Positions 1 through 57,661 of a stretch of DNA of 57,661 bases are shown in pieces. The stretch spans positions 1-57,661 of the forward strand of contig CAZBLV010000006.1 in the NCBI GenBank assembly GCA_964493085.1, written 5' to 3'. Under the pieces are notes generated by a model, which was not told the origin of the DNA, searched no databases, and worked only from the letters and a program-made list of their open reading frames with translations. A program made the position numbers and the translations under genes. The stretch is from an uncultured Candidatus Saccharibacteria bacterium (GTDB lineage Bacteria; Patescibacteriota; Minisyncoccia; Minisyncoccales; GWA2-38-27). Every line of letters starts with the position of its first letter. Position 1 is the stretch's first letter.

Positions 1-3000
1 CCCAAGAATATGTGGTGTTATAATCTAAGTCGAAAATCTCCTTACTGTTATTAGTTTGCCCTGAATATATGACGCCGTTTATATCGATCTCATATTCTGT
101 TTGAGGGTCATATCCAAGAGGATCGTTGTCTTCGTCGACATAAGTCCAGCTTAATTCTACGGCCGGATTTTCCTCGCATCCGTCTGTCTGCTGCGGCTCT
201 TCGGGGTTTGCTTCCGGGGGTTTATTGCCAGATAAAACCTCAATAGTTGCTGTATCTTCTGCCGAAAGAGTAATGTCAGGATTAACGATCTTTTCTACTA
301 TTACTTTGGCGGTGTAAGTGCCGGAGTCAGGATAGTTGCAGGCGTCGATTCCTTTTACTTCCTTTGGATTGTCATCATCGTCGTTGAAAACTTTTGGGTT
401 GTCATCATCTTCTCGGCAGTAAAAAGTATAATTAAAAGGTTCCGTGACATCTCCTGAAACAGTTGCCTGAAGGTCAATGTCCAATGGAGCCGAGCCTTCG
501 TAATTGTCTTGCCAATCTTCTGTTTCGGCTTTTCTCACCTTCAAATCAACTGACAGCTCCGGGATCCCTATATCAACATAATATATGTCAGTCGAGGTAG
601 AAGAAACGGGATCTACTGGCTTTAAAGGCATATGAAGATAAAGGCAGGGAACATTCCTGTAGCACCAGCAACCTTCATATTGGGGGTCGTCAGGATCTAA
701 AATGAGGTTTGGGAAAAACATATCTTCTGGGCATCCCGGAGGAGAGCCGGAACTTTCATCTTTTTGGCACCACTTAAGCATAGGCGCTGATTCTGAAAAA
801 ACTCCTTTTTCGAAATAAGCAAAGCAGTCAAAGGTATTTTCAATTTTTATCTGGCCCTCTTCTTCACTGACCGGCTGACAGCTTATTTCCATTTTCTCTT
901 TCAAGGCCTGATTAGGCCCATTAATACTGCAAGGGTTGTCCTCCGTAGCAGTACAAGAATTAATAACGTCATCTTCCTCGTCCACTCTTTTTATTTCGCA
1001 AGACAGCTTTTCAACGCTTAAATCTATCTTTCTATGGCAATTGACTTGAGTTCCTACGCAGGCGCTTTTAGGGTCAGAACCGATATTCGTGAAATTGCTG
1101 TAAGGGAAAAGATAGGTTGCCAATCCAGATTCGTCTTCATAAGAACCGTGGTCACTGCAGAAGTTCTCAATTCCCTCAGCATCCAGATCATCAAACTCGT
1201 TATAATAACTGGATAAATCATCCCAATCATAGGGACAGCTCTCTTCCAAAACTTGCTCTGGATTCTGGCTACGGCATTTTGTGTTTGAATAATAGTAATC
1301 GTCAACCCAGTTTACAGAGCCGGTATACATCTGATTAGACGAAGTAAAAGCGCCCCCGGAGGACAGCGTGCCCTCAATTTCGCCGCCGATAGAGATGACG
1401 GTTGGTTCGTCTTCTTCTTCGGATAGAAGCAGGCCTTCTGATTTGATGGAATCGTAGCTGTTATAAGCTAACCAACCAAGGCCTAGCCCGAACAAATCCC
1501 AATCTTCACCCTGGCTGCAGTCATCGAGAGAGTCCCATTCGTTATAGAAAAAATCGCAACAGGGCTGTTCGCACGGGGTGGATGTAGGGAGACCGCAATT
1601 TGGTCCTGTTCTCGGGCATTGAAATTCAAGATCTGCCCCATAATAAGCTGAAGCCAGCAGAGGGAAGAATAGTAAAAAGAGCAAAAGGCCTGCTACCTTA
1701 AAGTTGTTTTTTCTTTTCATAAATTTTCTGTAAAAATAAACAATAATGCCGACTAAAATTAGCACAAGAAAACCGATACCAATCTTTTTCAACGGCAAGA
1801 CCGGCGCTATTTCTTCCTCTCTTGGAGTAAAGTTGTCAATATTGTATTCTGTTTCAATGCTGTCTACAAGATTTTCTTCCTTGTAAAGCTTTGAAACGAC
1901 AGTTAGCCGGTCAATGTTTTTTGAGGGCTTAAATTTCTTTTCCAGACCCATGGCAGCGGGAGTTATTCTCCCTTCGTACTCCATTTGGGCGATAACTTTG
2001 TCTTTTTCCTTTACTTCGACAACAATTTTTCCGTTAAAGTCGGTGAAAGCGGCGGTGTTGGAAAAACAGCTGAAGAGAGTAGTTTCTTCGCCTCTTTTCA
2101 AAGGAAACTTATCAAGACCGCTGAAGAGAAACCTTCCTCTTCCTTTTTCAACAGCAAATCTCACATTAAGCATTGTTTTCTGGCCTTCTCCTTCAACTAT
2201 GATTCTTGCGATATAGTTTCCCGGAGAAAGAGGAGGGATGGTGAATTCCAGCAGCTGATCTTCGCTCAAAGAGACTGATCTTTTCTCGTTGTAGTCTGCG
2301 AATTTTTCTTCTTTGTCGAGTAAGTCAAAGTAATAGACGCCAAAGGAAAGATCGGCTGTTCCTTGGTCCAAGGTGCTTTTTAGAGGCACAGAGAGAGAAA
2401 TCTCTTGGCCTTCTTCTATGCCAGCACCTCTAGCTGAAGAAACAGCTTTCTTGTTATTAACCGATATATTGTTCTTGTCCAGCCAAAATCCTTTGTCTGG
2501 GCCAGTTATTTCAAACGGCATTAGTTCCCCGAAAACCATAGGATTAAAGCTCAAGCCGCTTAAGCTAAACCGATGCGAAACAGAAAAAAAGAGAAGAGCT
2601 TTATATTTTCCGTTCATAGCATTTTCCGGCGGGTTCCAGTCAAAGCTTATTTTCTTTTTTTCTCCTGGCCAAAGGCCCACATCTTCAACTGCCACAAATT
2701 CGTCAACCAGAAAATCTGCGTTTGGGGTTTCAGGATCATCGCGGTAAATCTTGGCGAAAACCAAACCGTCAGCTACAGGGTAGCTGTTATTGTTCGCTAC
2801 GCCAAAGTTAAAAGAAAAAGCCGAGTCCTTTTTGCTGACGACAGCGTTTTTAAACTCTATGCTTCCGAAAGCGTAATGGTCAGAGCAATCAACTAAACTT
2901 CCCCGCTTGTCTTCAGTGAACAGGTTCTCCGGGACCAAAGCAGCGAAAGCATTCTTTGCAAGGCTGGCCAGGTTCGTTATTGGCTCCGGCATTTGAGCAA

Positions 3001-3640
3001 ATTGCCCAAAAACATTTTCAGGAAAGGAGGGGTCGGAAACAGAGGAGGGACATGACAATCCCGGTAGCCCGTTGGTTATGAATCCCCCGTCGTAGCCCAA
3101 CAAGAAGCACTCTTCTTCGCAACCGCAGGGGCCCGGCCCTAATATGCAGGCAGGGCAAGCAGGTTCCTGGCACAAATAGCGAGGATCACACGCAACAGTA
3201 AACAATGTAGGTCCGTCTTCGGGAGGATAGTCCTCTACTCTAGCTATACATGAGGCGGTACAGCAGTCTCCAATCACAAATGCACAACATCCTGGGACGG
3301 TTTCATAGACGCACTGCTCACAGGTTCTCTGTGTCCCTTGCATCGGACTGCCCCAATCCAAAGTACTCCCAGTATACTCATAGTTATCGTAATTCTCCAA
3401 TACATAACTTATTACCTCGCTCTTGAGGCCGGCGACAGAACATGTGCCATCCCCACACTCGTATATATAGTGATCAAACGGACTCGGCGTCTCCGAGAAA
3501 TCGGGACAGACCTCTTCCATAGAAGGTTCCGGGCCACAGTAAGAGGGCCATTCCCACCATGATCCTCGGACAGCCGCAGGTGAGGCTAAAGAAAACAAGG
3601 ATAAAATAATAATGCCAAAAAATAGTATCTTTTTTTCCAT
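1..3640 (-). CDS. Large Cys-rich secreted/surface protein, 3' end outside the window: signal peptide, Cys-rich region, Ig-like region, TM plus internal signal peptide, second Cys-rich region, PKD-like and FN3-like modules
   Basis: Hand translation from ATG 3640 (MEKKILFFGIIILSLFSLASPAA...) stays open to the window edge (...DLDYNTTYSW), at least 1213 codons. It is missing from the ORF track because no stop lies inside the window. An in-frame TAA sits 8 codons upstream of the ATG. PKD-like GSAPLDIDL...YTFYC...GTYTAKVIVE; FN3-like LSWTYVDEDNDP. Confidence 0.8.
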   Translation of the reverse strand, partial: MEKKILFFGIIILSLFSLASPAAVRGSWWEWPSYCGPEPSMEEVCPDFSETPSPFDHYIYECGDGTCSVAGLKSEVISYVLENYDNYEYTGSTLDWGSPMQGTQRTCEQCVYETVPGCCAFVIGDCCTASCIARVEDYPPEDGPTLFTVACDPRYLCQEPACPACILGPGPCGCEEECFLLGYDGGFITNGLPGLSCPSSVSDPSFPENVFGQFAQMPEPITNLASLAKNAFAALVPENLFTEDKRGSLVDCSDHYAFGSIEFKNAVVSKKDSAFSFNFGVANNNSYPVADGLVFAKIYRDDPETPNADFLVDEFVAVEDVGLWPGEKKKISFDWNPPENAMNGKYKALLFFSVSHRFSLSGLSFNPMVFGELMPFEITGPDKGFWLDKNNISVNNKKAVSSARGAGIEEGQEISLSVPLKSTLDQGTADLSFGVYYFDLLDKEEKFADYNEKRSVSLSEDQLLEFTIPPLSPGNYIARIIVEGEGQKTMLNVRFAVEKGRGRFLFSGLDKFPLKRGEETTLFSCFSNTAAFTDFNGKIVVEVKEKDKVIAQMEYEGRITPAAMGLEKKFKPSKNIDRLTVVSKLYKEENLVDSIETEYNIDNFTPREEEIAPVLPLKKIGIGFLVLILVGIIVYFYRKFMKRKNNFKVAGLLLFLLFFPLLASAYYGADLEFQCPRTGPNCGLPTSTPCEQPCCDFFYNEWDSLDDCSQGEDWDLFGLGLGWLAYNSYDSIKSEGLLLSEEEDEPTVISIGGEIEGTLSSGGAFTSSNQMYTGSVNWVDDYYYSNTKCRSQNPEQVLEESCPYDWDDLSSYYNEFDDLDAEGIENFCSDHGSYEDESGLATYLFPYSNFTNIGSDPKSACVGTQVNCHRKIDLSVEKLSCEIKRVDEEDDVINSCTATEDNPCSINGPNQALKEKMEISCQPVSEEEGQIKIENTFDCFAYFEKGVFSESAPMLKWCQKDESSGSPPGCPEDMFFPNLILDPDDPQYEGCWCYRNVPCLYLHMPLKPVDPVSSTSTDIYYVDIGIPELSVDLKVRKAETEDWQDNYEGSAPLDIDLQATVSGDVTEPFNYTFYCREDDDNPKVFNDDDDNPKEVKGIDACNYPDSGTYTAKVIVEKIVNPDITLSAEDTATIEVLSGNKPPEANPEEPQQTDGCEENPAVELSWTYVDEDNDPLGYDPQTEYEIDINGVIYSGQTNNSKEIFDLDYNTTYSW

Positions 3641-4021
3641 AAACTGTTTGGTTACTTTTTCTTAATCCATTTTATTATCTTGAAGCGAAAAAAGCAACTT
3701 CTTTAATTTTTCTGCGCGGGCTTTAAGACATAAACAAATCGCCAGCTTTGTCGGCGCAGGATCGGGAATCAGTAAAAGCAAAAATGAGGCAGGAGTTTCT
3801 TTCCTTCAGCTTGCCCAGGCCCATCTTGATTTCTGTCATGCGGAAAGCGCGATTGCTTGGCTTTATGTGACAAAGGATTGTTTTTTTCATCACATCAGTC
3901 TGTGCTGGCTTGATTTTTTTGTGATTAAGGGCTAGGATAGGCGTTGTCAAAAATCTTAATTGACGATCTCCAAACCATGAAGGCATGGTAAGGCCTTGGA
4001 CCTTGAAAAGGAGTTGGAAAA

Positions 4022-4219
4022 ATGAAGGACAAAGTCGACGTTAGAGAAGCTACGCACGTCAGAGTGAACGGCCGGGTAGAAAGGATTGTCTCTAAGTGGG
4101 GCATTGACAGCGATGGTCGTCTCGCGAAGCCGTCAGAGGGCGGATTCGGAGTTGTAACAGAAAGCGGCCTGCGCGTAAACATGTGGCAAGCGCATTCGTA
4201 CCTGCGCGAAGAGAATTAA
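4022..4219 (+). CDS. Small hypothetical protein (65 aa)
   Basis: AAGGAG Shine-Dalgarno upstream, protein-like composition, hairpin plus T-run downstream. Confidence 0.7.
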   Translation: MKDKVDVREATHVRVNGRVERIVSKWGIDSDGRLAKPSEGGFGVVTESGLRVNMWQAHSYLREEN

Positions 4220-4248
4220 AAGAAGCATTTTTGCACTACTAATCATGG

Positions 4249-4283
4249 GTCCCTTCGGAATTCAATCTGTGGGGACTTTTTTT
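4249..4283 (+). terminator. Intrinsic terminator after the 65-aa ORF
   Basis: GTCCCT...GGGGAC stem followed by T7. Confidence 0.6.
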
Positions 4284-4380
4284 AATCTCGTGAACAGATT
4301 TTTTGCCGACAGCCACCTCATTTTTTTAAGATTCCTCTAGCTTAAAACGGACTTCAAAAACAAAGTAAGAGGATTATAAA

Positions 4381-4405
4381 AAAAAGACGCATTTTTGCGC
4401 CTTTT
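4381..4405 (-). terminator. Probable terminator of the Gre-like gene
   Basis: Imperfect inverted repeat AAAAGACGCA/TGCGCCTTTT next to an A-tract (a U-run on the minus strand). Confidence 0.45.
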
Positions 4406-4418
4406 GAAATTTAAGAAC

Positions 4419-4919
4419 TCATTCTTCTATCTCTTTGAATACTTCTTCTGCTCGGGATGGCGGGAATATCTTTTCGATAACTACAAACTTTGGAGCCTTT
4501 TCAGGCGCCCTAATAATCGCGCTCTCTCCGACTGCTTTGCCGTCGATGGCACGTCCAAGCGGGCTGCCGATGGAAGCTCTTCCCTGCGTTCTTTCTACTA
4601 AATAGCCGTCAATAACGTAGGCTTTCTTCTCGCCATTTGGATATTTGAGAAGGACTCCGTTTCCGAGATCAACTCTTGCGTCTTGTTCGCGAATGCTTTC
4701 TACGCGGGCGCAGAATTCAAGTCTCTGAAGGCGGGCCAATTCTCCCCGCCACATATTTTCTGAAACTTCTCCGATTTTAAAACCTTCGTCGTGCCATCCG
4801 TCTTGTCCTGCCGCAGAATCCCCTTTAGAGGAAATGGCATCATTGATTTCTCTTCTTGCTCTCTCTATTGCATTAAGCAGCTTCTGGTGCCCTTCCGGAG
4901 TAAAGATTACATCTTGCAT
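4419..4919 (-). CDS. GreA/GreB-family transcription elongation factor-like protein with atypical tip
   Basis: N-terminal FTPEGHQKL coiled coil and C-terminal SIGSPLGRAIDGKAVGE...AP signature. The tip reads DGWHDEGF instead of GDLxENAEY. Confidence 0.85.
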   Translation of the reverse strand: MQDVIFTPEGHQKLLNAIERARREINDAISSKGDSAAGQDGWHDEGFKIGEVSENMWRGELARLQRLEFCARVESIREQDARVDLGNGVLLKYPNGEKKAYVIDGYLVERTQGRASIGSPLGRAIDGKAVGESAIIRAPEKAPKFVVIEKIFPPSRAEEVFKEIEE

Positions 4920-4980
4920 TGTCCTTATCCTTTCTTTTTAAAGAACTCAATTTAGACAATAGGTTAAAAAATCTTTTTTG

Positions 4981-5316
4981 TCAATTATTGCTTTTTATTA
5001 CTAGATCTCTATATGGCTCGGAAATAATATCACTTTTATCCAGCTTGAGCCGTTCTAATAGTTTCAAATTTTTCCTTAGAGCCTCTTTTTCTTCTTTTTT
5101 AGTAGAGGCCCTTTCTTCAATTTCCAAAAACCAGCCAAGCTCTTTAATTTTATCAAGGGCTATAATGCTTTCTCCCGAAAGAAAAGTTTTCCTCTCTTTA
5201 AAAACCCTAGCCACCTCTTTAAATCCTAAGGACTGAAGCAACTTATTCATTTCTTCTGCAGAACAAGATAAAGGTATGTTGATTTCTTCTTTCCAGAACT
5301 GCTTTTCTCTTTTCAT
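4981..5316 (-). CDS. CYTH/class IV adenylate cyclase-like domain, C-terminal fragment of an interrupted NUDIX-MTase-CYTH gene
   Basis: LGFKEVARVFKERKTF, LDKIKELGWFLEIE, PYRDL. The frame continues upstream (GKTTEADIYF...LRIR...LTYKGP) to the TAG at 5449-5451. Confidence 0.75.
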   Translation of the reverse strand: MKREKQFWKEEINIPLSCSAEEMNKLLQSLGFKEVARVFKERKTFLSGESIIALDKIKELGWFLEIEERASTKKEEKEALRKNLKLLERLKLDKSDIISEPYRDLVIKSNN

Positions 5317-5448
5317 AGAATTATTGGAGGGGCCTTTGTAGGTTAATTCTTTGTATTGGCCTCTTTCTCTTATTCTTAAACACTCTTTAGACTTAATAAA
5401 GTCTCGGTAAGGGGCTGTAAAGTAAATGTCAGCTTCTGTTGTTTTTCC

Positions 5449-5952
5449 CTAGGATAGGCACTTTAATTGGGCAATCTTTCTCTTTACCGCTTTTATTTTT
5501 GAGGCAGGGATCTTAGCTTTTATTTCAACCTCTTTGCTGTTTTTTTCTCTTTCTACTGAGCAGTAAAAATAAACTCCTTTAATGGTATTAATAGTTCCGA
5601 AGCGAGCTTTTCTGTTTTTCGGCTTGCAAGGCTTGATTTTTTCTTTGAAGCTCTCAAGGGTTAAGAAGCTTTCTCCTTTGTCTCCCAAAAAACAGACATA
5701 ATACCAATGCCATATTTTAGAAAGAGCGCTTGACTGAGTAGGGTCGTCAATGTCTACAATAATTAGTTGCCTTGAGATATTGATAAGCTTTTTTAGGAGC
5801 GCCTCTTGGTCCTTGTCTGGTATGTGATGGAGGGTGTTCTTCAGGATTATTAAATCAAATCTTTTATTAAATGGCAGGCTTCTTGCATCGTGGTTTGTCA
5901 AAATAATATTGCTTTTTTTTGTTTTGATCTTAAAAAAGACAAAACCTTCCAT
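5449..5952 (-). CDS. Class I SAM methyltransferase C-terminal half plus start of CYTH domain (middle fragment)
   Basis: HDARSLPF...FDLIILKNTLHHI methyltransferase motifs; EVEIKAKI is the CYTH ExExK motif; ends at an in-frame TAG. Confidence 0.7.
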   Translation of the reverse strand: MEGFVFFKIKTKKSNIILTNHDARSLPFNKRFDLIILKNTLHHIPDKDQEALLKKLINISRQLIIVDIDDPTQSSALSKIWHWYYVCFLGDKGESFLTLESFKEKIKPCKPKNRKARFGTINTIKGVYFYCSVEREKNSKEVEIKAKIPASKIKAVKRKIAQLKCLS

Positions 5953-6683
5953 GAGATATCATTTCCTATACACAAGCGAGGCGAGAACTTTTTCTCTATT
6001 TTAAAAATCAAATTGTCGTCTCCGCAACTGGCATCCATGACTGTTTCCGGTTTTCCAGAGATAAGGGAGAATATTTGAGCCTTTATCTTATTAGAGGCGA
6101 TGTTTCCCAGTCTTTTTACCAATAATTTGTTTAAAAGATAGCCAAAATGGTGTCTTTTAACAGTTTCTATCTCTTCGTAAGGAGGGTCAAGGAGCTTTTC
6201 TTCCATTGCCTTTTTCGCAAGCTGAAAAATCTTTTTATTCTGAAAAACCATTTTTTTAGGAGCATTTTTTTGATAAACAATCCTGACATTCGAAGACTCT
6301 TCTTTAACCTTTCCTCTGGCCAGAGCAGTGAAGGCGATTCCTCGGTGAGATGTTGTTCTGTTTTTCCATTGAAAAACATTAGTTAAAACCGCAATAGGCT
6401 GAAGTTCGTCAATAGAAACCCCAGTTTTTTCCAAGACAATTCTATTAACTGAATCCTCTAGCTTTTCTTTTTTGCTGACTGTCCCCCCCACCAGCTCCCA
6501 GCCGATATTTTTATTCAGGTCTCTTATTAGAAGGGTTTCCCTTCTTTTGTTGAAAATGCTAATAGTTACAAAGTTATACTTTTTTTGGCACAATCTGAAA
6601 AAATTGAAATCCACTTCTTCTTTGTATTTCAATTCTGGGAGGCTGTATAATTTTTTATAGATATCTATAATTTTTTGTTCCAT
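5898..6683 (-). CDS. Degenerate NUDIX domain plus methyltransferase motif I (N-terminal fragment)
   Basis: GWELVGGTVSKKEKLEDSVNRIVLEKTG is Nudix-box-like; VMDASCGDD...GNDIS is SAM-binding motif I. Frameshifts at T8 (5913-5920). Likely start ATG 6683 (the track starts at 6725). Confidence 0.7.
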   Translation of the reverse strand: MEQKIIDIYKKLYSLPELKYKEEVDFNFFRLCQKKYNFVTISIFNKRRETLLIRDLNKNIGWELVGGTVSKKEKLEDSVNRIVLEKTGVSIDELQPIAVLTNVFQWKNRTTSHRGIAFTALARGKVKEESSNVRIVYQKNAPKKMVFQNKKIFQLAKKAMEEKLLDPPYEEIETVKRHHFGYLLNKLLVKRLGNIASNKIKAQIFSLISGKPETVMDASCGDDNLIFKIEKKFSPRLCIGNDISWKVLSFLRSKQKKAILF

Positions 6684-7081
6684 TGAGGCGGAGAAGAGGT
6701 AAGGTTTATTCCCTCGCTGCATCAAGACTTTTGCATCGCCTTTTCCGAATTCTTCTAGAAGTTAGTAGCTTCAGCGGCAAAAAGATGTTGGCAGCGCTCT
6801 TCTGTTAGGTTGCTTTTTGTCTTCAAGGCGGCCTCTTTTTTATTAAATCTTGTTCTTTGGGAAGATAAGGCAAATCTTCTCTTCTTTGAAGGGCAAAAAG
6901 GAAAGTATAATTCCAAAACACCCTTCCTTCATTGATTTCTAAGAAGCAAAACGCTTTTAATATAGTAGAAAATGAAAAATTAGTCAAATAATTTAGGCAA
7001 TGCGCAAGAGGCCTTTCGGGCAACTCAAGGATGCGCAAAACCGCTTTTCTTTATTACGCAAAAATAGTAAAATAATCCATT

Positions 7082-8062
7082 ATGAATTCAGAAGACATTA
7101 AAGAAATCTGCAAGCTCTATCCGGACTGGGCCGCAGAAACCATCAATGCGAGAAAAGCGGGGGGACAGACAAACAGGAACTGGATAGTAAAACATAAAGG
7201 AAAAAAGTTTTTTGTCCGCCTTCCCTGGCAAATGGCAGAAATTGTAGACAGAAATGTTGAGTCTAAGAATATTCTAGCCCTAACAAAGAATAAAAAAGCA
7301 TGTTGCATAACCCCTAAAGCCCATCTCTACATTATGAAAGGAAGAGATGTTCTGGGGAACTCTTCGGAAAAATACGATCTTCCGGACGGCACTATGGTCG
7401 CAGACTACATTGAAGGGAAAGATATAGACGGCAAAGATTTAGAGAGCCCCGGGATCCAGGACGCTTTAGTCGGAACTCTGCATAATTTTCACTCAAGCGG
7501 GGTGAGGTTTGTTAATGACTATGACGTCTTTAGAGACGAAGTGGAAAAATACAGAGAAAAAGCCCTGACTTATCCTGTTTCCGAATTAATAAGCAAAGAT
7601 AAGATTAACGGAATAAAAGAAGTAGAGGGACAAGCAAGAGACAATTTAGAGATTAAGGGAGGGGTTTCCACCCATAACGATCTCATCTTTGAGAACTTGA
7701 GATTAAGCAAAGAAGGAAAAGTTTTCCTCTTGGATTTTGAATATGCAGGATTTAACTTGAGAAACGGCCTTGTTTATGATCTAGGGATTATTTTTGGAGG
7801 AAATCTTTTTCAGAGCAACCCTATTAGTTTAGAAAGCTATAAACAGATTTTGAATAAAGCATCTTCTGTTTACGAGAAAGAATTTAGTTTACAGGAAGTC
7901 CTGTACGGGGCTTTGACTAATATTTTAGTAATGTTTTGGTGGGGTATTGTAAAATATTTTAATTCTGAAGAGGATAAAGACTATTTTAAAAACTACGTAT
8001 TGGTGAGGGGAGATAAAATATTAGAACTCTTTGAATCTATAAAAAAAGGGGGAGTTAGTTAA
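7082..8062 (+). CDS. Choline/ethanolamine kinase-like (APH-family) phosphotransferase
   Basis: GGQTNRN loop, Brenner motif HNDLIFEN, LLDFEYAG, YDLG. Confidence 0.85.
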   Translation: MNSEDIKEICKLYPDWAAETINARKAGGQTNRNWIVKHKGKKFFVRLPWQMAEIVDRNVESKNILALTKNKKACCITPKAHLYIMKGRDVLGNSSEKYDLPDGTMVADYIEGKDIDGKDLESPGIQDALVGTLHNFHSSGVRFVNDYDVFRDEVEKYREKALTYPVSELISKDKINGIKEVEGQARDNLEIKGGVSTHNDLIFENLRLSKEGKVFLLDFEYAGFNLRNGLVYDLGIIFGGNLFQSNPISLESYKQILNKASSVYEKEFSLQEVLYGALTNILVMFWWGIVKYFNSEEDKDYFKNYVLVRGDKILELFESIKKGGVS

Positions 8063-8814
8063 CTCCCCTTGTTGGCGAAATGCGAGATTACGTCAGCTAC
8101 TCCTCTGGCGTACGGGTACTGCGAGATGTGCCCTTGTTTTGCTTGAACGAGATTTTTACATTCTTTATTCGCGTTGAACGGACAACCGACAAACCCTACT
8201 TTTTCCAGGAAAGAAAGATCGCCGTTGGAATCTCCGATTCCCAGCATCCGGCTAGGACAGAGTCCGGACACTTCAGCTAGAAAGTCCAGGCCCGAGGCCT
8301 TGTTGATGTCGGGCGGAGCGATGTCTATTGCTACGTCAGAATGGCTTATCCTAACGAATCCCTTGTCAACCAGCTCTTTCAGCTCTCTTTTTACTTCCTT
8401 AAAGATGTCAGAGATTCTTGCCTCTGATCCGTGTTTTCTCTCAATGGCAATACAAACCATATTGCCTGGATAAAGAAAAAGATCCGGGTGCTTGCCAAGA
8501 ATCCCTTCCACTGCTTTCTTCACCTGATCCTCAAAGACCATTCTCCCTGCTTGGGTAAGCCGGGGGTTGATTCTTAAATCTTTGGTAGAGGGATTAAACA
8601 AGGCAATTCCGCTTTCAATTACAGACCAGAAGTCAGGCCATCCTAAGAAAGCGGCAACAGCTTCAACGTAATTGCGGTCTCTTCCCGTACAAAAAGCAGT
8701 AGGAAACCTTTTTGCAAAACAAGAAACTTCTTTCAACCCTTGATAATAGCCATCCGGAACCTCTCCCTTGTTAAGAGTCAAACATCCGTCCACATCGATC
8801 AGCAGCGCTTCCAT
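8059..8814 (-). CDS. HAD-superfamily (Cof/class IIB, phosphoglycolate-phosphatase-like) phosphatase
   Basis: DVDGCL motif I, CTGR, INKASGL, GDSNGD motif IV. Confidence 0.85.
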   Translation of the reverse strand: MEALLIDVDGCLTLNKGEVPDGYYQGLKEVSCFAKRFPTAFCTGRDRNYVEAVAAFLGWPDFWSVIESGIALFNPSTKDLRINPRLTQAGRMVFEDQVKKAVEGILGKHPDLFLYPGNMVCIAIERKHGSEARISDIFKEVKRELKELVDKGFVRISHSDVAIDIAPPDINKASGLDFLAEVSGLCPSRMLGIGDSNGDLSFLEKVGFVGCPFNANKECKNLVQAKQGHISQYPYARGVADVISHFANKGS

Positions 8815-8947
8815 GCAGTTCGCCCTTTCTTTTTTTGGGTTTTCAACGAACTTGCCTCTATCTCTATTCTACAATTTTTATTTAAAGACACAACCCTTTT
8901 ATTTAATTTAAACTGTATTATAATGATATTGTGTAAAAAACAAAGCC

Positions 8948-9541
8948 ATGAAGCAGAGAAAATCTATAATAGAAAGAAAAACAAAGGAAACAGATGTTAA
9001 AGTAAACTTAAGCCTGGACGGCAAAGGGAAAAGCGACATTAAAACTTCTATTCCTTTTTTGGACCACCTCTTGGATAATTTCAGCCGCCATGGCCTTTTT
9101 GATTTAGAGATTAAAGCCAAAGGAGATCTTGAAATAGATCAGCATCATACAGTAGAAGACATAGGCATCTGCCTGGGAGAGGCCTTTAAAAAAGCGCTTG
9201 GAGACAAAAGGGGGATTAACAGGGCCGGCTATTTTGTCTTTCCGCTTGACGAGTCCCTGGCCGTAGTTTCTCTGGACGTTTCCGGCCGCAGCTATTTGAA
9301 TTTTGACTGCAAGTTTAAAAGAAGCAAAATCGGAGACTTGGACTCTGATTTAGTTAAAGAGTTCTTTTGGGGATTTGTGCGCCATTTAAAAGCCACTTTG
9401 CATATTAAAGCCCTTTACGGGGAAAACGACCATCACAAGGCAGAAGCTATTTTTAAATCGTTCGGCAAAGCCATGAAAACAGCCTGCTCCAGAGACAAAA
9501 GGATCGGCAAAGATCTTCCCAGCACCAAAGGCATAATCTGA
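8948..9541 (+). CDS. hisB: Imidazoleglycerol-phosphate dehydratase
   Basis: ERKTKET, FLDHLL, IDQHHTVED, NDHHKAEAIFK, PSTKG. Confidence 0.97.
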   Translation: MKQRKSIIERKTKETDVKVNLSLDGKGKSDIKTSIPFLDHLLDNFSRHGLFDLEIKAKGDLEIDQHHTVEDIGICLGEAFKKALGDKRGINRAGYFVFPLDESLAVVSLDVSGRSYLNFDCKFKRSKIGDLDSDLVKEFFWGFVRHLKATLHIKALYGENDHHKAEAIFKSFGKAMKTACSRDKRIGKDLPSTKGII

Positions 9542-9546
9542 AACAA

Positions 9547-10338
9547 ATGATAAATCCAAAAAAGAGACTCCAAATAAAAAAAGCCGGACCCTTTTTCTTT
9601 GATAAAGGCAGCAAAACAGGGGTTCTTTTGCTTCACGGATTTACCAGCACCCCTTATCAGTTCCGGGAACTGGGGAAATATCTGGCAGAAAGAGGCCTTA
9701 CCGTTTACGCCCCTCTGGTGGCGGGCCACGGTACTTGTCCGGAGGATTTGAAGAACACCTGTGCTGAAGACTGGAAAAAATCCGTAGAAGAAGCTTATCG
9801 TTTTCTAAAAAGCAAAACAGAAAACATAGTTATAATAGGAAACTCTTTTGGAGGCAACCTTGCCTTTTATTTAGCCAGAAAAACAAACAATGATCCCAAA
9901 GCGATTATATCTTTGAGCGCTCCCATAAAATTAACATTCGGCTGGTTTATCAAATTAAGGCTTTATCTTTACGGCTGGATGAAAGAATACTATAGAAAGG
10001 CGACCAAAATATATCAAATCGACTATACCGACATGATAGACGAGGTTACTTATCCTTTAATTCCCATAAAAAGCCTAAGAGATTTCTTAAGCTTTGTCAA
10101 AGAAGAAACTATTCCCAATTTAAAAGAAGTGAAGGCTCCTATTTTGATTGTTTACGCCAGCAATGATCTTGTGGTAAGCCCCAAAAGCGCCCGCTTTATT
10201 TACGAAAACGTGAGATCTCTTAATAAAGAGATTTTCGAGCTTAAAACCAACCACCATGTAATATTGACTGACAAGAAAAAAGAGGAACTTTTTAAAAAAA
10301 CATATGACCTTATTAAAAAAGCGGCAAGTGCAGCTTAA
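9547..10338 (+). CDS. Alpha/beta-hydrolase carboxylesterase (monoacylglycerol lipase/lysophospholipase-like)
   Basis: LLHGFTSTP oxyanion motif, GNSFGG nucleophile elbow, catalytic Asp in NDLVV and His in NHHVI. Confidence 0.9.
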   Translation: MINPKKRLQIKKAGPFFFDKGSKTGVLLLHGFTSTPYQFRELGKYLAERGLTVYAPLVAGHGTCPEDLKNTCAEDWKKSVEEAYRFLKSKTENIVIIGNSFGGNLAFYLARKTNNDPKAIISLSAPIKLTFGWFIKLRLYLYGWMKEYYRKATKIYQIDYTDMIDEVTYPLIPIKSLRDFLSFVKEETIPNLKEVKAPILIVYASNDLVVSPKSARFIYENVRSLNKEIFELKTNHHVILTDKKKEELFKKTYDLIKKAASAA

Positions 10339-12091
10339 GGGAGAGTCTATTTTCATAAGAAAAACCCTACCTCAAATATTCTTTGAAACGGCATCAAGGC
10401 TTCCCAACAAAGAGGGCTTTTTTTACAAAGAGGGAGGTATTTACTATTCTCTAACCTTTAGGGAGGCGGAAGAAGAAGTAAAAAGCTTTGCTAAGGGAGT
10501 TCAGTTTCTTGGAATAAAAAAAGGGGATAAGATAGCTATTCTGTCAGAAAACAGGCCGGAGTGGGTTTTTACGGACTTAGGAACAATGCTGGCAGGAGGA
10601 GCGCTGGTTCCTCTGCACACAACCTTAAACCACAACGCAATAGCCAACCTTATCAATCATTCCGAGTCAAAATTGCTTGTTGTTTCCGGCAAGGAATTAT
10701 TGAATAAAATTCTTTTGGTTCAAGACCGGATTCCAGATTTAGAAAAGATCATTTATCTCGGCAGAACAGAAAACATTGACAAAAGAGAGCTCCAAAAAGA
10801 GATTATAGGGTGGAAGGAGTTTATCGAAGAATCAAAAGAAAAAGAGTTAAAAGAAGTTGAGACAAGTCCGGAAGAGGTTTGCACTATCATATATACTTCA
10901 GGGACCATGGGAGCGCCTAAGGGGGTGATGCTTTCCCATAATAACTTTCTGTCAAACGCCAGGGCCGTCACAGAAGTTGTCCCGATAACAGAAAAAGACA
11001 CCTTTTTGTCTTTTCTTCCCCTTTCTCATGTATTAGAGAGGCTGGCAGGATACTACGCCCCCCTGATGTTCGGGGCCACTATTGCCTACGCAGAAAGCAT
11101 CAATACTTTAGCTGAAAACCTCAAAGAGACCAAGCCCACTATTTTAATTTCCGTGCCCCGTGTTTTCGAGAAGTTCTACGACAAGGTTTGGGACAAAATA
11201 GAAGACTCTTCCAAGCTAAAAAGAGGAATGTTTTTGTGGGCATTAAAACAGAACGGCAAGGGGGTAAAGCCCGTTATCGCAGACAGGCTGGTCTTTAAGA
11301 AGATAAGAAAGAAAATGGGAGGCAACTTGAGGTTTGCCGTTTCCGGGGGAGCTTCTCTCAATAAAAGGATAGCCAAGTTTTTCCAGAAAGAAGTAGGCAT
11401 TAAGATCCTTGAAGGATACGGCCTTACAGAAACCTCTCCGGTAATTGCCGTTAATGGGCTAGAGGACATAAGGTTAGGCACAGTAGGAAGATCCCTTCCG
11501 GGAGTAGAAGTTAAGATATCTCCAGAAAAAGAGATTTTAGTAAAGGGCCCCAATGTCATGATGGGGTATTTTAAAAACCAAGAACTTACCCAAAGAGCTA
11601 TAGATTCTGAGGGGTGGTTCCACACAGAAGACCTCGGTTTTATTGACAAAGAGGGCTATCTCACTGTTACAGGAAGAAAAAAAGAATTGATTGTGACTTC
11701 GGGCGGCAAGAATGTATGGCCCGAAGAAGTAGAAAAAGAGCTAAACCACGACCCTTTTATATCCCAGTCCATGGCGCTGGGGCATAAGCAGAAGTTTATC
11801 TCAGCCCTTATTATTCCTGACTGGGAGGAGGTTAAAAAACACCTTTTGTCTCACAACTTGGCAGTTCATGACCCCGATGAGATGATTTTTCAAGAAGAAA
11901 TAATTCAATTGTTTAAAGAGCGCGTTAAAGAGGTTAACGATCATCTTTCTCATCATGAGCAAGTAAAGGATTTCAGGCTGGTAAGCAAAGAATTCAGCCA
12001 GGAAAAAGAAGAACTGACTCCTACTTTGAAACTAAGAAGGCATGTTGTCGAAGAACACCACAAGAAAGAGATAAAGAGCATTTATTCTTAG
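10304..12091 (+). CDS. fadD: Long-chain fatty acid-CoA ligase (AMP-dependent synthetase)
   Basis: IIYTSGTMGAPKGVMLSH, EGYGLTETSP, GRKKELIVTSGGKNV, ELTPTLKLRR. Start uncertain: ATG 10304 overlaps the esterase, GTG 10328 is possible. Confidence 0.93.
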   Translation: MTLLKKRQVQLKGESIFIRKTLPQIFFETASRLPNKEGFFYKEGGIYYSLTFREAEEEVKSFAKGVQFLGIKKGDKIAILSENRPEWVFTDLGTMLAGGALVPLHTTLNHNAIANLINHSESKLLVVSGKELLNKILLVQDRIPDLEKIIYLGRTENIDKRELQKEIIGWKEFIEESKEKELKEVETSPEEVCTIIYTSGTMGAPKGVMLSHNNFLSNARAVTEVVPITEKDTFLSFLPLSHVLERLAGYYAPLMFGATIAYAESINTLAENLKETKPTILISVPRVFEKFYDKVWDKIEDSSKLKRGMFLWALKQNGKGVKPVIADRLVFKKIRKKMGGNLRFAVSGGASLNKRIAKFFQKEVGIKILEGYGLTETSPVIAVNGLEDIRLGTVGRSLPGVEVKISPEKEILVKGPNVMMGYFKNQELTQRAIDSEGWFHTEDLGFIDKEGYLTVTGRKKELIVTSGGKNVWPEEVEKELNHDPFISQSMALGHKQKFISALIIPDWEEVKKHLLSHNLAVHDPDEMIFQEEIIQLFKERVKEVNDHLSHHEQVKDFRLVSKEFSQEKEELTPTLKLRRHVVEEHHKKEIKSIYS

Positions 12092-12101
12092 CATCAAAGA
12101 A

Positions 12102-13229
12102 ATGGAGCCTCTCGCTTCTAAAATTAGACCGAAAAACTTGAAAGAGTTTGTCGGCCAAAAACACTTAGTGGGCAAGGACAAGCCCCTTAACGTTGCTATT
12201 AAGAAAAAGCACTTGTTTTCTTTTCTTCTGTGGGGTCCTCCGGGATCCGGGAAAACCACTTTGGCTCAAATATATGCCAAAAGCCTTAGGGCTTTCCTTT
12301 ATGAACTGTCTGCCGTTTCAGCCGGGAAAAAAGACATCAAGGAAATACTGAAAGAAGATTCTCAAGGAGTTCCCAAAATACTGTTTTTAGATGAAATCCA
12401 TCGTTTTAACAAATCCCAGCAGGACTTTCTTCTTCCTTATGTTGAGAAAGGAGATATAACCCTTATCGGGGCGACAACGGAAAATCCCAGCTTCGAAGTA
12501 ATTCCTCCCCTGCTTTCCAGGTGCAGAGTTTTTGTTTTAAACGAGCTTTCTTCCAAAGAGATGAGAGCTATTATCAGGAGAACCGGATTCGAGCTTGATA
12601 AGGATTCCGAGGATTGGCTGATTAACATGGCCAACGGAGATGCCAGGCAGGCAATAACAATGCTGGAAAACACGGCCCGGCTTTACAAAAAAATCACAAT
12701 AAATAACTTAAAAAACACTCTTCAGTCAAAGTTTTTAAGATACGACAAAGCCGGAGAAGAGCACTACAACATTATCTCAGCCTTTATTAAAAGCATGAGA
12801 GCCAGCCAGGCCGATGCTGCTCTTTACTATCTGGCAAGAATGGTCGAATCCGGGGAGGATCCGAAGTTTATAGCGCGGAGAATGGTTATCTTTGCTTCAG
12901 AGGACATAGGCATGGCCCAACCCACAGCTTTGGTGGTTGCCAGCGAAGTCTTCAGGGCAGTAGAAACCGTGGGGCTGCCCGAGTGCGCCATTAATCTTGC
13001 TCACGGGACTGTTTATTTATGCCAGTGCAAGAAAGACAGGAGCTCTTACAACGCCTATTTTAAGGCCTTAAAAGATGCAAAAAAATACGGGAATCTTCCC
13101 GTGCCCTTGCATCTGCGCAATCCGGAAACAAAGCTTATGAGGGATCTGGATTATGGAAAGGGGTATAAGAAGTACTCTAAAAAGTCTTTTTTGCCGGAAA
13201 AACTAAAAGGAAAAAAGTATTTAGGATAA
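12102..13229 (+). CDS. rarA: Replication-associated recombination protein A (MgsA/RarA AAA+ ATPase)
   Basis: PLASKIRP, GPPGSGKTT, LDEIHRFNKSQQD, GATTENPSF, ISAFIKSMR, ASEDIG. Confidence 0.96.
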   Translation: MEPLASKIRPKNLKEFVGQKHLVGKDKPLNVAIKKKHLFSFLLWGPPGSGKTTLAQIYAKSLRAFLYELSAVSAGKKDIKEILKEDSQGVPKILFLDEIHRFNKSQQDFLLPYVEKGDITLIGATTENPSFEVIPPLLSRCRVFVLNELSSKEMRAIIRRTGFELDKDSEDWLINMANGDARQAITMLENTARLYKKITINNLKNTLQSKFLRYDKAGEEHYNIISAFIKSMRASQADAALYYLARMVESGEDPKFIARRMVIFASEDIGMAQPTALVVASEVFRAVETVGLPECAINLAHGTVYLCQCKKDRSSYNAYFKALKDAKKYGNLPVPLHLRNPETKLMRDLDYGKGYKKYSKKSFLPEKLKGKKYLG

Positions 13230-13253
13230 AAAAAACAGAGGCCTTGCCTCTAA

Positions 13254-13679
13254 TTAGTTTAATCCTAGCTCCTGGGCTACTTTGGGGTTAAGTTCTGTGG
13301 TAATTAGTTCTTTGATTTCTTCCGGGTTCACCCATTTTATCTCTGCTATCTTCTGGGTCTCTTTCGGTTCGGCAATGGGCTTTGAAGATTCTGTCTCGCA
13401 GAGATGGTAGGCTATCATTACCGGGAATTGAGAATGCTCCAGCACAAGGTCTATCTGGCGGCTTACTTTTATCTTGTATCCTGTTTCGCTTAACACGGTT
13501 CTTTCAACGCATTCTCCCCTTTCTTCTCCTGTGCACTGGGCGCCGCCGGGAAAAGACCATTTCAGGATTGCCTCGTTCTTTCCTTTTTCCGGATTTTTTC
13601 TCTTTATCATTAAAACCTGCCCTTTTTGGTTTAGAACTATCCCCAGGTTTATAAAATCTTTGTGTTCTTTTGCTGCCAT
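13254..13679 (-). CDS. NUDIX-family hydrolase with degenerate box
   Basis: WSFPGG...EERGECVERTVLSETG; IAEIKWV. Confidence 0.85.
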   Translation of the reverse strand: MAAKEHKDFINLGIVLNQKGQVLMIKRKNPEKGKNEAILKWSFPGGAQCTGEERGECVERTVLSETGYKIKVSRQIDLVLEHSQFPVMIAYHLCETESSKPIAEPKETQKIAEIKWVNPEEIKELITTELNPKVAQELGLN

Positions 13680-13790
13680 GCTTAGCTTAATCTAATATAA
13701 TAGCACATTCTTTATAGAAAAAACAAGCTTTTTAAGAATTTACGGCATTTTCTATTTTTCAAAACAAGAGAAAGTGGTAAGATAAAGAAA

Positions 13791-14408
13791 ATGGGATACT
13801 GGATAATTAAACTATTATTTGGACCGGTTATAAAATTAATTTGGGTTAGAAAAACAGAAGGACTGGAAAATCTCCCCAGAAGAGGAGCTTGCATAGTAGC
13901 GGCAAATCATTCAAGCTATTTTGATTTTATCTCCTTAGTGGCGGTCTTGCCCAGAAGAATTTGCTTTTTAGCAGCGGAAAAGTTTTACAAAAGTACTTTT
14001 TGGAGGCCTATAATGAGGCTAACAGGCCAGATTAAGGTGGAAAGAAGCGACAAAGACAAAACAGAAGTTTATCGCAAAGCAAGAGAAGCATTAAAAAAAG
14101 GGAGAGTAATAGGCATTTTTCCGGAGGGGACTAGATCTCCTTCCGGGGAAATTCAGAAAACGTATACCGGAGTGGCAAAATTCGCCCTGGAGAACAAAGT
14201 TCCCGTAATCCCCATAGGGATAAAAGGAACCTTCGAAATTATGTCTAGATATGACAAGTCTCCCAAACTTAAAAAAGAAATAGAGATAAATATAGGAAGG
14301 CCTCTTTTTTTCGAAGAATACCATAACAAAGAAAAGAACGAGGATGTTTACAGGCAGGTTACAGATATAGTAATGGGAGAAATAATGAAGCTTAGTGGGA
14401 AACAATGA
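13791..14408 (+). CDS. plsC: 1-acyl-sn-glycerol-3-phosphate acyltransferase
   Basis: NHSSYFD (HX4D), FPEGTRS, VPVIPIGI. Confidence 0.92.
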   Translation: MGYWIIKLLFGPVIKLIWVRKTEGLENLPRRGACIVAANHSSYFDFISLVAVLPRRICFLAAEKFYKSTFWRPIMRLTGQIKVERSDKDKTEVYRKAREALKKGRVIGIFPEGTRSPSGEIQKTYTGVAKFALENKVPVIPIGIKGTFEIMSRYDKSPKLKKEIEINIGRPLFFEEYHNKEKNEDVYRQVTDIVMGEIMKLSGKQ

Positions 14409-14411
14409 CTA

Positions 14412-15089
14412 ATGAAAAAAATTATTATTTTTGATCTAGATGGGACCCTTATTCGGGGTCAATCTCAGAAATTACTAGTTAAGTATGCCTACAGAAGGGG
14501 ATTAATTAATTTTTCGACGCTTTTTAAAATATTTTTATGGTTTTCTTTATATAAAATAGGGATCAAAAAAGATCCTCGGAAAATAATGGAATTTGGATAT
14601 TCTTTTTTAGCAAATAAGAGAATAGGTTACTTTGAAAAATTTTTTGATGATTTTTTCAAAAACGAATTAAGAAATTATATTTACAAAGAAGCCGTAGAAA
14701 TAATAAATGGGTACAAAGAAGAGAGCGTGGAAATGGTGATTGTTTCTAATAGCATAAAAGAGATTCTATCTCGAGTTGCAAGATTCTTTGCGATAGATAA
14801 CTATTTCGGCACTGAACTGGAAAAAAGGCATGGAAGATTTACTGGGAGAATAAAGAATGGCATAATTTATGGAAAGAACAAGTTAGAGTTGTTAGACGGA
14901 TTTATTGTGAATGAAGGCTTAAGTTTCAAAAATAGCATAGTGCTTTCAGACCATCATTCAGATAGATTTCTTTTAGAAAAGTCTTCTTGTCCAATTGCGG
15001 TTAATCCTACCTTAAAATTGAGAAAAATAGCTCAAAAATACAACTGGAAGATTCTAACATTTAAAGAAACCATTAAAAATGAATTTTAG
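14412..15089 (+). CDS. HAD-IB family hydrolase (SerB-like)
   Basis: FDLDGTL, VSNS, GRFTG, YGKNK, SDHHSD, AVNP. Confidence 0.88.
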   Translation: MKKIIIFDLDGTLIRGQSQKLLVKYAYRRGLINFSTLFKIFLWFSLYKIGIKKDPRKIMEFGYSFLANKRIGYFEKFFDDFFKNELRNYIYKEAVEIINGYKEESVEMVIVSNSIKEILSRVARFFAIDNYFGTELEKRHGRFTGRIKNGIIYGKNKLELLDGFIVNEGLSFKNSIVLSDHHSDRFLLEKSSCPIAVNPTLKLRKIAQKYNWKILTFKETIKNEF

Positions 15090-16692
15090 TTATTTTCAAA
15101 TATCCACTCTCATTACCGCTTTTGTAGGATTTTTCTTTGGGGTTTTGGTCTATTCAAGAGAGAAAAAATCAAAGACAAATTTATTTTGGCTTTTGACCTC
15201 AATCGCAATTAGTGCTTGGAGTATAGGCCTTTTTGGAGTAGTTTTCTCAGAAAAAAAAGAAAGCGCTTGGTTTTGGCAATACGTTTTAGATATCGGGGGA
15301 ATAGCGACTCCTATTCTATATTTTAATTTTGTTTTGTTCCTTATAAAAAAGAAGGCCTATAAGACAAGAGCTTTTTCTTTCTTAATAGGAGTGATTCTTG
15401 TTATTTTAAACTTTACAGATCTTTTTAAAAAAGGAGTTTCTTCTAAGTTCGGGCTAAATTATTGGATAGATCCCGGGCCGCTTTATTTTTTATTTCCTGC
15501 TTTTTTTATATTTTTTGTCATATCGACTACTTTCTATATTATAAAGAAGCATAAAAGAACTTCAGAGAAAATAGTAAAAAAACAGTTAGAATATTTATTA
15601 TTTGCGCAACTTTTTGGTTTTGGCGGAGGTTTCACCAATTTTTTCCCGCAACTCTTTAACGTATATCCTTTCGGGAACTATCTTGTTATTTTGTACGTTG
15701 TTTTTATAAGTTATGCTGCGGCGAAACACCACCTTTTCAACATAAGAGTTATAGTTACAGAATTATTAACTTTTGCTTTAATAGTTTTCCTTTTGGTTAA
15801 AACTGCTTTTTCTGAAACATATCAAGAGCTTATTATCAATGGTGGAATACTAGTAGGAGTCTTAATAGTCGGAGGGTTATTGGTTCGGAGCGTTTTAAGA
15901 GAAGTAAAACAAAGAGAAAAGGTAGAGCAAATGGCAAAAGCATTGCAGGAGGCTTACGAGGTAGAGAAGAAAGCCCACAAAGAGCTAGAAGGCCTAAGCG
16001 AAGCCAAAAACCAGTTTATTATGGCCACTCAACACCATTTAAGAACTCCTCTTACTTCAATGATAGGATATATTGACTTAATACTCTCTGGAACCTATGG
16101 AAAGGTTTCTCCTAAAATGAAGACAGCAATACTTAAATTGCAGACATCTACTAAAAGATTAATCAGGATAGTTAATGAAATATTGGATATTTCTCAGTTT
16201 CAGCTTGGCAAGCAGGTAGTAGACCTTCAGCCCGGTATTGATATGGAGGCAATAATAGACGAGATAGTGGAAGAATTGTCTTTTGAAGCGAAGTCCAAAG
16301 ACATTTATCTAAAGCTTAGAAAGCCAAAGAGGGGCCTTCCTAAAGTAAGGGCGGATGAAGAAAAGATTAAAGTTGCCCTTTTTAACCTAGTAGACAACGC
16401 CGTCAAATACACAACAGAAGGAGGCGTTACTTTGGAAATAAAGACAATAGACCATAGTCTAAGGGTCGTCACAAAAGACACTGGCATAGGAATAGCAGAA
16501 GAGAACCTCCCCAATCTTTTTGAGAAAATCTTTGAAAGAGGAGAAAAAGCTAAAGAAGTTTTCGCCACAGGCAAGGGCATAGGCCTCTTCATCTCAAGCA
16601 GAATAATTAAAGCCCACAACGGCAAAGTCTGGGCAGAATCAGAGGGTAAGGGAAAGGGAAGCACTTTCTTTGTAGAGCTGCCGATAAAATAA
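15079..16692 (+). CDS. Sensor histidine kinase with multi-TM (HisKA_7TM-like) input domain
   Basis: About 8-9 hydrophobic segments; H-box TQHHLRTPLT, N-box NLVDNAVKYT, DTGIGI, GKGIGL, GKGSTF. Confidence 0.92.
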   Translation: MNFSYFQISTLITAFVGFFFGVLVYSREKKSKTNLFWLLTSIAISAWSIGLFGVVFSEKKESAWFWQYVLDIGGIATPILYFNFVLFLIKKKAYKTRAFSFLIGVILVILNFTDLFKKGVSSKFGLNYWIDPGPLYFLFPAFFIFFVISTTFYIIKKHKRTSEKIVKKQLEYLLFAQLFGFGGGFTNFFPQLFNVYPFGNYLVILYVVFISYAAAKHHLFNIRVIVTELLTFALIVFLLVKTAFSETYQELIINGGILVGVLIVGGLLVRSVLREVKQREKVEQMAKALQEAYEVEKKAHKELEGLSEAKNQFIMATQHHLRTPLTSMIGYIDLILSGTYGKVSPKMKTAILKLQTSTKRLIRIVNEILDISQFQLGKQVVDLQPGIDMEAIIDEIVEELSFEAKSKDIYLKLRKPKRGLPKVRADEEKIKVALFNLVDNAVKYTTEGGVTLEIKTIDHSLRVVTKDTGIGIAEENLPNLFEKIFERGEKAKEVFATGKGIGLFISSRIIKAHNGKVWAESEGKGKGSTFFVELPIK

Positions 16693-16694
16693 TT

Positions 16695-17768
16695 ATGAAA
16701 AAGGAATTCCTAAAAGACTTAAAAGAATATACTCCCGGCAAGTCAGTGGAAGAAGTGGCGGAAGAATTAGGTTTGGATCCTGAAAAAGTAATTAAACTAG
16801 CCTCAAACGAGAATCCTTTAGGCCCCAGCCCTAAGGCAGAAAAAGCAGTCCTGGACAATATTGAAGACCTTGCTATTTTTCCAGACCCCTTGAGCATCAG
16901 AGAGTTAAAAGAAACAATCTCTAAGGAACTAGAAGTTCCTCAAAAGAATGTTGTTTTGTCTTCCGGGAGCGATGGAGTCTTTGACGTGCTTTCTAAGATA
17001 TTAATAGACAAGGGGCAGGAAGCCATTATTCCCTTGCCCACCTTTAGTATGTATGAGTTTGTAACCCGGGTGGCAGGAGGAAACCCTGTTTTTGTGAAAA
17101 GAGACAAAAACTTTAATTTGCCGTCCGAAGAGATAATATCCAGAGATAGCCAAAACACAAAACTTATTTTCATCTGCTCCCCCAACAACCCTACGGGAAA
17201 CCTTGAAAAAAAAGAAGATATAGAAAGAATATTAAAGGAAGTAGACAGCTATGTTCTAGTGGACGAAGCCTACATTGAATATGCAAAATCCGGTTCTTCC
17301 TGCTTAGACCTGTTTGGAAAATACAGCAATTTGATTATTACCCGCACTTTTTCCAAAGTTTACGGTTTAGCTAACTTGAGGTTGGGATTTGGAATTCTTC
17401 CCGACGAACTTGTTGCAGATTTCAACAAGGCAAACCTGCCCTTTTTCACCAGCTCTTTGGCAGTAAAAGCGGGAAAAGAAGCAATGGAAGACCAAGAGTA
17501 TACTAAAAAAGTGATTGAAACAAACAAACAGCAAAGAGAATATCTGACAAAAAACATTAAATTCAAGGTTTATCCTTCAGAAAGCAATTTTGTTTTAACA
17601 GACGTCAGCCCCAACAAGGCAGAAGAGGTAGTTTCTAAAATGAAGAATAAAGGGATTATTCTTAGAGACTGCTCTTCTTTCGGAGAAGGCATGGAAAGTT
17701 TCGTAAGAATCAGCGTGGGCTCCCCTGAACAGAACAAGAAACTGGTTGAAGAAATAAACAGGATTTGA
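16695..17768 (+). CDS. hisC: Histidinol-phosphate aminotransferase
   Basis: YTPGK, KLASNENPLG, CSPNNPTG, VDEAYIEY, RTFSKVYGLANLRLG (PLP lysine), VRISVG. Confidence 0.93.
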   Translation: MKKEFLKDLKEYTPGKSVEEVAEELGLDPEKVIKLASNENPLGPSPKAEKAVLDNIEDLAIFPDPLSIRELKETISKELEVPQKNVVLSSGSDGVFDVLSKILIDKGQEAIIPLPTFSMYEFVTRVAGGNPVFVKRDKNFNLPSEEIISRDSQNTKLIFICSPNNPTGNLEKKEDIERILKEVDSYVLVDEAYIEYAKSGSSCLDLFGKYSNLIITRTFSKVYGLANLRLGFGILPDELVADFNKANLPFFTSSLAVKAGKEAMEDQEYTKKVIETNKQQREYLTKNIKFKVYPSESNFVLTDVSPNKAEEVVSKMKNKGIILRDCSSFGEGMESFVRISVGSPEQNKKLVEEINRI

Positions 17769-17804
17769 TTTTTCTGTTTTAAAAGATATAATAGAACTAG
17801 ATTT

Positions 17805-18188
17805 ATGAATAAGAAAATATTTCTCATAGAAGACGAGCCTACAATTATAGACATATACCAGACTGCCCTAGGAGCAGAAGGCTTTAAGGTAGAATCTTGC
17901 AAGCTGGGAGAAGAAGCCTTGGGAAAGCTTAGAGGACTAGAAGAAAAAGATCTTCCGGATTTGCTGCTTTTAGACTTAGTTTTGCCAGACATTAACGGCA
18001 TAGAGGTTTTAAAGAAAATGAGAGAGGATGAAAAATTGAAAGATATCCCTGTTTTCATACTCACCAATTACACCAGCGATGAGATTAAAAAACAGGGCTA
18101 TAACTTGGAGGCCGAACAGTATATTACTAAAGCGGACTTTACTCCCAAGCAGATAGTGGAAAAAGTCAAGAAGAGATTAAAGGCTTGA
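17805..18188 (+). CDS. Single-domain response regulator (receiver)
   Basis: IEDE, LLLDLVLPDING, ILTN, YITK. Confidence 0.92.
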   Translation: MNKKIFLIEDEPTIIDIYQTALGAEGFKVESCKLGEEALGKLRGLEEKDLPDLLLLDLVLPDINGIEVLKKMREDEKLKDIPVFILTNYTSDEIKKQGYNLEAEQYITKADFTPKQIVEKVKKRLKA

Positions 18189-18212
18189 CAACCTCTCCTT
18201 TTTTGTTAAATT
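18185..18212 (+). promoter_or_regulatory. Sigma70-type promoter for nusA
   Basis: TTGACA-N16-TAAATT with TG extension. Confidence 0.6.
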
Positions 18213-18268
18213 AAACACAGCGATGAAAGTAATTGTCCGTTGGGAAACGGACATTTTTAATAAAAAAT

Positions 18269-19519
18269 ATGGACATTAAGAACTTTACTTCAGCAATGGC
18301 TCAAATCGCAGAAGAGAAAGGAATACCTGTAAATAAGGTAACAGAATGTATTGAAGCAGCTATTGCTGCAGCCTATAAAAAAGAATACGGAGAAAAAGGA
18401 CAGATAATCAGAGCAAAACTTGATCCGGTTACCGGCGATGTTAATTTTTGGCAGGTAAAGGAGATAGTTTCTGAAGACGCGATCTATACCGAAGAAGAAC
18501 TGGAAGAAATGAAAGAGAAGAAAAAAGAAAAAGAAGAAAGAAAGGTAAGATTTAATCCGGAAAGGCATATTCTTCTAAAAGAGGCGAAGAAGAACAACAA
18601 AAAGGCAAAAGCCGGAGAAGAAATTGAAACCCCCTTGGAAACCAAGACCCAATTCGGAAGGATTGCCGCCCAGACAGCAAAACAGGTTATTCTTCAGAAG
18701 ATAAGGGAGGAGGAGAGAAATACCATTTACTCTGAATACAAAGAAAAAGAAGGGGAGATAGTTTCAGGGGTTATCCAAAGAGTGGAAGCCCGCAATATTT
18801 TTGTGGATATTGGAAAAACCTTAGGCGTTCTTCCCAAAGAAGAAAGAGTTTATGGGGAGTTTTACAGGCCGGGCCAGAGACTGAAGTTTTATCTTTTAGA
18901 AGTGCAGGAAACCCCAAAAGGCCCTCTTGTTGTTCTTTCCCGGGCTTACCCCAAGCTTGTTTCTAAATTATTCGAACTGGAGGTGCCAGAAGTTGCCCAA
19001 GGAACAGTTGAGATAAAATCTATTGCCAGAGAGCCCGGCTCCAGAACCAAAATAGCGGTGGCAGCAAAAGAAGAAAACATAGACCCTATTGGCAGCGCAG
19101 TAGGACAAAGGGGGACCAGGGTAATGGCAGTTATTAACGAGCTTGGAGGAGAAAAGATCGATATTGTGGAATATTCGGACGATCCTGAAGAATATATCAG
19201 CAACGCCCTTTCTCCCGCCAAAATAGAAGAAGTTAAGATAAAACCCAAAAATACGGCTCTTTGCGTTGTCCCTGACGACCAGCTTTCTCTTGCTATCGGC
19301 AAAGAAGGGCAGAACGTAAGATTGGCAGCCCGCCTTACCGGATGGAAAATAGATATCAAGACTCCCGAGGGGGAGAAAATAAAAACAGCCGAGCCCGAAA
19401 AAGAAGAATCTTCTGAAATAATAGAAGAAGAAAAACCAGAGAAAGATTCTTCCCAAAAAAAGAAAACAGCAAAGAAAAAACAAACTACTAAAAAAGAGTC
19501 GTCTTCTGATAAGAAATAA
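18269..19519 (+). CDS. nusA: Transcription termination/antitermination factor NusA
   Basis: FGRIAAQTAKQVILQK, AREPGSRTK, GEKIDIV, LSLAIGKEGQNVRLAARLTGWKIDI; start placed at ATG 18269. Confidence 0.97.
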   Translation: MDIKNFTSAMAQIAEEKGIPVNKVTECIEAAIAAAYKKEYGEKGQIIRAKLDPVTGDVNFWQVKEIVSEDAIYTEEELEEMKEKKKEKEERKVRFNPERHILLKEAKKNNKKAKAGEEIETPLETKTQFGRIAAQTAKQVILQKIREEERNTIYSEYKEKEGEIVSGVIQRVEARNIFVDIGKTLGVLPKEERVYGEFYRPGQRLKFYLLEVQETPKGPLVVLSRAYPKLVSKLFELEVPEVAQGTVEIKSIAREPGSRTKIAVAAKEENIDPIGSAVGQRGTRVMAVINELGGEKIDIVEYSDDPEEYISNALSPAKIEEVKIKPKNTALCVVPDDQLSLAIGKEGQNVRLAARLTGWKIDIKTPEGEKIKTAEPEKEESSEIIEEEKPEKDSSQKKKTAKKKQTTKKESSSDKK

Positions 19520-19558
19520 TTAATCCCAGCTCCGGAAAACAGCCGGCTGGTAATACTT

Positions 19559-21547
19559 ATGTTAGATTATTTACCGATTCTTGCTTCCTTTTTAGCCATA
19601 GGTTTTGTTATTTTTCTGATTAAAGAAATCCAAAAAATGCCTGAGGGGGAAGGTAAAATGATAGAAATAGCAAAAGCAATTAGGGAGGGAGCTGCCTCTT
19701 ATTTAAAAAGACAATATAAGACGGTAGCCGCGGTGGCCATCATCCTTTTTGTTCTCTTATGGATTGCCGTGGACTTTACGACCGCCCTTGGATTTTTAAT
19801 AGGGGCCTTGCTATCTGCTCTTTCCGGATTTATCGGCATGGTTACTTCTACTCGGGCCAGTTCCAGGGTGGCAGAGGCTGCCAAGCAAAATTTAAAGAAG
19901 GCCCTAGGAGTTTCTTTTAAAAGCGGACTAGTAACAGGGCTATTGGTGGTCAGTCTTGGATTACTGGCAGTAGCAGGTTTTTACTATTTGTTCAAAGATA
20001 TTTCAGCCCTGATCGCCCTAGGCTTTGGAGCCAGCTTAATTTCGGTATTCGCAAGGCTAGGAGGAGGCATTTATACCAAGGCAGCAGATGTGGGAGCTGA
20101 TTTAGTCGGGAAAGTGGAGCAGAGAATTCCAGAAGACGATCCCCGCAACCCAGCCGTCATTGCAGACCAGGTAGGAGACAATGTCGGGGACTGCGCCGGC
20201 ATGGCAGCCGACATTTTTGAAACCTATACTGTTACAGTTACGGCCACCATGCTTTTGGGAGCCCTTCTCTTTCCCCAGAATCCCCAGTTTATCTTTTTGC
20301 CTTTAATATTAGGGGGGATATCTATTCTAGCTTCTATTATTGGAAGTTTCTTTGTTAAATTGGGGAAGAGCGGCAAGATTATGAGAGCCCTTTACAAGGG
20401 ACTGGCAGTTTCTGCTGTTCTTTCTGCAATAGGCTTTTATCCTGTAATAATGAAAATAAGCACTGAAAATCTTGTTTTTTCCACCCAAAACCTTTATTGC
20501 GCCTCGCTAGTAGGGCTATTGGTAGCAGGAGCCATGTTTGTTATTACAGAATATTATACTTCCACAAAATATAAGCCCGTGAAGGACATAGCGTCATCTT
20601 CTGAGACAGGGCATGCTACTAATATAATTGCGGGACTGGCAATAGGCATGAGGGCCACTGCCCTTCCCATCGTTGTCATTTCAGCGGGAGTTGTTATCAG
20701 TTATGCCATGGCCGGAATATACGGAGTGGCTTTAGCTGCCATGACCATGCTTTCTCTGGCAGGCATTGTGGTGGCCTTAGACGCTTATGGTCCAGTGACA
20801 GATAATGCCGGAGGGATAGCTGAAATGGCAGATTTGCCAGAAGAAGTAAGAGATACTACGGACAAGCTTGATGCTGTAGGCAACACTACTAAGGCGGTAA
20901 CTAAGGCCTATGCTATAGCATCAGCCGGTTTGGCCGCTTTAGTGCTTTTTGCAGCCTATGCCCAGGAATTAACCAACAGGGGAGCGAAAGCTGACTTTGT
21001 CTTAGAGAATCCCAAGATTATAGCAGGCCTTTTTATAGGAGGGCTTTTGCCTTATCTTTTTGCTTCTTTGGCTTTAAAGTCAGTAGGAAAGTCAGCTTCT
21101 GCCGTAGTTACTGAAGCAAGACGGCAGTTCTCGGAGATAAAAGGGCTTATTGAGGGAGAAGCTAAAGCAGACTATGGCAGGTGCGTAGACATTGTTACCA
21201 AAAGCTCTATTAAGCAAATGATAATCCCGGCCCTGATCCCTATAATTTTTCCCATTTTTGTCGGTTTGGCCTTAGGGCCCGAAGCCCTTGGAGGCCTTCT
21301 TATCGGAAGCATAGTAACAGGACTTTTTGTTGCTATTTCCATGACCACGGGCGGGGCGGCATGGGACAATGCTAAAAAGTATATAGAAGAAGGCAATTTC
21401 GGAGGCAAAGGATCCCCTGCCCATGAGGCGGCAGTGACCGGAGATACTGTAGGAGATCCCTACAAAGACACAGCCGGTCCAGCTATTAATCCGATGATCA
21501 AAGTTTTAAACATAGTAGCTTTATTAATTGTTTCTTTCTTAATTTAA
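19559..21547 (+). CDS. hppA: Membrane-bound pyrophosphatase (K+-independent H+-PPase signature)
   Basis: [35 protein letters not shown] (Lys marks the K+-independent type), [14 protein letters not shown]. Confidence 0.96.
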
Positions 21548-21550
21548 TTT

Positions 21551-22846
21551 ATGAAGTCTGAAATTCAAAAAATTCCAAAATCACAAATAGAACTTACAGT
21601 AGAAATTTCTCCTGAAGAATTTGCGAATTACGTTGAAAAGACTGTTGACCAGCACCGGCAGAAAATAGAAATTAAGGGGTTTAGAAAAGGAAAAGCTCCC
21701 AGAGAAAAAGTGGAAGAAAAAGTGGGGAAAGAAAAGATTTTAATTGATGCAGCTGACTTAGCTGTTAAAGAAGCTTATCTCGAGGCAGCAAAAGAAAATA
21801 ATATTAAAGCAATTTCCCAGCCCAAGATAGAAGTGGAAAAAATGCCTACTCCCCAAGACTCTGGAGCCCCTTTTATTTTCAAAGCCAAGGTGGCAGTTTT
21901 CCCGGAGATTGATTTGCCGGACTACAAGAAAATAGCTTCCAAGAGCGAGAAAAAGGCTGTTAAGGTAGAAAAAGAGGACATTGAAAAAGCCCTTAAATGG
22001 CTTCAGAGGTCCAGGGTCAAGCTTTCTGCCAAGCAGGGTTCTGCAGAGAACGGGGATTTTGTAGATATTGAATACCGCTCTCCTCAAATTGCAGCCCTAA
22101 GCAAAGGCAAAAAAGATTCTTTTATTCTGGGAGAGGGCCATTTTATTCCGGGGTTTGAAGACGAATTAGTCGGCATGAAACCCGGAGAAAAGAAAACAAC
22201 TACCTTGAAGATACCTGAAAGCCATTCTTCTAAAACATTGGCAGGGAAAGAAGTTGCTTTCGAGATAGAGATGAAAAATGTTCAGAATGCAGAATTTCCC
22301 GAGCTTGACGACCAGTTTGCCAAAAATCTTGGCAAGTTCGAAACAATAGACCAGATAAGAAAGAATATAGAGCAGGGGCTTTCTGAAGAAAAAAAGCTTT
22401 CCGAAAAGCAAAGATTAAGAAACGAAATACTGGAAAACATTGCCCAGCAATCTAGCTTGGAGATTCCGGAAGAGCTAATAAATCAGGAAAAAGCAAGAAT
22501 GCTGGAAAACCTGAAAAATCAGGTTGCCCAGAGGTTCCAAATGTCTTTTGAAGAATATCTAAAGGAAATTAGAAAAACGGAAAAAGAACTACTTGATTCT
22601 TTCCAAGAAGAGGCAGAGAAGCGTCTTAGAGGAATTTTAGTGCTAATGGCTATCGGAGAAAAAGAAGGCGTGAAAGCTGAAGAAGAAGAGATAAAACAAA
22701 AAACAGACCAAATATTAAAAAATTATCCTAATCCTGAAGAAGCAAAGAAGAATATTGACCCGGAAAGATTAAAAGAGTATACTAAAGAAGAGATAAAAAA
22801 CGAAAAAACTTTGGCGGAACTTGAGAGTTTTGCCAAGGATCAATAA
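21551..22846 (+). CDS. tig: Trigger factor
   Basis: GFRKGKAP ribosome-binding motif, FKBP-like [11 protein letters not shown]; adjacent to clpP. Confidence 0.95.
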
Positions 22847-22850
22847 GGTC

Positions 22851-23435
22851 ATGAATTTAATACCCACTGTTTTAGAGAAAACTAAAAGCGGAGAAAGAGC
22901 ATACGATATATATTCACGGCTTTTGAAAGAAAGAATTATCTTTTTGTCAGGGATTGTTACTGACAATCTGGCCAATTCTGTTATTGCCCAGATGCTTTTT
23001 TTAACCAGCAAAGATCCCAAGAAAGACATTCAGCTTTATATCAACAGCCCCGGAGGCTCGGTAACTGCCGGTTTAGCAATTTACGACACCATGCAGTACG
23101 TCAAAGCCCCGGTTGCCACCATCTGTTTTGGGCTAGCGGGGTCTATGGGAGCTGTATTGCTGGCGTCTGGAGCGAAGAAGAAAAGGTTTGCCTTGCCAAA
23201 CACAGAGGTTCTCCTCCATCAAGTGGCAGGCGGAGCCACAGGCCAGGCAGTTGAAGTAGAGATTACAGCCAAACAGATTATCAAGATAAAAAACAAGCTG
23301 AACAAAATCTTGGCAGAGCACACAGGGCAGCCTTTGTCCAAGATAGAAAAAGACACTGACAGAGATTTTTACCTCACCGCCAATGAGGCAAAAAGCTATG
23401 GCATAATTGACGAGATAATCAAAGGGAAGAGATAA
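22851..23435 (+). CDS. clpP: ATP-dependent Clp protease proteolytic subunit
   Basis: [27 protein letters not shown] (Ser), LLHQ (His), DRD; start placed at ATG 22851. Confidence 0.97.
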
Positions 23436-23509
23436 AATCTACTAAAACCATCTTTCTTTTAAAAGCCGCTCTTATCCGGAACGGCGGGTTTTGATAAATA
23501 ATTAAAAAT

Positions 23510-25039
23510 ATGACAAACCTAATATTCCTCATAATCGCAGTTGGCTCCTTAACAGCAGGGGCTATTCTTGGCTATTTCGCCAGACAGTCCATTGCCAAAA
23601 AACAAGCCAACACGATTGAGGCAAAACTTCACAAAAGGATATTACAGACAAAGAAAGACGCAGAAGAGCTGACCCAGAAAGCCAAAGAAAGGGCCAGAAA
23701 TCTTCTGGAAAAAGCCAAGAGAGAGACAGAGCGGAGGAGCAAGGCTTTGTTCGAGAGCGAGCAGCTTTTGCTGAAAAGGGAAAATGCCGTTTCAGACAAA
23801 GCATCCAAATTAGAAGAAAGAGAAAAAGTTCTAGAGAATAAAATAGCAGAAGTTAAAAGGATAAAGAATAAAGCAGAAGAATTAAGGGAAAAGGCCACTG
23901 AAAGGCTGGAAAAACTGGCCGAGATGACAAAAACAGAAGCTAAAGACGCCCTTTTAAAAAATTTGGAAGACGAGTACAAAAAAGACCTTTTAGACAGAAT
24001 GAAGAGACTGGAGACAGAAGGGCTGGAAAGTTACGAGAAAAAAGCCAGAGAGATTCTTGCCCAAGCTATCCAAAAATACGGCTTACCCCAAACTCAGGAG
24101 ATTACTACCACTAATGTCAATCTTCCCTCTGACGAGATAAAAGGGAGAGTTATCGGGAAGGAGGGGAGAAATATTAAGACTTTGGAGAAGCTGACAGGGG
24201 TGGATATAATAATTGACGACACGCCGGAGGCAGTGACTATTTCGGGATTCGATCCTGTTAGACGCCATATAGCCAAAGAGTCTTTGGAAAGGCTGGTTAG
24301 GGACGGAAGGATACAGCCTGCCCGCATTGAGGAGACGGTAGAAAATGTAAAAAATGAGATTGTCAGCGAAATTAAAAAAGCCGGAGAGAGAGCAATTTAC
24401 GAAACCGGGATTATAAACCTTGACCCCAAAATTATACAGCTTTTAGGAAGATTGAAGTTTAGGACCAGCTACGGACAGAATGTTCTTCTCCACTCTATTG
24501 AGGTTTCCCATTTAGCAGGAGCTATAGCAGAAGAGATAGGAGCTGACGCTAAGGTAGCCAGAAAAGCGGGTCTTTTGCATGACATCGGAAAAGCAGTTGA
24601 CCACCAGATCGAAGGGTCTCATGTTAATATCGGAATTAAAGTTCTAGAAAAGTTTGGCGTAGAAAAAGAAGTGATAGTTGCTATGAAATCTCACCATGAA
24701 GAATATCCTTATGAAAGCCTGGAAGCCGTTGTCGTTCAAACAGCAGACCAGATCTCCGGCGCCAGGCCTGGCGCTAGAAAAGACAGCTTGGAAAATTATT
24801 TGAGAAGACTGTCAGAGCTGGAAAATATCGCTGCTAATTTCTCCGGAGTGGAAAAAGCCTATGCCATACAGGCGGGACGCGAAATCAGGGTGTTTGTAAG
24901 GCCGGAAGAGGTCGATGACTACAGGGCCAAAAAAATGGCTAAAGAAATAGCCAAACAGATTCAAGAAGAATTGAAGTATCCCGGAGAAATAAAGGTGGTA
25001 GTGGTCAGGGAAAACAGGGCCATAGAATATGCTAAATAA
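23510..25039 (+). CDS. rny: Ribonuclease Y
   Basis: N-terminal TM, coiled coil, KH domain (KGRVIGKEGRNI), HD domain (LLHDIGK), YAIQAGREIRV. Confidence 0.97.
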   Translation: MTNLIFLIIAVGSLTAGAILGYFARQSIAKKQANTIEAKLHKRILQTKKDAEELTQKAKERARNLLEKAKRETERRSKALFESEQLLLKRENAVSDKASKLEEREKVLENKIAEVKRIKNKAEELREKATERLEKLAEMTKTEAKDALLKNLEDEYKKDLLDRMKRLETEGLESYEKKAREILAQAIQKYGLPQTQEITTTNVNLPSDEIKGRVIGKEGRNIKTLEKLTGVDIIIDDTPEAVTISGFDPVRRHIAKESLERLVRDGRIQPARIEETVENVKNEIVSEIKKAGERAIYETGIINLDPKIIQLLGRLKFRTSYGQNVLLHSIEVSHLAGAIAEEIGADAKVARKAGLLHDIGKAVDHQIEGSHVNIGIKVLEKFGVEKEVIVAMKSHHEEYPYESLEAVVVQTADQISGARPGARKDSLENYLRRLSELENIAANFSGVEKAYAIQAGREIRVFVRPEEVDDYRAKKMAKEIAKQIQEELKYPGEIKVVVVRENRAIEYAK

Positions 25040-25070
25040 AAAAACACCCCGCTTTTCAGCGGGGCGTTTT
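25040..25070. terminator. Bidirectional intrinsic terminator
   Basis: AAAACACCCCGC-TTTTCA-GCGGGGCGTTTT between convergent genes. Confidence 0.8.
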
Positions 25071-25410
25071 ATTCCTGCTTTTTGTAAAATATCTGGTGCC
25101 AGCTTTTATCTGTGTACAAATCGTGGAAGATTACCCCTCCTATAATTCCTAACGGAAGAAAAGAAAGGGAAGAAACAACAGCAAAAACTCCCATCAACAG
25201 AGTGCCTGTGATCCAATGATGGACATGAATTCTCCAGTTCCCTATTTTCAAAACCAGGCTTTTTACTCTGCCAGTTTTGTGGTAGCGCCTGAGAAATATC
25301 TCGGTGGCGCCGTATCCGATGATTACTCCTGCCGCCAGAAGAGACGACACATACAGAGAAGCTGAAAGGGCCAGTCCCGGGAATATGTATTTTTTTGCCT
25401 TTTTTCCCAT
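25069..25410 (-). CDS. Small membrane protein with HxHH motif
   Basis: ATG 25410 lies 6 nt after the tRNA-Gly CCA; hydrophobic helices; RIHVHHW...IFHD. Confidence 0.75.
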   Translation of the reverse strand: MGKKAKKYIFPGLALSASLYVSSLLAAGVIIGYGATEIFLRRYHKTGRVKSLVLKIGNWRIHVHHWITGTLLMGVFAVVSSLSFLPLGIIGGVIFHDLYTDKSWHQIFYKKQE

Positions 25411-25416
25411 ATTTTT

Positions 25417-25491
25417 TGGAGCGGGTGAGCGGATTCGAACCGCCATCTTTTCCTTGGAAGGGAAAAATAATAGCCATTATACGACACCCGC
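25417..25491 (-). tRNA. tRNA-Gly (TCC)
   Basis: GCGGGTG acceptor, anticodon loop CTTCCAA, GTTCGAATC T-loop, encoded CCA. Confidence 0.95.
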
Positions 25492-25497
25492 AGCTAT

Positions 25498-25571
25498 TGG
25501 TCGGAGAACCGGGATTCGAACCCGGACTAAATCCTCCCAAAGGACTCGTGCTGCCATTACACTATTCTCCG
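25498..25571 (-). tRNA. tRNA-Pro (TGG)
   Basis: CGGAGAA/TTCTCCG acceptor, A73, anticodon loop TTTGGGA, encoded CCA. Confidence 0.93.
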
Positions 25572-25597
25572 GATTCTTTTCCCTTCAAAGTCTGTAA

Positions 25598-25625
25598 ACT
25601 ATAACAAAATATAGCATTTTATCAA
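25598..25625 (-). promoter_or_regulatory. Promoter of the tRNA-Pro/tRNA-Gly unit
   Basis: TTGATA-N16-TATAGT with TG extension on the minus strand. Confidence 0.55.
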
Positions 25626-25687
25626 CTTCTGGTCAATCGCCAAAGGTCTATGTTATAATAACTGAAGAGGTTTAAATATTTTAAAAA

Positions 25688-26635
25688 ATGAAAATTTTAA
25701 AGAAGATAAATATTTTTTCCGAATGCCACGATTACGGCATTCCTCTTTGGCAATGTCCCCAATTTCTTTTTACAATAATGGGGCTTGTTATAATATTTAC
25801 GATTATAGTCTCCTATCTGATCGGAGTCCAGTTTATTGCAGATCCTGCCATTGTTTTCCTGATCAACGCTGCTATAACTATTATTCTTCTTTTAATTTCT
25901 TTTACTATCACAAAGACTTTTGAAAGAGTGGTAGAGGCCTCCCGGATGAAATCAGAATTTATTAATATCGCCTCTCACCAGCTGAGAGCCCCCCTAACAA
26001 ATTTAAAATGGGGGATTGAGTTTTTGGGAATAGAAAAAATAGATCTTTCCAGAGAGAAAAAGGAGGAATATTTTAATAATCTTCAAGAAAACGTAGCTCG
26101 GATGGTGGAACTGGTAGATGACCTTTTGGTGGTTTCCCGTCTTGAAAGAGAAGCTTTGCCTGATATTAAAAAAGAGATTGACCTTAAGGAAGTAGTCAAG
26201 CGGCTGATTTCCCGGTTTGAAATTTTTGCCGAAGCTTCTAATGTTAAGCTGGAAATAGTGGCAGACCCAGATCTCCCTAAAATATTTATGGATCTTTCCC
26301 AGCTCAAGCTTATTGTAGAAAACCTTATTGACAATGCGATCCGTTATTCCAAAAGAAAAGGAGAGGTTAAAATTTATTTAAAAAGGGAAAACAAATACTA
26401 TAATCTTTTAGCGATTCAAGATAAGGGCATGGGGATTCCAAAGGAAGAAGAAAAGCATATTTTCCAGAAGTTTTTCCGGGCCCAAAATGCCAACAACCAT
26501 AAAACCAGAGGATCCGGTTTAGGGCTGTATGTAGTCAAGTCTATTGTCGAAAAAGCCGGAGGGAAAATTTGGTTTAAGTCAAAGGAAGGCAAAGGGACAA
26601 CTTTTTTCGTTACTTTGCCAATAAAAACAAAATAG
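25688..26635 (+). CDS. Two-TM sensor histidine kinase
   Basis: ASHQLRAPLT, NLIDNAIRY, DKGMGI, GSGLGL, GKGTTF. Confidence 0.92.
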   Translation: MKILKKINIFSECHDYGIPLWQCPQFLFTIMGLVIIFTIIVSYLIGVQFIADPAIVFLINAAITIILLLISFTITKTFERVVEASRMKSEFINIASHQLRAPLTNLKWGIEFLGIEKIDLSREKKEEYFNNLQENVARMVELVDDLLVVSRLEREALPDIKKEIDLKEVVKRLISRFEIFAEASNVKLEIVADPDLPKIFMDLSQLKLIVENLIDNAIRYSKRKGEVKIYLKRENKYYNLLAIQDKGMGIPKEEEKHIFQKFFRAQNANNHKTRGSGLGLYVVKSIVEKAGGKIWFKSKEGKGTTFFVTLPIKTK

Positions 26636-26681
26636 TATTGAAGCAGAAAAAACCCTTAGCGTTGATCTGTTTCAACAAAAA

Positions 26682-27047
26682 ATGGCAAAAATATTATTTG
26701 TAGAGGACGAACAGTCTCTCCAGAAAACCTTCGGAGATCTTTTAAGAAAAGAAGGATACGAAGTGGTCAGCGCCTTGAACGGGGAAATAGGCCTTCGATT
26801 GGCAAAAAGCGAAAAGCCTGACCTTATACTTCTTGATTTAATCCTTCCTCAAAAAGACGGCTTCCAAGTATTAAAAGAGCTGAAGAAAGAAGAGGCAACA
26901 AAAGATATTCCTGTTCTTATTCTGACTAATTTGGAAAGCCCTTCTGATGTGGAAAAAGCTATTAATCTCGGGGCTGCCACTTTTTTGGTTAAGACTAATT
27001 ACCGCCTCGAGGAAATATTAGAGAAGATTAAAAAGAACGTTCAATAA
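26682..27047 (+). CDS. Single-domain response regulator
   Basis: VEDE, LLDLILP, ILTN, FLVK. Confidence 0.92.
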   Translation: MAKILFVEDEQSLQKTFGDLLRKEGYEVVSALNGEIGLRLAKSEKPDLILLDLILPQKDGFQVLKELKKEEATKDIPVLILTNLESPSDVEKAINLGAATFLVKTNYRLEEILEKIKKNVQ

Positions 27048-27053
27048 AGAAAT

Positions 27054-28802
27054 ATGAGAGTAGAGCCGGAAAGACTAAAAGCCTTTCTCGTAGACTCTAA
27101 TCTGGTTAGCGGAAAAGAGTTTGACAAGGCCTTTAAAAAAGCAAAGAAAGCAGGCAAAGAGGTGGACGATGTTTTAGTTTCAGAAGGAGTGATCAGCGCC
27201 CAAAAGCTTGCTGAAATGAAAGCCTATATCCTAGGCATTCCTTTTGTTGACTTAAAAGGGAGAGATATTCCCTCAGAGATCCTTAAAATAATTCCAGAGC
27301 CAATTGCCAGAAGGCACAACATCATTGTTTTTAACAAAGACGGGAAAAAGCTGGAAGTAGCCATGCTTGATCCGGAAGACTTAAGGACGATAGAGTTTAT
27401 TAAAAAGAAAGCCGGCTTAAAAATTTTGCCACGGCTTACTACAGAAGAAAGCATTAAGGAAGCGCTTAAGCAATACCAGGAAACCCTGGAAGCTGAATTC
27501 GGGGAAATTATTAAAAAAGAGGCCGGAGGGGTTAAGGCAGTAAGGAAAGAAGGAAAAAAAGAGGAAAGGGAAGATTTGAGGAAGGCAGCAGAAGAGCTTC
27601 CGGTTATAAGGATCGTTGATACTTTGATCAAACATGCTGTTTTGCAGCGGGCTTCGGATATTCATATAGAGCCTACAGAAAAAGAAGTTATTGTTCGTTA
27701 CCGGATAGACGGCATTTTGCACGATGCCATGGTTCTGCCTAAGTCGGTAAGCTCCGGAGTGGTGGCCAGAATAAAGGTGTTAGCCGATTTAAAGCTTGAC
27801 GAGCACCGCCTTCCTCAGGACGGGAGGTTCAAAGTTGAAACCGACGAATACAGGTATTCCGTGCGCGTTTCTATTCTTCCGGTGCACGATGGGGAAAAAA
27901 TCGTAATGAGGCTGCTGTCAGAGACCGCTAAAACCTTTTCTTTAGAAGAGCTGGGTTTCCGCGGAGAGGCCCTGGAAATCGTCCAGCAGAACATCAAAAA
28001 ACCGGTAGGCATGATGCTGGTCACGGGTCCTACCGGATCAGGCAAGACAACTACTCTTTATACCATAATGGAAATTTTGAACGATCCATCGGTTAATATT
28101 TCCACAGTAGAAGATCCTATTGAATACAGAATGCCCAGGATTAATCAGACTCAGGTGAAGCCTTCCATAGGTTTTGATTTTGCTTCAGGCCTTAGGTCTT
28201 TAGTGAGGCAGGATCCAGACGTTATTATGGTCGGGGAAATCAGAGACAACGAAACCGCCGGCCTGGCAATTAATGCGGCTCTTACCGGCCACTTGGTTTT
28301 ATCTACCCTGCATACCACTGACGCAGCCGGCGCCATTCCTCGCTTAATAGACATGGGAGCTGAGCCCTTTCTTATTTCTTCTACTGTTAATATGATTATT
28401 GCCCAAAGGCTGGTAAGAAGGCTGTGCCCGAGCAGAGAAAAATACCGCTTAAAAGATTCGGACTTAAAAAATCTGAAAAAATACTGCGACTTAGAAAGAA
28501 TTACCAATATTCTAAGAAAAGAAAAAATTATAGAAGAAAATCAGGACCTCAAAGACATTGACTTTTACAAGCCCAAAAAATCCAATGACTGTCTCGAAGG
28601 ATACAAGGGAAGAATAGGGATATACGAGGTTTTAAGCGTTTCAGAAAGCATAAAAAATCTAATAGCGAAATCCGCTACTGCCGATCAAGTCCAGAAACAG
28701 GCTCAGGAGGAGGGAATGAGAACAATGGTGGAAGACGGGTTTATTAAGGCAGTCGAGGGCCTTACTTCCATAGAGGAGGTCTTGAGAGTAATATCAGAAT
28801 AA
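27054..28802 (+). CDS. pilB: Type IV pilus assembly ATPase PilB/GspE
   Basis: ASDIHIEP, RLPQDGR, GPTGSGKTTT, EDPIEY, RQDPDVIMVGEIRD, TGHLVLSTLH. Confidence 0.95.
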   Translation: MRVEPERLKAFLVDSNLVSGKEFDKAFKKAKKAGKEVDDVLVSEGVISAQKLAEMKAYILGIPFVDLKGRDIPSEILKIIPEPIARRHNIIVFNKDGKKLEVAMLDPEDLRTIEFIKKKAGLKILPRLTTEESIKEALKQYQETLEAEFGEIIKKEAGGVKAVRKEGKKEEREDLRKAAEELPVIRIVDTLIKHAVLQRASDIHIEPTEKEVIVRYRIDGILHDAMVLPKSVSSGVVARIKVLADLKLDEHRLPQDGRFKVETDEYRYSVRVSILPVHDGEKIVMRLLSETAKTFSLEELGFRGEALEIVQQNIKKPVGMMLVTGPTGSGKTTTLYTIMEILNDPSVNISTVEDPIEYRMPRINQTQVKPSIGFDFASGLRSLVRQDPDVIMVGEIRDNETAGLAINAALTGHLVLSTLHTTDAAGAIPRLIDMGAEPFLISSTVNMIIAQRLVRRLCPSREKYRLKDSDLKNLKKYCDLERITNILRKEKIIEENQDLKDIDFYKPKKSNDCLEGYKGRIGIYEVLSVSESIKNLIAKSATADQVQKQAQEEGMRTMVEDGFIKAVEGLTSIEEVLRVISE

Positions 28803-28811
28803 CATTTTATT

Positions 28812-30035
28812 GTGGCACGCTATTCTTATCTTGCAAAAACTCTAGACGGGGAGCCAAGGTCCGGCAACTCTGAAGCGCCGGATAAAAGCACATTGGCCAA
28901 AGCCCTTCGCAGCGAAGGGCTGGTTTTGATTTCAGCGGAAAAAATATCCCGGAAAACAAAAAAAAGCAGCAAGATTATTTCCCTTCTGCCCTTTTTAGGC
29001 AAGGTTTCCCTAAAAGACAAGATAATGTTTGCTAGAAATTTGAAAGTAATGATTTCTGCCGGCATTTCTCTTCCCCGTGCCCTAAATACGCTTTCTAAGC
29101 AGACCGATAGCAAGAAGTTTAAAAAAGTTTTGGATGACGTTGCCAATCAGATTATAAAAGGAAGCAGTTTTTCCGAAGCCCTTAGTTCTTATCAGGATAT
29201 ATTCTCTTCTTTGTTTATTAACATGATCAAGGTTGGAGAAGAAGCGGGGAACATGGAAGAGGTTTTGGAGGTGCTGACTCAGCACATGGAAAAAGACCAT
29301 GAATTAAGGTCAAAAATCAAAGGAGCTATGGTGTACCCGGCCGTGATCATCGTAGCCATGATCGGCATAGGAGTTCTAATGATGATAGTTGTCGTCCCAA
29401 AGTTGGCGGAGACCTTTGAAGACTTGGGAGTTGAGCTTCCTTTGACTACCCGGCTTGTTATCGGCGCTGGCAACTTTATGGCAGATTTTTGGTATTTGGC
29501 CATAATTTTCCTTATAGGGCTGGCTTTTTTAGCAAAACTTTTTTTGAAAAGCTCTACAGGAGAAAGGATTACCTCTTCTTTGTTTTTAAAAGTGCCGGGA
29601 GTGGTTGTTTTGGTTAAAAAGACAAATGCTGCCTATACTGCCAGGACGCTAGGCTCTTTGGTTGATTCTGGGGTGGCGATTGTCAGAGCGCTAGAGATTA
29701 CAGCCGGTACTTTGAGCAACGCTTGTTACAGAAAAGCTATTTTAGAATCTGCTCAAAGAGTGAAGAAAGGAGCTCGGCTTTCTGAAGTTTTGGGAAACTA
29801 CGACGATCTTTATCCTTCTTTAGTTATCCAAATGATGGCAGTGGGCGAGGAAACAGGCGCTACCGGAGATATGCTTCAAAAGTTGGCCGAATTTTACGAG
29901 TCAGAGGTCAGCAGGATTACCGATAATATTTCTTCGATTATAGAGCCTGTTTTAATGATTATTATCGGCGCGGCAGTTGGGTTTTTTGTAATCTCTATGA
30001 TTCAGCCGATTTACGGCATGATGGGCGCCCTCTAA
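28812..30035 (+). CDS. pilC: Type IV pilus platform protein PilC/GspF
   Basis: Two GspF repeats (VGEEAGNM; VGEETG), AMVYPA, IEPVLMI; GTG start. Confidence 0.93.
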   Translation: MARYSYLAKTLDGEPRSGNSEAPDKSTLAKALRSEGLVLISAEKISRKTKKSSKIISLLPFLGKVSLKDKIMFARNLKVMISAGISLPRALNTLSKQTDSKKFKKVLDDVANQIIKGSSFSEALSSYQDIFSSLFINMIKVGEEAGNMEEVLEVLTQHMEKDHELRSKIKGAMVYPAVIIVAMIGIGVLMMIVVVPKLAETFEDLGVELPLTTRLVIGAGNFMADFWYLAIIFLIGLAFLAKLFLKSSTGERITSSLFLKVPGVVVLVKKTNAAYTARTLGSLVDSGVAIVRALEITAGTLSNACYRKAILESAQRVKKGARLSEVLGNYDDLYPSLVIQMMAVGEETGATGDMLQKLAEFYESEVSRITDNISSIIEPVLMIIIGAAVGFFVISMIQPIYGMMGAL

Positions 30036-30039
30036 TTTT

Positions 30040-30912
30040 ATGAAAGAAATTCTCGAAAAAAAAACAGGTTTTACCTTTATAGAGCTGTTAATGGTCCTTG
30101 CGGTTTTGTTTATTTTCGCCGGTGCAGGCATATCCGTGATGCATTTTATTCAAAAAGAGAACGCCTTAAAGGGAGACGCAGACAAGGTTGTCAGCGTGTT
30201 AAAAACGGCTCAAAATAAAACGTTAGCTTCTCAGGGGCCGGGGAATTACGGAGTTTATTTTGATCAATCTTCTCCTTCTCGCTATATTTTGTTCAAAGGA
30301 GAAGAATATGCCTTAAGAGAACCTTCTTTGGACCGCTCTTATAATTTTTCCGAGGATACAGTAATTTCCGAGCTTAATTTAGAAGGAGACCAGGTGGTTT
30401 TCAATAGAGTTTCAGGAATAACCAACCAAGAAGGAAATATTACCATTGCTCTTGCAGATGATCCAGGCCAGCAAGAAACAATTTATATCCAAAACAGCGG
30501 GGCGGTGGGATTAGAGCCTTTTTCATCCCCGTCTGATTCGGAAAGGGCAAAGGATTCGCGGCATGTCCATATTATTTACGGCAGGTTTATTGATACAAGC
30601 GCTGAAACTATTGAATTAGATTTTGGAGAGACAACCAAGAGCATCAATATCGCAGCCAATATTGAAGACGGTCAATTTTTTTGGGAGGGAGTAATAGAAG
30701 TCAACGGCGCATTTCAGAGGATAAAAATTCATACCCATAGACTTAATGATCCAGATACCCAGTTCTGCATTCATCGGGATATGAGATATAACACCGAAAG
30801 CGTTAATATCAGTCTTTCAGAAGACACGACAGGAACGTTGATCGAGTATTCCGCTGATGGCCTTGCTACTAACAATACTTCAATTTATGTTACAGAGCTT
30901 TCTTGGCAATAA
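30040..30912 (+). CDS. Prepilin-type protein (FimT/GspH-like)
   Basis: G|FTFIELLMV class III signal with Glu5. Confidence 0.85.
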   Translation: MKEILEKKTGFTFIELLMVLAVLFIFAGAGISVMHFIQKENALKGDADKVVSVLKTAQNKTLASQGPGNYGVYFDQSSPSRYILFKGEEYALREPSLDRSYNFSEDTVISELNLEGDQVVFNRVSGITNQEGNITIALADDPGQQETIYIQNSGAVGLEPFSSPSDSERAKDSRHVHIIYGRFIDTSAETIELDFGETTKSINIAANIEDGQFFWEGVIEVNGAFQRIKIHTHRLNDPDTQFCIHRDMRYNTESVNISLSEDTTGTLIEYSADGLATNNTSIYVTELSWQ

Positions 30913-31387
30913 AAGAGGATTTACAATATTGGAAATTATAATAGGAGTATCGATTATCGTTATAGGGCTTCTGGCCCTTCTTGCTGCTGCCAATTTTTCT
31001 TTAAAGGTTTCTGGATCTGCTTCCGAGAAAACCAAAGCTCTTAACTTGGCGCAAGAAGCCGCTGAGGCAGTTAGGAGCTTCAGAGACGGAACAAGCTGGG
31101 ACGACAATGGAATCGGCACCCTAAATACAGACATTGATTACCACCCACAATTGGACTCTTCGACGTCACCCTTTTCTTGGGATATAGTTCAGGGAGAAGA
31201 AATAATCAATAAATTTACTAGAAAAGTCGTTTTTAAGAAAGTTTCAAGAGATCCGGACACAGGAGTGATCGAAGAGGCTTACGATTCTGTCTATGACGAC
31301 CCCGATACCAGGAAGGTTGTGATTAGAGTTTTATGGGGGGGAGAAACTCTGGAGTTAAGTACTTATATCACAAACTGGAGGCAATGA
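30887..31387 (+). CDS. Prepilin-type minor pilin (PilV-like)
   Basis: KRG|FTILEIII; start placed at ATG 30887. Confidence 0.85.
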   Translation: MLQSFLGNKRGFTILEIIIGVSIIVIGLLALLAAANFSLKVSGSASEKTKALNLAQEAAEAVRSFRDGTSWDDNGIGTLNTDIDYHPQLDSSTSPFSWDIVQGEEIINKFTRKVVFKKVSRDPDTGVIEEAYDSVYDDPDTRKVVIRVLWGGETLELSTYITNWRQ

Positions 31388-31896
31388 ATAATTTTTTCCA
31401 AAAAAGCTTTACTTTGGTAGAGGTCCTTATTTACATTACCATTTTTTCAATAATAATGACCGCTGTTGCAGCAGTCACAATATGGACTGTGTGCTCTAAC
31501 GCAAGATCCGAAGCGATAAGGGAAACGAGGTGGGGAGCAGAACGGGCCATGGGAGCAATAATTCACGAAATAAAAGAAGCGCGTTCAATATATTCCCCTA
31601 CCACCAGCTTAAATCAACTTTCATTGGTTACCGAAAAATATCTTCCCGGGGGCGAGAGCTCATCTTATATAGATTTTTATCAATGCGGAAACCGCTTATG
31701 CTTGAAAAAGGAAGGCCAAGACCCCATAGCTTTAACCTCGGAAGAGATAACAGTAACCAGCTTGGAGTTCATTGTGTTAAAATCAGGGGGGAGCAGTTCG
31801 GTTATGATTAATTTAGAAGTAAAGTATAATACCTTAAGCAATCGTCCAGAATATAATCATTCTTACGGCTTAAAATCAACAGCTTCTTTAAGATGA
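31384..31896 (+). CDS. Prepilin-type minor pilin (PilW/GspJ-like)
   Basis: QKS|FTLVEVLIY; ATGA overlap with the upstream stop. Confidence 0.85.
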   Translation: MNNFFQKSFTLVEVLIYITIFSIIMTAVAAVTIWTVCSNARSEAIRETRWGAERAMGAIIHEIKEARSIYSPTTSLNQLSLVTEKYLPGGESSSYIDFYQCGNRLCLKKEGQDPIALTSEEITVTSLEFIVLKSGGSSSVMINLEVKYNTLSNRPEYNHSYGLKSTASLR

Positions 31897-33176
31897 AAGC
31901 ATTAAAGAACCAAAAGGGCTTTGTTGCCATTATAATAATTATTGTAGTTCTTTTCGTTATTTTGGGAATTGTTTTTGTGCTTTCACTGCTAACATTAAGA
32001 GAGCAGAAAGCCATTAACAACACCACCGCTTCTCAAGAAGCTTATTATCTAGCCGAAGCCGGGATAGAAGACGCCCTTTTGAAGCTAAGGCAGGATCCTA
32101 GTATGCCAGAACAAACTTATGCGCTTAATGTTGAAAGCGGAACTGCCCAAGTTGTTTTGTATCCGGAAATCGGACAGTCCCGGGTAATTGCTTCAACCGG
32201 AGATAGCGGCGGGAGGATAAGGAAAATAGAAGTGGTCTATGAGCTTGATTCCAGCGCAGTGTCTTTTCACTACGGAGTGCAGGCAGGAGAAGGAGGAATT
32301 GAAATAGGGAATAATGCCAGAATTATCGGAAACGTCTTTTCCAACGGGGACATTGTCGCTCCCGGGGGAAAGGGAGAAATTGATAATACTGTGGTGGTGG
32401 CCAACAACGGCAACCAAATAGTGGGATTAACCATAGGGGAAGACGCCCTTGCTTACAGTTGTGACAACTGCACTATAGGGGGGCACTTAACTTATGTCTC
32501 CGGCGGAACAGCAAGCGGTTGCAGTGCCGGAGAAGGAACTAGTATCCAGCCCGAGGAAATTCAGCCCGAGAGCCTTCCTATCTCTCAAGAGCAGATAGAA
32601 GAATGGAGAATAAAAGCGGCAGCAGGAGGAGTTATAGAAAGCGACGCGGTCTATGATGGCGTTTCTAATTTTTTGGGGCCTGTGCAAATCGGTACTCCGG
32701 AAGACCCTAAGGACTTGTCAGTATTTAATGGCGCAAATATTACCTTAAAAGGAACTGTATATGTAACAGGAGACATTAATATCTCGAATAACGCCGTAGT
32801 AGAACTAGACCCCGGGCTTTATGGATCCTTGAGCGGAATACTTTTCGCCGACGGCAGCATTATTATTGGCAATAACGGCGTTTTGAGGGGGAGCGGCCTT
32901 CCCGGAAGCTATATCTTAGTTCTTTCTACTAGTTCTTCTTTAAATGCCGCCGAGCCTGCGATACTGATCAGCAATAATGCAGCAGGTGATATTTTTTATA
33001 CTACCAGCGGGTTAGCTTACGTAAAGAACAACGTTGAAGCCCGTGAGGTTACAGGATATAAAATTTTGCTTGACAATAATGCCGAAGTTAGTTACGAAAG
33101 CGGTCTAGAAAGCGCTCTTTTTAGCAATGGACCTGCCGGTGGATGGGTAGTGAAAAGCTGGAAGGAGGTAGAATAA
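31893..33176 (+). CDS. PilX-like minor pilin with large beta-solenoid C-terminal domain
   Basis: QKG|FVAII without Glu5, AYYLAEAGIEDAL, repeated I.NNA/G.I motifs, terminal SWKE. Confidence 0.8.
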   Translation: MKALKNQKGFVAIIIIIVVLFVILGIVFVLSLLTLREQKAINNTTASQEAYYLAEAGIEDALLKLRQDPSMPEQTYALNVESGTAQVVLYPEIGQSRVIASTGDSGGRIRKIEVVYELDSSAVSFHYGVQAGEGGIEIGNNARIIGNVFSNGDIVAPGGKGEIDNTVVVANNGNQIVGLTIGEDALAYSCDNCTIGGHLTYVSGGTASGCSAGEGTSIQPEEIQPESLPISQEQIEEWRIKAAAGGVIESDAVYDGVSNFLGPVQIGTPEDPKDLSVFNGANITLKGTVYVTGDINISNNAVVELDPGLYGSLSGILFADGSIIIGNNGVLRGSGLPGSYILVLSTSSSLNAAEPAILISNNAAGDIFYTTSGLAYVKNNVEAREVTGYKILLDNNAEVSYESGLESALFSNGPAGGWVVKSWKEVE

Positions 33177-33193
33177 ATGTTATAATACCTACA

Positions 33194-34300
33194 ATGAGCC
33201 TTTTAAGTTTAAAAGAAAATACCTTTGGCTTGGATTTTTCCGATCTTTCCCTTAAGGCCGCCGAACTAAAAAGAAGAGGCAAGTTTTTTAAGCTTAAAAG
33301 TTGGGCTTGCCAGGAAATAAAGCCCGGCGTTATAGAAGAAGGAATAATCCGGGACAGGAAAGAGACGGTAAAGGCAATTAAAAAATTGGTGGTTCAAGCC
33401 GAGAAAAGAGGATTAAGAAGCGATAGGGTGGTAGCTTCCTTGCCGGAAAAAAAAGCTTTTCTTCAAGTTATTCGCATGCCCAAGATGGAAGAAAAAGAAC
33501 TTTCTTCGGCTGTTCCTTTTGAGGCGGAAAACTATATTCCTCTTCCTCTTGACCGGGTGTATTTGGACTTCCAGCTGATACCTTCTTCTGACAAGAGAGC
33601 TAAGCATTCAGACGTTTTGATCGCCGCTCTCCCTAAAGACACAGTAGATCCTTATGTTGATTGTCTTAAAAAAGCAGGTCTTTCTCCTCGCGCTCTTGAG
33701 GTAGAGTCGCAATCTATCAGCCGCGCTTTAATAAAAGGCGGCTATTCCTCTTACCCTGTTTTAATAGTTGATTTTGGCAGAAGCAATACTAGCTTTATAA
33801 TCTACTCAGGATTTTCTTTAAGGTTTACCTCGTCTGTTAGCATTTCTTCTCAGAAAATAACAGATAAAATTTCTGATGCCTTGGGAGTGAATTCTTCTGT
33901 AGCCGAGAAGCTAAAAATTAAATACGGGCTTTTCCCGGAGAAGGAGAAAATCAAAGGGAAAAGAATCAGCCGGAAGAAATATGTTTCTGCAACAGAGTCA
34001 GCTGCAAAAGAGCTTCAAGGCCAAATAAAGAGATATGCTGATTATTATCAAAGCCATACTAAAAAAAACGGAGGACCTGTTCAAAGTATTAAAAAAGTTG
34101 TTTTTTGCGGGAGAGGCGCCAATCTTAAAGGGTTTGCCGATTATCTTTCTCTATCCTTGAAAATTCCAGTTGAGCTGGGCAATCCCTGGGTTAATATTCT
34201 CCCCGAACCCTTAAAAGAAGTCCCCGGCCTTTCTTTCGAAGAGTCTCTTGGATATACCACCGCCTTGGGGCTGGCTTTAAGAAACCAAAAATATGATTAA
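33194..34300 (+). CDS. pilM: Type IV pilus assembly protein PilM
   Basis: FGLDFSD, EAENYIP, VDFGRS, CGRGANL, ALGLALR actin-like fold; ATG 33194 follows TGnTATAAT. Confidence 0.9.
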   Translation: MSLLSLKENTFGLDFSDLSLKAAELKRRGKFFKLKSWACQEIKPGVIEEGIIRDRKETVKAIKKLVVQAEKRGLRSDRVVASLPEKKAFLQVIRMPKMEEKELSSAVPFEAENYIPLPLDRVYLDFQLIPSSDKRAKHSDVLIAALPKDTVDPYVDCLKKAGLSPRALEVESQSISRALIKGGYSSYPVLIVDFGRSNTSFIIYSGFSLRFTSSVSISSQKITDKISDALGVNSSVAEKLKIKYGLFPEKEKIKGKRISRKKYVSATESAAKELQGQIKRYADYYQSHTKKNGGPVQSIKKVVFCGRGANLKGFADYLSLSLKIPVELGNPWVNILPEPLKEVPGLSFEESLGYTTALGLALRNQKYD

Positions 34301-34847
34301 TTTGCTGCCCTCCTTTGAAAAAAAGAAGATCTTAGAAGGCAAACGAGTGAAAAAGATGTTAATCATTTGGATTTTGGTTTTTTTGTTTTCTCTGTTTTTA
34401 GTATTGGGTCTTTTTTTTATTAATGTCTGCTTGGAACGGAAAATATCCGGGTTAGAGCAAAGAATTTATTCAGAAGAAGGCGCCTTAGGCCATGCCGAGA
34501 TAGAAGATATGCGTCAAAAAGTATCCAAAGCAAACAAGCTTCTCACCGAGCTGATGTCTTTTTACCAGAAGAAACTTTATTTCTCCGGCATTTTCAGCGA
34601 TATTTATGAAATAATGCCCGAGGGAACCTATCTTACCAACGCATCCTTTACTCAAAACGAAAACGAGAAAACGATAAATGTTTCCCTCTCCGGCTTTTCT
34701 CCTACCAGAGAAAAATTGCTTACTCTAAAGAGCAACATTGAGACAAAAGAAGGTTTTCAAGAAACCTTTTTTCCGCCCTCTAATTGGGTAAAGCCGGTTG
34801 ATATTAATTTTTCCGCTAACTTTAAAATACCTTTAAAGAAACCATGA
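34293..34847 (+). CDS. pilN: PilN-like protein
   Basis: MINLLP motif, single TM, follows pilM. Confidence 0.85.
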   Translation: MINLLPSFEKKKILEGKRVKKMLIIWILVFLFSLFLVLGLFFINVCLERKISGLEQRIYSEEGALGHAEIEDMRQKVSKANKLLTELMSFYQKKLYFSGIFSDIYEIMPEGTYLTNASFTQNENEKTINVSLSGFSPTREKLLTLKSNIETKEGFQETFFPPSNWVKPVDINFSANFKIPLKKP

Positions 34848-35407
34848 GCCCCAAAAAGAAGTTAATTTTAATGTCGATTATATTTTTGGGAACAATTGTT
34901 CTTTTGTTTCTTTTTGTTTTAAATCCCCTGAAAAGCAAAGTTGAAGAAAGTTCTGAAAAATACGCTCTGGTTAAGCAGGATCTGGAAATGATAGAAAGCA
35001 GACAAAAGGAACTAAAGGGAGCCAAAAAGAACTATGAAAAAGTAGAAGGGGGCTTGGCTATTATAAAAAGATCTTTTGTAGATCCCGGCGCCCCTGTGGA
35101 GTTATTGGAATTTTTAGAAGACAGTGCCACAGAATACGGGCTTTCAATTTCTATTTCTCCTTATAGCTTCAAAGAAAAGAAAGAAGAGAGCTTCTGGGAG
35201 GAAATCGGTTTTCAGCTGTCTCTGGGCGGCTCCTTCTCGGATTTCTTTGGATTTTTGAATAAGATAGAAGCCAGCTCTTACTTGCTCGAAGTCCAGAGTT
35301 TAAGTATTAATAAGATTTCAGAAAATGTTTTAAGGAAAGAAGGAGAGGAAGAGCTTTCAAAAAATGACATTCGGGCTAATTTATTAATTAAGGATTTAAC
35401 CAAATGA
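34844..35407 (+). CDS. pilO: PilO-like protein
   Basis: TM plus coiled coil, GSFSDFFGFLNKIE; follows pilN. Confidence 0.8.
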   Translation: MSPKKKLILMSIIFLGTIVLLFLFVLNPLKSKVEESSEKYALVKQDLEMIESRQKELKGAKKNYEKVEGGLAIIKRSFVDPGAPVELLEFLEDSATEYGLSISISPYSFKEKKEESFWEEIGFQLSLGGSFSDFFGFLNKIEASSYLLEVQSLSINKISENVLRKEGEEELSKNDIRANLLIKDLTK

Positions 35408-35709
35408 AGATGGATTTCTCAAAAGCAAAAAAAGAATTAGGGCGCTTTGCCAGAATACCTTCTCTTATAACCAGGCATTTTTGGATAAGCCTTGCAGCGG
35501 CCCTCTTTTTGTCTTTGGCAATAACAGCATTTCTCTTTTATCAGTATGTTATTTTTCTGCCCGAGGAAAGATCGATTAATCATCAAGACCGTTTTCAAGT
35601 GAATGAAAAAGCTTATGAGGAGGTAATGGAATTAAGAAAAAGCAAATCCTTCAAAGAAGATAATTTTCTGGAATTATTCGGTCCTTTTGAGGAAGAGTCG
35701 GTTGACTAG
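35404..35709 (+). CDS. Hypothetical single-TM protein ending the pilus operon
   Basis: ATGA overlap with pilO, one TM helix. Confidence 0.75.
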   Translation: MKMDFSKAKKELGRFARIPSLITRHFWISLAAALFLSLAITAFLFYQYVIFLPEERSINHQDRFQVNEKAYEEVMELRKSKSFKEDNFLELFGPFEEESVD

Positions 35710-35730
35710 AACAGAGCAGAAGAGTATAAT
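35702..35730 (+). promoter_or_regulatory. Promoter of the tRNA-Arg/tRNA-His unit
   Basis: TTGACT-N17-TATAAT, 9 nt before the tRNA. Confidence 0.7.
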
Positions 35731-35739
35731 AAATTTCTA

Positions 35740-35813
35740 GTCCCCGTAGCTCAACTGGACAGAGCAGGACTCTTCTAAAGTCAAGACTGGAGGTTCGAAT
35801 CCTCCCGGGGACG
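35740..35813 (+). tRNA. tRNA-Arg (TCT)
   Basis: GTCCCCG/CGGGGAC acceptor, A20, anticodon loop CTTCTAA, GTTCGAATC; CCA not encoded. Confidence 0.93.
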
Positions 35814-35825
35814 CAGGAAGCTTAT

Positions 35826-35898
35826 GGTGGCCGTAGCTCAATGGTAGAGCACTTCGCTGTGGCCGAAGTGGTTGCGCGTTCAAATCGCGTCGGCCACC
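35826..35898 (+). tRNA. tRNA-His (GTG)
   Basis: G-1:C73 pair, CTTCG-CTGTGGC-CGAAG anticodon arm. Confidence 0.94.
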
Positions 35899-35906
35899 CA
35901 CTCAAT

Positions 35907-36071
35907 ATGGTTTCAGAATTTTTTAATAAAAAAATATCAACTCCCGTAGGAGTTGTTATTTTGTTGGCTATTGTTTTGCTTGTCGGCTGGATGATTATCC
36001 GTCAGTATGAAAAATTAATGGAAGTGAGAATAGAGCACGTAGAAATCCGGGCTTTGGGGAAAGAACAATGA
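35907..36071 (+). CDS. Small single-TM protein (54 aa)
   Basis: MVSEFFNKKISTPVGVVILLAIVLLVGWMII...; start moved off the tRNA-His to ATG 35907. Confidence 0.65.
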   Translation: MVSEFFNKKISTPVGVVILLAIVLLVGWMIIRQYEKLMEVRIEHVEIRALGKEQ

Positions 36072-37103
36072 TTATTTTTTTTCTTCCAGCTTAACCTTTA
36101 TTGTTTTTTCTTTCCCTTCTCTTAAAATTTTCAGGTTTATTTCTTCTTCAATTTGGCATTTTTGCAAGATATTGTCTAAGGGGTTTTTCGTAGAAACTTT
36201 TTGTCCTTTTGCTTCCAATATTATATCAAAGTCTTTAAGGCCTGCTTTTTCTGCCGCAGAACCTTTGACGACAGGGGAGACTCCCAAGTTTTCCCTTACA
36301 ATCAAGGCCCCGTAATCCACCGGAAGATGATTCTTTTCTGCTATTTTCTTATTTAAGATAATATATTTTATCCCCAAGAAAGGTCTTTTTATTCTGCCGT
36401 ATTTTTTAACTTCCTCGAGATCTTTTTTGGCGTAGTCTATGGGAATGGCAAACCCTATATTTTGAGCTCCCATAATGGTGGCTGTATTTATTCCTATTAC
36501 ATTGCCTTCCATATTTATTAAAGGCCCTCCTGAATTCCCGGGGTTAATGGCAGCATCTGTTTGGATTAACCCTCTTAGTCTTGCTGTGTTCTCGTTCAGG
36601 TGGTCGTCAGCTTGGATAAAGCGGGAAAGGCCGGAAACGATTCCGGAACTGACAGTGTCTTGAAATTCTCCAAGGGCGTTTCCTACAGCTATTACCTCTT
36701 CTCCTATCTCGATATTTCTGGAGCAGCCCATCTTTAAAAAAGGCAGGCTTCTCTTGGGATTTACTTTTAAGATAGCGACGTCGTTAATGGAGTCTCTGGC
36801 GAGAACCTTGGCCGGATATTTTTCTTTGGGTTCTACAATCACGGTATATTCTGCCTCTGTATCTGCCACAACGTGCCTCGATGTTATAATCAATCCAGTT
36901 TTAGAAATAATGAATCCAGATCCTCCCCCTATCTTTACTTTTTCTTTTTTCCCGTTGTTGAATTTAGGAAGAACAAAATTTCCTTTCTTCAAAGGAAAGG
37001 TATAAAAGCCTTCTATTTTGGGCAGGTCTCTGGAAACAACAATAGTTATTACTGCAGGACAGACTTCTCGGACTATTTTGACTGTCGGGGTTTCTCTTTT
37101 CAT
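36072..37103 (-). CDS. htrA: HtrA/DegP-like serine protease with one PDZ domain and no signal peptide
   Basis: TSRHVV, NDVAILK, QTDAAINPGNSGGPL, AEKAGLKDFDII; start placed at ATG 37103. Confidence 0.92.
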   Translation of the reverse strand: MKRETPTVKIVREVCPAVITIVVSRDLPKIEGFYTFPLKKGNFVLPKFNNGKKEKVKIGGGSGFIISKTGLIITSRHVVADTEAEYTVIVEPKEKYPAKVLARDSINDVAILKVNPKRSLPFLKMGCSRNIEIGEEVIAVGNALGEFQDTVSSGIVSGLSRFIQADDHLNENTARLRGLIQTDAAINPGNSGGPLINMEGNVIGINTATIMGAQNIGFAIPIDYAKKDLEEVKKYGRIKRPFLGIKYIILNKKIAEKNHLPVDYGALIVRENLGVSPVVKGSAAEKAGLKDFDIILEAKGQKVSTKNPLDNILQKCQIEEEINLKILREGKEKTIKVKLEEKK

Positions 37104-37310
37104 GGTATTTATATTATCAATAAAAGACGTCCCAAACAAGTGGAAAACTATATAAAGCTCGCCCTGGTATTATTCGATTATAGATAAAAAAATTGCATTT
37201 TTTGAAAGAGAATGCTTTTGCAAAAGGCATCTTGTTGAGACGTCTGCTGTCTTCTGGCAGAAAAGCGCCATTTTTTAAAATTAAGGTAATTTTAATATAA
37301 AAATAGAGTA

Positions 37311-37328
37311 ATCCGATATATATCGGAT
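37311..37328. promoter_or_regulatory. Perfect 18-bp palindrome, candidate operator
   Basis: ATCCGATATATATCGGAT in the divergent intergenic region between htrA and the giant surface protein. Confidence 0.45.
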
Positions 37329-37643
37329 AGCTTTTCCCCTTTATTTTGCCTTAAATCCCAAGATTATTAAAACTTTTTTTTAGAAATGTTTAAATATCCT
37401 AAATTTATTCTAGGCGGGCCAGATTGGACAGATTAGGAAAGATTTACACTTTACGCCAATAACTAAAACAGAGCTTGCAGAAAAGTTAAGATTTGATTCT
37501 TGGCTTAAGTGGAAAAGGAACCTGTGGACAACTCGCTTGCAAAATGCCTTGATTGTTCCATAATTTAATAAGAAAATACTTTTCATGATTGACAAAGGTC
37601 AAATATATAAATCAAAAATCTTCTGATCCTTTTTTCAGTTTTT

Positions 37644-40600
37644 TTGCTGTCTTTGTCTTTGCTTTTCATTTTTTCCCAAAAAAAGAATGTAAGCATTACA
37701 GCTGAAATAGGGAAAGCTTTTTATTATATTCTGGCTAGCAAGGAAGAGCCGCCTTCAGTTGTCAAAGAAAAAACAATTTATGTGGACAATCAGTTAAGCG
37801 AAGATTGTCTTGGGACCTACTCTGTTTTAAAAAGAGATTGTTCCGGGAATGACGGAGACGCTTATAGATACATTGTTCAGGCAGCAAACGTTGCTCAAGC
37901 AGGAGACACGGTTTATATCAGGGAAGGAGTTTATGGAAGAAACCACGGGAAAAACTACAATGACGTTCTCTGGCCTAAGAATTCTGGCACTCGGAAAAAT
38001 CTTATTGTATTTAAATCGTATCCTGGAGAAAAAGCCGTTCTTGCGAATTACGATAACGGTAGTTATCCGAATGATTCAAGCTTAGTGTGTAAAAACGGCG
38101 TCCCGGACGGAGTTTTAGATTCTGGCAGGATTTCTATAGCAAGAGGGGTTATTTCTTTGTACAGGGTCAGCCACATTGTTATTGAAGACCTGGTTGTTGA
38201 AGATGTTGCCGCATGGGTTTTTGCGAGAGAGTCTTCCTATATAACCATTAATAATGTTAATTTTAGAGAGGCTACCTGGGACATAAAAGGCGGCGCAAGA
38301 TTTTATTACACAGACCACCTTAGGATTACAAACAGCACCTTTTACAAGTCGCGTTACGACGCTTTAGTCCTTCAGGCAACCGATTACAGCGTAATAGAAA
38401 ACAATTATTTCGAGGGCGCCGAGCATGCTGTTCTTGCTATCAGGTGCGGGAGCTATAATGTGATAAGAAACAACTATTTTAAGAACCCAATACAAAAGCT
38501 AGTCGAAGTTTATGATTGCAAAGTTCAAAATTCCGAATGCGAGAGCGACGGAGATGCTGTTAATCCTGCTTGGACTGATCCTCCGCAGTATGATTCAGCG
38601 CAGCATAATCTTTTCGAAGGAAACTTCTTCAGCTATATTCCTTATGCGTCCGGCAAAGGGGGGCAGCCGTCAGCAATGCAGTTTTCCGGACAGAATAATA
38701 TTATAAGGAAGAATATATTTTCAAATCCTGTTAATGTTACTGATACGTCCTCTTACCCTCTTTCCGACAAAAATCCTGGCTCTGGCGGAAGAGCTTTAAG
38801 TTTTAGATGGGGAGGATCATGGGAGGGATGGAAGTGTTATGAGGACAATTGTAAAATAGGGGGAGAAGGACACGAAGCCGGCTTTGTTTATGGGAACAGG
38901 GTATATAATAATGTTTTCAACGGTTATGATACCGGCCAGGTTGGCGTTTCTGACGAATCAGCGACGGATTCCTTCCCAACTTATGCGCCCATGAAAATGG
39001 TTGAAAATTATGAAGATTATCCTTTTAGCTATACTTGGATTTTCGAAGACAATGTTTTAAAAAACAATATTTTCTATGAGGGCAACTTTTCTCCTCATAT
39101 TAACTGGACTTACTACGAGAAACTTTCTGGAACGCCAGTTCAGGCCTTGATTCCTGGCGGGAAGAACATTCCTTATTTTGAGAATAATAATTTTTTTGCA
39201 ACAGGAAAATACAATGACTTATCTCCCAGAGAGGGATATCCTTATGAGAAAGCCACTGATTGGCTTATTTATTCCCACGGGCTTTACCCTTATTTAGGGG
39301 CAAGGCCTCCGGAGTTTTTCAACTCAAATCATCCTGACAAGTTTTCAGGGAACATTCAGAAAAACCCTGATTTTAAAAATCCGGAAGGAGAAGATTTTGA
39401 CTTGAGTGACAACAGCGAAATGATAGATGCCGGAGCTTTTTTGACCAGAACAGCTTCTTCTGGAAGCGGAAGAACATTGCAGGTAGAAGATGCTAAATAT
39501 TTTTATGATGGCTTTGGTATTTCAGGAGAAGTCGGAGATACCATACAGTTAGAGGGGCAGAGCCAGTCAGCGAGGATAACGGACATTGATTATAATGCGA
39601 ATACAATTACAGTTGACAAGAGCTTAAATTGGGATGCGGGAGCGGGAGTCAGTTTGGAATATTCTGGCTATGCTCCCGATATCGGCGTATCTGAGAGTGA
39701 GGGAGAGCCTCCTGTTGTCAGAGAATGCTCTAGGGACTCGGACTGCTCCACGAGAGGCCCGGGGTTTTTTTGCAATTCAGACAGTCAATGCGGATGGAAA
39801 CCACCCATCGGAATACCAAAACCTGAATTCGGGATAGAAGAAACATACAGGATGTATGATGATCCCGCGAATAGGAATCCCGAATTGACGTACACGAAGA
39901 ATTCCGAGGGAGGGTATTATACTCATTATGTTGATAACTCTGGGGATTGTCATAATCCCGAAAGCGTGACAGATTTCGGATCTCCCTCAGATCCTTTATG
40001 TAACTTTCCTCAAACTTCTGAGACATCCCTTCTTCCTCCAGGGAGCATTGTTGAGATTCATGGTGATGTATATGATGGTGGAGGGCGCGGATGGCGCAGA
40101 ATTGGATCCGGGGGGACGGAACAATATCCTGTATTTGTGAGAGGTTATTCAGAGAATGACAAACCATTATTTACCGGATACGGGAATTCATTAAGAATCG
40201 GCGGTACATATTTAATTATTGAAAATATCCAGGTAAATAATAGCTTGGTATTTCATAAAGACTTTACAACTCATGATTATATCTCAGTGAGGAATGTTGA
40301 GATAACTGGCGCGGGTTCAGGAATCAGTATGGGAAAAACAAATTATTCTGTTTTTTACAACAACTACATTCATGACACTGCTGCGGATTTCAAGGGAGAT
40401 ACGGATGTCCCTTCTGGCGGGGTCGGCATAATGGTGGGCTCTTATTCTAACCATGTATGGGTCTCGGATAATCATGTCCATGGAACTGGCTCAGATTCTT
40501 TCCATTCTGGACACGGCGGGGTTGACATCCGTTATGTTTATGTCGGGAGAAACGAATTCCATCATGATAAGGAGAATGCCATCGACATAAAGGCTGTAAA

Positions 40601-41360
40601 GGATTTTATAATCTCACAGAACAAGGTGTATGGTTATAGGGATTCATGCAGTTCCGGGGCAGATGCAATCCGGGTGAATGATGAAGGCGATCAGGACAAT
40701 ATCTGGATAATCTTTAATGAGATCTATGACAGTGATGTGGGGATTGCCCCTTATAGTGCAACATTCAGGCCTTATATAATCGGGAATATTATTTATGATA
40801 CGCCCAGCAAAGCAATCAATGATAATGGGAATACCAGTAAGGGGGGTTCTACGGTCGTGTATAATACATTTTATGATACCGGCATAGCGATTAATAAGGT
40901 AAAAGAATGCAACAATAATATAATTTCATCTGCCAATACTCCGATAGTTGGCGATTGTAATGAACACAACAATATCTTAGATGAGTCACTTGTCAATATG
41001 CCTGAGTTTTGTGAGAGAATAAATTATTTTGAATATTATACAGATTCTGCCGTCTTGACCAATACAGGCAATAGCACGACTATTAGTGTTTCCGATGTTG
41101 ATTTTGAAGATATGGGAATAGAATACGATGACAGAGTCTCTGTTGAATATATTCCAGAAGTGGCTTATAACTCGGAGACTTGCCCAAATGGATGCTTTGC
41201 AGGAGGGACAAGCACAAGACCTTTTTGTGCATGGCAGAGGGTTGGTAGTATAAGCGGAGACACCATAACATTAAAACCATCCGTTTCTCCTTATTCAGAC
41301 AACATTGCGTGTCCTGATACAACAAGTGTTTCCGGGGTTAATATAAGAATCTGGTATTAG
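37644..41360 (+). CDS. Giant surface protein, N-terminal part: two right-handed beta-helix (pectate-lyase-like) modules
   Basis: AQAGDTVYIREGVY, many I.NN.F / N.F..N rungs, DFDLSDNSEMIDAG...APDIG. Ends at a TAG that is in frame with the next ORF. Confidence 0.8.
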   Translation: MLSLSLLFIFSQKKNVSITAEIGKAFYYILASKEEPPSVVKEKTIYVDNQLSEDCLGTYSVLKRDCSGNDGDAYRYIVQAANVAQAGDTVYIREGVYGRNHGKNYNDVLWPKNSGTRKNLIVFKSYPGEKAVLANYDNGSYPNDSSLVCKNGVPDGVLDSGRISIARGVISLYRVSHIVIEDLVVEDVAAWVFARESSYITINNVNFREATWDIKGGARFYYTDHLRITNSTFYKSRYDALVLQATDYSVIENNYFEGAEHAVLAIRCGSYNVIRNNYFKNPIQKLVEVYDCKVQNSECESDGDAVNPAWTDPPQYDSAQHNLFEGNFFSYIPYASGKGGQPSAMQFSGQNNIIRKNIFSNPVNVTDTSSYPLSDKNPGSGGRALSFRWGGSWEGWKCYEDNCKIGGEGHEAGFVYGNRVYNNVFNGYDTGQVGVSDESATDSFPTYAPMKMVENYEDYPFSYTWIFEDNVLKNNIFYEGNFSPHINWTYYEKLSGTPVQALIPGGKNIPYFENNNFFATGKYNDLSPREGYPYEKATDWLIYSHGLYPYLGARPPEFFNSNHPDKFSGNIQKNPDFKNPEGEDFDLSDNSEMIDAGAFLTRTASSGSGRTLQVEDAKYFYDGFGISGEVGDTIQLEGQSQSARITDIDYNANTITVDKSLNWDAGAGVSLEYSGYAPDIGVSESEGEPPVVRECSRDSDCSTRGPGFFCNSDSQCGWKPPIGIPKPEFGIEETYRMYDDPANRNPELTYTKNSEGGYYTHYVDNSGDCHNPESVTDFGSPSDPLCNFPQTSETSLLPPGSIVEIHGDVYDGGGRGWRRIGSGGTEQYPVFVRGYSENDKPLFTGYGNSLRIGGTYLIIENIQVNNSLVFHKDFTTHDYISVRNVEITGAGSGISMGKTNYSVFYNNYIHDTAADFKGDTDVPSGGVGIMVGSYSNHVWVSDNHVHGTGSDSFHSGHGGVDIRYVYVGRNEFHHDKENAIDIKAVKDFIISQNKVYGYRDSCSSGADAIRVNDEGDQDNIWIIFNEIYDSDVGIAPYSATFRPYIIGNIIYDTPSKAINDNGNTSKGGSTVVYNTFYDTGIAINKVKECNNNIISSANTPIVGDCNEHNNILDESLVNMPEFCERINYFEYYTDSAVLTNTGNSTTISVSDVDFEDMGIEYDDRVSVEYIPEVAYNSETCPNGCFAGGTSTRPFCAWQRVGSISGDTITLKPSVSPYSDNIACPDTTSVSGVNIRIWY

Positions 41361-41381
41361 CCGGATGAAAACCCGAACGAA

Positions 41382-44300
41382 TTGTTTGTTGATTCTGGTT
41401 TGGATTTTCAGGTTGGGGATATTATTGAATATAATTATGATGGAGTTGCCAGGACAATAACTTCCATTACAGGCGGATTTTCAGATCAGGAAGGAAATCC
41501 TAAGGTTAAGGTTGACTTTGCCCCGGCTCTAAGCGTTAAAGCAGAAGGAGATATGTCTTTATGCAACTGGAGAACTAATAATAACCTTGTCAGAGATTTG
41601 AGGCTTGCTGCTGGAAGTGCTGCGATAGACGCAGGGAATAAAACGGCATTTTACGAGCTTTTTGAGACAACGTGGCAGAGTGATTTCGCAGCACTTAATA
41701 GTGAAGAGCAACTGAACATAAGGTATGGTTTCTACGGTAATCCGAGACCAATAGACGGCGATGGGGATGGAAGCGCAGAATGGGATATAGGGGCTTGTGA
41801 ACATGCTTCAGGAAAGGATGTCCCTGTTGAGCCAGTTTGCGGAAACGGCATAATTGAAACAGGAGAGGTCTGCGATGGAAACTCAAAAGCATGCACAGTC
41901 AATAAATACCGGGGAACTCAGCAATGCAACAATCTTTGTACGGGATGGGAATCTTGCGTAACCACAGAAAACTGCGAAGACGGGATACAGAACGGCGATG
42001 AAACGGGGATTGATTGCGGGGGCAGCTGTGTCAGCGGTTTAGAGATTTGCGATAATGGATTAGACGATGATAATGATTGTAAAATAGATGAAGATTGTTT
42101 TAATGGGGCCAGGTGCGATCCTTTTTTCGACGCTTCTTGGACTGCCGAAGGCGACATATTGGCTGGAGAATTTGATTCAAGCAAATCTTCGGACTATTTG
42201 TCTGTTGTTAGCTCTGATGGCGAACATGTTTTACAAGCTTCTGGAGAATTGGGCGAACATAGGTATGAGAGGGTTGTCAGAGAAAATATCGGCTCGATGA
42301 AAGCATGGGGAGGATCTATATCTGTAAACCTTAAAGATCTTGAATATTACAATTTTATTGGGGACCTCGCTTTTGTCGGGGGATATGAATATCCGGGAGA
42401 TTGGTCAAGCAGGGATTTTGTTATTGGTGCCGACAAGCACGCTAATAGACCTTATATCTATGTAATGGGATACCACAATAATGATCTTGCTAGGAGTTTT
42501 GGCGATGAGTATTTTGCTGTTTCAGATGCCTTAACGGATTGGCCTGACAGATTCATAACGATTAAATGGTATTTTACTTCTTCTAATAAATTATTTGCCA
42601 GCGTGGATGGCGGCGAGTGGAGGGAGATTGATGTGGGGTCGCACATAGTCAACCATGAGGAGGTTGCTATCGGATGGGTGAGCTCGTATAACGGAGGCAA
42701 TGTTAAGATCAGTAATTTAAAACTGTATGACGGAAACTGTGTTCCCATAGAGACTGCCCAACATACTATAACGGCTTCAGCGGGCACGGGCGGGAGCATT
42801 AGTCCCAGTGGCGCAGTAAAAATAAATGAAGGGGGAGACAAGACCTTTTCTATAACAGCAGATGAGGGCTATGAGATAGCTGATGTCTTAGTAGACGGGG
42901 CGTCAGTAGGCTCCGTATCAACCCATACTTTTGATAATATAACCGAAGATCATGCCATTAGCGCAAGCTTTGAGGCGAAAACTTATAATTTGACGGTAGA
43001 GGCAAGCAATGGAACAGTAACCAGATCGCCGGATAAAGAAAGCTATGACCATGGCGAAGCAGTAGAGCTTACTGCCGTGCCAGATGCAGGATACGATTTT
43101 CTTAACTGGAGCGGAGATGCGAAAAGTACAGATAATCCCTTGGTTTTGGCTATGGACGAAGACAAATCTATTGCAGCAAACTTTAATCCGACGCCCGAGG
43201 GATGCCAAGACCAGGACGGAGACGGAATATTAGATTACCATTCTCAACTATGCCCTGCAGGGAAAGATATCTGCGTTGAGAAAAAGTCAGATATCAGCGA
43301 TTTTACGCCCTATAGGCCAAAATCCAGTAAATTTTCTCTTAATTACAACAAGAGCGATGACTTGGAAGATATATCTGACTTTAGGATAGAAAAACAGGAA
43401 ACCGCTCAAATTTATTTTCAAGAAAGTCTTAATTTATTGAAACTTAACCCTGACAATGGCTGTTATGTCCAAAAAGATTTAGACGAAGGCATAGAAATAG
43501 AAAACAAAAGAGTTTTTATAGACACAAATAAACATCCGGATTTAAACAAAAAAGCCAGAATTACTTTTTACGGTATAGACTATGAAGAACCAAAGATGTT
43601 TAAAGATGGGCAAGCGTGCCAAGAGCCCCAATGCAGAATAATAGAATACAACAAGGAAGACAGAACCTTGACCATAGAAGTCCAGGGATTTTCAGAATAT
43701 AAGGTGGTAGAATGCATTACAGTTTCTGACTGCGAAGAAAAGACCTGCCAGACAGCCAGTTGCAGCGAGGGAACATGTCTTTACAGTGACATGGTAGACG
43801 GGGCTTCTTGCGATGACGGCCTGGTCTGCACAGAAAACGATTCCTGCCAGTCGGGAGAATGCATTGGAGATTCTGTTGATACAGACGATAGCATAGCTTG
43901 CACTATAGACGGTTGCGACGAGATAAACGGTATAACCCATGTCCCAGACGACGACCAGTGCCCTTCTGGCCAGATCTGTGATGTCGAACAGGGATGCATT
44001 TCCACCGAAGACGGCAGCGGCCCTGGCGGAGGAGGAGCCAGCAGCGACAGAACAGCCCCCCTTATAAGCGAAATCGAAGCTTCAGCTGACCAGCGTTCAG
44101 CTGTTGTCAGCTGGGAGACAAATGAGCCTTCTATTACTTGGCTAGTCTATGGGCAGGACACAGATTATAGCGAAGAAATGAAAATTACGGATTACAGCAC
44201 CTCTCATTCTGTTGATATATCAGATCTTTCTCCCGAAACCACTTATTACTACCGAATAAAAGCTAAAGATTCTTCTGGCAACATCAGAGAATCAGCCGAG

Positions 44301-44726
44301 AAAACCTTTGTTACTCCAGAAGAAAAGGAGGACGAAGACGAGCTAAGATTGAATTTAATCGCTTTGCTTTTAAAGAGGATTATCTATCTTAAAGATCTCT
44401 TGGCCGGCCGGGAGGAGGGCCAGGTTATTTATGGAATTCCGGCAGAATTTGAATTTAGAAGGAATTTGTTCTTGGGGCAAAACTTAGAGGAAATACAATA
44501 TTTGCAGATGATTTTAAATTCTTATCCCGACACTCGGCTTGCCCAAAGAGGATGGGGTTCTCCGGGCAATGAAACAATTCATTTCGGCCCTCTTACCAGA
44601 ATAGCTGTAATTAAATTCCAAAACAAATATGCTTCGGAGATCTTGCATCCGACAGGAAGGCAGGCTGCAACAGGCATTGTGGGGCCTTCGACAAGAGCTA
44701 AGTTAAACGAGCTGTTAGGCAAATAA
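41382..44726 (+). CDS. Giant surface protein, C-terminal part: Cys-rich repeats, InlB-B-like repeats, FN3 and peptidoglycan-binding domain
   Basis: LRLAAGSAAIDAG...WDIGACE, CGNGIIETGEVCDG, TITASAGTGGSISP, VSWETNEP...LSPETTYYYRI, GSPGNETIHFGPLTRIAVIKFQ...GIVGPSTRAKLN. Confidence 0.8.
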   Translation: MFVDSGLDFQVGDIIEYNYDGVARTITSITGGFSDQEGNPKVKVDFAPALSVKAEGDMSLCNWRTNNNLVRDLRLAAGSAAIDAGNKTAFYELFETTWQSDFAALNSEEQLNIRYGFYGNPRPIDGDGDGSAEWDIGACEHASGKDVPVEPVCGNGIIETGEVCDGNSKACTVNKYRGTQQCNNLCTGWESCVTTENCEDGIQNGDETGIDCGGSCVSGLEICDNGLDDDNDCKIDEDCFNGARCDPFFDASWTAEGDILAGEFDSSKSSDYLSVVSSDGEHVLQASGELGEHRYERVVRENIGSMKAWGGSISVNLKDLEYYNFIGDLAFVGGYEYPGDWSSRDFVIGADKHANRPYIYVMGYHNNDLARSFGDEYFAVSDALTDWPDRFITIKWYFTSSNKLFASVDGGEWREIDVGSHIVNHEEVAIGWVSSYNGGNVKISNLKLYDGNCVPIETAQHTITASAGTGGSISPSGAVKINEGGDKTFSITADEGYEIADVLVDGASVGSVSTHTFDNITEDHAISASFEAKTYNLTVEASNGTVTRSPDKESYDHGEAVELTAVPDAGYDFLNWSGDAKSTDNPLVLAMDEDKSIAANFNPTPEGCQDQDGDGILDYHSQLCPAGKDICVEKKSDISDFTPYRPKSSKFSLNYNKSDDLEDISDFRIEKQETAQIYFQESLNLLKLNPDNGCYVQKDLDEGIEIENKRVFIDTNKHPDLNKKARITFYGIDYEEPKMFKDGQACQEPQCRIIEYNKEDRTLTIEVQGFSEYKVVECITVSDCEEKTCQTASCSEGTCLYSDMVDGASCDDGLVCTENDSCQSGECIGDSVDTDDSIACTIDGCDEINGITHVPDDDQCPSGQICDVEQGCISTEDGSGPGGGGASSDRTAPLISEIEASADQRSAVVSWETNEPSITWLVYGQDTDYSEEMKITDYSTSHSVDISDLSPETTYYYRIKAKDSSGNIRESAEKTFVTPEEKEDEDELRLNLIALLLKRIIYLKDLLAGREEGQVIYGIPAEFEFRRNLFLGQNLEEIQYLQMILNSYPDTRLAQRGWGSPGNETIHFGPLTRIAVIKFQNKYASEILHPTGRQAATGIVGPSTRAKLNELLGK

Positions 44727-44789
44727 TCTTTTTTAAGCTAAAAAAAGCGCAGCTTGCAAGAAAATTCAAAACTTGTTAGCCTAATTTAG

Positions 44790-44862
44790 GCCCCTGTAGT
44801 TCAACAGGAAAGAACGTCTCCCTCCTAAGGAGAAAATGGAAGTTCGAATCTCCCCGGGGGCA
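44790..44862 (+). tRNA. tRNA-Arg (CCT)
   Basis: GCCCCTG/CGGGGGC acceptor, TCTCC-CTCCTAA-GGAGA anticodon arm, GTTCGAATC. Confidence 0.92.
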
Positions 44863-44865
44863 CTC

Positions 44866-44893
44866 TTGACATTAACTCTTACTTTATTAAAAT
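44866..44893 (+). promoter_or_regulatory. Promoter of the candidate ncRNA
   Basis: TTGACA-N16-TAAAAT; predicted +1 at about 44900-44901. Confidence 0.7.
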
Positions 44894-44900
44894 ACCGTAT

Positions 44901-45037
44901 GGGGGATGAGGGATTTTGAAAACAAAATTCCCAATAGGACATCGAGGATTGACAAAAGAGGTTTGAGGATATCCCTGGACCCACGTCCTAGTTCAGCCTT
45001 AAGGAGTTAAACCGAATTTGTCGACCTCGTTTCCCCC
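44901..45037 (+). ncRNA. Candidate structured non-coding RNA of unknown family (6S-like or novel)
   Basis: Own promoter and terminator, no plus-strand ORF, closing stem GGGGGA/TCCCCC, 13-bp and 7-bp helices, possible TAGGAC/GTCCTA pseudoknot. Confidence 0.6.
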
Positions 45038-45039
45038 TT

Positions 45040-45067
45040 AAGAACAGCCCGTTTATGGGCTGTTTTT
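45040..45067 (+). terminator. Intrinsic terminator of the ncRNA
   Basis: AACAGCCCG-TTTA-TGGGCTGTT plus T-run. Confidence 0.8.
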
Positions 45068-45127
45068 AGTTTATTAATCTGTTATAATTAAATAAAAGGT
45101 CTTTATTAGTCAACAACTTTTTTAAAA

Positions 45128-45403
45128 ATGGCAGAACAAAAAAACAATTCTCCCGAAGGGGAGCAGATCGGACAAGTAGTTCATTTCTTTTCTCATATAA
45201 GCGTAGCTGTCATTAAGCTGGAAAAACCTTTGGCTGCGGGAGACAGCATCCGCATTATCGGAGGAGAAGATACGGATTTTACCCAAGAAGTGGAATCCAT
45301 GGAAGCAGAACACGAAAAAGTGGAAAAAGCCAAGTCAGGAGATGAGGTGGGGTTAAAGGTAAAAGAAAAAGTAAGGGACGGCTATAAGGTTTATAGGGCG
45401 TAA
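45128..45403 (+). CDS. Translation-elongation-factor-like beta-barrel protein (EF-Tu domain II / U32 C-terminal-like)
   Basis: GQVVHFFSHISVAVI...GDSIRI...FTQEVESM...GDEVGLKV.EKVR.GYKVY. Confidence 0.8.
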   Translation: MAEQKNNSPEGEQIGQVVHFFSHISVAVIKLEKPLAAGDSIRIIGGEDTDFTQEVESMEAEHEKVEKAKSGDEVGLKVKEKVRDGYKVYRA

Positions 45404-45408
45404 TATCT

Positions 45409-45849
45409 ATGGATCTTTCTTTATTGGAGTTTTTTGGCCAGATCCTTCTGGCTCTAATATTAGGCGGGCTAATTGGCCTTGAGAGGGAAAGAAAAAGAAA
45501 AGCAGCAGGGCTGCAGACCTATACTTTAGTTTGCCTTGGCGCCTGTCTTTTTGTCATTATATCCCAGCAGCTTTTCTTAGGACTCGAGGGCACTCCCGAA
45601 GTAAGGCTGGATCCCTCAAGAATTGTGGCGGCTGTGGCAACGGGCATAGGCTTTATCGGAGCAGGAGTGATTATCCATAAAGAATTCAGGGTGGAAGGAC
45701 TGACTACTGCTGCCGGCCTCTGGGCGGTTTCTGCTATTGGAGCAGCTGTCGGAGCCCGCTTGTATCTTTTAGCTCTTGTAGCGGCTCTTTTTGCAATTGT
45801 GGTATTATTCTTTTTCGGCATTCTGGAACAGAAAATATTTAATAAGTAA
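45409..45849 (+). CDS. MgtC/SapB family membrane protein
   Basis: IGLERE, AGLQTY, DPSRIVAAVATGIGFIGAG, GLTTAA. Confidence 0.92.
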   Translation: MDLSLLEFFGQILLALILGGLIGLERERKRKAAGLQTYTLVCLGACLFVIISQQLFLGLEGTPEVRLDPSRIVAAVATGIGFIGAGVIIHKEFRVEGLTTAAGLWAVSAIGAAVGARLYLLALVAALFAIVVLFFFGILEQKIFNK

Positions 45850-45855
45850 AAGACA

Positions 45856-46995
45856 ATGGGCCTTTTTTTGAGGGGCTTTGCAATCTTGGTAGGAACTATC
45901 ATCGGAGCCGGAATTTTTGGCTTGCCGTTTGTAGCCATGAAGAGCGGTTTTTTTGTTGTTCTGTTTTATTTTTGCCTGATGGCTGCAGCTGCTACTTCAG
46001 TTCTTTTTATCTACGGCAAAATATGCGCTGCCACTCCAGGAAAGCATCGTTTGCCGGGCTATGTTAAAAAATACATGGGCAAAGGATGGGAAAGAGCTGT
46101 TTTTTTAATATTGCTTTTAGGAGGGATAGGGACCATTCTCGCCTATATTATAATAGGGGGGAATTTTCTTTATTCTTTTTTTTCTCCCTATTTCGGAGGA
46201 AGCCCTTTTATTTACAGCATTATATTTTGGACGCTCGGGGCCTTGTTGGTTTTTTTGGGCATTAAAAGCATATCTCAGACAGAATTAGTTTTGTTTGTTG
46301 TTTTTATGGCAATAATAGTCCTTTTCGTAGTCAGGGCATTTCCTTTTATTAATCTTTCTTATCTTAAAGAAATTAATTTGGAGTTCTTTGCTTTGCCCTA
46401 CGGAGTGATCCTTTTTTCTCTATGGGGATCTGCTGCTATTCCGGAGATAAACGAAATGTTTGTTCAGGCTAAAGAAAAGAGACCTCTTTTAAAAATGAAG
46501 AAAGTGGTCGCAGCTGCTGTGATTTCTTCTGTCCTAATTTATGCTTTATTCACCTTTGTTGTCCTTGGAGCGTCAGGATCCGGTACTTCTAAAGAGGCGA
46601 TTTCCGGTCTTCTGAAAACAACAGGCAACGGAGCGATAAAAATGGGATTTATCTTCGGGGTTATCAGCTGTTTTACTTCTTTTCTGATAATGGGCTTGAC
46701 CCTTAAAAAGATTTTTTGGTATGACGTGGGTTTTTCTAAAAACCTTTCTTGGTTTTTGGTCTGCTTTTCTCCCCTAGTTTTATTTCTTTTGGGGCTAACG
46801 GAATTTATCAAAGTGATCAGTTTTACTGGTGCTTTGGCTACTGGGGCTGAGGCGATAATTATTATCCTTTTATACAGAAGTTTTCTGAATAAAGAGTTTT
46901 CTTACCGGATTCATCCTTCTTTCTATATCCTGCTTGCTATTTTCGGATTGGGGATTGCCCTGGAAGCTTTTTACTTTTTAGGCCTATTGACATAA
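45856..46995 (+). CDS. Amino acid permease (aromatic amino acid/HAAAP-like)
   Basis: GTIIGAGIFGLP, about 11 TMs, PYGVILFS, TSFL. Confidence 0.88.
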   Translation: MGLFLRGFAILVGTIIGAGIFGLPFVAMKSGFFVVLFYFCLMAAAATSVLFIYGKICAATPGKHRLPGYVKKYMGKGWERAVFLILLLGGIGTILAYIIIGGNFLYSFFSPYFGGSPFIYSIIFWTLGALLVFLGIKSISQTELVLFVVFMAIIVLFVVRAFPFINLSYLKEINLEFFALPYGVILFSLWGSAAIPEINEMFVQAKEKRPLLKMKKVVAAAVISSVLIYALFTFVVLGASGSGTSKEAISGLLKTTGNGAIKMGFIFGVISCFTSFLIMGLTLKKIFWYDVGFSKNLSWFLVCFSPLVLFLLGLTEFIKVISFTGALATGAEAIIIILLYRSFLNKEFSYRIHPSFYILLAIFGLGIALEAFYFLGLLT

Positions 46996-47023
46996 AAAGA
47001 TAAAACTGGCAGAATAAAGAAAT

Positions 47024-47116
47024 ATGTTTAAGCTCCTCGATGTTATCACGATTATCTTGTTTGTAGTACTTTTATTTTGGTATATTTTCAACAGCATTCT
47101 TTCCGATGCTATTTAA
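47024..47116 (+). CDS. Putative 30-aa single-TM microprotein
   Basis: MFKLLDVITIILFVVLLFWYIFNSILSDAI, 8 nt after a TTGACA-N17-CAGAAT promoter. Confidence 0.5.
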   Translation: MFKLLDVITIILFVVLLFWYIFNSILSDAI

Positions 47117-47131
47117 GGGCAGCGCTTTTAA

Positions 47132-47449
47132 ATGAAAAAGAATTATTTTCAATCTATGGCTATAAAGGATTTAATGCTTTTTTCTCTATATTTGGCGTTG
47201 GACAAAAACAAGAAATGTACTTTTTCCAGGCTTGTGAAAAAATGCTTTCTATCTTTTCCGGAAATATTTTCTTTTTCTGATATTGCAGAATGGCCGGATT
47301 CCAGGAAACTGGATCGCCCCTTAAGAATCTTAAAAGAAGAAAAGATGATTAAGGGAGAGCTTCAGGGCTCTTTTCAATTAACTAAAAAGGGCGAAAAAAA
47401 GGCCAAGGAAATCTCCGGGCGCTTAGCCCAAATGAGATTAAAAATATGA
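47132..47449 (+). CDS. Hypothetical basic protein, possible winged helix
   Basis: WPDSRKLDRPLRIL...FQLTKKG wing-like C-terminus. Confidence 0.7.
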   Translation: MKKNYFQSMAIKDLMLFSLYLALDKNKKCTFSRLVKKCFLSFPEIFSFSDIAEWPDSRKLDRPLRILKEEKMIKGELQGSFQLTKKGEKKAKEISGRLAQMRLKI

Positions 47450-47543
47450 CATTTTATTTTCTTGCAGGCAGTATCCGGATAATTTATCGCTCTAGCTGCT
47501 GCGCTAAAGGTCTGACAGAAAACTTAAATATTAATTTACTAAA

Positions 47544-47822
47544 ATGAGCAAGACAAGGGCTCATTTTTTTCTTTCCGGAAAAGTCCAGGGCGTTTGCTTT
47601 CGGGCAGCCAGCAGAGAAAAAGCCCGGTCTCTTGGAATCAAGGGCTGGGTTCGAAATCTTGCAGACGGCAGGGTGGAAATAGTGGCCGAGGGAGAGAAAG
47701 GCAAAGTTAAGAAATTTGTTGATTGGGCAGAAGAAGGCCCTGATTTTGCCGGAGTAGAAAACGTAGAGCTTTACAAGGAAAACTATAAAGGGGAATTTGA
47801 TAAATTCGAGATAAAATACTAA
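47544..47822 (+). CDS. acyP: Acylphosphatase
   Basis: GKVQGVCFR, GWVRNLADGRVE. Confidence 0.95.
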   Translation: MSKTRAHFFLSGKVQGVCFRAASREKARSLGIKGWVRNLADGRVEIVAEGEKGKVKKFVDWAEEGPDFAGVENVELYKENYKGEFDKFEIKY

Positions 47823-47833
47823 AATAGTCTTAT

Positions 47834-48148
47834 ATGTCTTACCTTTATGTTTTTATTGCGGGCTTCGGGGGAGGAGCCCTTAGGGGAATAGTCGGGTTTA
47901 TAAAACACCAGTTCTCCTACAAGAAAGTGGGATTTGATCTCCCTTATTTTTTAACAATGACTTTTCTTTCTGGAGTCGTTGGATTGTTGGTAGTCGCAGC
48001 CATTCAAGAAAGCGGTATTAATATTTTAGATTTAAAGGCTCTTACGCCCGCCTTTGCTTTTATTGTCGGGTATGGAGGGGGCGATTTTCTGGAAAATCTT
48101 TATAAAATAATCCTTAAAAAATCCAGCATTTATAATGGCAGGCAATAA
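47834..48148 (+). CDS. Hypothetical membrane protein (3 TM)
   Basis: Gly-rich hydrophobic helices, GYGGGDFLENLYK. Confidence 0.75.
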   Translation: MSYLYVFIAGFGGGALRGIVGFIKHQFSYKKVGFDLPYFLTMTFLSGVVGLLVVAAIQESGINILDLKALTPAFAFIVGYGGGDFLENLYKIILKKSSIYNGRQ

Positions 48149-48800
48149 TAAGAAAATCTGGCTTTCTCATTCTGGCATAGATGTTCTTTACAGGTGTCCC
48201 CGGTGCTTTTGGCTAAGGTATAATAAAAAGATTTATCAGCCCGAAGGCATAAGGTCCCGTTTGCCTGACCGTTTTGATACAATAATCAAAGCTTATTTTG
48301 ATATCTCAAGAGAAAAAGGGGATCTTCCAGAGATAGTGAAGGGAAAAATGAAAGGCTCTTTGGAGAGGCCCTTTCAAGAGAAGTATTTTCGTCCGCTTAA
48401 TGACAGTTTCGGTTTTTGGGGCAAGTTGGACGAATGCCTGATTGACCCTAAGGGGCTTTATATCCCGGTTGATTTTAAAACAGCCAGTTCCGACCCAACA
48501 GAAAGAGATGTTTTTCCTTCCTATCAGAATCAATTGGACGAATATGCTTTCTTGCTGGAATCTGCCGGCAAAAAAACAGCAGGAAAAGGATATTTAATAT
48601 ATTTTTATCCCCGTCAGGACGACGGTCTTCACAACGGATTTCCCATGAAGATCCATGTCCAAGAGCTTAAAACCGATCCTAGGGCAGTGATTCCGAGATT
48701 AGAAAAAGCCATGAGGGTTATCGTAGGAGGCATGCCATCCCCTGCTGCGGACTGCCCTTTTTGCAAATGGTATAGCCAGATAAAAAAAGTTTTGGAATAA
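48135..48800 (+). CDS. PD-(D/E)XK nuclease (RecB/Cas4-like)
   Basis: LSHS, CPRCFW, GKLDE, VDFKT, QLDEY, CPFC. Confidence 0.85.
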   Translation: MAGNNKKIWLSHSGIDVLYRCPRCFWLRYNKKIYQPEGIRSRLPDRFDTIIKAYFDISREKGDLPEIVKGKMKGSLERPFQEKYFRPLNDSFGFWGKLDECLIDPKGLYIPVDFKTASSDPTERDVFPSYQNQLDEYAFLLESAGKKTAGKGYLIYFYPRQDDGLHNGFPMKIHVQELKTDPRAVIPRLEKAMRVIVGGMPSPAADCPFCKWYSQIKKVLE

Positions 48801-48809
48801 TCTTAATAA

Positions 48810-48843
48810 AACAAAAACCCCGACTTATCACGGGGTTTTTGTT
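48810..48843. terminator. Bidirectional intrinsic terminator
   Basis: AACAAAAACCCCG...CGGGGTTTTTGTT. Confidence 0.85.
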
Positions 48844-48857
48844 ATAGTGGCAAACTT

Positions 48858-49013
48858 TTATATTTCAGGAGTTTCTTCTTCTCCTCCTTCTTCAGGAGTT
48901 TCTTCTTCTCCTCCTTCTTCAGAAGTTTCTTCTTCTCCTCCTTCTTCAGAAGTTTCTTCCTCTTCTCCTCCTTCTTCAGGAGCTTCTTGAAGGTTTAATT
49001 TTTCTAAGATCAT
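48858..49013 (-). CDS. 51-aa Glu-rich tandem-repeat peptide
   Basis: MILEKLNLQEAPEEGGEEEETSEEGGEEETSEEGGEEETPEEGGEEETPEI; own promoter and terminator; below the 60-aa track cutoff. Confidence 0.7.
   Translation of the reverse strand: MILEKLNLQEAPEEGGEEEETSEEGGEEETSEEGGEEETPEEGGEEETPEI
48864..48980. repeat. About 4 tandem copies of a 27-bp unit (one of 30 bp)
   Basis: TTCAGGAGTTTCTTCTTCTCCTCCTTC repeats, encoding EEGGEEET[PS] on the minus strand. Confidence 0.9.
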
Positions 49014-49083
49014 AATGCTTAATTTAATGAATTGTCTTTTGAATCGTCTTTATTCCTTCTCGACCTTTTTTGAATCACTTCCT

Positions 49084-49111
49084 ATTATAAGGTTGGACTC
49101 TTTCTTGTCAA
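49084..49111 (-). promoter_or_regulatory. Perfect-consensus sigma70 promoter for the acidic peptide
   Basis: TTGACA-N16-TATAAT on the minus strand. Confidence 0.8.
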
Positions 49112-49187
49112 GTCCTGTTTTCTCGCTTTTTTTGTTTGTGGTATTATACGAAAAAGCCAAAGATATTATTTAAAAAGATATATTGTT

Positions 49188-49556
49188 ATGGCGTTTGAAA
49201 AAGCAAACATTAAAGGGATATTGGGATGGGCGCTATTGGCAATCGGATTGCTAATAGTCTGTTGGCCCCTTTATTGTTCTTATAACATTTTCTCCGGAAA
49301 AACAGAGGCCCCTCAAGTATTTACCGATCAAATCCAAGCCGAAAAAAACACAGGTTCCCAAGCGATAAATCCCCAAGAACAGGCAAAAGAAGAAACAGAG
49401 CAGATTATTGCAGACCAGATTGAAAAGATAGTGCCCTCTTCTTTTATCCCTCGGATATTTAATCTAATAAGCTGGTCTATATTTGTTGTTATCTTAATTT
49501 TCGGAGGCAGCAAGATTTCTTTGCTGGGGATTCGTTTGATGAAAAATAGCTGTTAA
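49188..49556 (+). CDS. Hypothetical two-TM membrane protein
   Basis: N- and C-terminal hydrophobic helices; overlaps the next start. Confidence 0.75.
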   Translation: MAFEKANIKGILGWALLAIGLLIVCWPLYCSYNIFSGKTEAPQVFTDQIQAEKNTGSQAINPQEQAKEETEQIIADQIEKIVPSSFIPRIFNLISWSIFVVILIFGGSKISLLGIRLMKNSC

Positions 49557-50785
49557 TGGAATTTGCTGCTGATTTTCATATCCACTCTAAATATTCGCGG
49601 GCTACCAGCAAAAGCATAAGCCCCGAAATTTTGGATTACTGGGCCGAGATCAAAGGGATAAAGGTTTTGGGAACGGGCGACTTTACTCATCCCGTCTGGC
49701 TTCAAGAATTAAGAAGATCATTAAAAGAAGCAGAGCCCGGCCTTTATAAAATTAAAGAGACCCGGTTTATTTTAAGCTCTGAAATAAGCTGTATTTATTC
49801 TAAAAAAGGAAGAGTCAGAAAAATACATATTGTTGTTCTTTCTCCTTCTTTTGAGGATGTGGAAAGAATAAACTCCAAGCTGGAAAAAATAGGAAACCTT
49901 AAATCAGACGGCAGGCCTATTTTAGGACTGGACGCCGAAGAGCTGGTTAAGATTGTTCTGGAAACTTCTCCTGAAAGTTTTATTATTCCAGTTCATATTT
50001 GGACCCCTTGGTTCTCTTTGTTCGGCTCTAAATCCGGTTTTGACTCGATAGAAGAATGCTTTGGGGAATACTCCAAAGCTATTTATGCCGTAGAGACCGG
50101 CTTAAGCTCAGACCCTCCGATGAATTGGAGACTTTCTGCCTTAGACAACATTGCTTTGGTAAGCAACTCTGACGCCCATAGCCCCCGCAAGATCGGGAGA
50201 GAAGCCAATGTTTTTGACACGGATCTTTCTTATTCCGGTATTATAGAGGCCATTAAATCAAAGGATCCTAAAAAGTTTCTCTATACCGTAGAGTTTTTCC
50301 CTCAAGAAGGGAAGTACCACTATGACGGCCATAGGGCTTGCGGCCTAAGGGTTTCCCCGGAAGAAGCAAAAAAGTATAATAATATTTGCCCAAGGTGCGG
50401 CAAACCCTTGACTCTTGGGGTCTGCCACAGGGTTGAAGAACTGGCAGATAGAAAAAAGGGCAAAGGCATCATTCCTTTCAAAAGCTTAATTCCTTTAGAA
50501 GAGATAATAGCAGAATCTTTGGGATATTCTTCTTTTGGCAAAAAGGTGGAGAGAGAATACCAGAACCTTATTGACAAAGCAGGAAATGAGCTTGAAATTC
50601 TTTTGAAAGTCAGTTTCGAGGATTTAAAAAGGATCACTTTGCCCGAAATAGCAGAAGGAATTTTAGAAGCAAGAAAGGGCAGAGTCCAAATAGAGCCGGG
50701 ATATGACGGGGTTTTTGGAAAGGTGAGCATATTTTTTAAAAAAGAAAAAGAAAAGCAGAAGAAACAAGCCACTATTTTTAAATGA
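49556..50785 (+). CDS. Endonuclease Q family protein (PHP domain plus Zn ribbon)
   Basis: ADFHIHSKYSRATS, GTGDFTHP, ETGLSSD, NSDAHS, GREAN, GKYHYDGH, CPRCGK, PGYDGVFG. Confidence 0.9.
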   Translation: MEFAADFHIHSKYSRATSKSISPEILDYWAEIKGIKVLGTGDFTHPVWLQELRRSLKEAEPGLYKIKETRFILSSEISCIYSKKGRVRKIHIVVLSPSFEDVERINSKLEKIGNLKSDGRPILGLDAEELVKIVLETSPESFIIPVHIWTPWFSLFGSKSGFDSIEECFGEYSKAIYAVETGLSSDPPMNWRLSALDNIALVSNSDAHSPRKIGREANVFDTDLSYSGIIEAIKSKDPKKFLYTVEFFPQEGKYHYDGHRACGLRVSPEEAKKYNNICPRCGKPLTLGVCHRVEELADRKKGKGIIPFKSLIPLEEIIAESLGYSSFGKKVEREYQNLIDKAGNELEILLKVSFEDLKRITLPEIAEGILEARKGRVQIEPGYDGVFGKVSIFFKKEKEKQKKQATIFK

Positions 50786-51432
50786 AAGCCGATCTTCACG
50801 TTCACACCAATTTTTCTTATGATGGAATTTCCAGTCCCGAGGAGGTAGTTCAGGCAGCTTTGGACAAAGGCATAGGCTGTATTTGTATTACAGATCACGA
50901 GGAGCTCGGAGGAATTAAAAGAGCTCTTAGATTTGCTTTCGGCAAGGACATCTTAATAATACCTGGCATAGAAGTCAGTTCCCGATCAGGGCACATTCTG
51001 GGCATAAATATAAAAAGAAAAATACCTGCCGGCCTTTCTGCTTCAGAAACAGTAAAAGAAATAAAAAAACAGGGAGGGATTGCAATAGCGGCCCATCCCT
51101 TTGACATCTATCCTTTCGGGTTTAGGGGAGGAGAGGAAGCTATAAGAAAAATCGACTTTGATGCCATAGAAGTTTTTAACGCAGGCCGTATTTTAAGAAA
51201 CTGCCATGATAAAGCTTTAAAACTTGCTTCTCAGCAGAGTTTTCCCATTACCGCGGGATCTGACGCCCACAGATCCTCCTATGTGGGCAGAGGATATTTA
51301 GAATTCGATCAAGAGATTGGTTCTTCCAGAGATTTGGTAAAGCTAATAGAAGAAAAAGGAGGAATGCCCGGTGGCAAAGCCCTTAATCTGGCAGAGGTAT
51401 TATGGAACAGCGCCAGAGCCAGAATATTTTAA
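50782..51432 (+). CDS. PHP-domain phosphoesterase
   Basis: DLHVHT, ITDHE, GIEVS, AAHPF, EVFN, GSDAH. Confidence 0.9.
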   Translation: MKADLHVHTNFSYDGISSPEEVVQAALDKGIGCICITDHEELGGIKRALRFAFGKDILIIPGIEVSSRSGHILGINIKRKIPAGLSASETVKEIKKQGGIAIAAHPFDIYPFGFRGGEEAIRKIDFDAIEVFNAGRILRNCHDKALKLASQQSFPITAGSDAHRSSYVGRGYLEFDQEIGSSRDLVKLIEEKGGMPGGKALNLAEVLWNSARARIF

Positions 51433-51485
51433 CAACAAAGACAGAGCCAGTTTAGTTTTGTTATCAGATGGGGTATAATAAAAAC

Positions 51486-51944
51486 ATGAGGAAAAAATTT
51501 CAAAAAGGCATAGCCCTTTATTTATCAATAGTTATTCTAGCTATTGTTTTGGCCATGGTTTTGGGGCTGGAAGCCATTTTATACGGTCAAATAAAAACCA
51601 TAGAAGGCATGGGAAGCTCTGTTATCGCTCTTTATACGGCAGATGCCGGAATAGAAAGAGTTTTACGGGATTATTATTCTAATAACGGAACTCTTACGCA
51701 ATCGAAATATCCCAGCAGTGATTTTGAAAACAACGGGTCTTCTTATGAGGTTACAGTCTATTGCTGTGATTATCAAAAACTCAGTTGTGATTTGGACCCA
51801 CCAGGAGAGGATAATGCCTGCCCCTTTTCTTCAGAATATATAGACGAAAACTGTGAGGCCACCAAATACTGCGTTCGTTCTGTCGGCAAAGCCGCTCCCA
51901 ACATCCAAAAAGCCATTGAAGCAAGATTGTTTTCTGTGGATTAA
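51486..51944 (+). CDS. Orphan PilX-like prepilin with Cys-rich C-terminus
   Basis: QKG|IALYLSIV without Glu5, ALYTADAGIERVL; start placed at ATG 51486, 6 nt after TATAAT. Confidence 0.75.
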   Translation: MRKKFQKGIALYLSIVILAIVLAMVLGLEAILYGQIKTIEGMGSSVIALYTADAGIERVLRDYYSNNGTLTQSKYPSSDFENNGSSYEVTVYCCDYQKLSCDLDPPGEDNACPFSSEYIDENCEATKYCVRSVGKAAPNIQKAIEARLFSVD

Positions 51945-51946
51945 TT

Positions 51947-54013
51947 ATGGAAAGGGAAAAGGCGAAACAGAGAATCGAGAAATTAAAGAAAACAATTAAA
52001 CGCCACAGATATCTCTATCATGTTCTAGACAGGCAGGAGATTTCAGAAGAAGCGCTCGATTCTCTCAAAAAAGAGCTCTTTAGCTTGGAGCAGAAGTTTC
52101 CAGGCCTTGTAACTCCCGACTCTCCTACTCAAAGGATCGGAGGAGAGCCCTTGGATAAGTTCAAAAAAGTAAAGCATCCCAAGCCGATGCTCTCTTTTAA
52201 TGACGCTTTTTCTAAAGAAGACATGGAAGACTGGAAGGGAAGAACATCCCGCATTATTTCAAAAAAAGAGGCTGATCGGCTGGATTATTACTGTGAATTA
52301 AAAATAGACGGCCTAGCCGTTGAGCTTATCTACGAAAAAGGTGTTTTGAAAATAGGATCCACCAGAGGAAACGGCAAAATAGGAGAAGATATTACCCAAA
52401 ACCTTAAGACAATAGAGGCCATTCCTCTTAGGTTGAGGAGCAAGGAGAAAGTTTTAAGCGACCTCAAAAGACAAGGTGTTTCTTCTTCTATTCTTAGAAA
52501 AGTTGGTAGCTTTAATTTTAAAAGCCGGTTAGTGGCAAGAGGAGAGGTCTTTATCTCCAAGAGAGATTTTCAGAAAGTTAACGAGTATAGAAAGAAACAC
52601 AATCAAAGCCCTTATGCTAATCCTCGCAATTTGGCTGCAGGATCTGTAAGGCAGTTAGACCCAAAAGTTGCTGCCCGCAGGTCTTTGGACTTTTTCGCCT
52701 ACGATCTGGTCAACAAATTTGGAACTGAAACCCACGAAGAAAAACACAGAATTCTAAAAGCCCTCGGGTTTAAGATTAACCCTCATAATAGGCATTGCTC
52801 TGGCTTAAAAGAGGTTTATGAATTTCACAGGAAAGCCAAGGAATTAAGAGATAAGCTTAATTATGAGATAGACGGAGTCGTTGTGATAGTAAACAGCAAC
52901 AGAATTTTTGAAAAATTAGGGACAGTGGGCAAGGCTCCTAGGGGGGCTATTGCTTTTAAGTTTCCGGGCAAGGACGTCACTACTGTAGTAAAAGACATTA
53001 AAGTCCAAATTGGCAGAACGGGAGCTTTAACCCCGGTGGCAGTATTAAAACCTGTTAGCTTGGGAGGAGTTACTGTTTCTCGCGCTACCCTTCACAATGA
53101 AGACGAAATAAAAAAGTTGGGAGTCAAGATAGGAGACACTGTTGTTGTGGGGCGGGCAGGGGACGTTATTCCAGACATTATCAAAGTTCTTCCTGAAATG
53201 AGGACGGGCAAAGAAAAAGATTTTAAAATGCCCCAAACTTGTCCTCTCTGCGGAAGCAAGGTCAAAAAAGACGGCGCTATTTATTATTGCACTAACCCTA
53301 ATTGTTTTGCCAAAGAAAGAAAGCAGTTTCACCATTTTGTCTCCAAAAGCGCTTTTGATATTGAGGGGCTCGGTCCTCAAATAGTGGATCAGCTCATAGA
53401 AGAAGGCTTGGTTTCGGATCCGGCTGACTTGTTTAAGCTGAAAGAGGGAGACCTTATCCTCTTAGAAAGATTTGCCGAGAAAGCGGCGGGCAATCTGGTA
53501 GAATCTATCCAAAAAAGCAAAGAAATACCGTTGGACCGCTTTATTTACGCCTTGGGAATCAGAAATATAGGGGAAGTCACTGCCCAGGATATGGCAGAGC
53601 ACTTCGGCAACATAGAAAAGCTGAAGAAAGCGAACAAAAGACAGCTGCAAGAAATAGAAGATATCGGACCTGTGGCGGCAGAATCAATTTATAACTGGTT
53701 TTCTAAAAAGAAAAATTTTAATTTGATAGAAAAACTTATAGCTAACGGAGTGAATATCAAGAATCCCTCCGAAAGAAAAAGCCAGTTGCTGAAAGGCAAG
53801 AAGTTTGTTTTAACGGGCTCTTTGGATTCGATGCCCAGAGACGAGGCGAAAAAAAGAATAAAAAAATTAGGAGGAAGCGTGTCCGGATCAGTATCTGGCA
53901 ATACTGACTTGTTGGTAGCGGGGGAAGATCCCGGCTCAAAACTCGAAGACGCCAAAAAAAAGAAGGTAAAGATTATCGGAGAAAAAGAGTTCTTGAAAAT
54001 GATTAAGAAATAA
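51947..54013 (+). CDS. ligA: NAD-dependent DNA ligase
   Basis: ELKIDG, ANPRNLAAGS, VGRAGDVIP, Zn finger, HhH repeats, BRCT (FVLTGSL...PGSKL). Confidence 0.97.
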   Translation: MEREKAKQRIEKLKKTIKRHRYLYHVLDRQEISEEALDSLKKELFSLEQKFPGLVTPDSPTQRIGGEPLDKFKKVKHPKPMLSFNDAFSKEDMEDWKGRTSRIISKKEADRLDYYCELKIDGLAVELIYEKGVLKIGSTRGNGKIGEDITQNLKTIEAIPLRLRSKEKVLSDLKRQGVSSSILRKVGSFNFKSRLVARGEVFISKRDFQKVNEYRKKHNQSPYANPRNLAAGSVRQLDPKVAARRSLDFFAYDLVNKFGTETHEEKHRILKALGFKINPHNRHCSGLKEVYEFHRKAKELRDKLNYEIDGVVVIVNSNRIFEKLGTVGKAPRGAIAFKFPGKDVTTVVKDIKVQIGRTGALTPVAVLKPVSLGGVTVSRATLHNEDEIKKLGVKIGDTVVVGRAGDVIPDIIKVLPEMRTGKEKDFKMPQTCPLCGSKVKKDGAIYYCTNPNCFAKERKQFHHFVSKSAFDIEGLGPQIVDQLIEEGLVSDPADLFKLKEGDLILLERFAEKAAGNLVESIQKSKEIPLDRFIYALGIRNIGEVTAQDMAEHFGNIEKLKKANKRQLQEIEDIGPVAAESIYNWFSKKKNFNLIEKLIANGVNIKNPSERKSQLLKGKKFVLTGSLDSMPRDEAKKRIKKLGGSVSGSVSGNTDLLVAGEDPGSKLEDAKKKKVKIIGEKEFLKMIKK

Positions 54014-54017
54014 AGTC

Positions 54018-56225
54018 ATGGGAAAAAGATTAAAATATGAAAACCTTTTTCTTGGTGCTGTAAGAATAGGTATTTTTTTAGCGCTCTTAACTCCCTTGGT
54101 CATGGGCCGGTGGGGACTTACTTTGTCTGCTTTTCCCAAATCAGTTTTTTTCCGGTCTTTAATAGAGATTATTTTTATTTTTTATCTGTTGCTGGTTTTC
54201 TTAAACTCTAAATACCTTCCCAAAATCTCTTCTTTATTTTTGGCAGTTTCCCTGTTTGTTGGAATTTTGCTTTTTACTGGGATTGTCGGGGTAAACTTTC
54301 ACAGAAGTTTTTGGGGAGACCCCGAAAGGGCAGAAGGCATAATAACTCATCTTCATTTATTTGCTTTCTTTTTCATATTGACCTCGGTATTCTTTAAAAA
54401 AAAGGAATGGCTTTATTTGCTAAAGATTTCTGTAGGGGTTAGCGCCTTATCCAGTTTGGCCGGGCTTTTGCAAAAAACGGGCGCTTTTTCTTTTTATGGA
54501 GTGAGTCTGCCCGGCAGAATATCGGGGACGCTCTCCAATCCCGATTTTTTCGGGCCTTATGTTGTCTTAACTATTTTTTTGACCCTCCTTCTTTTACTGA
54601 TAGAAAAGAAGAAAGACATGAAGATAATATGGGGAAGCGTTTTGGGAGTCCATGTCTTGGCCTTAGCGTGGTCTGGCACCAGGGGGGCTTGGATAGGCAT
54701 GATATCCGCCTCGGTTTTAGTTCTCTTTTTGTGGGTTTTTCGATGTCCCCGGTTTTATCCTCGGGCAAGAAAAGCTTTTCTTTTCGGGTTTTTAGGTTTT
54801 GTTGTTATTTTGCTTTTTTTCTCCTTATTCTCCGCTTCTCTTTCCAAGAGCGAAAACCCTTTTGTGGCGAGACTGGCCAGTATTTTTAGCGTTCCCTTGG
54901 GAAGCAGGGCCGCAGTCTGGAATGTAGCTCTGGAGGCGTGGCAGGAAAAACCGCTATTAGGATGGGGGATTGAGTCTTTCAGCTTTGTTTACGGGAAATA
55001 CGCAGGAAAAGGAGAATTCCAGGTTATCCCTCAAAGCATTTATTTTGACTATCCCCACAACAAGGTGCTGGAAACAATGGTAAGCGCAGGGCTGTTGGGC
55101 CTGTCAGCCTACCTTTTTGTTTTTGTAGCTGCTTTTTACTTAATTTTTTCTTCTTTCCGATTTGACTTTGAGAAGCCGGAAGCTTTTTTGCTTTTTCTGC
55201 CGGGATTTTTCACAGCCTATTTTGTCCAAAACCTTCTTGTTTTCGATACGATTTCTTCTTATATCCTTTTCTTTTTAGTTTTAGCGCTGATAAATAATTT
55301 TTCCGGAGAAACAGTTAAGAATAATCTTAAAAAGCCCGAAAAGAAAACCGGCATTTTTCTAAAGTCTTTTTTTGCGATTATTCTTGTTTTTTGTTCTTTA
55401 GCTCTTTTTTACTGCCATAACTGCAAGTCTGTTTTGGCGGCAAGACTGTTTCCCGCCTCTTTTGAATACGAAAAAAAAGAGCCCCTAAAAGCAGTTTTGG
55501 GCTACAAAAAAGCAGTTGATATAGCTACTGTTTACAAAGAAGATTTTAGGCTGATTCTGGTTGAAAGAGCGCTTTTGGTCCTGGATGAAAGTCGAGTTAA
55601 GGACGACGAAGAAAAAGGAAAAATAATAGAAATTATTAGAAACCAAAAGTCGTTCTTAGAAAAGTCCCTGGACGCTCCGAACCGCCGCCCTTTGTCTGTT
55701 TATAAATATCTGGCAAAGATAAACGAGGAAATATACCTTTTTTCAAAAAAAGAGCAGTCTTTAGAAGAAATGGAAGACATTCTTAACAGAGCTTTATCCT
55801 TTAACAGCCAAAGCCCGTCTTTTTATTATTTAATGGGAGAACTGGAAATTTTGAAAGGAAATTACAAAAAAGGAGAAGAGCTTTTTGAAAAAGGATTTTC
55901 TTTTGATGTCAAGAATTCAAAAAACAGGATTAATCTCTGCAGGCAGACGGGGGCTGCCTATCTAAGGGCGGAAAATCTAAAAAAAGCAGGCGAGTATTTT
56001 AAAAAAATGGCAGATATAATGTATTGCTGCCAAAAAGATAAGCCCCTCCCTCCGGAATCTGAAAAATATAAGCAGGAAGCAGCCCTTATGGACAAGGCAG
56101 CCAATCTTTATTGCCGAGAGTTAAGGGATTTGGACACCTGCCGGGAAATATATGATAAAGCAATAGAGGCTTATCCGCGCTATAAAAAACTTTTTCAGGA
56201 GAGTTTAGAGAAGGCGGAAAAATAA
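54018..56225 (+). CDS. O-antigen-ligase-like (Wzy_C) membrane protein with TPR-like tail
   Basis: GTLSNP, SGTRGAW, GWGIESF, PHNKVLE; multiple TMs; helical C-terminus. Confidence 0.85.
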   Translation: MGKRLKYENLFLGAVRIGIFLALLTPLVMGRWGLTLSAFPKSVFFRSLIEIIFIFYLLLVFLNSKYLPKISSLFLAVSLFVGILLFTGIVGVNFHRSFWGDPERAEGIITHLHLFAFFFILTSVFFKKKEWLYLLKISVGVSALSSLAGLLQKTGAFSFYGVSLPGRISGTLSNPDFFGPYVVLTIFLTLLLLLIEKKKDMKIIWGSVLGVHVLALAWSGTRGAWIGMISASVLVLFLWVFRCPRFYPRARKAFLFGFLGFVVILLFFSLFSASLSKSENPFVARLASIFSVPLGSRAAVWNVALEAWQEKPLLGWGIESFSFVYGKYAGKGEFQVIPQSIYFDYPHNKVLETMVSAGLLGLSAYLFVFVAAFYLIFSSFRFDFEKPEAFLLFLPGFFTAYFVQNLLVFDTISSYILFFLVLALINNFSGETVKNNLKKPEKKTGIFLKSFFAIILVFCSLALFYCHNCKSVLAARLFPASFEYEKKEPLKAVLGYKKAVDIATVYKEDFRLILVERALLVLDESRVKDDEEKGKIIEIIRNQKSFLEKSLDAPNRRPLSVYKYLAKINEEIYLFSKKEQSLEEMEDILNRALSFNSQSPSFYYLMGELEILKGNYKKGEELFEKGFSFDVKNSKNRINLCRQTGAAYLRAENLKKAGEYFKKMADIMYCCQKDKPLPPESEKYKQEAALMDKAANLYCRELRDLDTCREIYDKAIEAYPRYKKLFQESLEKAEK

Positions 56226-56233
56226 AATAATAT

Positions 56234-57310
56234 ATGCTAACAATCGTTAAAAAAGCAGACTGGCCGTTGTTTATTGTATCTCTGTTATTAACTGCCATGG
56301 GCTTGGTTTTTATTTATGGCTCCCAGGGAAGCCTTGTAAGCTTTGAAAAACAGGCCGTTTTTCTTGTCTTAGGAATTATTCTAATGGCTCTTTTTTCTTT
56401 TTTTGACTGGCGGGCTATCCGCGACAACCCTTCTTTAATTTTAATATTGTATATTTTTTCCGTGGTAGCTTTGGCTGGCCTTTTTGTATTCGCCCCTTTT
56501 ACCCGGGGAGCGAGAGGGTGGTATAAAATAGGGCCTGTTTCTGTTGATCCGCTGGAAGTTGCTAAAATAGCCTTGGTTATTCTACTTGCCAAGTATTTTT
56601 CTAAAAGGCACGTTGAGCTTTATCGGTTAAAGCATATTTTGCTTTCTGGGGTCTATGTCCTGATTCCTTTTATTTTGGTAATTCGCCAGCCCGATCTTGG
56701 GTCCGGCCTTATTATTATTGGCTTATGGACCGGCGTCCTTCTTGTTTCAGGAATTAAGCTTCGCCACTTTCTTGTCTTAACCTTATGCGGGCTTTTATTG
56801 GTTCTTTTGGCTTGGTTTTTCTTTTTGGAGGATTACCAAAAAGAAAGAATAGTCTCTTTTCTGGCGCCGGAAATAGACCCCCAGGGAACAAGCTGGAACC
56901 AGAGACAGTCTAAGATTGCTATTGGCTCGGGAGGGCTTTTTGGCAAAGGGATTGGCAAGGGCTCTCAAACTAGATACGGATTTTTGCCGGAAGCCCATAC
57001 TGATTTCATGTTTGCAGCCATAGCAGAGGAGACAGGGCTTGCAGGAGTTTTTGTCCTATTTTCTTTATTTTTTATTTTAATCTGGAGAATTATAAGGGTT
57101 TCCCTTCAGGCCCGTTCTAACTTTCCCCGGCTGTTTGCTTTTGGGTTAGCTATTATCATTTTTTTGCAGTTATTTATCCACGTAGGAATGAATTTAGCTG
57201 TTCTACCTGTTATCGGCATCTCTTTGCCGCTGGTTAGCTATGGGGGATCTAATCTTCTTGCAACTTATGCGGCCCTAGGCATTCTTCAAAATATGAAAAT
57301 GCATCAATAG
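56234..57310 (+). CDS. rodA: SEDS peptidoglycan polymerase RodA
   Basis: GARGW, QPDLGS, IAIGSGG, PEAHTDF, LPLVSYGGS. Confidence 0.9.
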   Translation: MLTIVKKADWPLFIVSLLLTAMGLVFIYGSQGSLVSFEKQAVFLVLGIILMALFSFFDWRAIRDNPSLILILYIFSVVALAGLFVFAPFTRGARGWYKIGPVSVDPLEVAKIALVILLAKYFSKRHVELYRLKHILLSGVYVLIPFILVIRQPDLGSGLIIIGLWTGVLLVSGIKLRHFLVLTLCGLLLVLLAWFFFLEDYQKERIVSFLAPEIDPQGTSWNQRQSKIAIGSGGLFGKGIGKGSQTRYGFLPEAHTDFMFAAIAEETGLAGVFVLFSLFFILIWRIIRVSLQARSNFPRLFAFGLAIIIFLQLFIHVGMNLAVLPVIGISLPLVSYGGSNLLATYAALGILQNMKMHQ

Positions 57311-57407
57311 AATAAAAGTTTTTCACAGCTATTCCACACCTTCCCCCTTGTCAAGCACTTTCCAGGTTTTATAATTAAAATATGTGATCCGGATAAGGGA
57401 AAATATT

Positions 57408-57661
57408 ATGAAAAAAACATTATTAATAAGCTCTTTAATCTTAACAATAGCACTGACCGCCTTTGCCTATTTTGAAGCAGGCATAATTAAAGCTGCAGAA
57501 GACTCCCAAGAAATAGACGTTACTTTGGACGTGACAGGCGAGATCACTCTGACCGCTCCCGACAACATATCCATGAGCCCTGACTTGGACATGACTAACG
57601 ACAGCTCTGTGGGCACAGGGGACGCTTGGAATGTGAAAACTAACAATGAAGTAGGTTACAA
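57408..57661 (+). CDS. Secreted protein, 3' end outside the window
   Basis: MKKTLLISSLILTIALTAFAYFE...WNVKTNNEVGY; signal peptide, AAGGGA upstream, open to the window end. Confidence 0.75.
   Translation, partial: MKKTLLISSLILTIALTAFAYFEAGIIKAAEDSQEIDVTLDVTGEITLTAPDNISMSPDLDMTNDSSVGTGDAWNVKTNNEVGY

Follow-up and report, generated by a model that had tools for sequence, protein, structure and literature searches.

What would a bacterium that seems unable to make fatty acids do with a row of lipid enzymes? The question is raised by the window, the whole 57,661-nucleotide stretch of DNA analyzed here, in which genes for an esterase, an acyl-CoA ligase, a PlsC-family acyltransferase and a HAD-IB phosphatase lie between positions 9547 and 15089. 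A preliminary description assigned the DNA to the CPR and read the four genes as salvaging fatty acids for membrane building. The genome (98.1% complete) belongs to the Patescibacteria, and protein searches returned homologs named Nealsonbacteria, Staskawiczbacteria and Parcubacteria, bearing out the lineage. FAS-II, presumed to be missing, was indeed not found in a proteome scan and further searches of this near-complete genome. Nor did we find in this genome a PF00550 match (ACP), PlsX or GpsA (six-frame search, controls positive), or CoaE and CoA synthesis; six-frame searches with positive controls also found PlsY in none of 49 genomes, including this one, and CdsA in two of the 49, this genome not among them. 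The set required to make phospholipid de novo in bacteria (GpsA, PlsB or PlsX/PlsY, CdsA) is incomplete here. Of PlsY, PlsX, CdsA and PgsA, which the description had listed as genes to look for, only a PgsA-like enzyme was recovered; it is encoded elsewhere in the genome, as are a second PlsC-family gene, a DgkA/UdpK-family kinase, a PAP2 phosphatase and GDPD.

The four genes are real and intact, as judged from profile matches and catalytic residues. The first (9547..10338, + strand, 263 a.a.) encodes a serine esterase of the Est30/monoacylglycerol lipase family (PF12146, E 2e-20) with the nucleophile motif G-N-S100-F-G, D207 and H237, and no strong hydrophobic segment; S100, D207, H237 and the oxyanion motif H30-G31-F32 are invariant across 10 orthologs. 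Its solved relatives are Est30, FphH and monoacylglycerol lipases (E 5e-36 to 1e-31). The protein has the sequence features of this type, with a putative lipid substrate; of the earlier label "esterase/lysophospholipase" the first half stands, whereas nothing pointed to the second. It matches Est30, FphH and the Bacillus monoacylglycerol lipase (PDB 8hea, 8ftp, 3rli) over the whole length, with the same triad and oxyanion motif, but unlike them it belongs to a Patescibacteria clade, carries Asn before the catalytic Ser and is paired with a ligase. That ligase (10304..12091, + strand) is a long-chain acyl-CoA-ligase-like AMP-forming enzyme (PF00501, E 5e-82, and PF23562, both above cut-off) with the AMP-binding loop, YGLTE and the C-terminal lysine; its TGD motif reads TED here and in the congener G002, and the best NCBIfam model, FadD11, scored 343 against a cut-off of 950. 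Translation may start at ATG 10304 (595 a.a.) or at 10355, 16 nt past the esterase stop, where the ATG start of three aligned relatives reads ATA; the same letters stand in contigs of two runs, a possible source of this DNA. The overlap claimed for the two genes amounts to 35 nt with the former start and disappears with the latter. The altered usual start codon counts against the explanation that we prefer below.

Downstream, the tight pair of plsC (13791-14408, + strand, 205 a.a.; PF01553, E 1e-30) and the HAD-IB gene (14412-15089, + strand, 225 a.a.; TIGR01490, 108.7 bits versus a cut-off of 98.3) lies as described, 3 nt apart and starting 1,699 nt after the ligase stop, under 2 kb. H40-x4-D45 and FPEGTR are invariant in nine PlsC orthologs, and the closest solved structure is 5kym; since the curated AGP_acyltrn model TIGR00530 gave 93.8 bits, below its cut-off of 102.95, we assign the protein as PlsC-family only. 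In HAD-IB, motifs I-IV are present, D8, D10, S112, K157 and D184 are invariant, and the predicted model has a pLDDT of 93. The HisKA_7TM histidine kinase gene that follows (15079-16692, + strand) fell outside the region described earlier, where the 11-nt overlap of its start with the HAD stop was missed. It comprises a HisKA_7TM sensor half (residues 1-280, 15079..15918) and a kinase half with HisKA and HATPase_c (15919..16692). The predicted sensor has a seven-helix fold matching GPCRs (Z 17.1, rmsd 3.8, 207 aligned); Foldseek returned weak GPCR rows only (best E 1.8e-3), a sequence search of solved structures gave no match, and the literature that we searched scarcely names the domain. A stand-alone receiver protein (17805..18188, + strand) is the likely partner of the kinase, from which hisC (16695-17768) separates it here; the two adjoin in G017 and G011.

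Several neighbors do not belong to the system. Between ligase and plsC lie rarA (12102-13229, + strand) and a NUDIX gene (13254-13679, − strand), with a terminator-like hairpin between them (13236-13252); in the relative L077 both genes are absent from between the two modules. A choline-kinase-family gene (7082-8062; PF01633, E 1e-9) does lie upstream, as reported, but a HAD-II gene (− strand) and hisB stand between it and the esterase, and it travels with hisB. We rejected it as a pathway member: the order kinase-HADII-hisB is kept in G001 and G220, both without the close ligase and this plsC. Promoter and terminator scans stayed at chance level (20 versus 18.4 ± 4.3; 11 versus 10.0 ± 3.1) and so do not show operon borders. 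Moreover, the stretch around the cassette is insertion-prone and the content upstream of the kinase varies widely among relatives, so some neighbors may be passengers.

We compared both ends of the locus among relatives. Among 14 close-ligase loci found via the ligase, 11 have the esterase gene immediately upstream, and the ligase follows the esterase in all seven further loci found via the esterase. As a control, an esterase was upstream in none of 82 loci of more distant ligases among the matches listed, many of these loci being short; the matches listed from this metagenome scan were mostly distant ligases and served only as the control. We found the close ligase in 7 of 39 genomes of the family and 4 of 201 of the order; the congener G001 (96% complete) gave no match. 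Esterase and ligase are a conserved but patchy pair, and they behave as a module separate from plsC-HAD. The pair lies about 94 kb from the kinase in G025 and on other contigs in G225, G386 and G394, and G329 has it with no HisKA_7TM match. The 7TM kinase was found in 18 of 19 close-ligase genomes versus 21 of 39 others, and the expected co-occurrence of ligase and this PlsC clade was seen (5/7 ligase-positive versus 4/32 ligase-negative family genomes, kin among them not being independent). All four genes and the kinase are contiguous in one other genome, L077, and the four lie within 13 kb in G017. The anticipated synteny holds for the esterase-ligase pair and in L077, and otherwise resolves into two modules.

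The plsC end is tied to the kinase. This PlsC clade, present in 8 of 401 genomes, was found in 14 genomes overall and lies upstream of a HisKA_7TM kinase in 13 of them, within 2.2 kb in 11 and at 13-15 kb in two; in G014 no kinase was found. In a held-out test, the kinase was downstream in four of four newly found plsC loci from three other families, and the order plsC-HAD-kinase recurs in six genomes of at least three families. Kin among the genomes in these counts are not independent.

The cassette members have different histories. The kinase half is 83-85% identical to those of congeners and sister-genus relatives with other genes in the slot before the kinase, where HAD-IB stands here, and ancestry within the kinase switches near residue 280. 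Identities of the sensor and kinase halves to the window kinase were 64/64% in G017 and 60/58% in G229, both with HAD in the slot, versus 42/84% in the congener G002 (DUF362) and 29/83% in the congener G001 (methyltransferase). In a tree of 43 sensor sequences, from which the FeeM-linked kinase of G017 was left out, the six HAD-slot sensors group (UFBoot 91; 100 for five of those), as do the six DUF362-slot sensors (100), and all 13 plsC-linked sensors form a group with moderate support (80; 85/90). On the sensor tree (15 rows) there is a single change of slot label, versus four on the plsC tree (13 rows). Forcing the HAD members into one clade was rejected by AU tests both with plsC (p 7e-83) and with the kinase half (p 1.6e-4, on a quick tree of 20 chosen rows), as was G000+G002 with the sensor (p 1e-43). 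The low GC contents of HAD (0.295) and sensor half (0.317) stand against those of plsC (0.383), the kinase half (0.404) and the genome (0.411 ± 0.037); a value at or below 0.30 is found in 2 of 460 ORFs. Taken together, HAD or DUF362 and the sensor half were swapped as a set, with plsC and the kinase half on either side staying constant: these last two follow kinship, and the sensor half groups by the enzyme before it. The constant upstream member, plsC, does not co-vary with sensor type and so is linked by its position and by the grouping of the 13 plsC-linked sensors. In other relatives, the slot holds FeeM/LuxI-like, CqsA-like aminotransferase, acyl-reductase-like, UbiA or methyltransferase genes, and one locus (G305) reads esterase-ligase-methyltransferase-FeeM/LuxI-like-kinase. 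In G035 and G235, relatives of HAD-IB are encoded apart from the kinase. As weak evidence, no fused HAD-PlsC form appeared at E 1e-15 among longer proteins.

Our best explanation, with a probability of roughly 55%, is that plsC, HAD and the 7TM kinase form a cassette that makes and senses a lipid signal, with esterase-ligase as an optional supply of acyl-CoA. The chemistry and the signaling role are read from the sequences: the esterase would release fatty acids from imported acylglycerols or lysolipids, and the ligase would convert them to acyl-CoA with CoA obtained externally, because CoA synthesis was not found. PlsC would then acylate a phosphorylated acceptor (glycerol-3-phosphate, dihydroxyacetone phosphate or a lyso-phospholipid), HAD-IB would strip the phosphate to leave a mono- or diacylglycerol-like product, as in plant GPAT4/6/8, and the seven-helix sensor would bind this product and pass phosphate to the receiver. 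The order of steps proposed before, release, activation, acylation and dephosphorylation, is plausible, but with no fatty-acid or phospholipid pathway and a sensor that co-varies with the phosphatase, the likely outcome is a lipid signal made from fatty acids that the cell scavenges, and not bulk membrane. As in quorum-sensing pairs, an enzyme gene adjoins a membrane kinase across lineages, and sensor and enzyme co-vary, for HAD and DUF362 but not for plsC. A diacylglycerol product would not pass from cell to cell by diffusion, which counts against a signal. Also weighing against this explanation are the lack of co-variation between plsC and sensor type, the HAD-IB relatives encoded apart from the kinase, the genomes with esterase-ligase far from the kinase and the insertion-prone setting. 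Moreover, it does not account for the source of acyl chains in three genomes that carry this plsC clade without any AMP-binding match (G013, G014 and G229), or for the acceptor in the HAD-cassette genomes, of which five of five tested gave no convincing GpsA match and only one of five has GDPD.

Rather unlikely, in our judgment, is regulated membrane remodeling, in which the enzymes would add acyl chains to scavenged lysolipids in the membrane of their own cell and remove phosphate there, the kinase of that cell would monitor the membrane lipid, and no signal would be released. Known PlsC and HAD-IB enzymes work on membrane lipids, the lipid enzymes encoded elsewhere in the genome would suit such a role, CPR-rich fractions are described as enriched in lysolipids in the available text of PMC7242380, and remodeling would equally yield co-variation of sensor and tailoring enzyme. 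However, the slot is also taken by unrelated small-molecule enzymes, including the LuxI/FeeM-like and CqsA-like ones, and congeners differ in both slot and sensor, repeated swapping that would be odd for membrane homeostasis.

We regard as improbable a more specific signaling circuit, in which PlsC and HAD would make monoacylglycerol from host lipids, the GPCR-fold sensor kinase would read it, and the esterase would recycle it and end the signal, with the HAD/DUF362 swap and its sensor producing distinct dialects. Since the acyl chain must then come from the host, such a signal would report host identity or attachment.

The salvage of scavenged fatty acids into bulk membrane, with the kinase as an unrelated neighbor, is unlikely as the main role. 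It draws on the missing FAS-II and ACP, the gene order in L077 and G017, the ligase/plsC co-occurrence, and ligase-ACP-PlsC fusions with AcpS in other families of the order. Yet every cell needs a membrane, and the ligase and plsC are as patchy as counted above; the unfound PlsX, PlsY, GpsA and CdsA leave phospholipid synthesis without start and finish, HAD travels with the sensor half, tying plsC-HAD to a co-varying 7TM kinase, and three genomes have this PlsC clade with no AMP-binding enzyme.

That there is no joint system, HAD-IB being a histidinol-phosphatase for a partial his pathway (its gene lies between hisB and hisC; hisD is on another contig) and the other genes having gathered in an insertion hotspot, as the variation upstream of the kinase might suggest, is very unlikely, since we rejected that enzyme assignment (NF052360, 102 bits, far below the cut-off of 280), hisB was unfound in four of four other plsC-HAD-kinase genomes tested (90-95% complete where stated), and the gene order recurs across families.

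The make-and-sense reading alters how scattered Patescibacteria lipid genes are viewed: at least for this PlsC clade and HAD, a place in a signaling cassette looks more fitting than one among remnants of membrane synthesis, so that these genes would not explain how cells of this lineage obtain their membranes. If correct, it offers a ligand candidate for the HisKA_7TM domain and a small system, two soluble enzymes and one receptor with natural allelic variants, for how uncultured symbionts communicate or sense a host. Our literature searches, with most subscription journals outside their reach, returned no description of a PlsC-HAD/DUF362-7TM kinase cassette or of an esterase-ligase pair.

The exchange of enzyme and sensor has counterparts. 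In staphylococcal agr, CqsA/CqsS and PhcB/PhcS, which were shown experimentally, the signal-making gene and the sensor domain of the receptor vary together between conserved flanks. The window cassette, known from its genes, differs from these in its enzymes and sensor family, and its partner is a stand-alone receiver. A ligase with a PlsC-family acyltransferase in a host-dependent organism also recalls E. coli Aas/LplT, Chlamydia CT775/CT776 and the Nealsonbacteria PlsC/PlsY of PMC7242380 (available text); unlike these, the window genes come without ACP and PlsY, and are patchy and coupled to a sensor kinase. Aas-type lysolipid salvage joins ligase and acyltransferase via ACP, whereas here they are separate genes with no PF00550 match; a closer match for Aas comes from four other genomes of the order, where ligase, ACP and PlsC are fused. 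In plant GPAT4/6/8, an acyltransferase and an active phosphatase domain give monoacylglycerol from glycerol-3-phosphate (PMC11127019, available text), in one eukaryotic polypeptide serving cutin/suberin, and the two bacterial genes here are likened to it by description. Bernard et al. 2020 (PMC7567580) predicted synthase/sensory-kinase pairs in CPR (51 CqsA, 18 LuxI, 3 PpyS), and in at least two of the LuxI neighborhoods PlsC-family (HdtS) homologs stand three genes from LuxI; its available text gives no HdtS adjacency count, '7TM' or sensor-half exchange. As far as that text goes, the window cassette resembles those pairs in that, in Patescibacteria, the gene for a putative signal synthase immediately precedes that for a membrane histidine kinase, and differs from them in having PlsC with HAD-IB or DUF362 and no LuxI or CqsA.

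The four genes of the preliminary description, an esterase (9547-10338), a ligase (10304-12091), plsC (13791-14408) and a HAD-IB gene (14412-15089), sit on the forward strand where claimed, and their family matches agree. The esterase triad (S100/D207/H237; Est30, FphH and monoacylglycerol lipases are solved relatives), the AMP-binding loop and C-terminal lysine of the ligase, the H-x4-D and FPEGTR motifs of PlsC, and D8/D10/S112/K157/D184 of the HAD protein are all invariant among orthologs. Whether esterase and ligase overlap depends on the ligase start: an in-frame ATG lies at 10304, and the ATG of relatives is ATA at 10355 here, directly preceded by a purine-rich stretch; the window esterase is a few residues longer than in relatives. 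The pair is separated from plsC-HAD by rarA and a NUDIX gene, and the end of the HAD gene overlaps the beginning of a histidine kinase gene (15079-16692) that was absent from the earlier gene set; its product has the HisKA_7TM domain, a name used in PMC5847659. The earlier observation is partly confirmed, and its interpretation as lipid scavenging and re-acylation is partly supported.

The window, an entire contig, belongs to a 603-kb genome (completeness 98.1%, contamination 0.09%) with named homologs in Nealsonbacteria, Staskawiczbacteria and Parcubacteria; its placement in Patescibacteria is supported, and its class is inferred. A Pfam scan of 659 of the 696 called ORFs (the others being 15 ORFs below 65 aa and 22 window ORFs judged by eye) found no fab, acc, ACP or AcpS families, no PlsX, PlsY, CdsA, GpsA, GlpK or DegV, and no CoA-synthesis or beta-oxidation families; the single FabG-like SDR lies within a glycolysis cluster. 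Ketosynthase, FabH, ACP, PlsX, GpsA, CoaE, PlsY and CdsA were also absent in six-frame searches with positive controls, and therefore the premise that fatty acids are not synthesized stands. Elsewhere the genome encodes a second PlsC-family protein, DgkA/UdpK, PAP2, GDPD and, without any CdsA, a PgsA-like CDP-alcohol phosphatidyltransferase (L072:17747-18337, contig C14), the last found in 4/5 HAD-cassette genomes as well. This inventory leaves no known route to de novo glycerol-3-phosphate, the PlsY step or CDP-diacylglycerol. At the contig start (1-4400), which has no ORF above 124 aa and no Pfam match, there are possibly RNA genes or degraded DNA.

The PlsC clade of the window was found in 14 genomes. 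The order plsC-HAD-kinase occurs in six (the window genome, G017, G229 with one extra gene, G234, G394 and G156) and plsC-DUF362-kinase in four (G002, G011, G225, and G386 with two extra genes); the kinase directly follows plsC in G245, a DUF362-kinase pair lies 13-15 kb downstream in G013 and G228, and G014 has no kinase match. All four loci found after we had fixed the prediction of a kinase downstream of plsC agreed with it. Small-molecule enzymes frequently occupy the slot before the kinase in 36 further kinase regions; they include FeeM/LuxI-like acyltransferases, CqsA-like aminotransferases, methyltransferases, UbiA, and acyl-reductase-like proteins with another ligase, besides some unknowns. 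In several of these regions, the slot is cut off or no enzyme is evident. Two genomes carry a CoaC-like flavoprotein, a DFP-domain protein and transglutaminase-like proteins there (L187:5189-8779; L198:214-4654), possibly another enzyme cassette, and slot proteins of ~300-335 aa with no Pfam match (L204:5697-6689; L205:4914-5918; L217:5514-6521; L200:5887-6777) are candidate undescribed enzymes. G225 has a foreign gene before the receiver and, downstream of the kinase, a second copy, 37 residues long, of the C-terminal end of the kinase (L098:3298-3408), 97% identical to that of the window.

Judged by its sequence, the kinase is a mosaic, with a switch of ancestry near residue 280. The sensor half shares 64, 60 and 54% identity with other HAD-cassette sensors and only 42% and 29% with those of the two congeners, whereas the kinase half shares 84% and 83% with the same congeners. 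A sensor tree of 43 sequences recovers three groups: the six HAD sensors (UFBoot 91), the six DUF362 sensors (support 100) and, with moderate support (80), all 13 plsC-linked sensors. For smaller sequence sets, the sensor tree requires a single change of slot label and the plsC tree four, and AU tests rejected alternative topologies. The GC contents of the HAD gene (0.295) and sensor half (0.317) are among the lowest of 460 ORFs, and those of plsC and the kinase half are close to the genome mean. Together, these data show that the tailoring enzyme and the sensor are swapped jointly, while plsC on one side and the kinase half on the other stay fixed. The structure predicted for the sensor (pLDDT 89) matches GPCRs (Z 17.1, rmsd 3.8, 207 aligned residues), a common fold that shows no function.

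The close ligase is patchy (7/39 family and 4/201 order genomes), and the pair was not found in congener G001 (96% complete). Where present, the pairing is conserved: the esterase lies immediately 5' of the ligase in 11/14 ligase-found loci (exceptions G024, G235 and L111), and the ligase directly 3' of the esterase in 7/7 esterase-found loci; around more distant ligases no such esterase was found at any of 82 loci, many of them short. In G016, GpsA and hisC-like genes lie just 5' of the pair (L033:417-5171). In L077 the four genes and the kinase form one uninterrupted run. In G017 the two modules lie on one strand 12.5 kb apart, and in G305 the pair is followed by a methyltransferase, a FeeM/LuxI-like gene and the kinase. 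The pair occurs in 8/14 plsC genomes, G013, G014 and G229 having no AMP-binding match, and the 7TM kinase in 18/19 close-ligase genomes versus 21/39 others, counts in which kin are not independent. The reading that fits this pattern best is of the pair as an optional source of acyl-CoA common to several acyl-using cassettes.

The most likely mechanism, at a probability of roughly 0.55, is that the four enzymes make a product bound by the cognate sensor: the esterase would free a fatty acid, the ligase would activate it, PlsC would place the acyl group on a phosphorylated acceptor, and the HAD protein would remove the phosphate, yielding the sensor ligand. Plant GPAT4/6/8, described in PMC11127019 as making monoacylglycerol, share this acyltransferase-plus-phosphatase logic. 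As to possible sources of the acceptor, GDPD was found in 1/5 HAD-cassette genomes and a convincing GpsA match in none of the five. Lipid remodelling within the membrane, with the kinase as a homeostatic sensor, is a distinctly less probable use of the same genes. Bulk membrane salvage is less probable still. Lysolipids in CPR-rich fractions, and PlsC with PlsY but without PlsX or ACP machinery in Nealsonbacteria, are among the reports of Probst 2020 (PMC7242380); a secreted phospholipase is described in Vampirococcus (PMC8080830) and a long-chain acyl-CoA synthetase, its role called unclear, in Minisyncoccus (PMC12281837). For true lipid salvage, a more promising candidate is a ligase-ACP-PlsC fusion (819-855 aa; PF00501, PF00550 and PF01553) in four genomes from three other families of the order (L087:3805-6698; L088:8673-11491; L089:1987-4796; L090:8206-11024), adjoined by an AcpS gene in all four and accompanied in L090 by a ketosynthase (17197-18447); for the CPR genomes studied there, Probst 2020 (PMC7242380) reports no ACP-producing or ACP-requiring enzymes.

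That the HAD protein is a histidinol-phosphatase among chance neighbours is very improbable. Of the his genes, hisB (8948-9541), hisC (16695-17768) and hisD (L067:11077-12261) are present, but the Pfam scan revealed none of the early ones; the genome has two HisRS-like genes. The choline-kinase-family gene, earlier listed with the genes of the lipid system, falls outside it, because G001 keeps the kinase-HADII-hisB trio without the esterase-ligase pair. This trio (7082-9541), conserved in G002, G001 and G220 (L031, L211 and L188), is independent of the lipid genes.

Systems for comparison are agr, CqsA/CqsS and PhcB/PhcS. In CPR, CqsA, LuxI and PpyS homologs beside kinases, and PlsC-family genes near LuxI in at least two neighbourhoods, are described by Bernard 2020 (PMC7567580). 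The putative cassette here is of the same kind as these predicted synthase-receptor cassettes and differs from them in its glycerolipid-type enzymes and in the allele-like swapping of enzyme and sensor; we regard it as a variant of them that is new in these two respects.

Follow-up and report, generated by a model that had tools for sequence, protein, structure and literature searches.

The 57,661-nt stretch of DNA analysed here (the window) encodes a small noncoding RNA (ncRNA) which, judging from its homologues, is a real conserved family with strong comparative evidence for self-pairing. We predict, with a probability of roughly 0.6, that it acts as a symmetric homodimer, in which two copies would be held together through palindromes by a crossover-type joint and would serve as a pseudoknotted scaffold or decoy. 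The prediction stems from the loop between helices P4 and P5, where both strands are palindromic, a feature absent from an earlier reading of this DNA (referred to here as the original prediction).

The host genome consists of 603 kb in 14 contigs and is 98% complete. The ncRNA gene and its flanking signals are on the + strand, and all of the coordinates in the original prediction agree with the sequence. The upstream neighbour, outside the ncRNA, is tRNA-Arg(CCT) (44790-44863). It is followed by a sigma70-type promoter, TTGACA-16-TAAAAT (44866-44893; 11 of 12 consensus matches), by the conserved core of about 135 nt, closed by P1 and delimited by folding, homologues and covariation (44901-45037), and by an intrinsic terminator recognized by sequence scan and folding (45038-45069). 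Consensus scans for promoters and terminators are, alone, no better than chance; for example, two promoter-like sites were found and 2.7 were expected by chance. Both signals are kept in the homologues: TTGAC lies 32-40 nt upstream of the ncRNA in 78 of the 80 with a readable flank, and a terminator-like hairpin, as defined by a loose script rule, lies 3' of it in 81 of 83. Thus, the promoter and the strong terminator that had been proposed are borne out, and so are the lack of a sense ORF (none of 50 aa or more was found within the ncRNA region) and the separate TGnTATAAT element (45080-45088) of the downstream gene, which encodes a 91-aa protein resembling EF-Tu domain II/U32_C (45128-45403, + strand; EF-like below). 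The proposed RNA length of about 137 nt fits the core, but the primary transcript including the terminator would be about 168 nt. The fold z score is -3.2 for the core and -5.5 with the terminator. Because the promoter and terminator are kept and the downstream gene varies, the comparison indicates that the ncRNA is a free-standing gene with its own signals, independent of its neighbours, and not a leader.

Thirty loci were obtained when 61 related genomes were searched at the DNA level, and the ncRNA is present in 17 of these. Three rounds of covariance-model searches over 151 genomes of the order, with later models trained on earlier matches, found it in 68, 77 and then 81 genomes. The third round gave no match in 70 of the 151 genomes, which implies that the ncRNA is probably not essential throughout the order. 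By our own count it occurs in 43 of the 76 families in the order, mostly in an all-or-none manner per family. When the syntenic sites were read in 20 genomes negative with the first model, four had a divergent copy and 16 had none. In a class-level sample the ncRNA is present in two of 151 genomes, the host genome included, and a phylum-level sample produced a single weak 44-nt match. Two sequence patterns gave no ncRNA matches in viral contigs, and a loose contig pattern identified a full ncRNA in one of 120 among the matches listed. The ncRNA is nearly always single-copy. The exception is a duplicated locus in one genome (G009), where L037 and L106, on different contigs, carry equal-scoring copies of the ncRNA and of the downstream gene; the second copy may be an artefact of assembly. 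One partial homologue with a weak match (L105) was left out of the alignment.

The genes around the ncRNA vary. Of 83 homologues, 39 are followed by a LOG/TIGR00725-like gene, 33 by an EF-like gene and 11 by another gene, and the EF-like gene is present inside the locus in 70. EF-like protein matches occur in 131 of the 151 genomes, including most of the ncRNA-negative ones, and a few of these matches are long U32 peptidases. The ncRNA is carried by 71 of the 131 EF-like-positive genomes and by 10 of the 20 EF-like-negative ones; that is, no match to the protein was obtained in 10 ncRNA-positive genomes. The EF-like protein was therefore rejected as an obligate partner, since its presence does not track the ncRNA, and it is merely a syntenic neighbour. 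The LOG-like gene and a methyltransferase gene also adjoin ncRNA-negative sites, and none of the proteins tested (EF-like, CsrA and SRP_SPB) co-occurs with the ncRNA. A neighbouring protein has a relative from Candidatus Staskawiczbacteria with 48% identity; this and the genome size suggest that the host belongs to the Patescibacteria (Parcubacteria). In family f29 the ncRNA lies about 310 nt from what we take to be a divergent DnaA-like gene, and in family f55 it is directly 5' of what is presumably a DnaN-like gene (loci L050, L057, L043 and L045 in the two families together). In the host genome, the DnaA-like gene is on a contig other than that of the ncRNA. Elsewhere in the window are two adjacent ORFs of 1238 and 1114 aa (37644-41360 and 41382-44726), which are 21 nt apart and are possibly a split surface protein; the 1114-aa ORF has InlB-B, fn3 and peptidoglycan-binding-like domains. 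A 51-aa ORF with EEGGEEET repeats is located at 48858-49013.

The predicted helices P1 to P5 and a GGAC/GUCC pseudoknot are shown by covariation to form. P1 (44901-44906/45032-45037) closes the core and is followed by the P2 hairpin (44910-44932), which is 11-26 nt among the homologues and is missing in three short variants of 114-119 nt (L104, L119 and L253) that retain P1, palindrome 1 and the pseudoknot core. The pseudoknot 5' arm (44935-44940; core GGAC, 44937-44940) is in the joining strand J2/3. P3 (44943-44956/45017-45029) is separated from P4 (44960-44964/45009-45013) by a 3x3 purine internal loop (44957-44959/45014-45016), in which one A per side is invariant in all 83 aligned rows and which likely forms tandem G-A pairs. 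The P5 hairpin (44975-44996) has the pseudoknot 3' arm (44985-44990; core GUCC) within its loop. In the 83-sequence alignment 91% of the cells pair, compared with at most 59% in slid controls, the alignment itself having been fitted to 35 of the 45 pairs, and 41 of the 45 pairs changed on both sides. The helices contain 333 G-U and 58 A-C combinations, an excess that supports the + strand as the RNA. Near-invariant alignment columns are G49, G50, C52, G81, A82 and A169. The P4/P5 loop strands are mostly 10-11 and 9-12 nt long, and GGAC is 17-21 nt from P4.

The pseudoknot pairs were part of no covariance model used. Their core is invariant among 17 close homologues, and more distant ones have compensatory versions: GGGC/GCCC (L056, L099 and L247), GGCC/GGCC (L069), GGCA/UGCC (L104), GGCAGA/UCUGCC (L250-L252), GGGUC/GACCC (L254) and GGGCA/UGCCC (L124 and L392). 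These letters uphold the core of the GTCCTA/TAGGAC pseudoknot in the original prediction, which had also suggested a covariation check; P1 to P5 and the pseudoknot do covary among the homologues. Its P1, its hairpin at 44910-44932, its 13-bp helix at 44943-44956/45017-45029 and, as CTGG/TCAG, its stem CTGGAC/GTTCAG all stand on this evidence. Its 7-bp helix (44960-44966/45007-45013) covaries as well, but five base pairs are conserved rather than seven. A rod-like alternative had been allowed for, and single-sequence folding does prefer GGAC 44977-44980 with GUCC 44985-44988, but this pairing is not conserved. Single-sequence folding of the host-genome copy also pairs GAGG with CCUU across the P4/P5 loop.

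Palindrome 1, GGATATCC (44967-44974, + strand), an 8-nt self-complementary element predicted to form an intermolecular helix, is located on the 5' side of the P4/P5 loop. Palindromes were counted in a fixed register in 172 distinct homologues, with no mis-registered rows dropped. Watson-Crick letters are found in 149 rows for pair 1-8 (shuffle mean 101, maximum 114), 151 for 2-7 (61 and 83), 159 for 3-6 (122 and 132) and 154 for 4-5 (57 and 76); because the homologues are related to one another, comparison with shuffles makes the significance look greater than it is. The central pair 4-5 consists of adjacent bases and is GC in 66 rows, UA in 58, AU in 17 and CG in 13. When the palindromes were excluded from tree building, the changes needed on the tree were 34 and 40 for the two bases and 43 for the pair, versus 34, 56 and 73 for an unrelated control pair on the same tree; in the 83-row alignment less 11 mis-registered rows, the centre-pair values are 21, 22 and 22. 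No column pairs in the 83-row alignment covary more strongly than 2-7 and 4-5; the model behind this alignment held pairs 1-8 and 2-7 and not 3-6 and 4-5. Two bases next to each other are unable to pair within the same chain; the likeliest partner of palindrome 1 is, therefore, another copy of the ncRNA. Obligate self-pairing is unusually clear in the evolution of this ncRNA, with compensatory swaps by the dozen at neighbouring positions.

Perfect palindrome 1 8-mers are found in 135 of the 172 homologues when a one-base shift is allowed, and they are of 33 kinds. Among distinct imperfect 8-mers, taken in the best of three registers, G-U is counted 18 times and A-C one time, which indicates an RNA on the + strand. 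Two control strands, J2/3 and L5, have 8-mer palindromes in 0 of 83 sequences each. A held-out set was obtained from metagenomes with a pattern for the 5' half that does not touch the palindromes; it gave at least 119 matches, and 95 of them remained for use after four truncated, 12 duplicate and eight already-known sequences were left out. Among the matches listed, 93 of the 95 are full homologues, 70 have a perfect palindrome 1 8-mer (3.7% in shuffles) and 87 have one if G-U is allowed (10% in shuffles). These sequences are kin of the training set, and so they confirm the palindrome rule and are not independent events.

Palindrome 2, CCTTAAGG (44997-45004, + strand), is on the 3' strand of the same loop. 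It covaries as well, more weakly, and its centre is often mismatched. Of 172 rows, 100, 111 and 114 have Watson-Crick letters at its three outer pairs, versus 45, 55 and 71 when shuffled, and 78 have them at its centre, versus a shuffle mean of 55 and a maximum of 73. The centre mismatches include AA in 30 rows and UU in 18, and on the tree the centre pair changed 80 times, versus 48 and 56 changes per side. A perfect 6-mer is present in 71 of the 172, and single mismatches are G-U in 13 and A-C in nine. A perfect 8-mer occurs in 27 of the 83 aligned sequences and, among the matches listed, in 28 of the 95 held-out ones, each versus 3-4% shuffled. Three very divergent members (L124, L254 and L118) retain both palindromes. 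Mean self-duplex energies are -12.7 kcal/mol for palindrome 1 and -7.8 kcal/mol for palindrome 2 (shuffled, -4.4 and -4.0 kcal/mol), while cross-pairing of palindrome 1 with palindrome 2 averages only -1.5 kcal/mol. Avoidance of identical cores between the two palindromes was not significant (0 versus 0.56 expected). Palindrome 2 could be a 2-bp cis hairpin or could be optional.

These observations can be put together as follows. An independent gene, as its own promoter, its terminator and the lack of an ORF show from sequence and conservation, would produce an RNA that folds, on the covariation evidence, into P1 to P5 and the GGAC/GUCC pseudoknot. Palindrome 1 would then zip with palindrome 1 of a second copy. 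We consider this 8-bp pairing between two copies very probable, and a dimer or multimer of some kind is, with the same confidence, to be expected. If palindrome 2 pairs with the same partner, the loops would swap strands and create two four-way junctions about 8 bp apart, each predicted to join P4 of copy A, palindrome 1, P5 of copy B and palindrome 2. We put this double strand exchange at slightly under even odds. Pairing of both palindromes with the same partner would imply the connectivity of a paranemic crossover (PX), a motif that Afonin is said to have engineered in RNA in 2008. The P5 loop of one copy would come to lie beside P4/P3 of the other, and so the pseudoknot may be intermolecular, that is, domain-swapped; the spacings of 17-21 nt and 8-10 nt fit a fixed reach and are no proof of this. 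The complete picture, a natural paranemic-crossover RNA with a double loop-strand swap and domain-swapped pseudoknots, is a tentative prediction with the odds somewhat against it. Conservation of letters is concentrated in P1, the pseudoknot and the GA loop, which probably form a folded face, most likely a protein-binding one. Binding of a protein to the G-rich P1, the pseudoknot and the GA loop of the dimer may occur, and we regard it as the more doubtful part of the proposal. The dimer would display two such pseudoknotted faces and could be a bivalent protein-binding scaffold or decoy. The loop strands are conserved for symmetry and not for letters, which makes mRNA targeting by base pairing unlikely.

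The best of the alternatives, which we nevertheless consider unlikely, is that each palindrome pairs with a different partner, and that rings, cages or filaments are built instead of a closed dimer. Two self-complementary sites that do not pair with each other, plus a possibly intermolecular pseudoknot, would permit such an assembly, and the accessible text of a recent preprint reports that the short natural RNAs manA and EGFOA form trimers to 60-mers (bioRxiv 2026.07.01.735769). However, the palindromes of this ncRNA are on opposite strands of one small loop and match in length, which suits a single partner, and palindrome 2 is often imperfect.

Improbable, in our opinion, is a ribozyme or ligand-binding RNA in which the pseudoknot and the invariant purines would be the active site and dimerization would play a supporting role. 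The near-invariant columns and fixed spacings are what such an RNA would have, but the pseudoknot letters vary in distant members and there is no Rfam ribozyme or riboswitch match. The terminator lies outside the core without overlapping it and the downstream gene varies, and hence a cis riboswitch was rejected. In fact, at the gathering threshold Rfam identified tRNAs alone in the whole window; at E 10 the region gave chance matches on the terminator, and the ncRNA in 10 homologous loci gave nothing. This negative result, from a search that had been suggested at the outset, and the strong covariation support the earlier proposal of a new ncRNA class.

The other earlier proposal, a divergent short 6S RNA, finds no support. 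A second 6S RNA that mimics an open promoter and binds sigma70-RNA polymerase would, like this ncRNA, be stand-alone and similar in size with a strong promoter, and the long P3-P4 helix lies beside an open region. RF00013 does not match the ncRNA at E 10, and this says little, because the model is weak in the order (three of 151 genomes), where 6S RNAs are probably under-annotated for the same reason. The host genome, however, has a separate 6S-like gene (L031:1501-1646; contig C14:47865-48010), which is the sole RF00013 match of the genome (E 8e-8, a score under the cut-off). This gene is served by a promoter and a terminator of its own, folds as a rod with a z score of -5.2, and is kept in five of five family relatives tested that also carry the ncRNA. 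In addition, 6S RNA is a rod with a central bubble, while the ncRNA has a closing stem P1 of only 6-7 bp and a one-sided "bubble" that contains a branch hairpin and is bound in the covarying pseudoknot. The palindromes would also go unexplained, and we judge this reading very unlikely.

Equally remote are the readings that the ncRNA replaces SRP RNA or is left over from it, or that it forms a particle together with the EF-Tu-domain-II-like protein encoded downstream. The host genome has neither a detectable SRP RNA nor SRP54 (Ffh), and the SRP_SPB domain is found in 0 of 151 genomes of the order; the EF-like gene is, as noted above, in most of the loci. However, the SRP models RF00169 and RF01854 and the helix-8 motif have no match in the ncRNA, and the EF-like protein has matches in most ncRNA-negative genomes and none in 10 positive ones. 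The earlier statement that the hallmarks of SRP RNA, tmRNA and RNase P RNA are lacking agrees with the searches. A tmRNA or RNase P RNA was rejected, as neither model matches and both roles are filled elsewhere in the genome. The RNase P RNA (L032; contig C12:12573-12906) is 334 nt and scores 56 bits, the Rfam cut-off being 100. A Y RNA was rejected as well, its Ro60/TROVE partner not being found in the host genome.

It is scarcely credible that the palindromes are DNA sites (an operator or restriction-modification sites): many variants presumably resemble restriction sites, which counts for this reading, but a protein that recognizes a specific DNA sequence would keep the letters constant and see no difference between the strands, whereas the perfect 8-mers are of 33 kinds and include each of the four centre types, and the imperfect ones have far more G-U than A-C. 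Just as far-fetched is the idea that GGA and AAGGAGG motifs let the ncRNA soak up CsrA in the manner of CsrB, or serve as a Shine-Dalgarno decoy: there are three consensus GGA motifs and the host 0.6-Mb genome encodes CsrA (L257:1483-1662, contig C10), but CsrA is above the cut-off in eight of the 151 genomes, mostly in families f1 and f2, compared with 81 for the ncRNA, the pseudoknot GGA becomes GGG, GGC or GCA, and the 3' end of the host 16S rRNA (contig C2, about 29400-29460) lacks the anti-Shine-Dalgarno CCUCC.

Returning to the symmetric homodimer, genomes of about 0.6 Mb that lack SRP keep this ncRNA across 43 families, which suggests that it probably has a useful function. It is a small and easy target for cryo-EM, and zero-loop covariation offers a search rule for further RNA multimers. 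If the prediction is true, a joint known from RNA nanotechnology would possibly have its first natural case in this ncRNA, which would also be the smallest RNA nanostructure of the paranemic-crossover kind to be encoded in a genome, with a housekeeping job.

Palindrome-driven dimerization has precedent, while for this family and its double-palindrome loop none was found in the literature and Rfam searched. With subscription journals mostly outside the coverage, no paper evidently describes the ncRNA; one cluster of the COMPASS preprint (2026.10.21.760802), whose accessible text mentions millions of clusters, may hold it. In OLE and GOLLD, which have been solved by cryo-EM, adjacent-base covariation was read as intermolecular pairing (PMC12286853, accessible text); palindromes with such covariation in OLE L9.3 and GOLLD L21a mark intermolecular pairs, as we predict here, and the same hallmark of OLE and ARRPOF is found in the ncRNA. 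According to the accessible text of PMC12286853 and PMC12990946, OLE and ARRPOF are homodimers and GOLLD and ROOL form cages, and all of them are orphan self-associating bacterial ncRNAs, as the ncRNA would be. They are, however, 255-830 nt long and associate through kissing interactions between hairpin loops of 2-4 nt, whereas the ncRNA is about 135 nt, has no Rfam match and has an 8-nt palindrome with a second one opposite it in an internal loop. EGFOA (RF02955) and manA (RF01745) are closer in size (<200 nt) and form trimers, strand-exchanged dimers and cages, but the interfaces described in the accessible text are kissing loops or 3'-end strand exchange and not internal-loop palindromes (bioRxiv 2026.07.01.735769); RF02955 has no match in the host genome at E 10.

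The word "paranemic" is absent from the accessible text of a review from 2026 on quaternary structures in natural RNAs (PMC12990946). In the engineered PX motif, open internal loops pair strand by strand with an optimum of 8 nt (PMC6214983, PMC12847892, PMC10376919), and 8 bp was selected for RNA paranemic cohesion as the best A-form fit (PMC6214983, PMC12847892; accessible text in each case). Palindrome 1 could make such a loop-strand pairing over about 8 bp, and palindrome 2 could do so in part. In the accessible text of these papers PX is described as synthetic; the version in this ncRNA, with its predicted geometry, would be natural, homodimeric and self-complementary.
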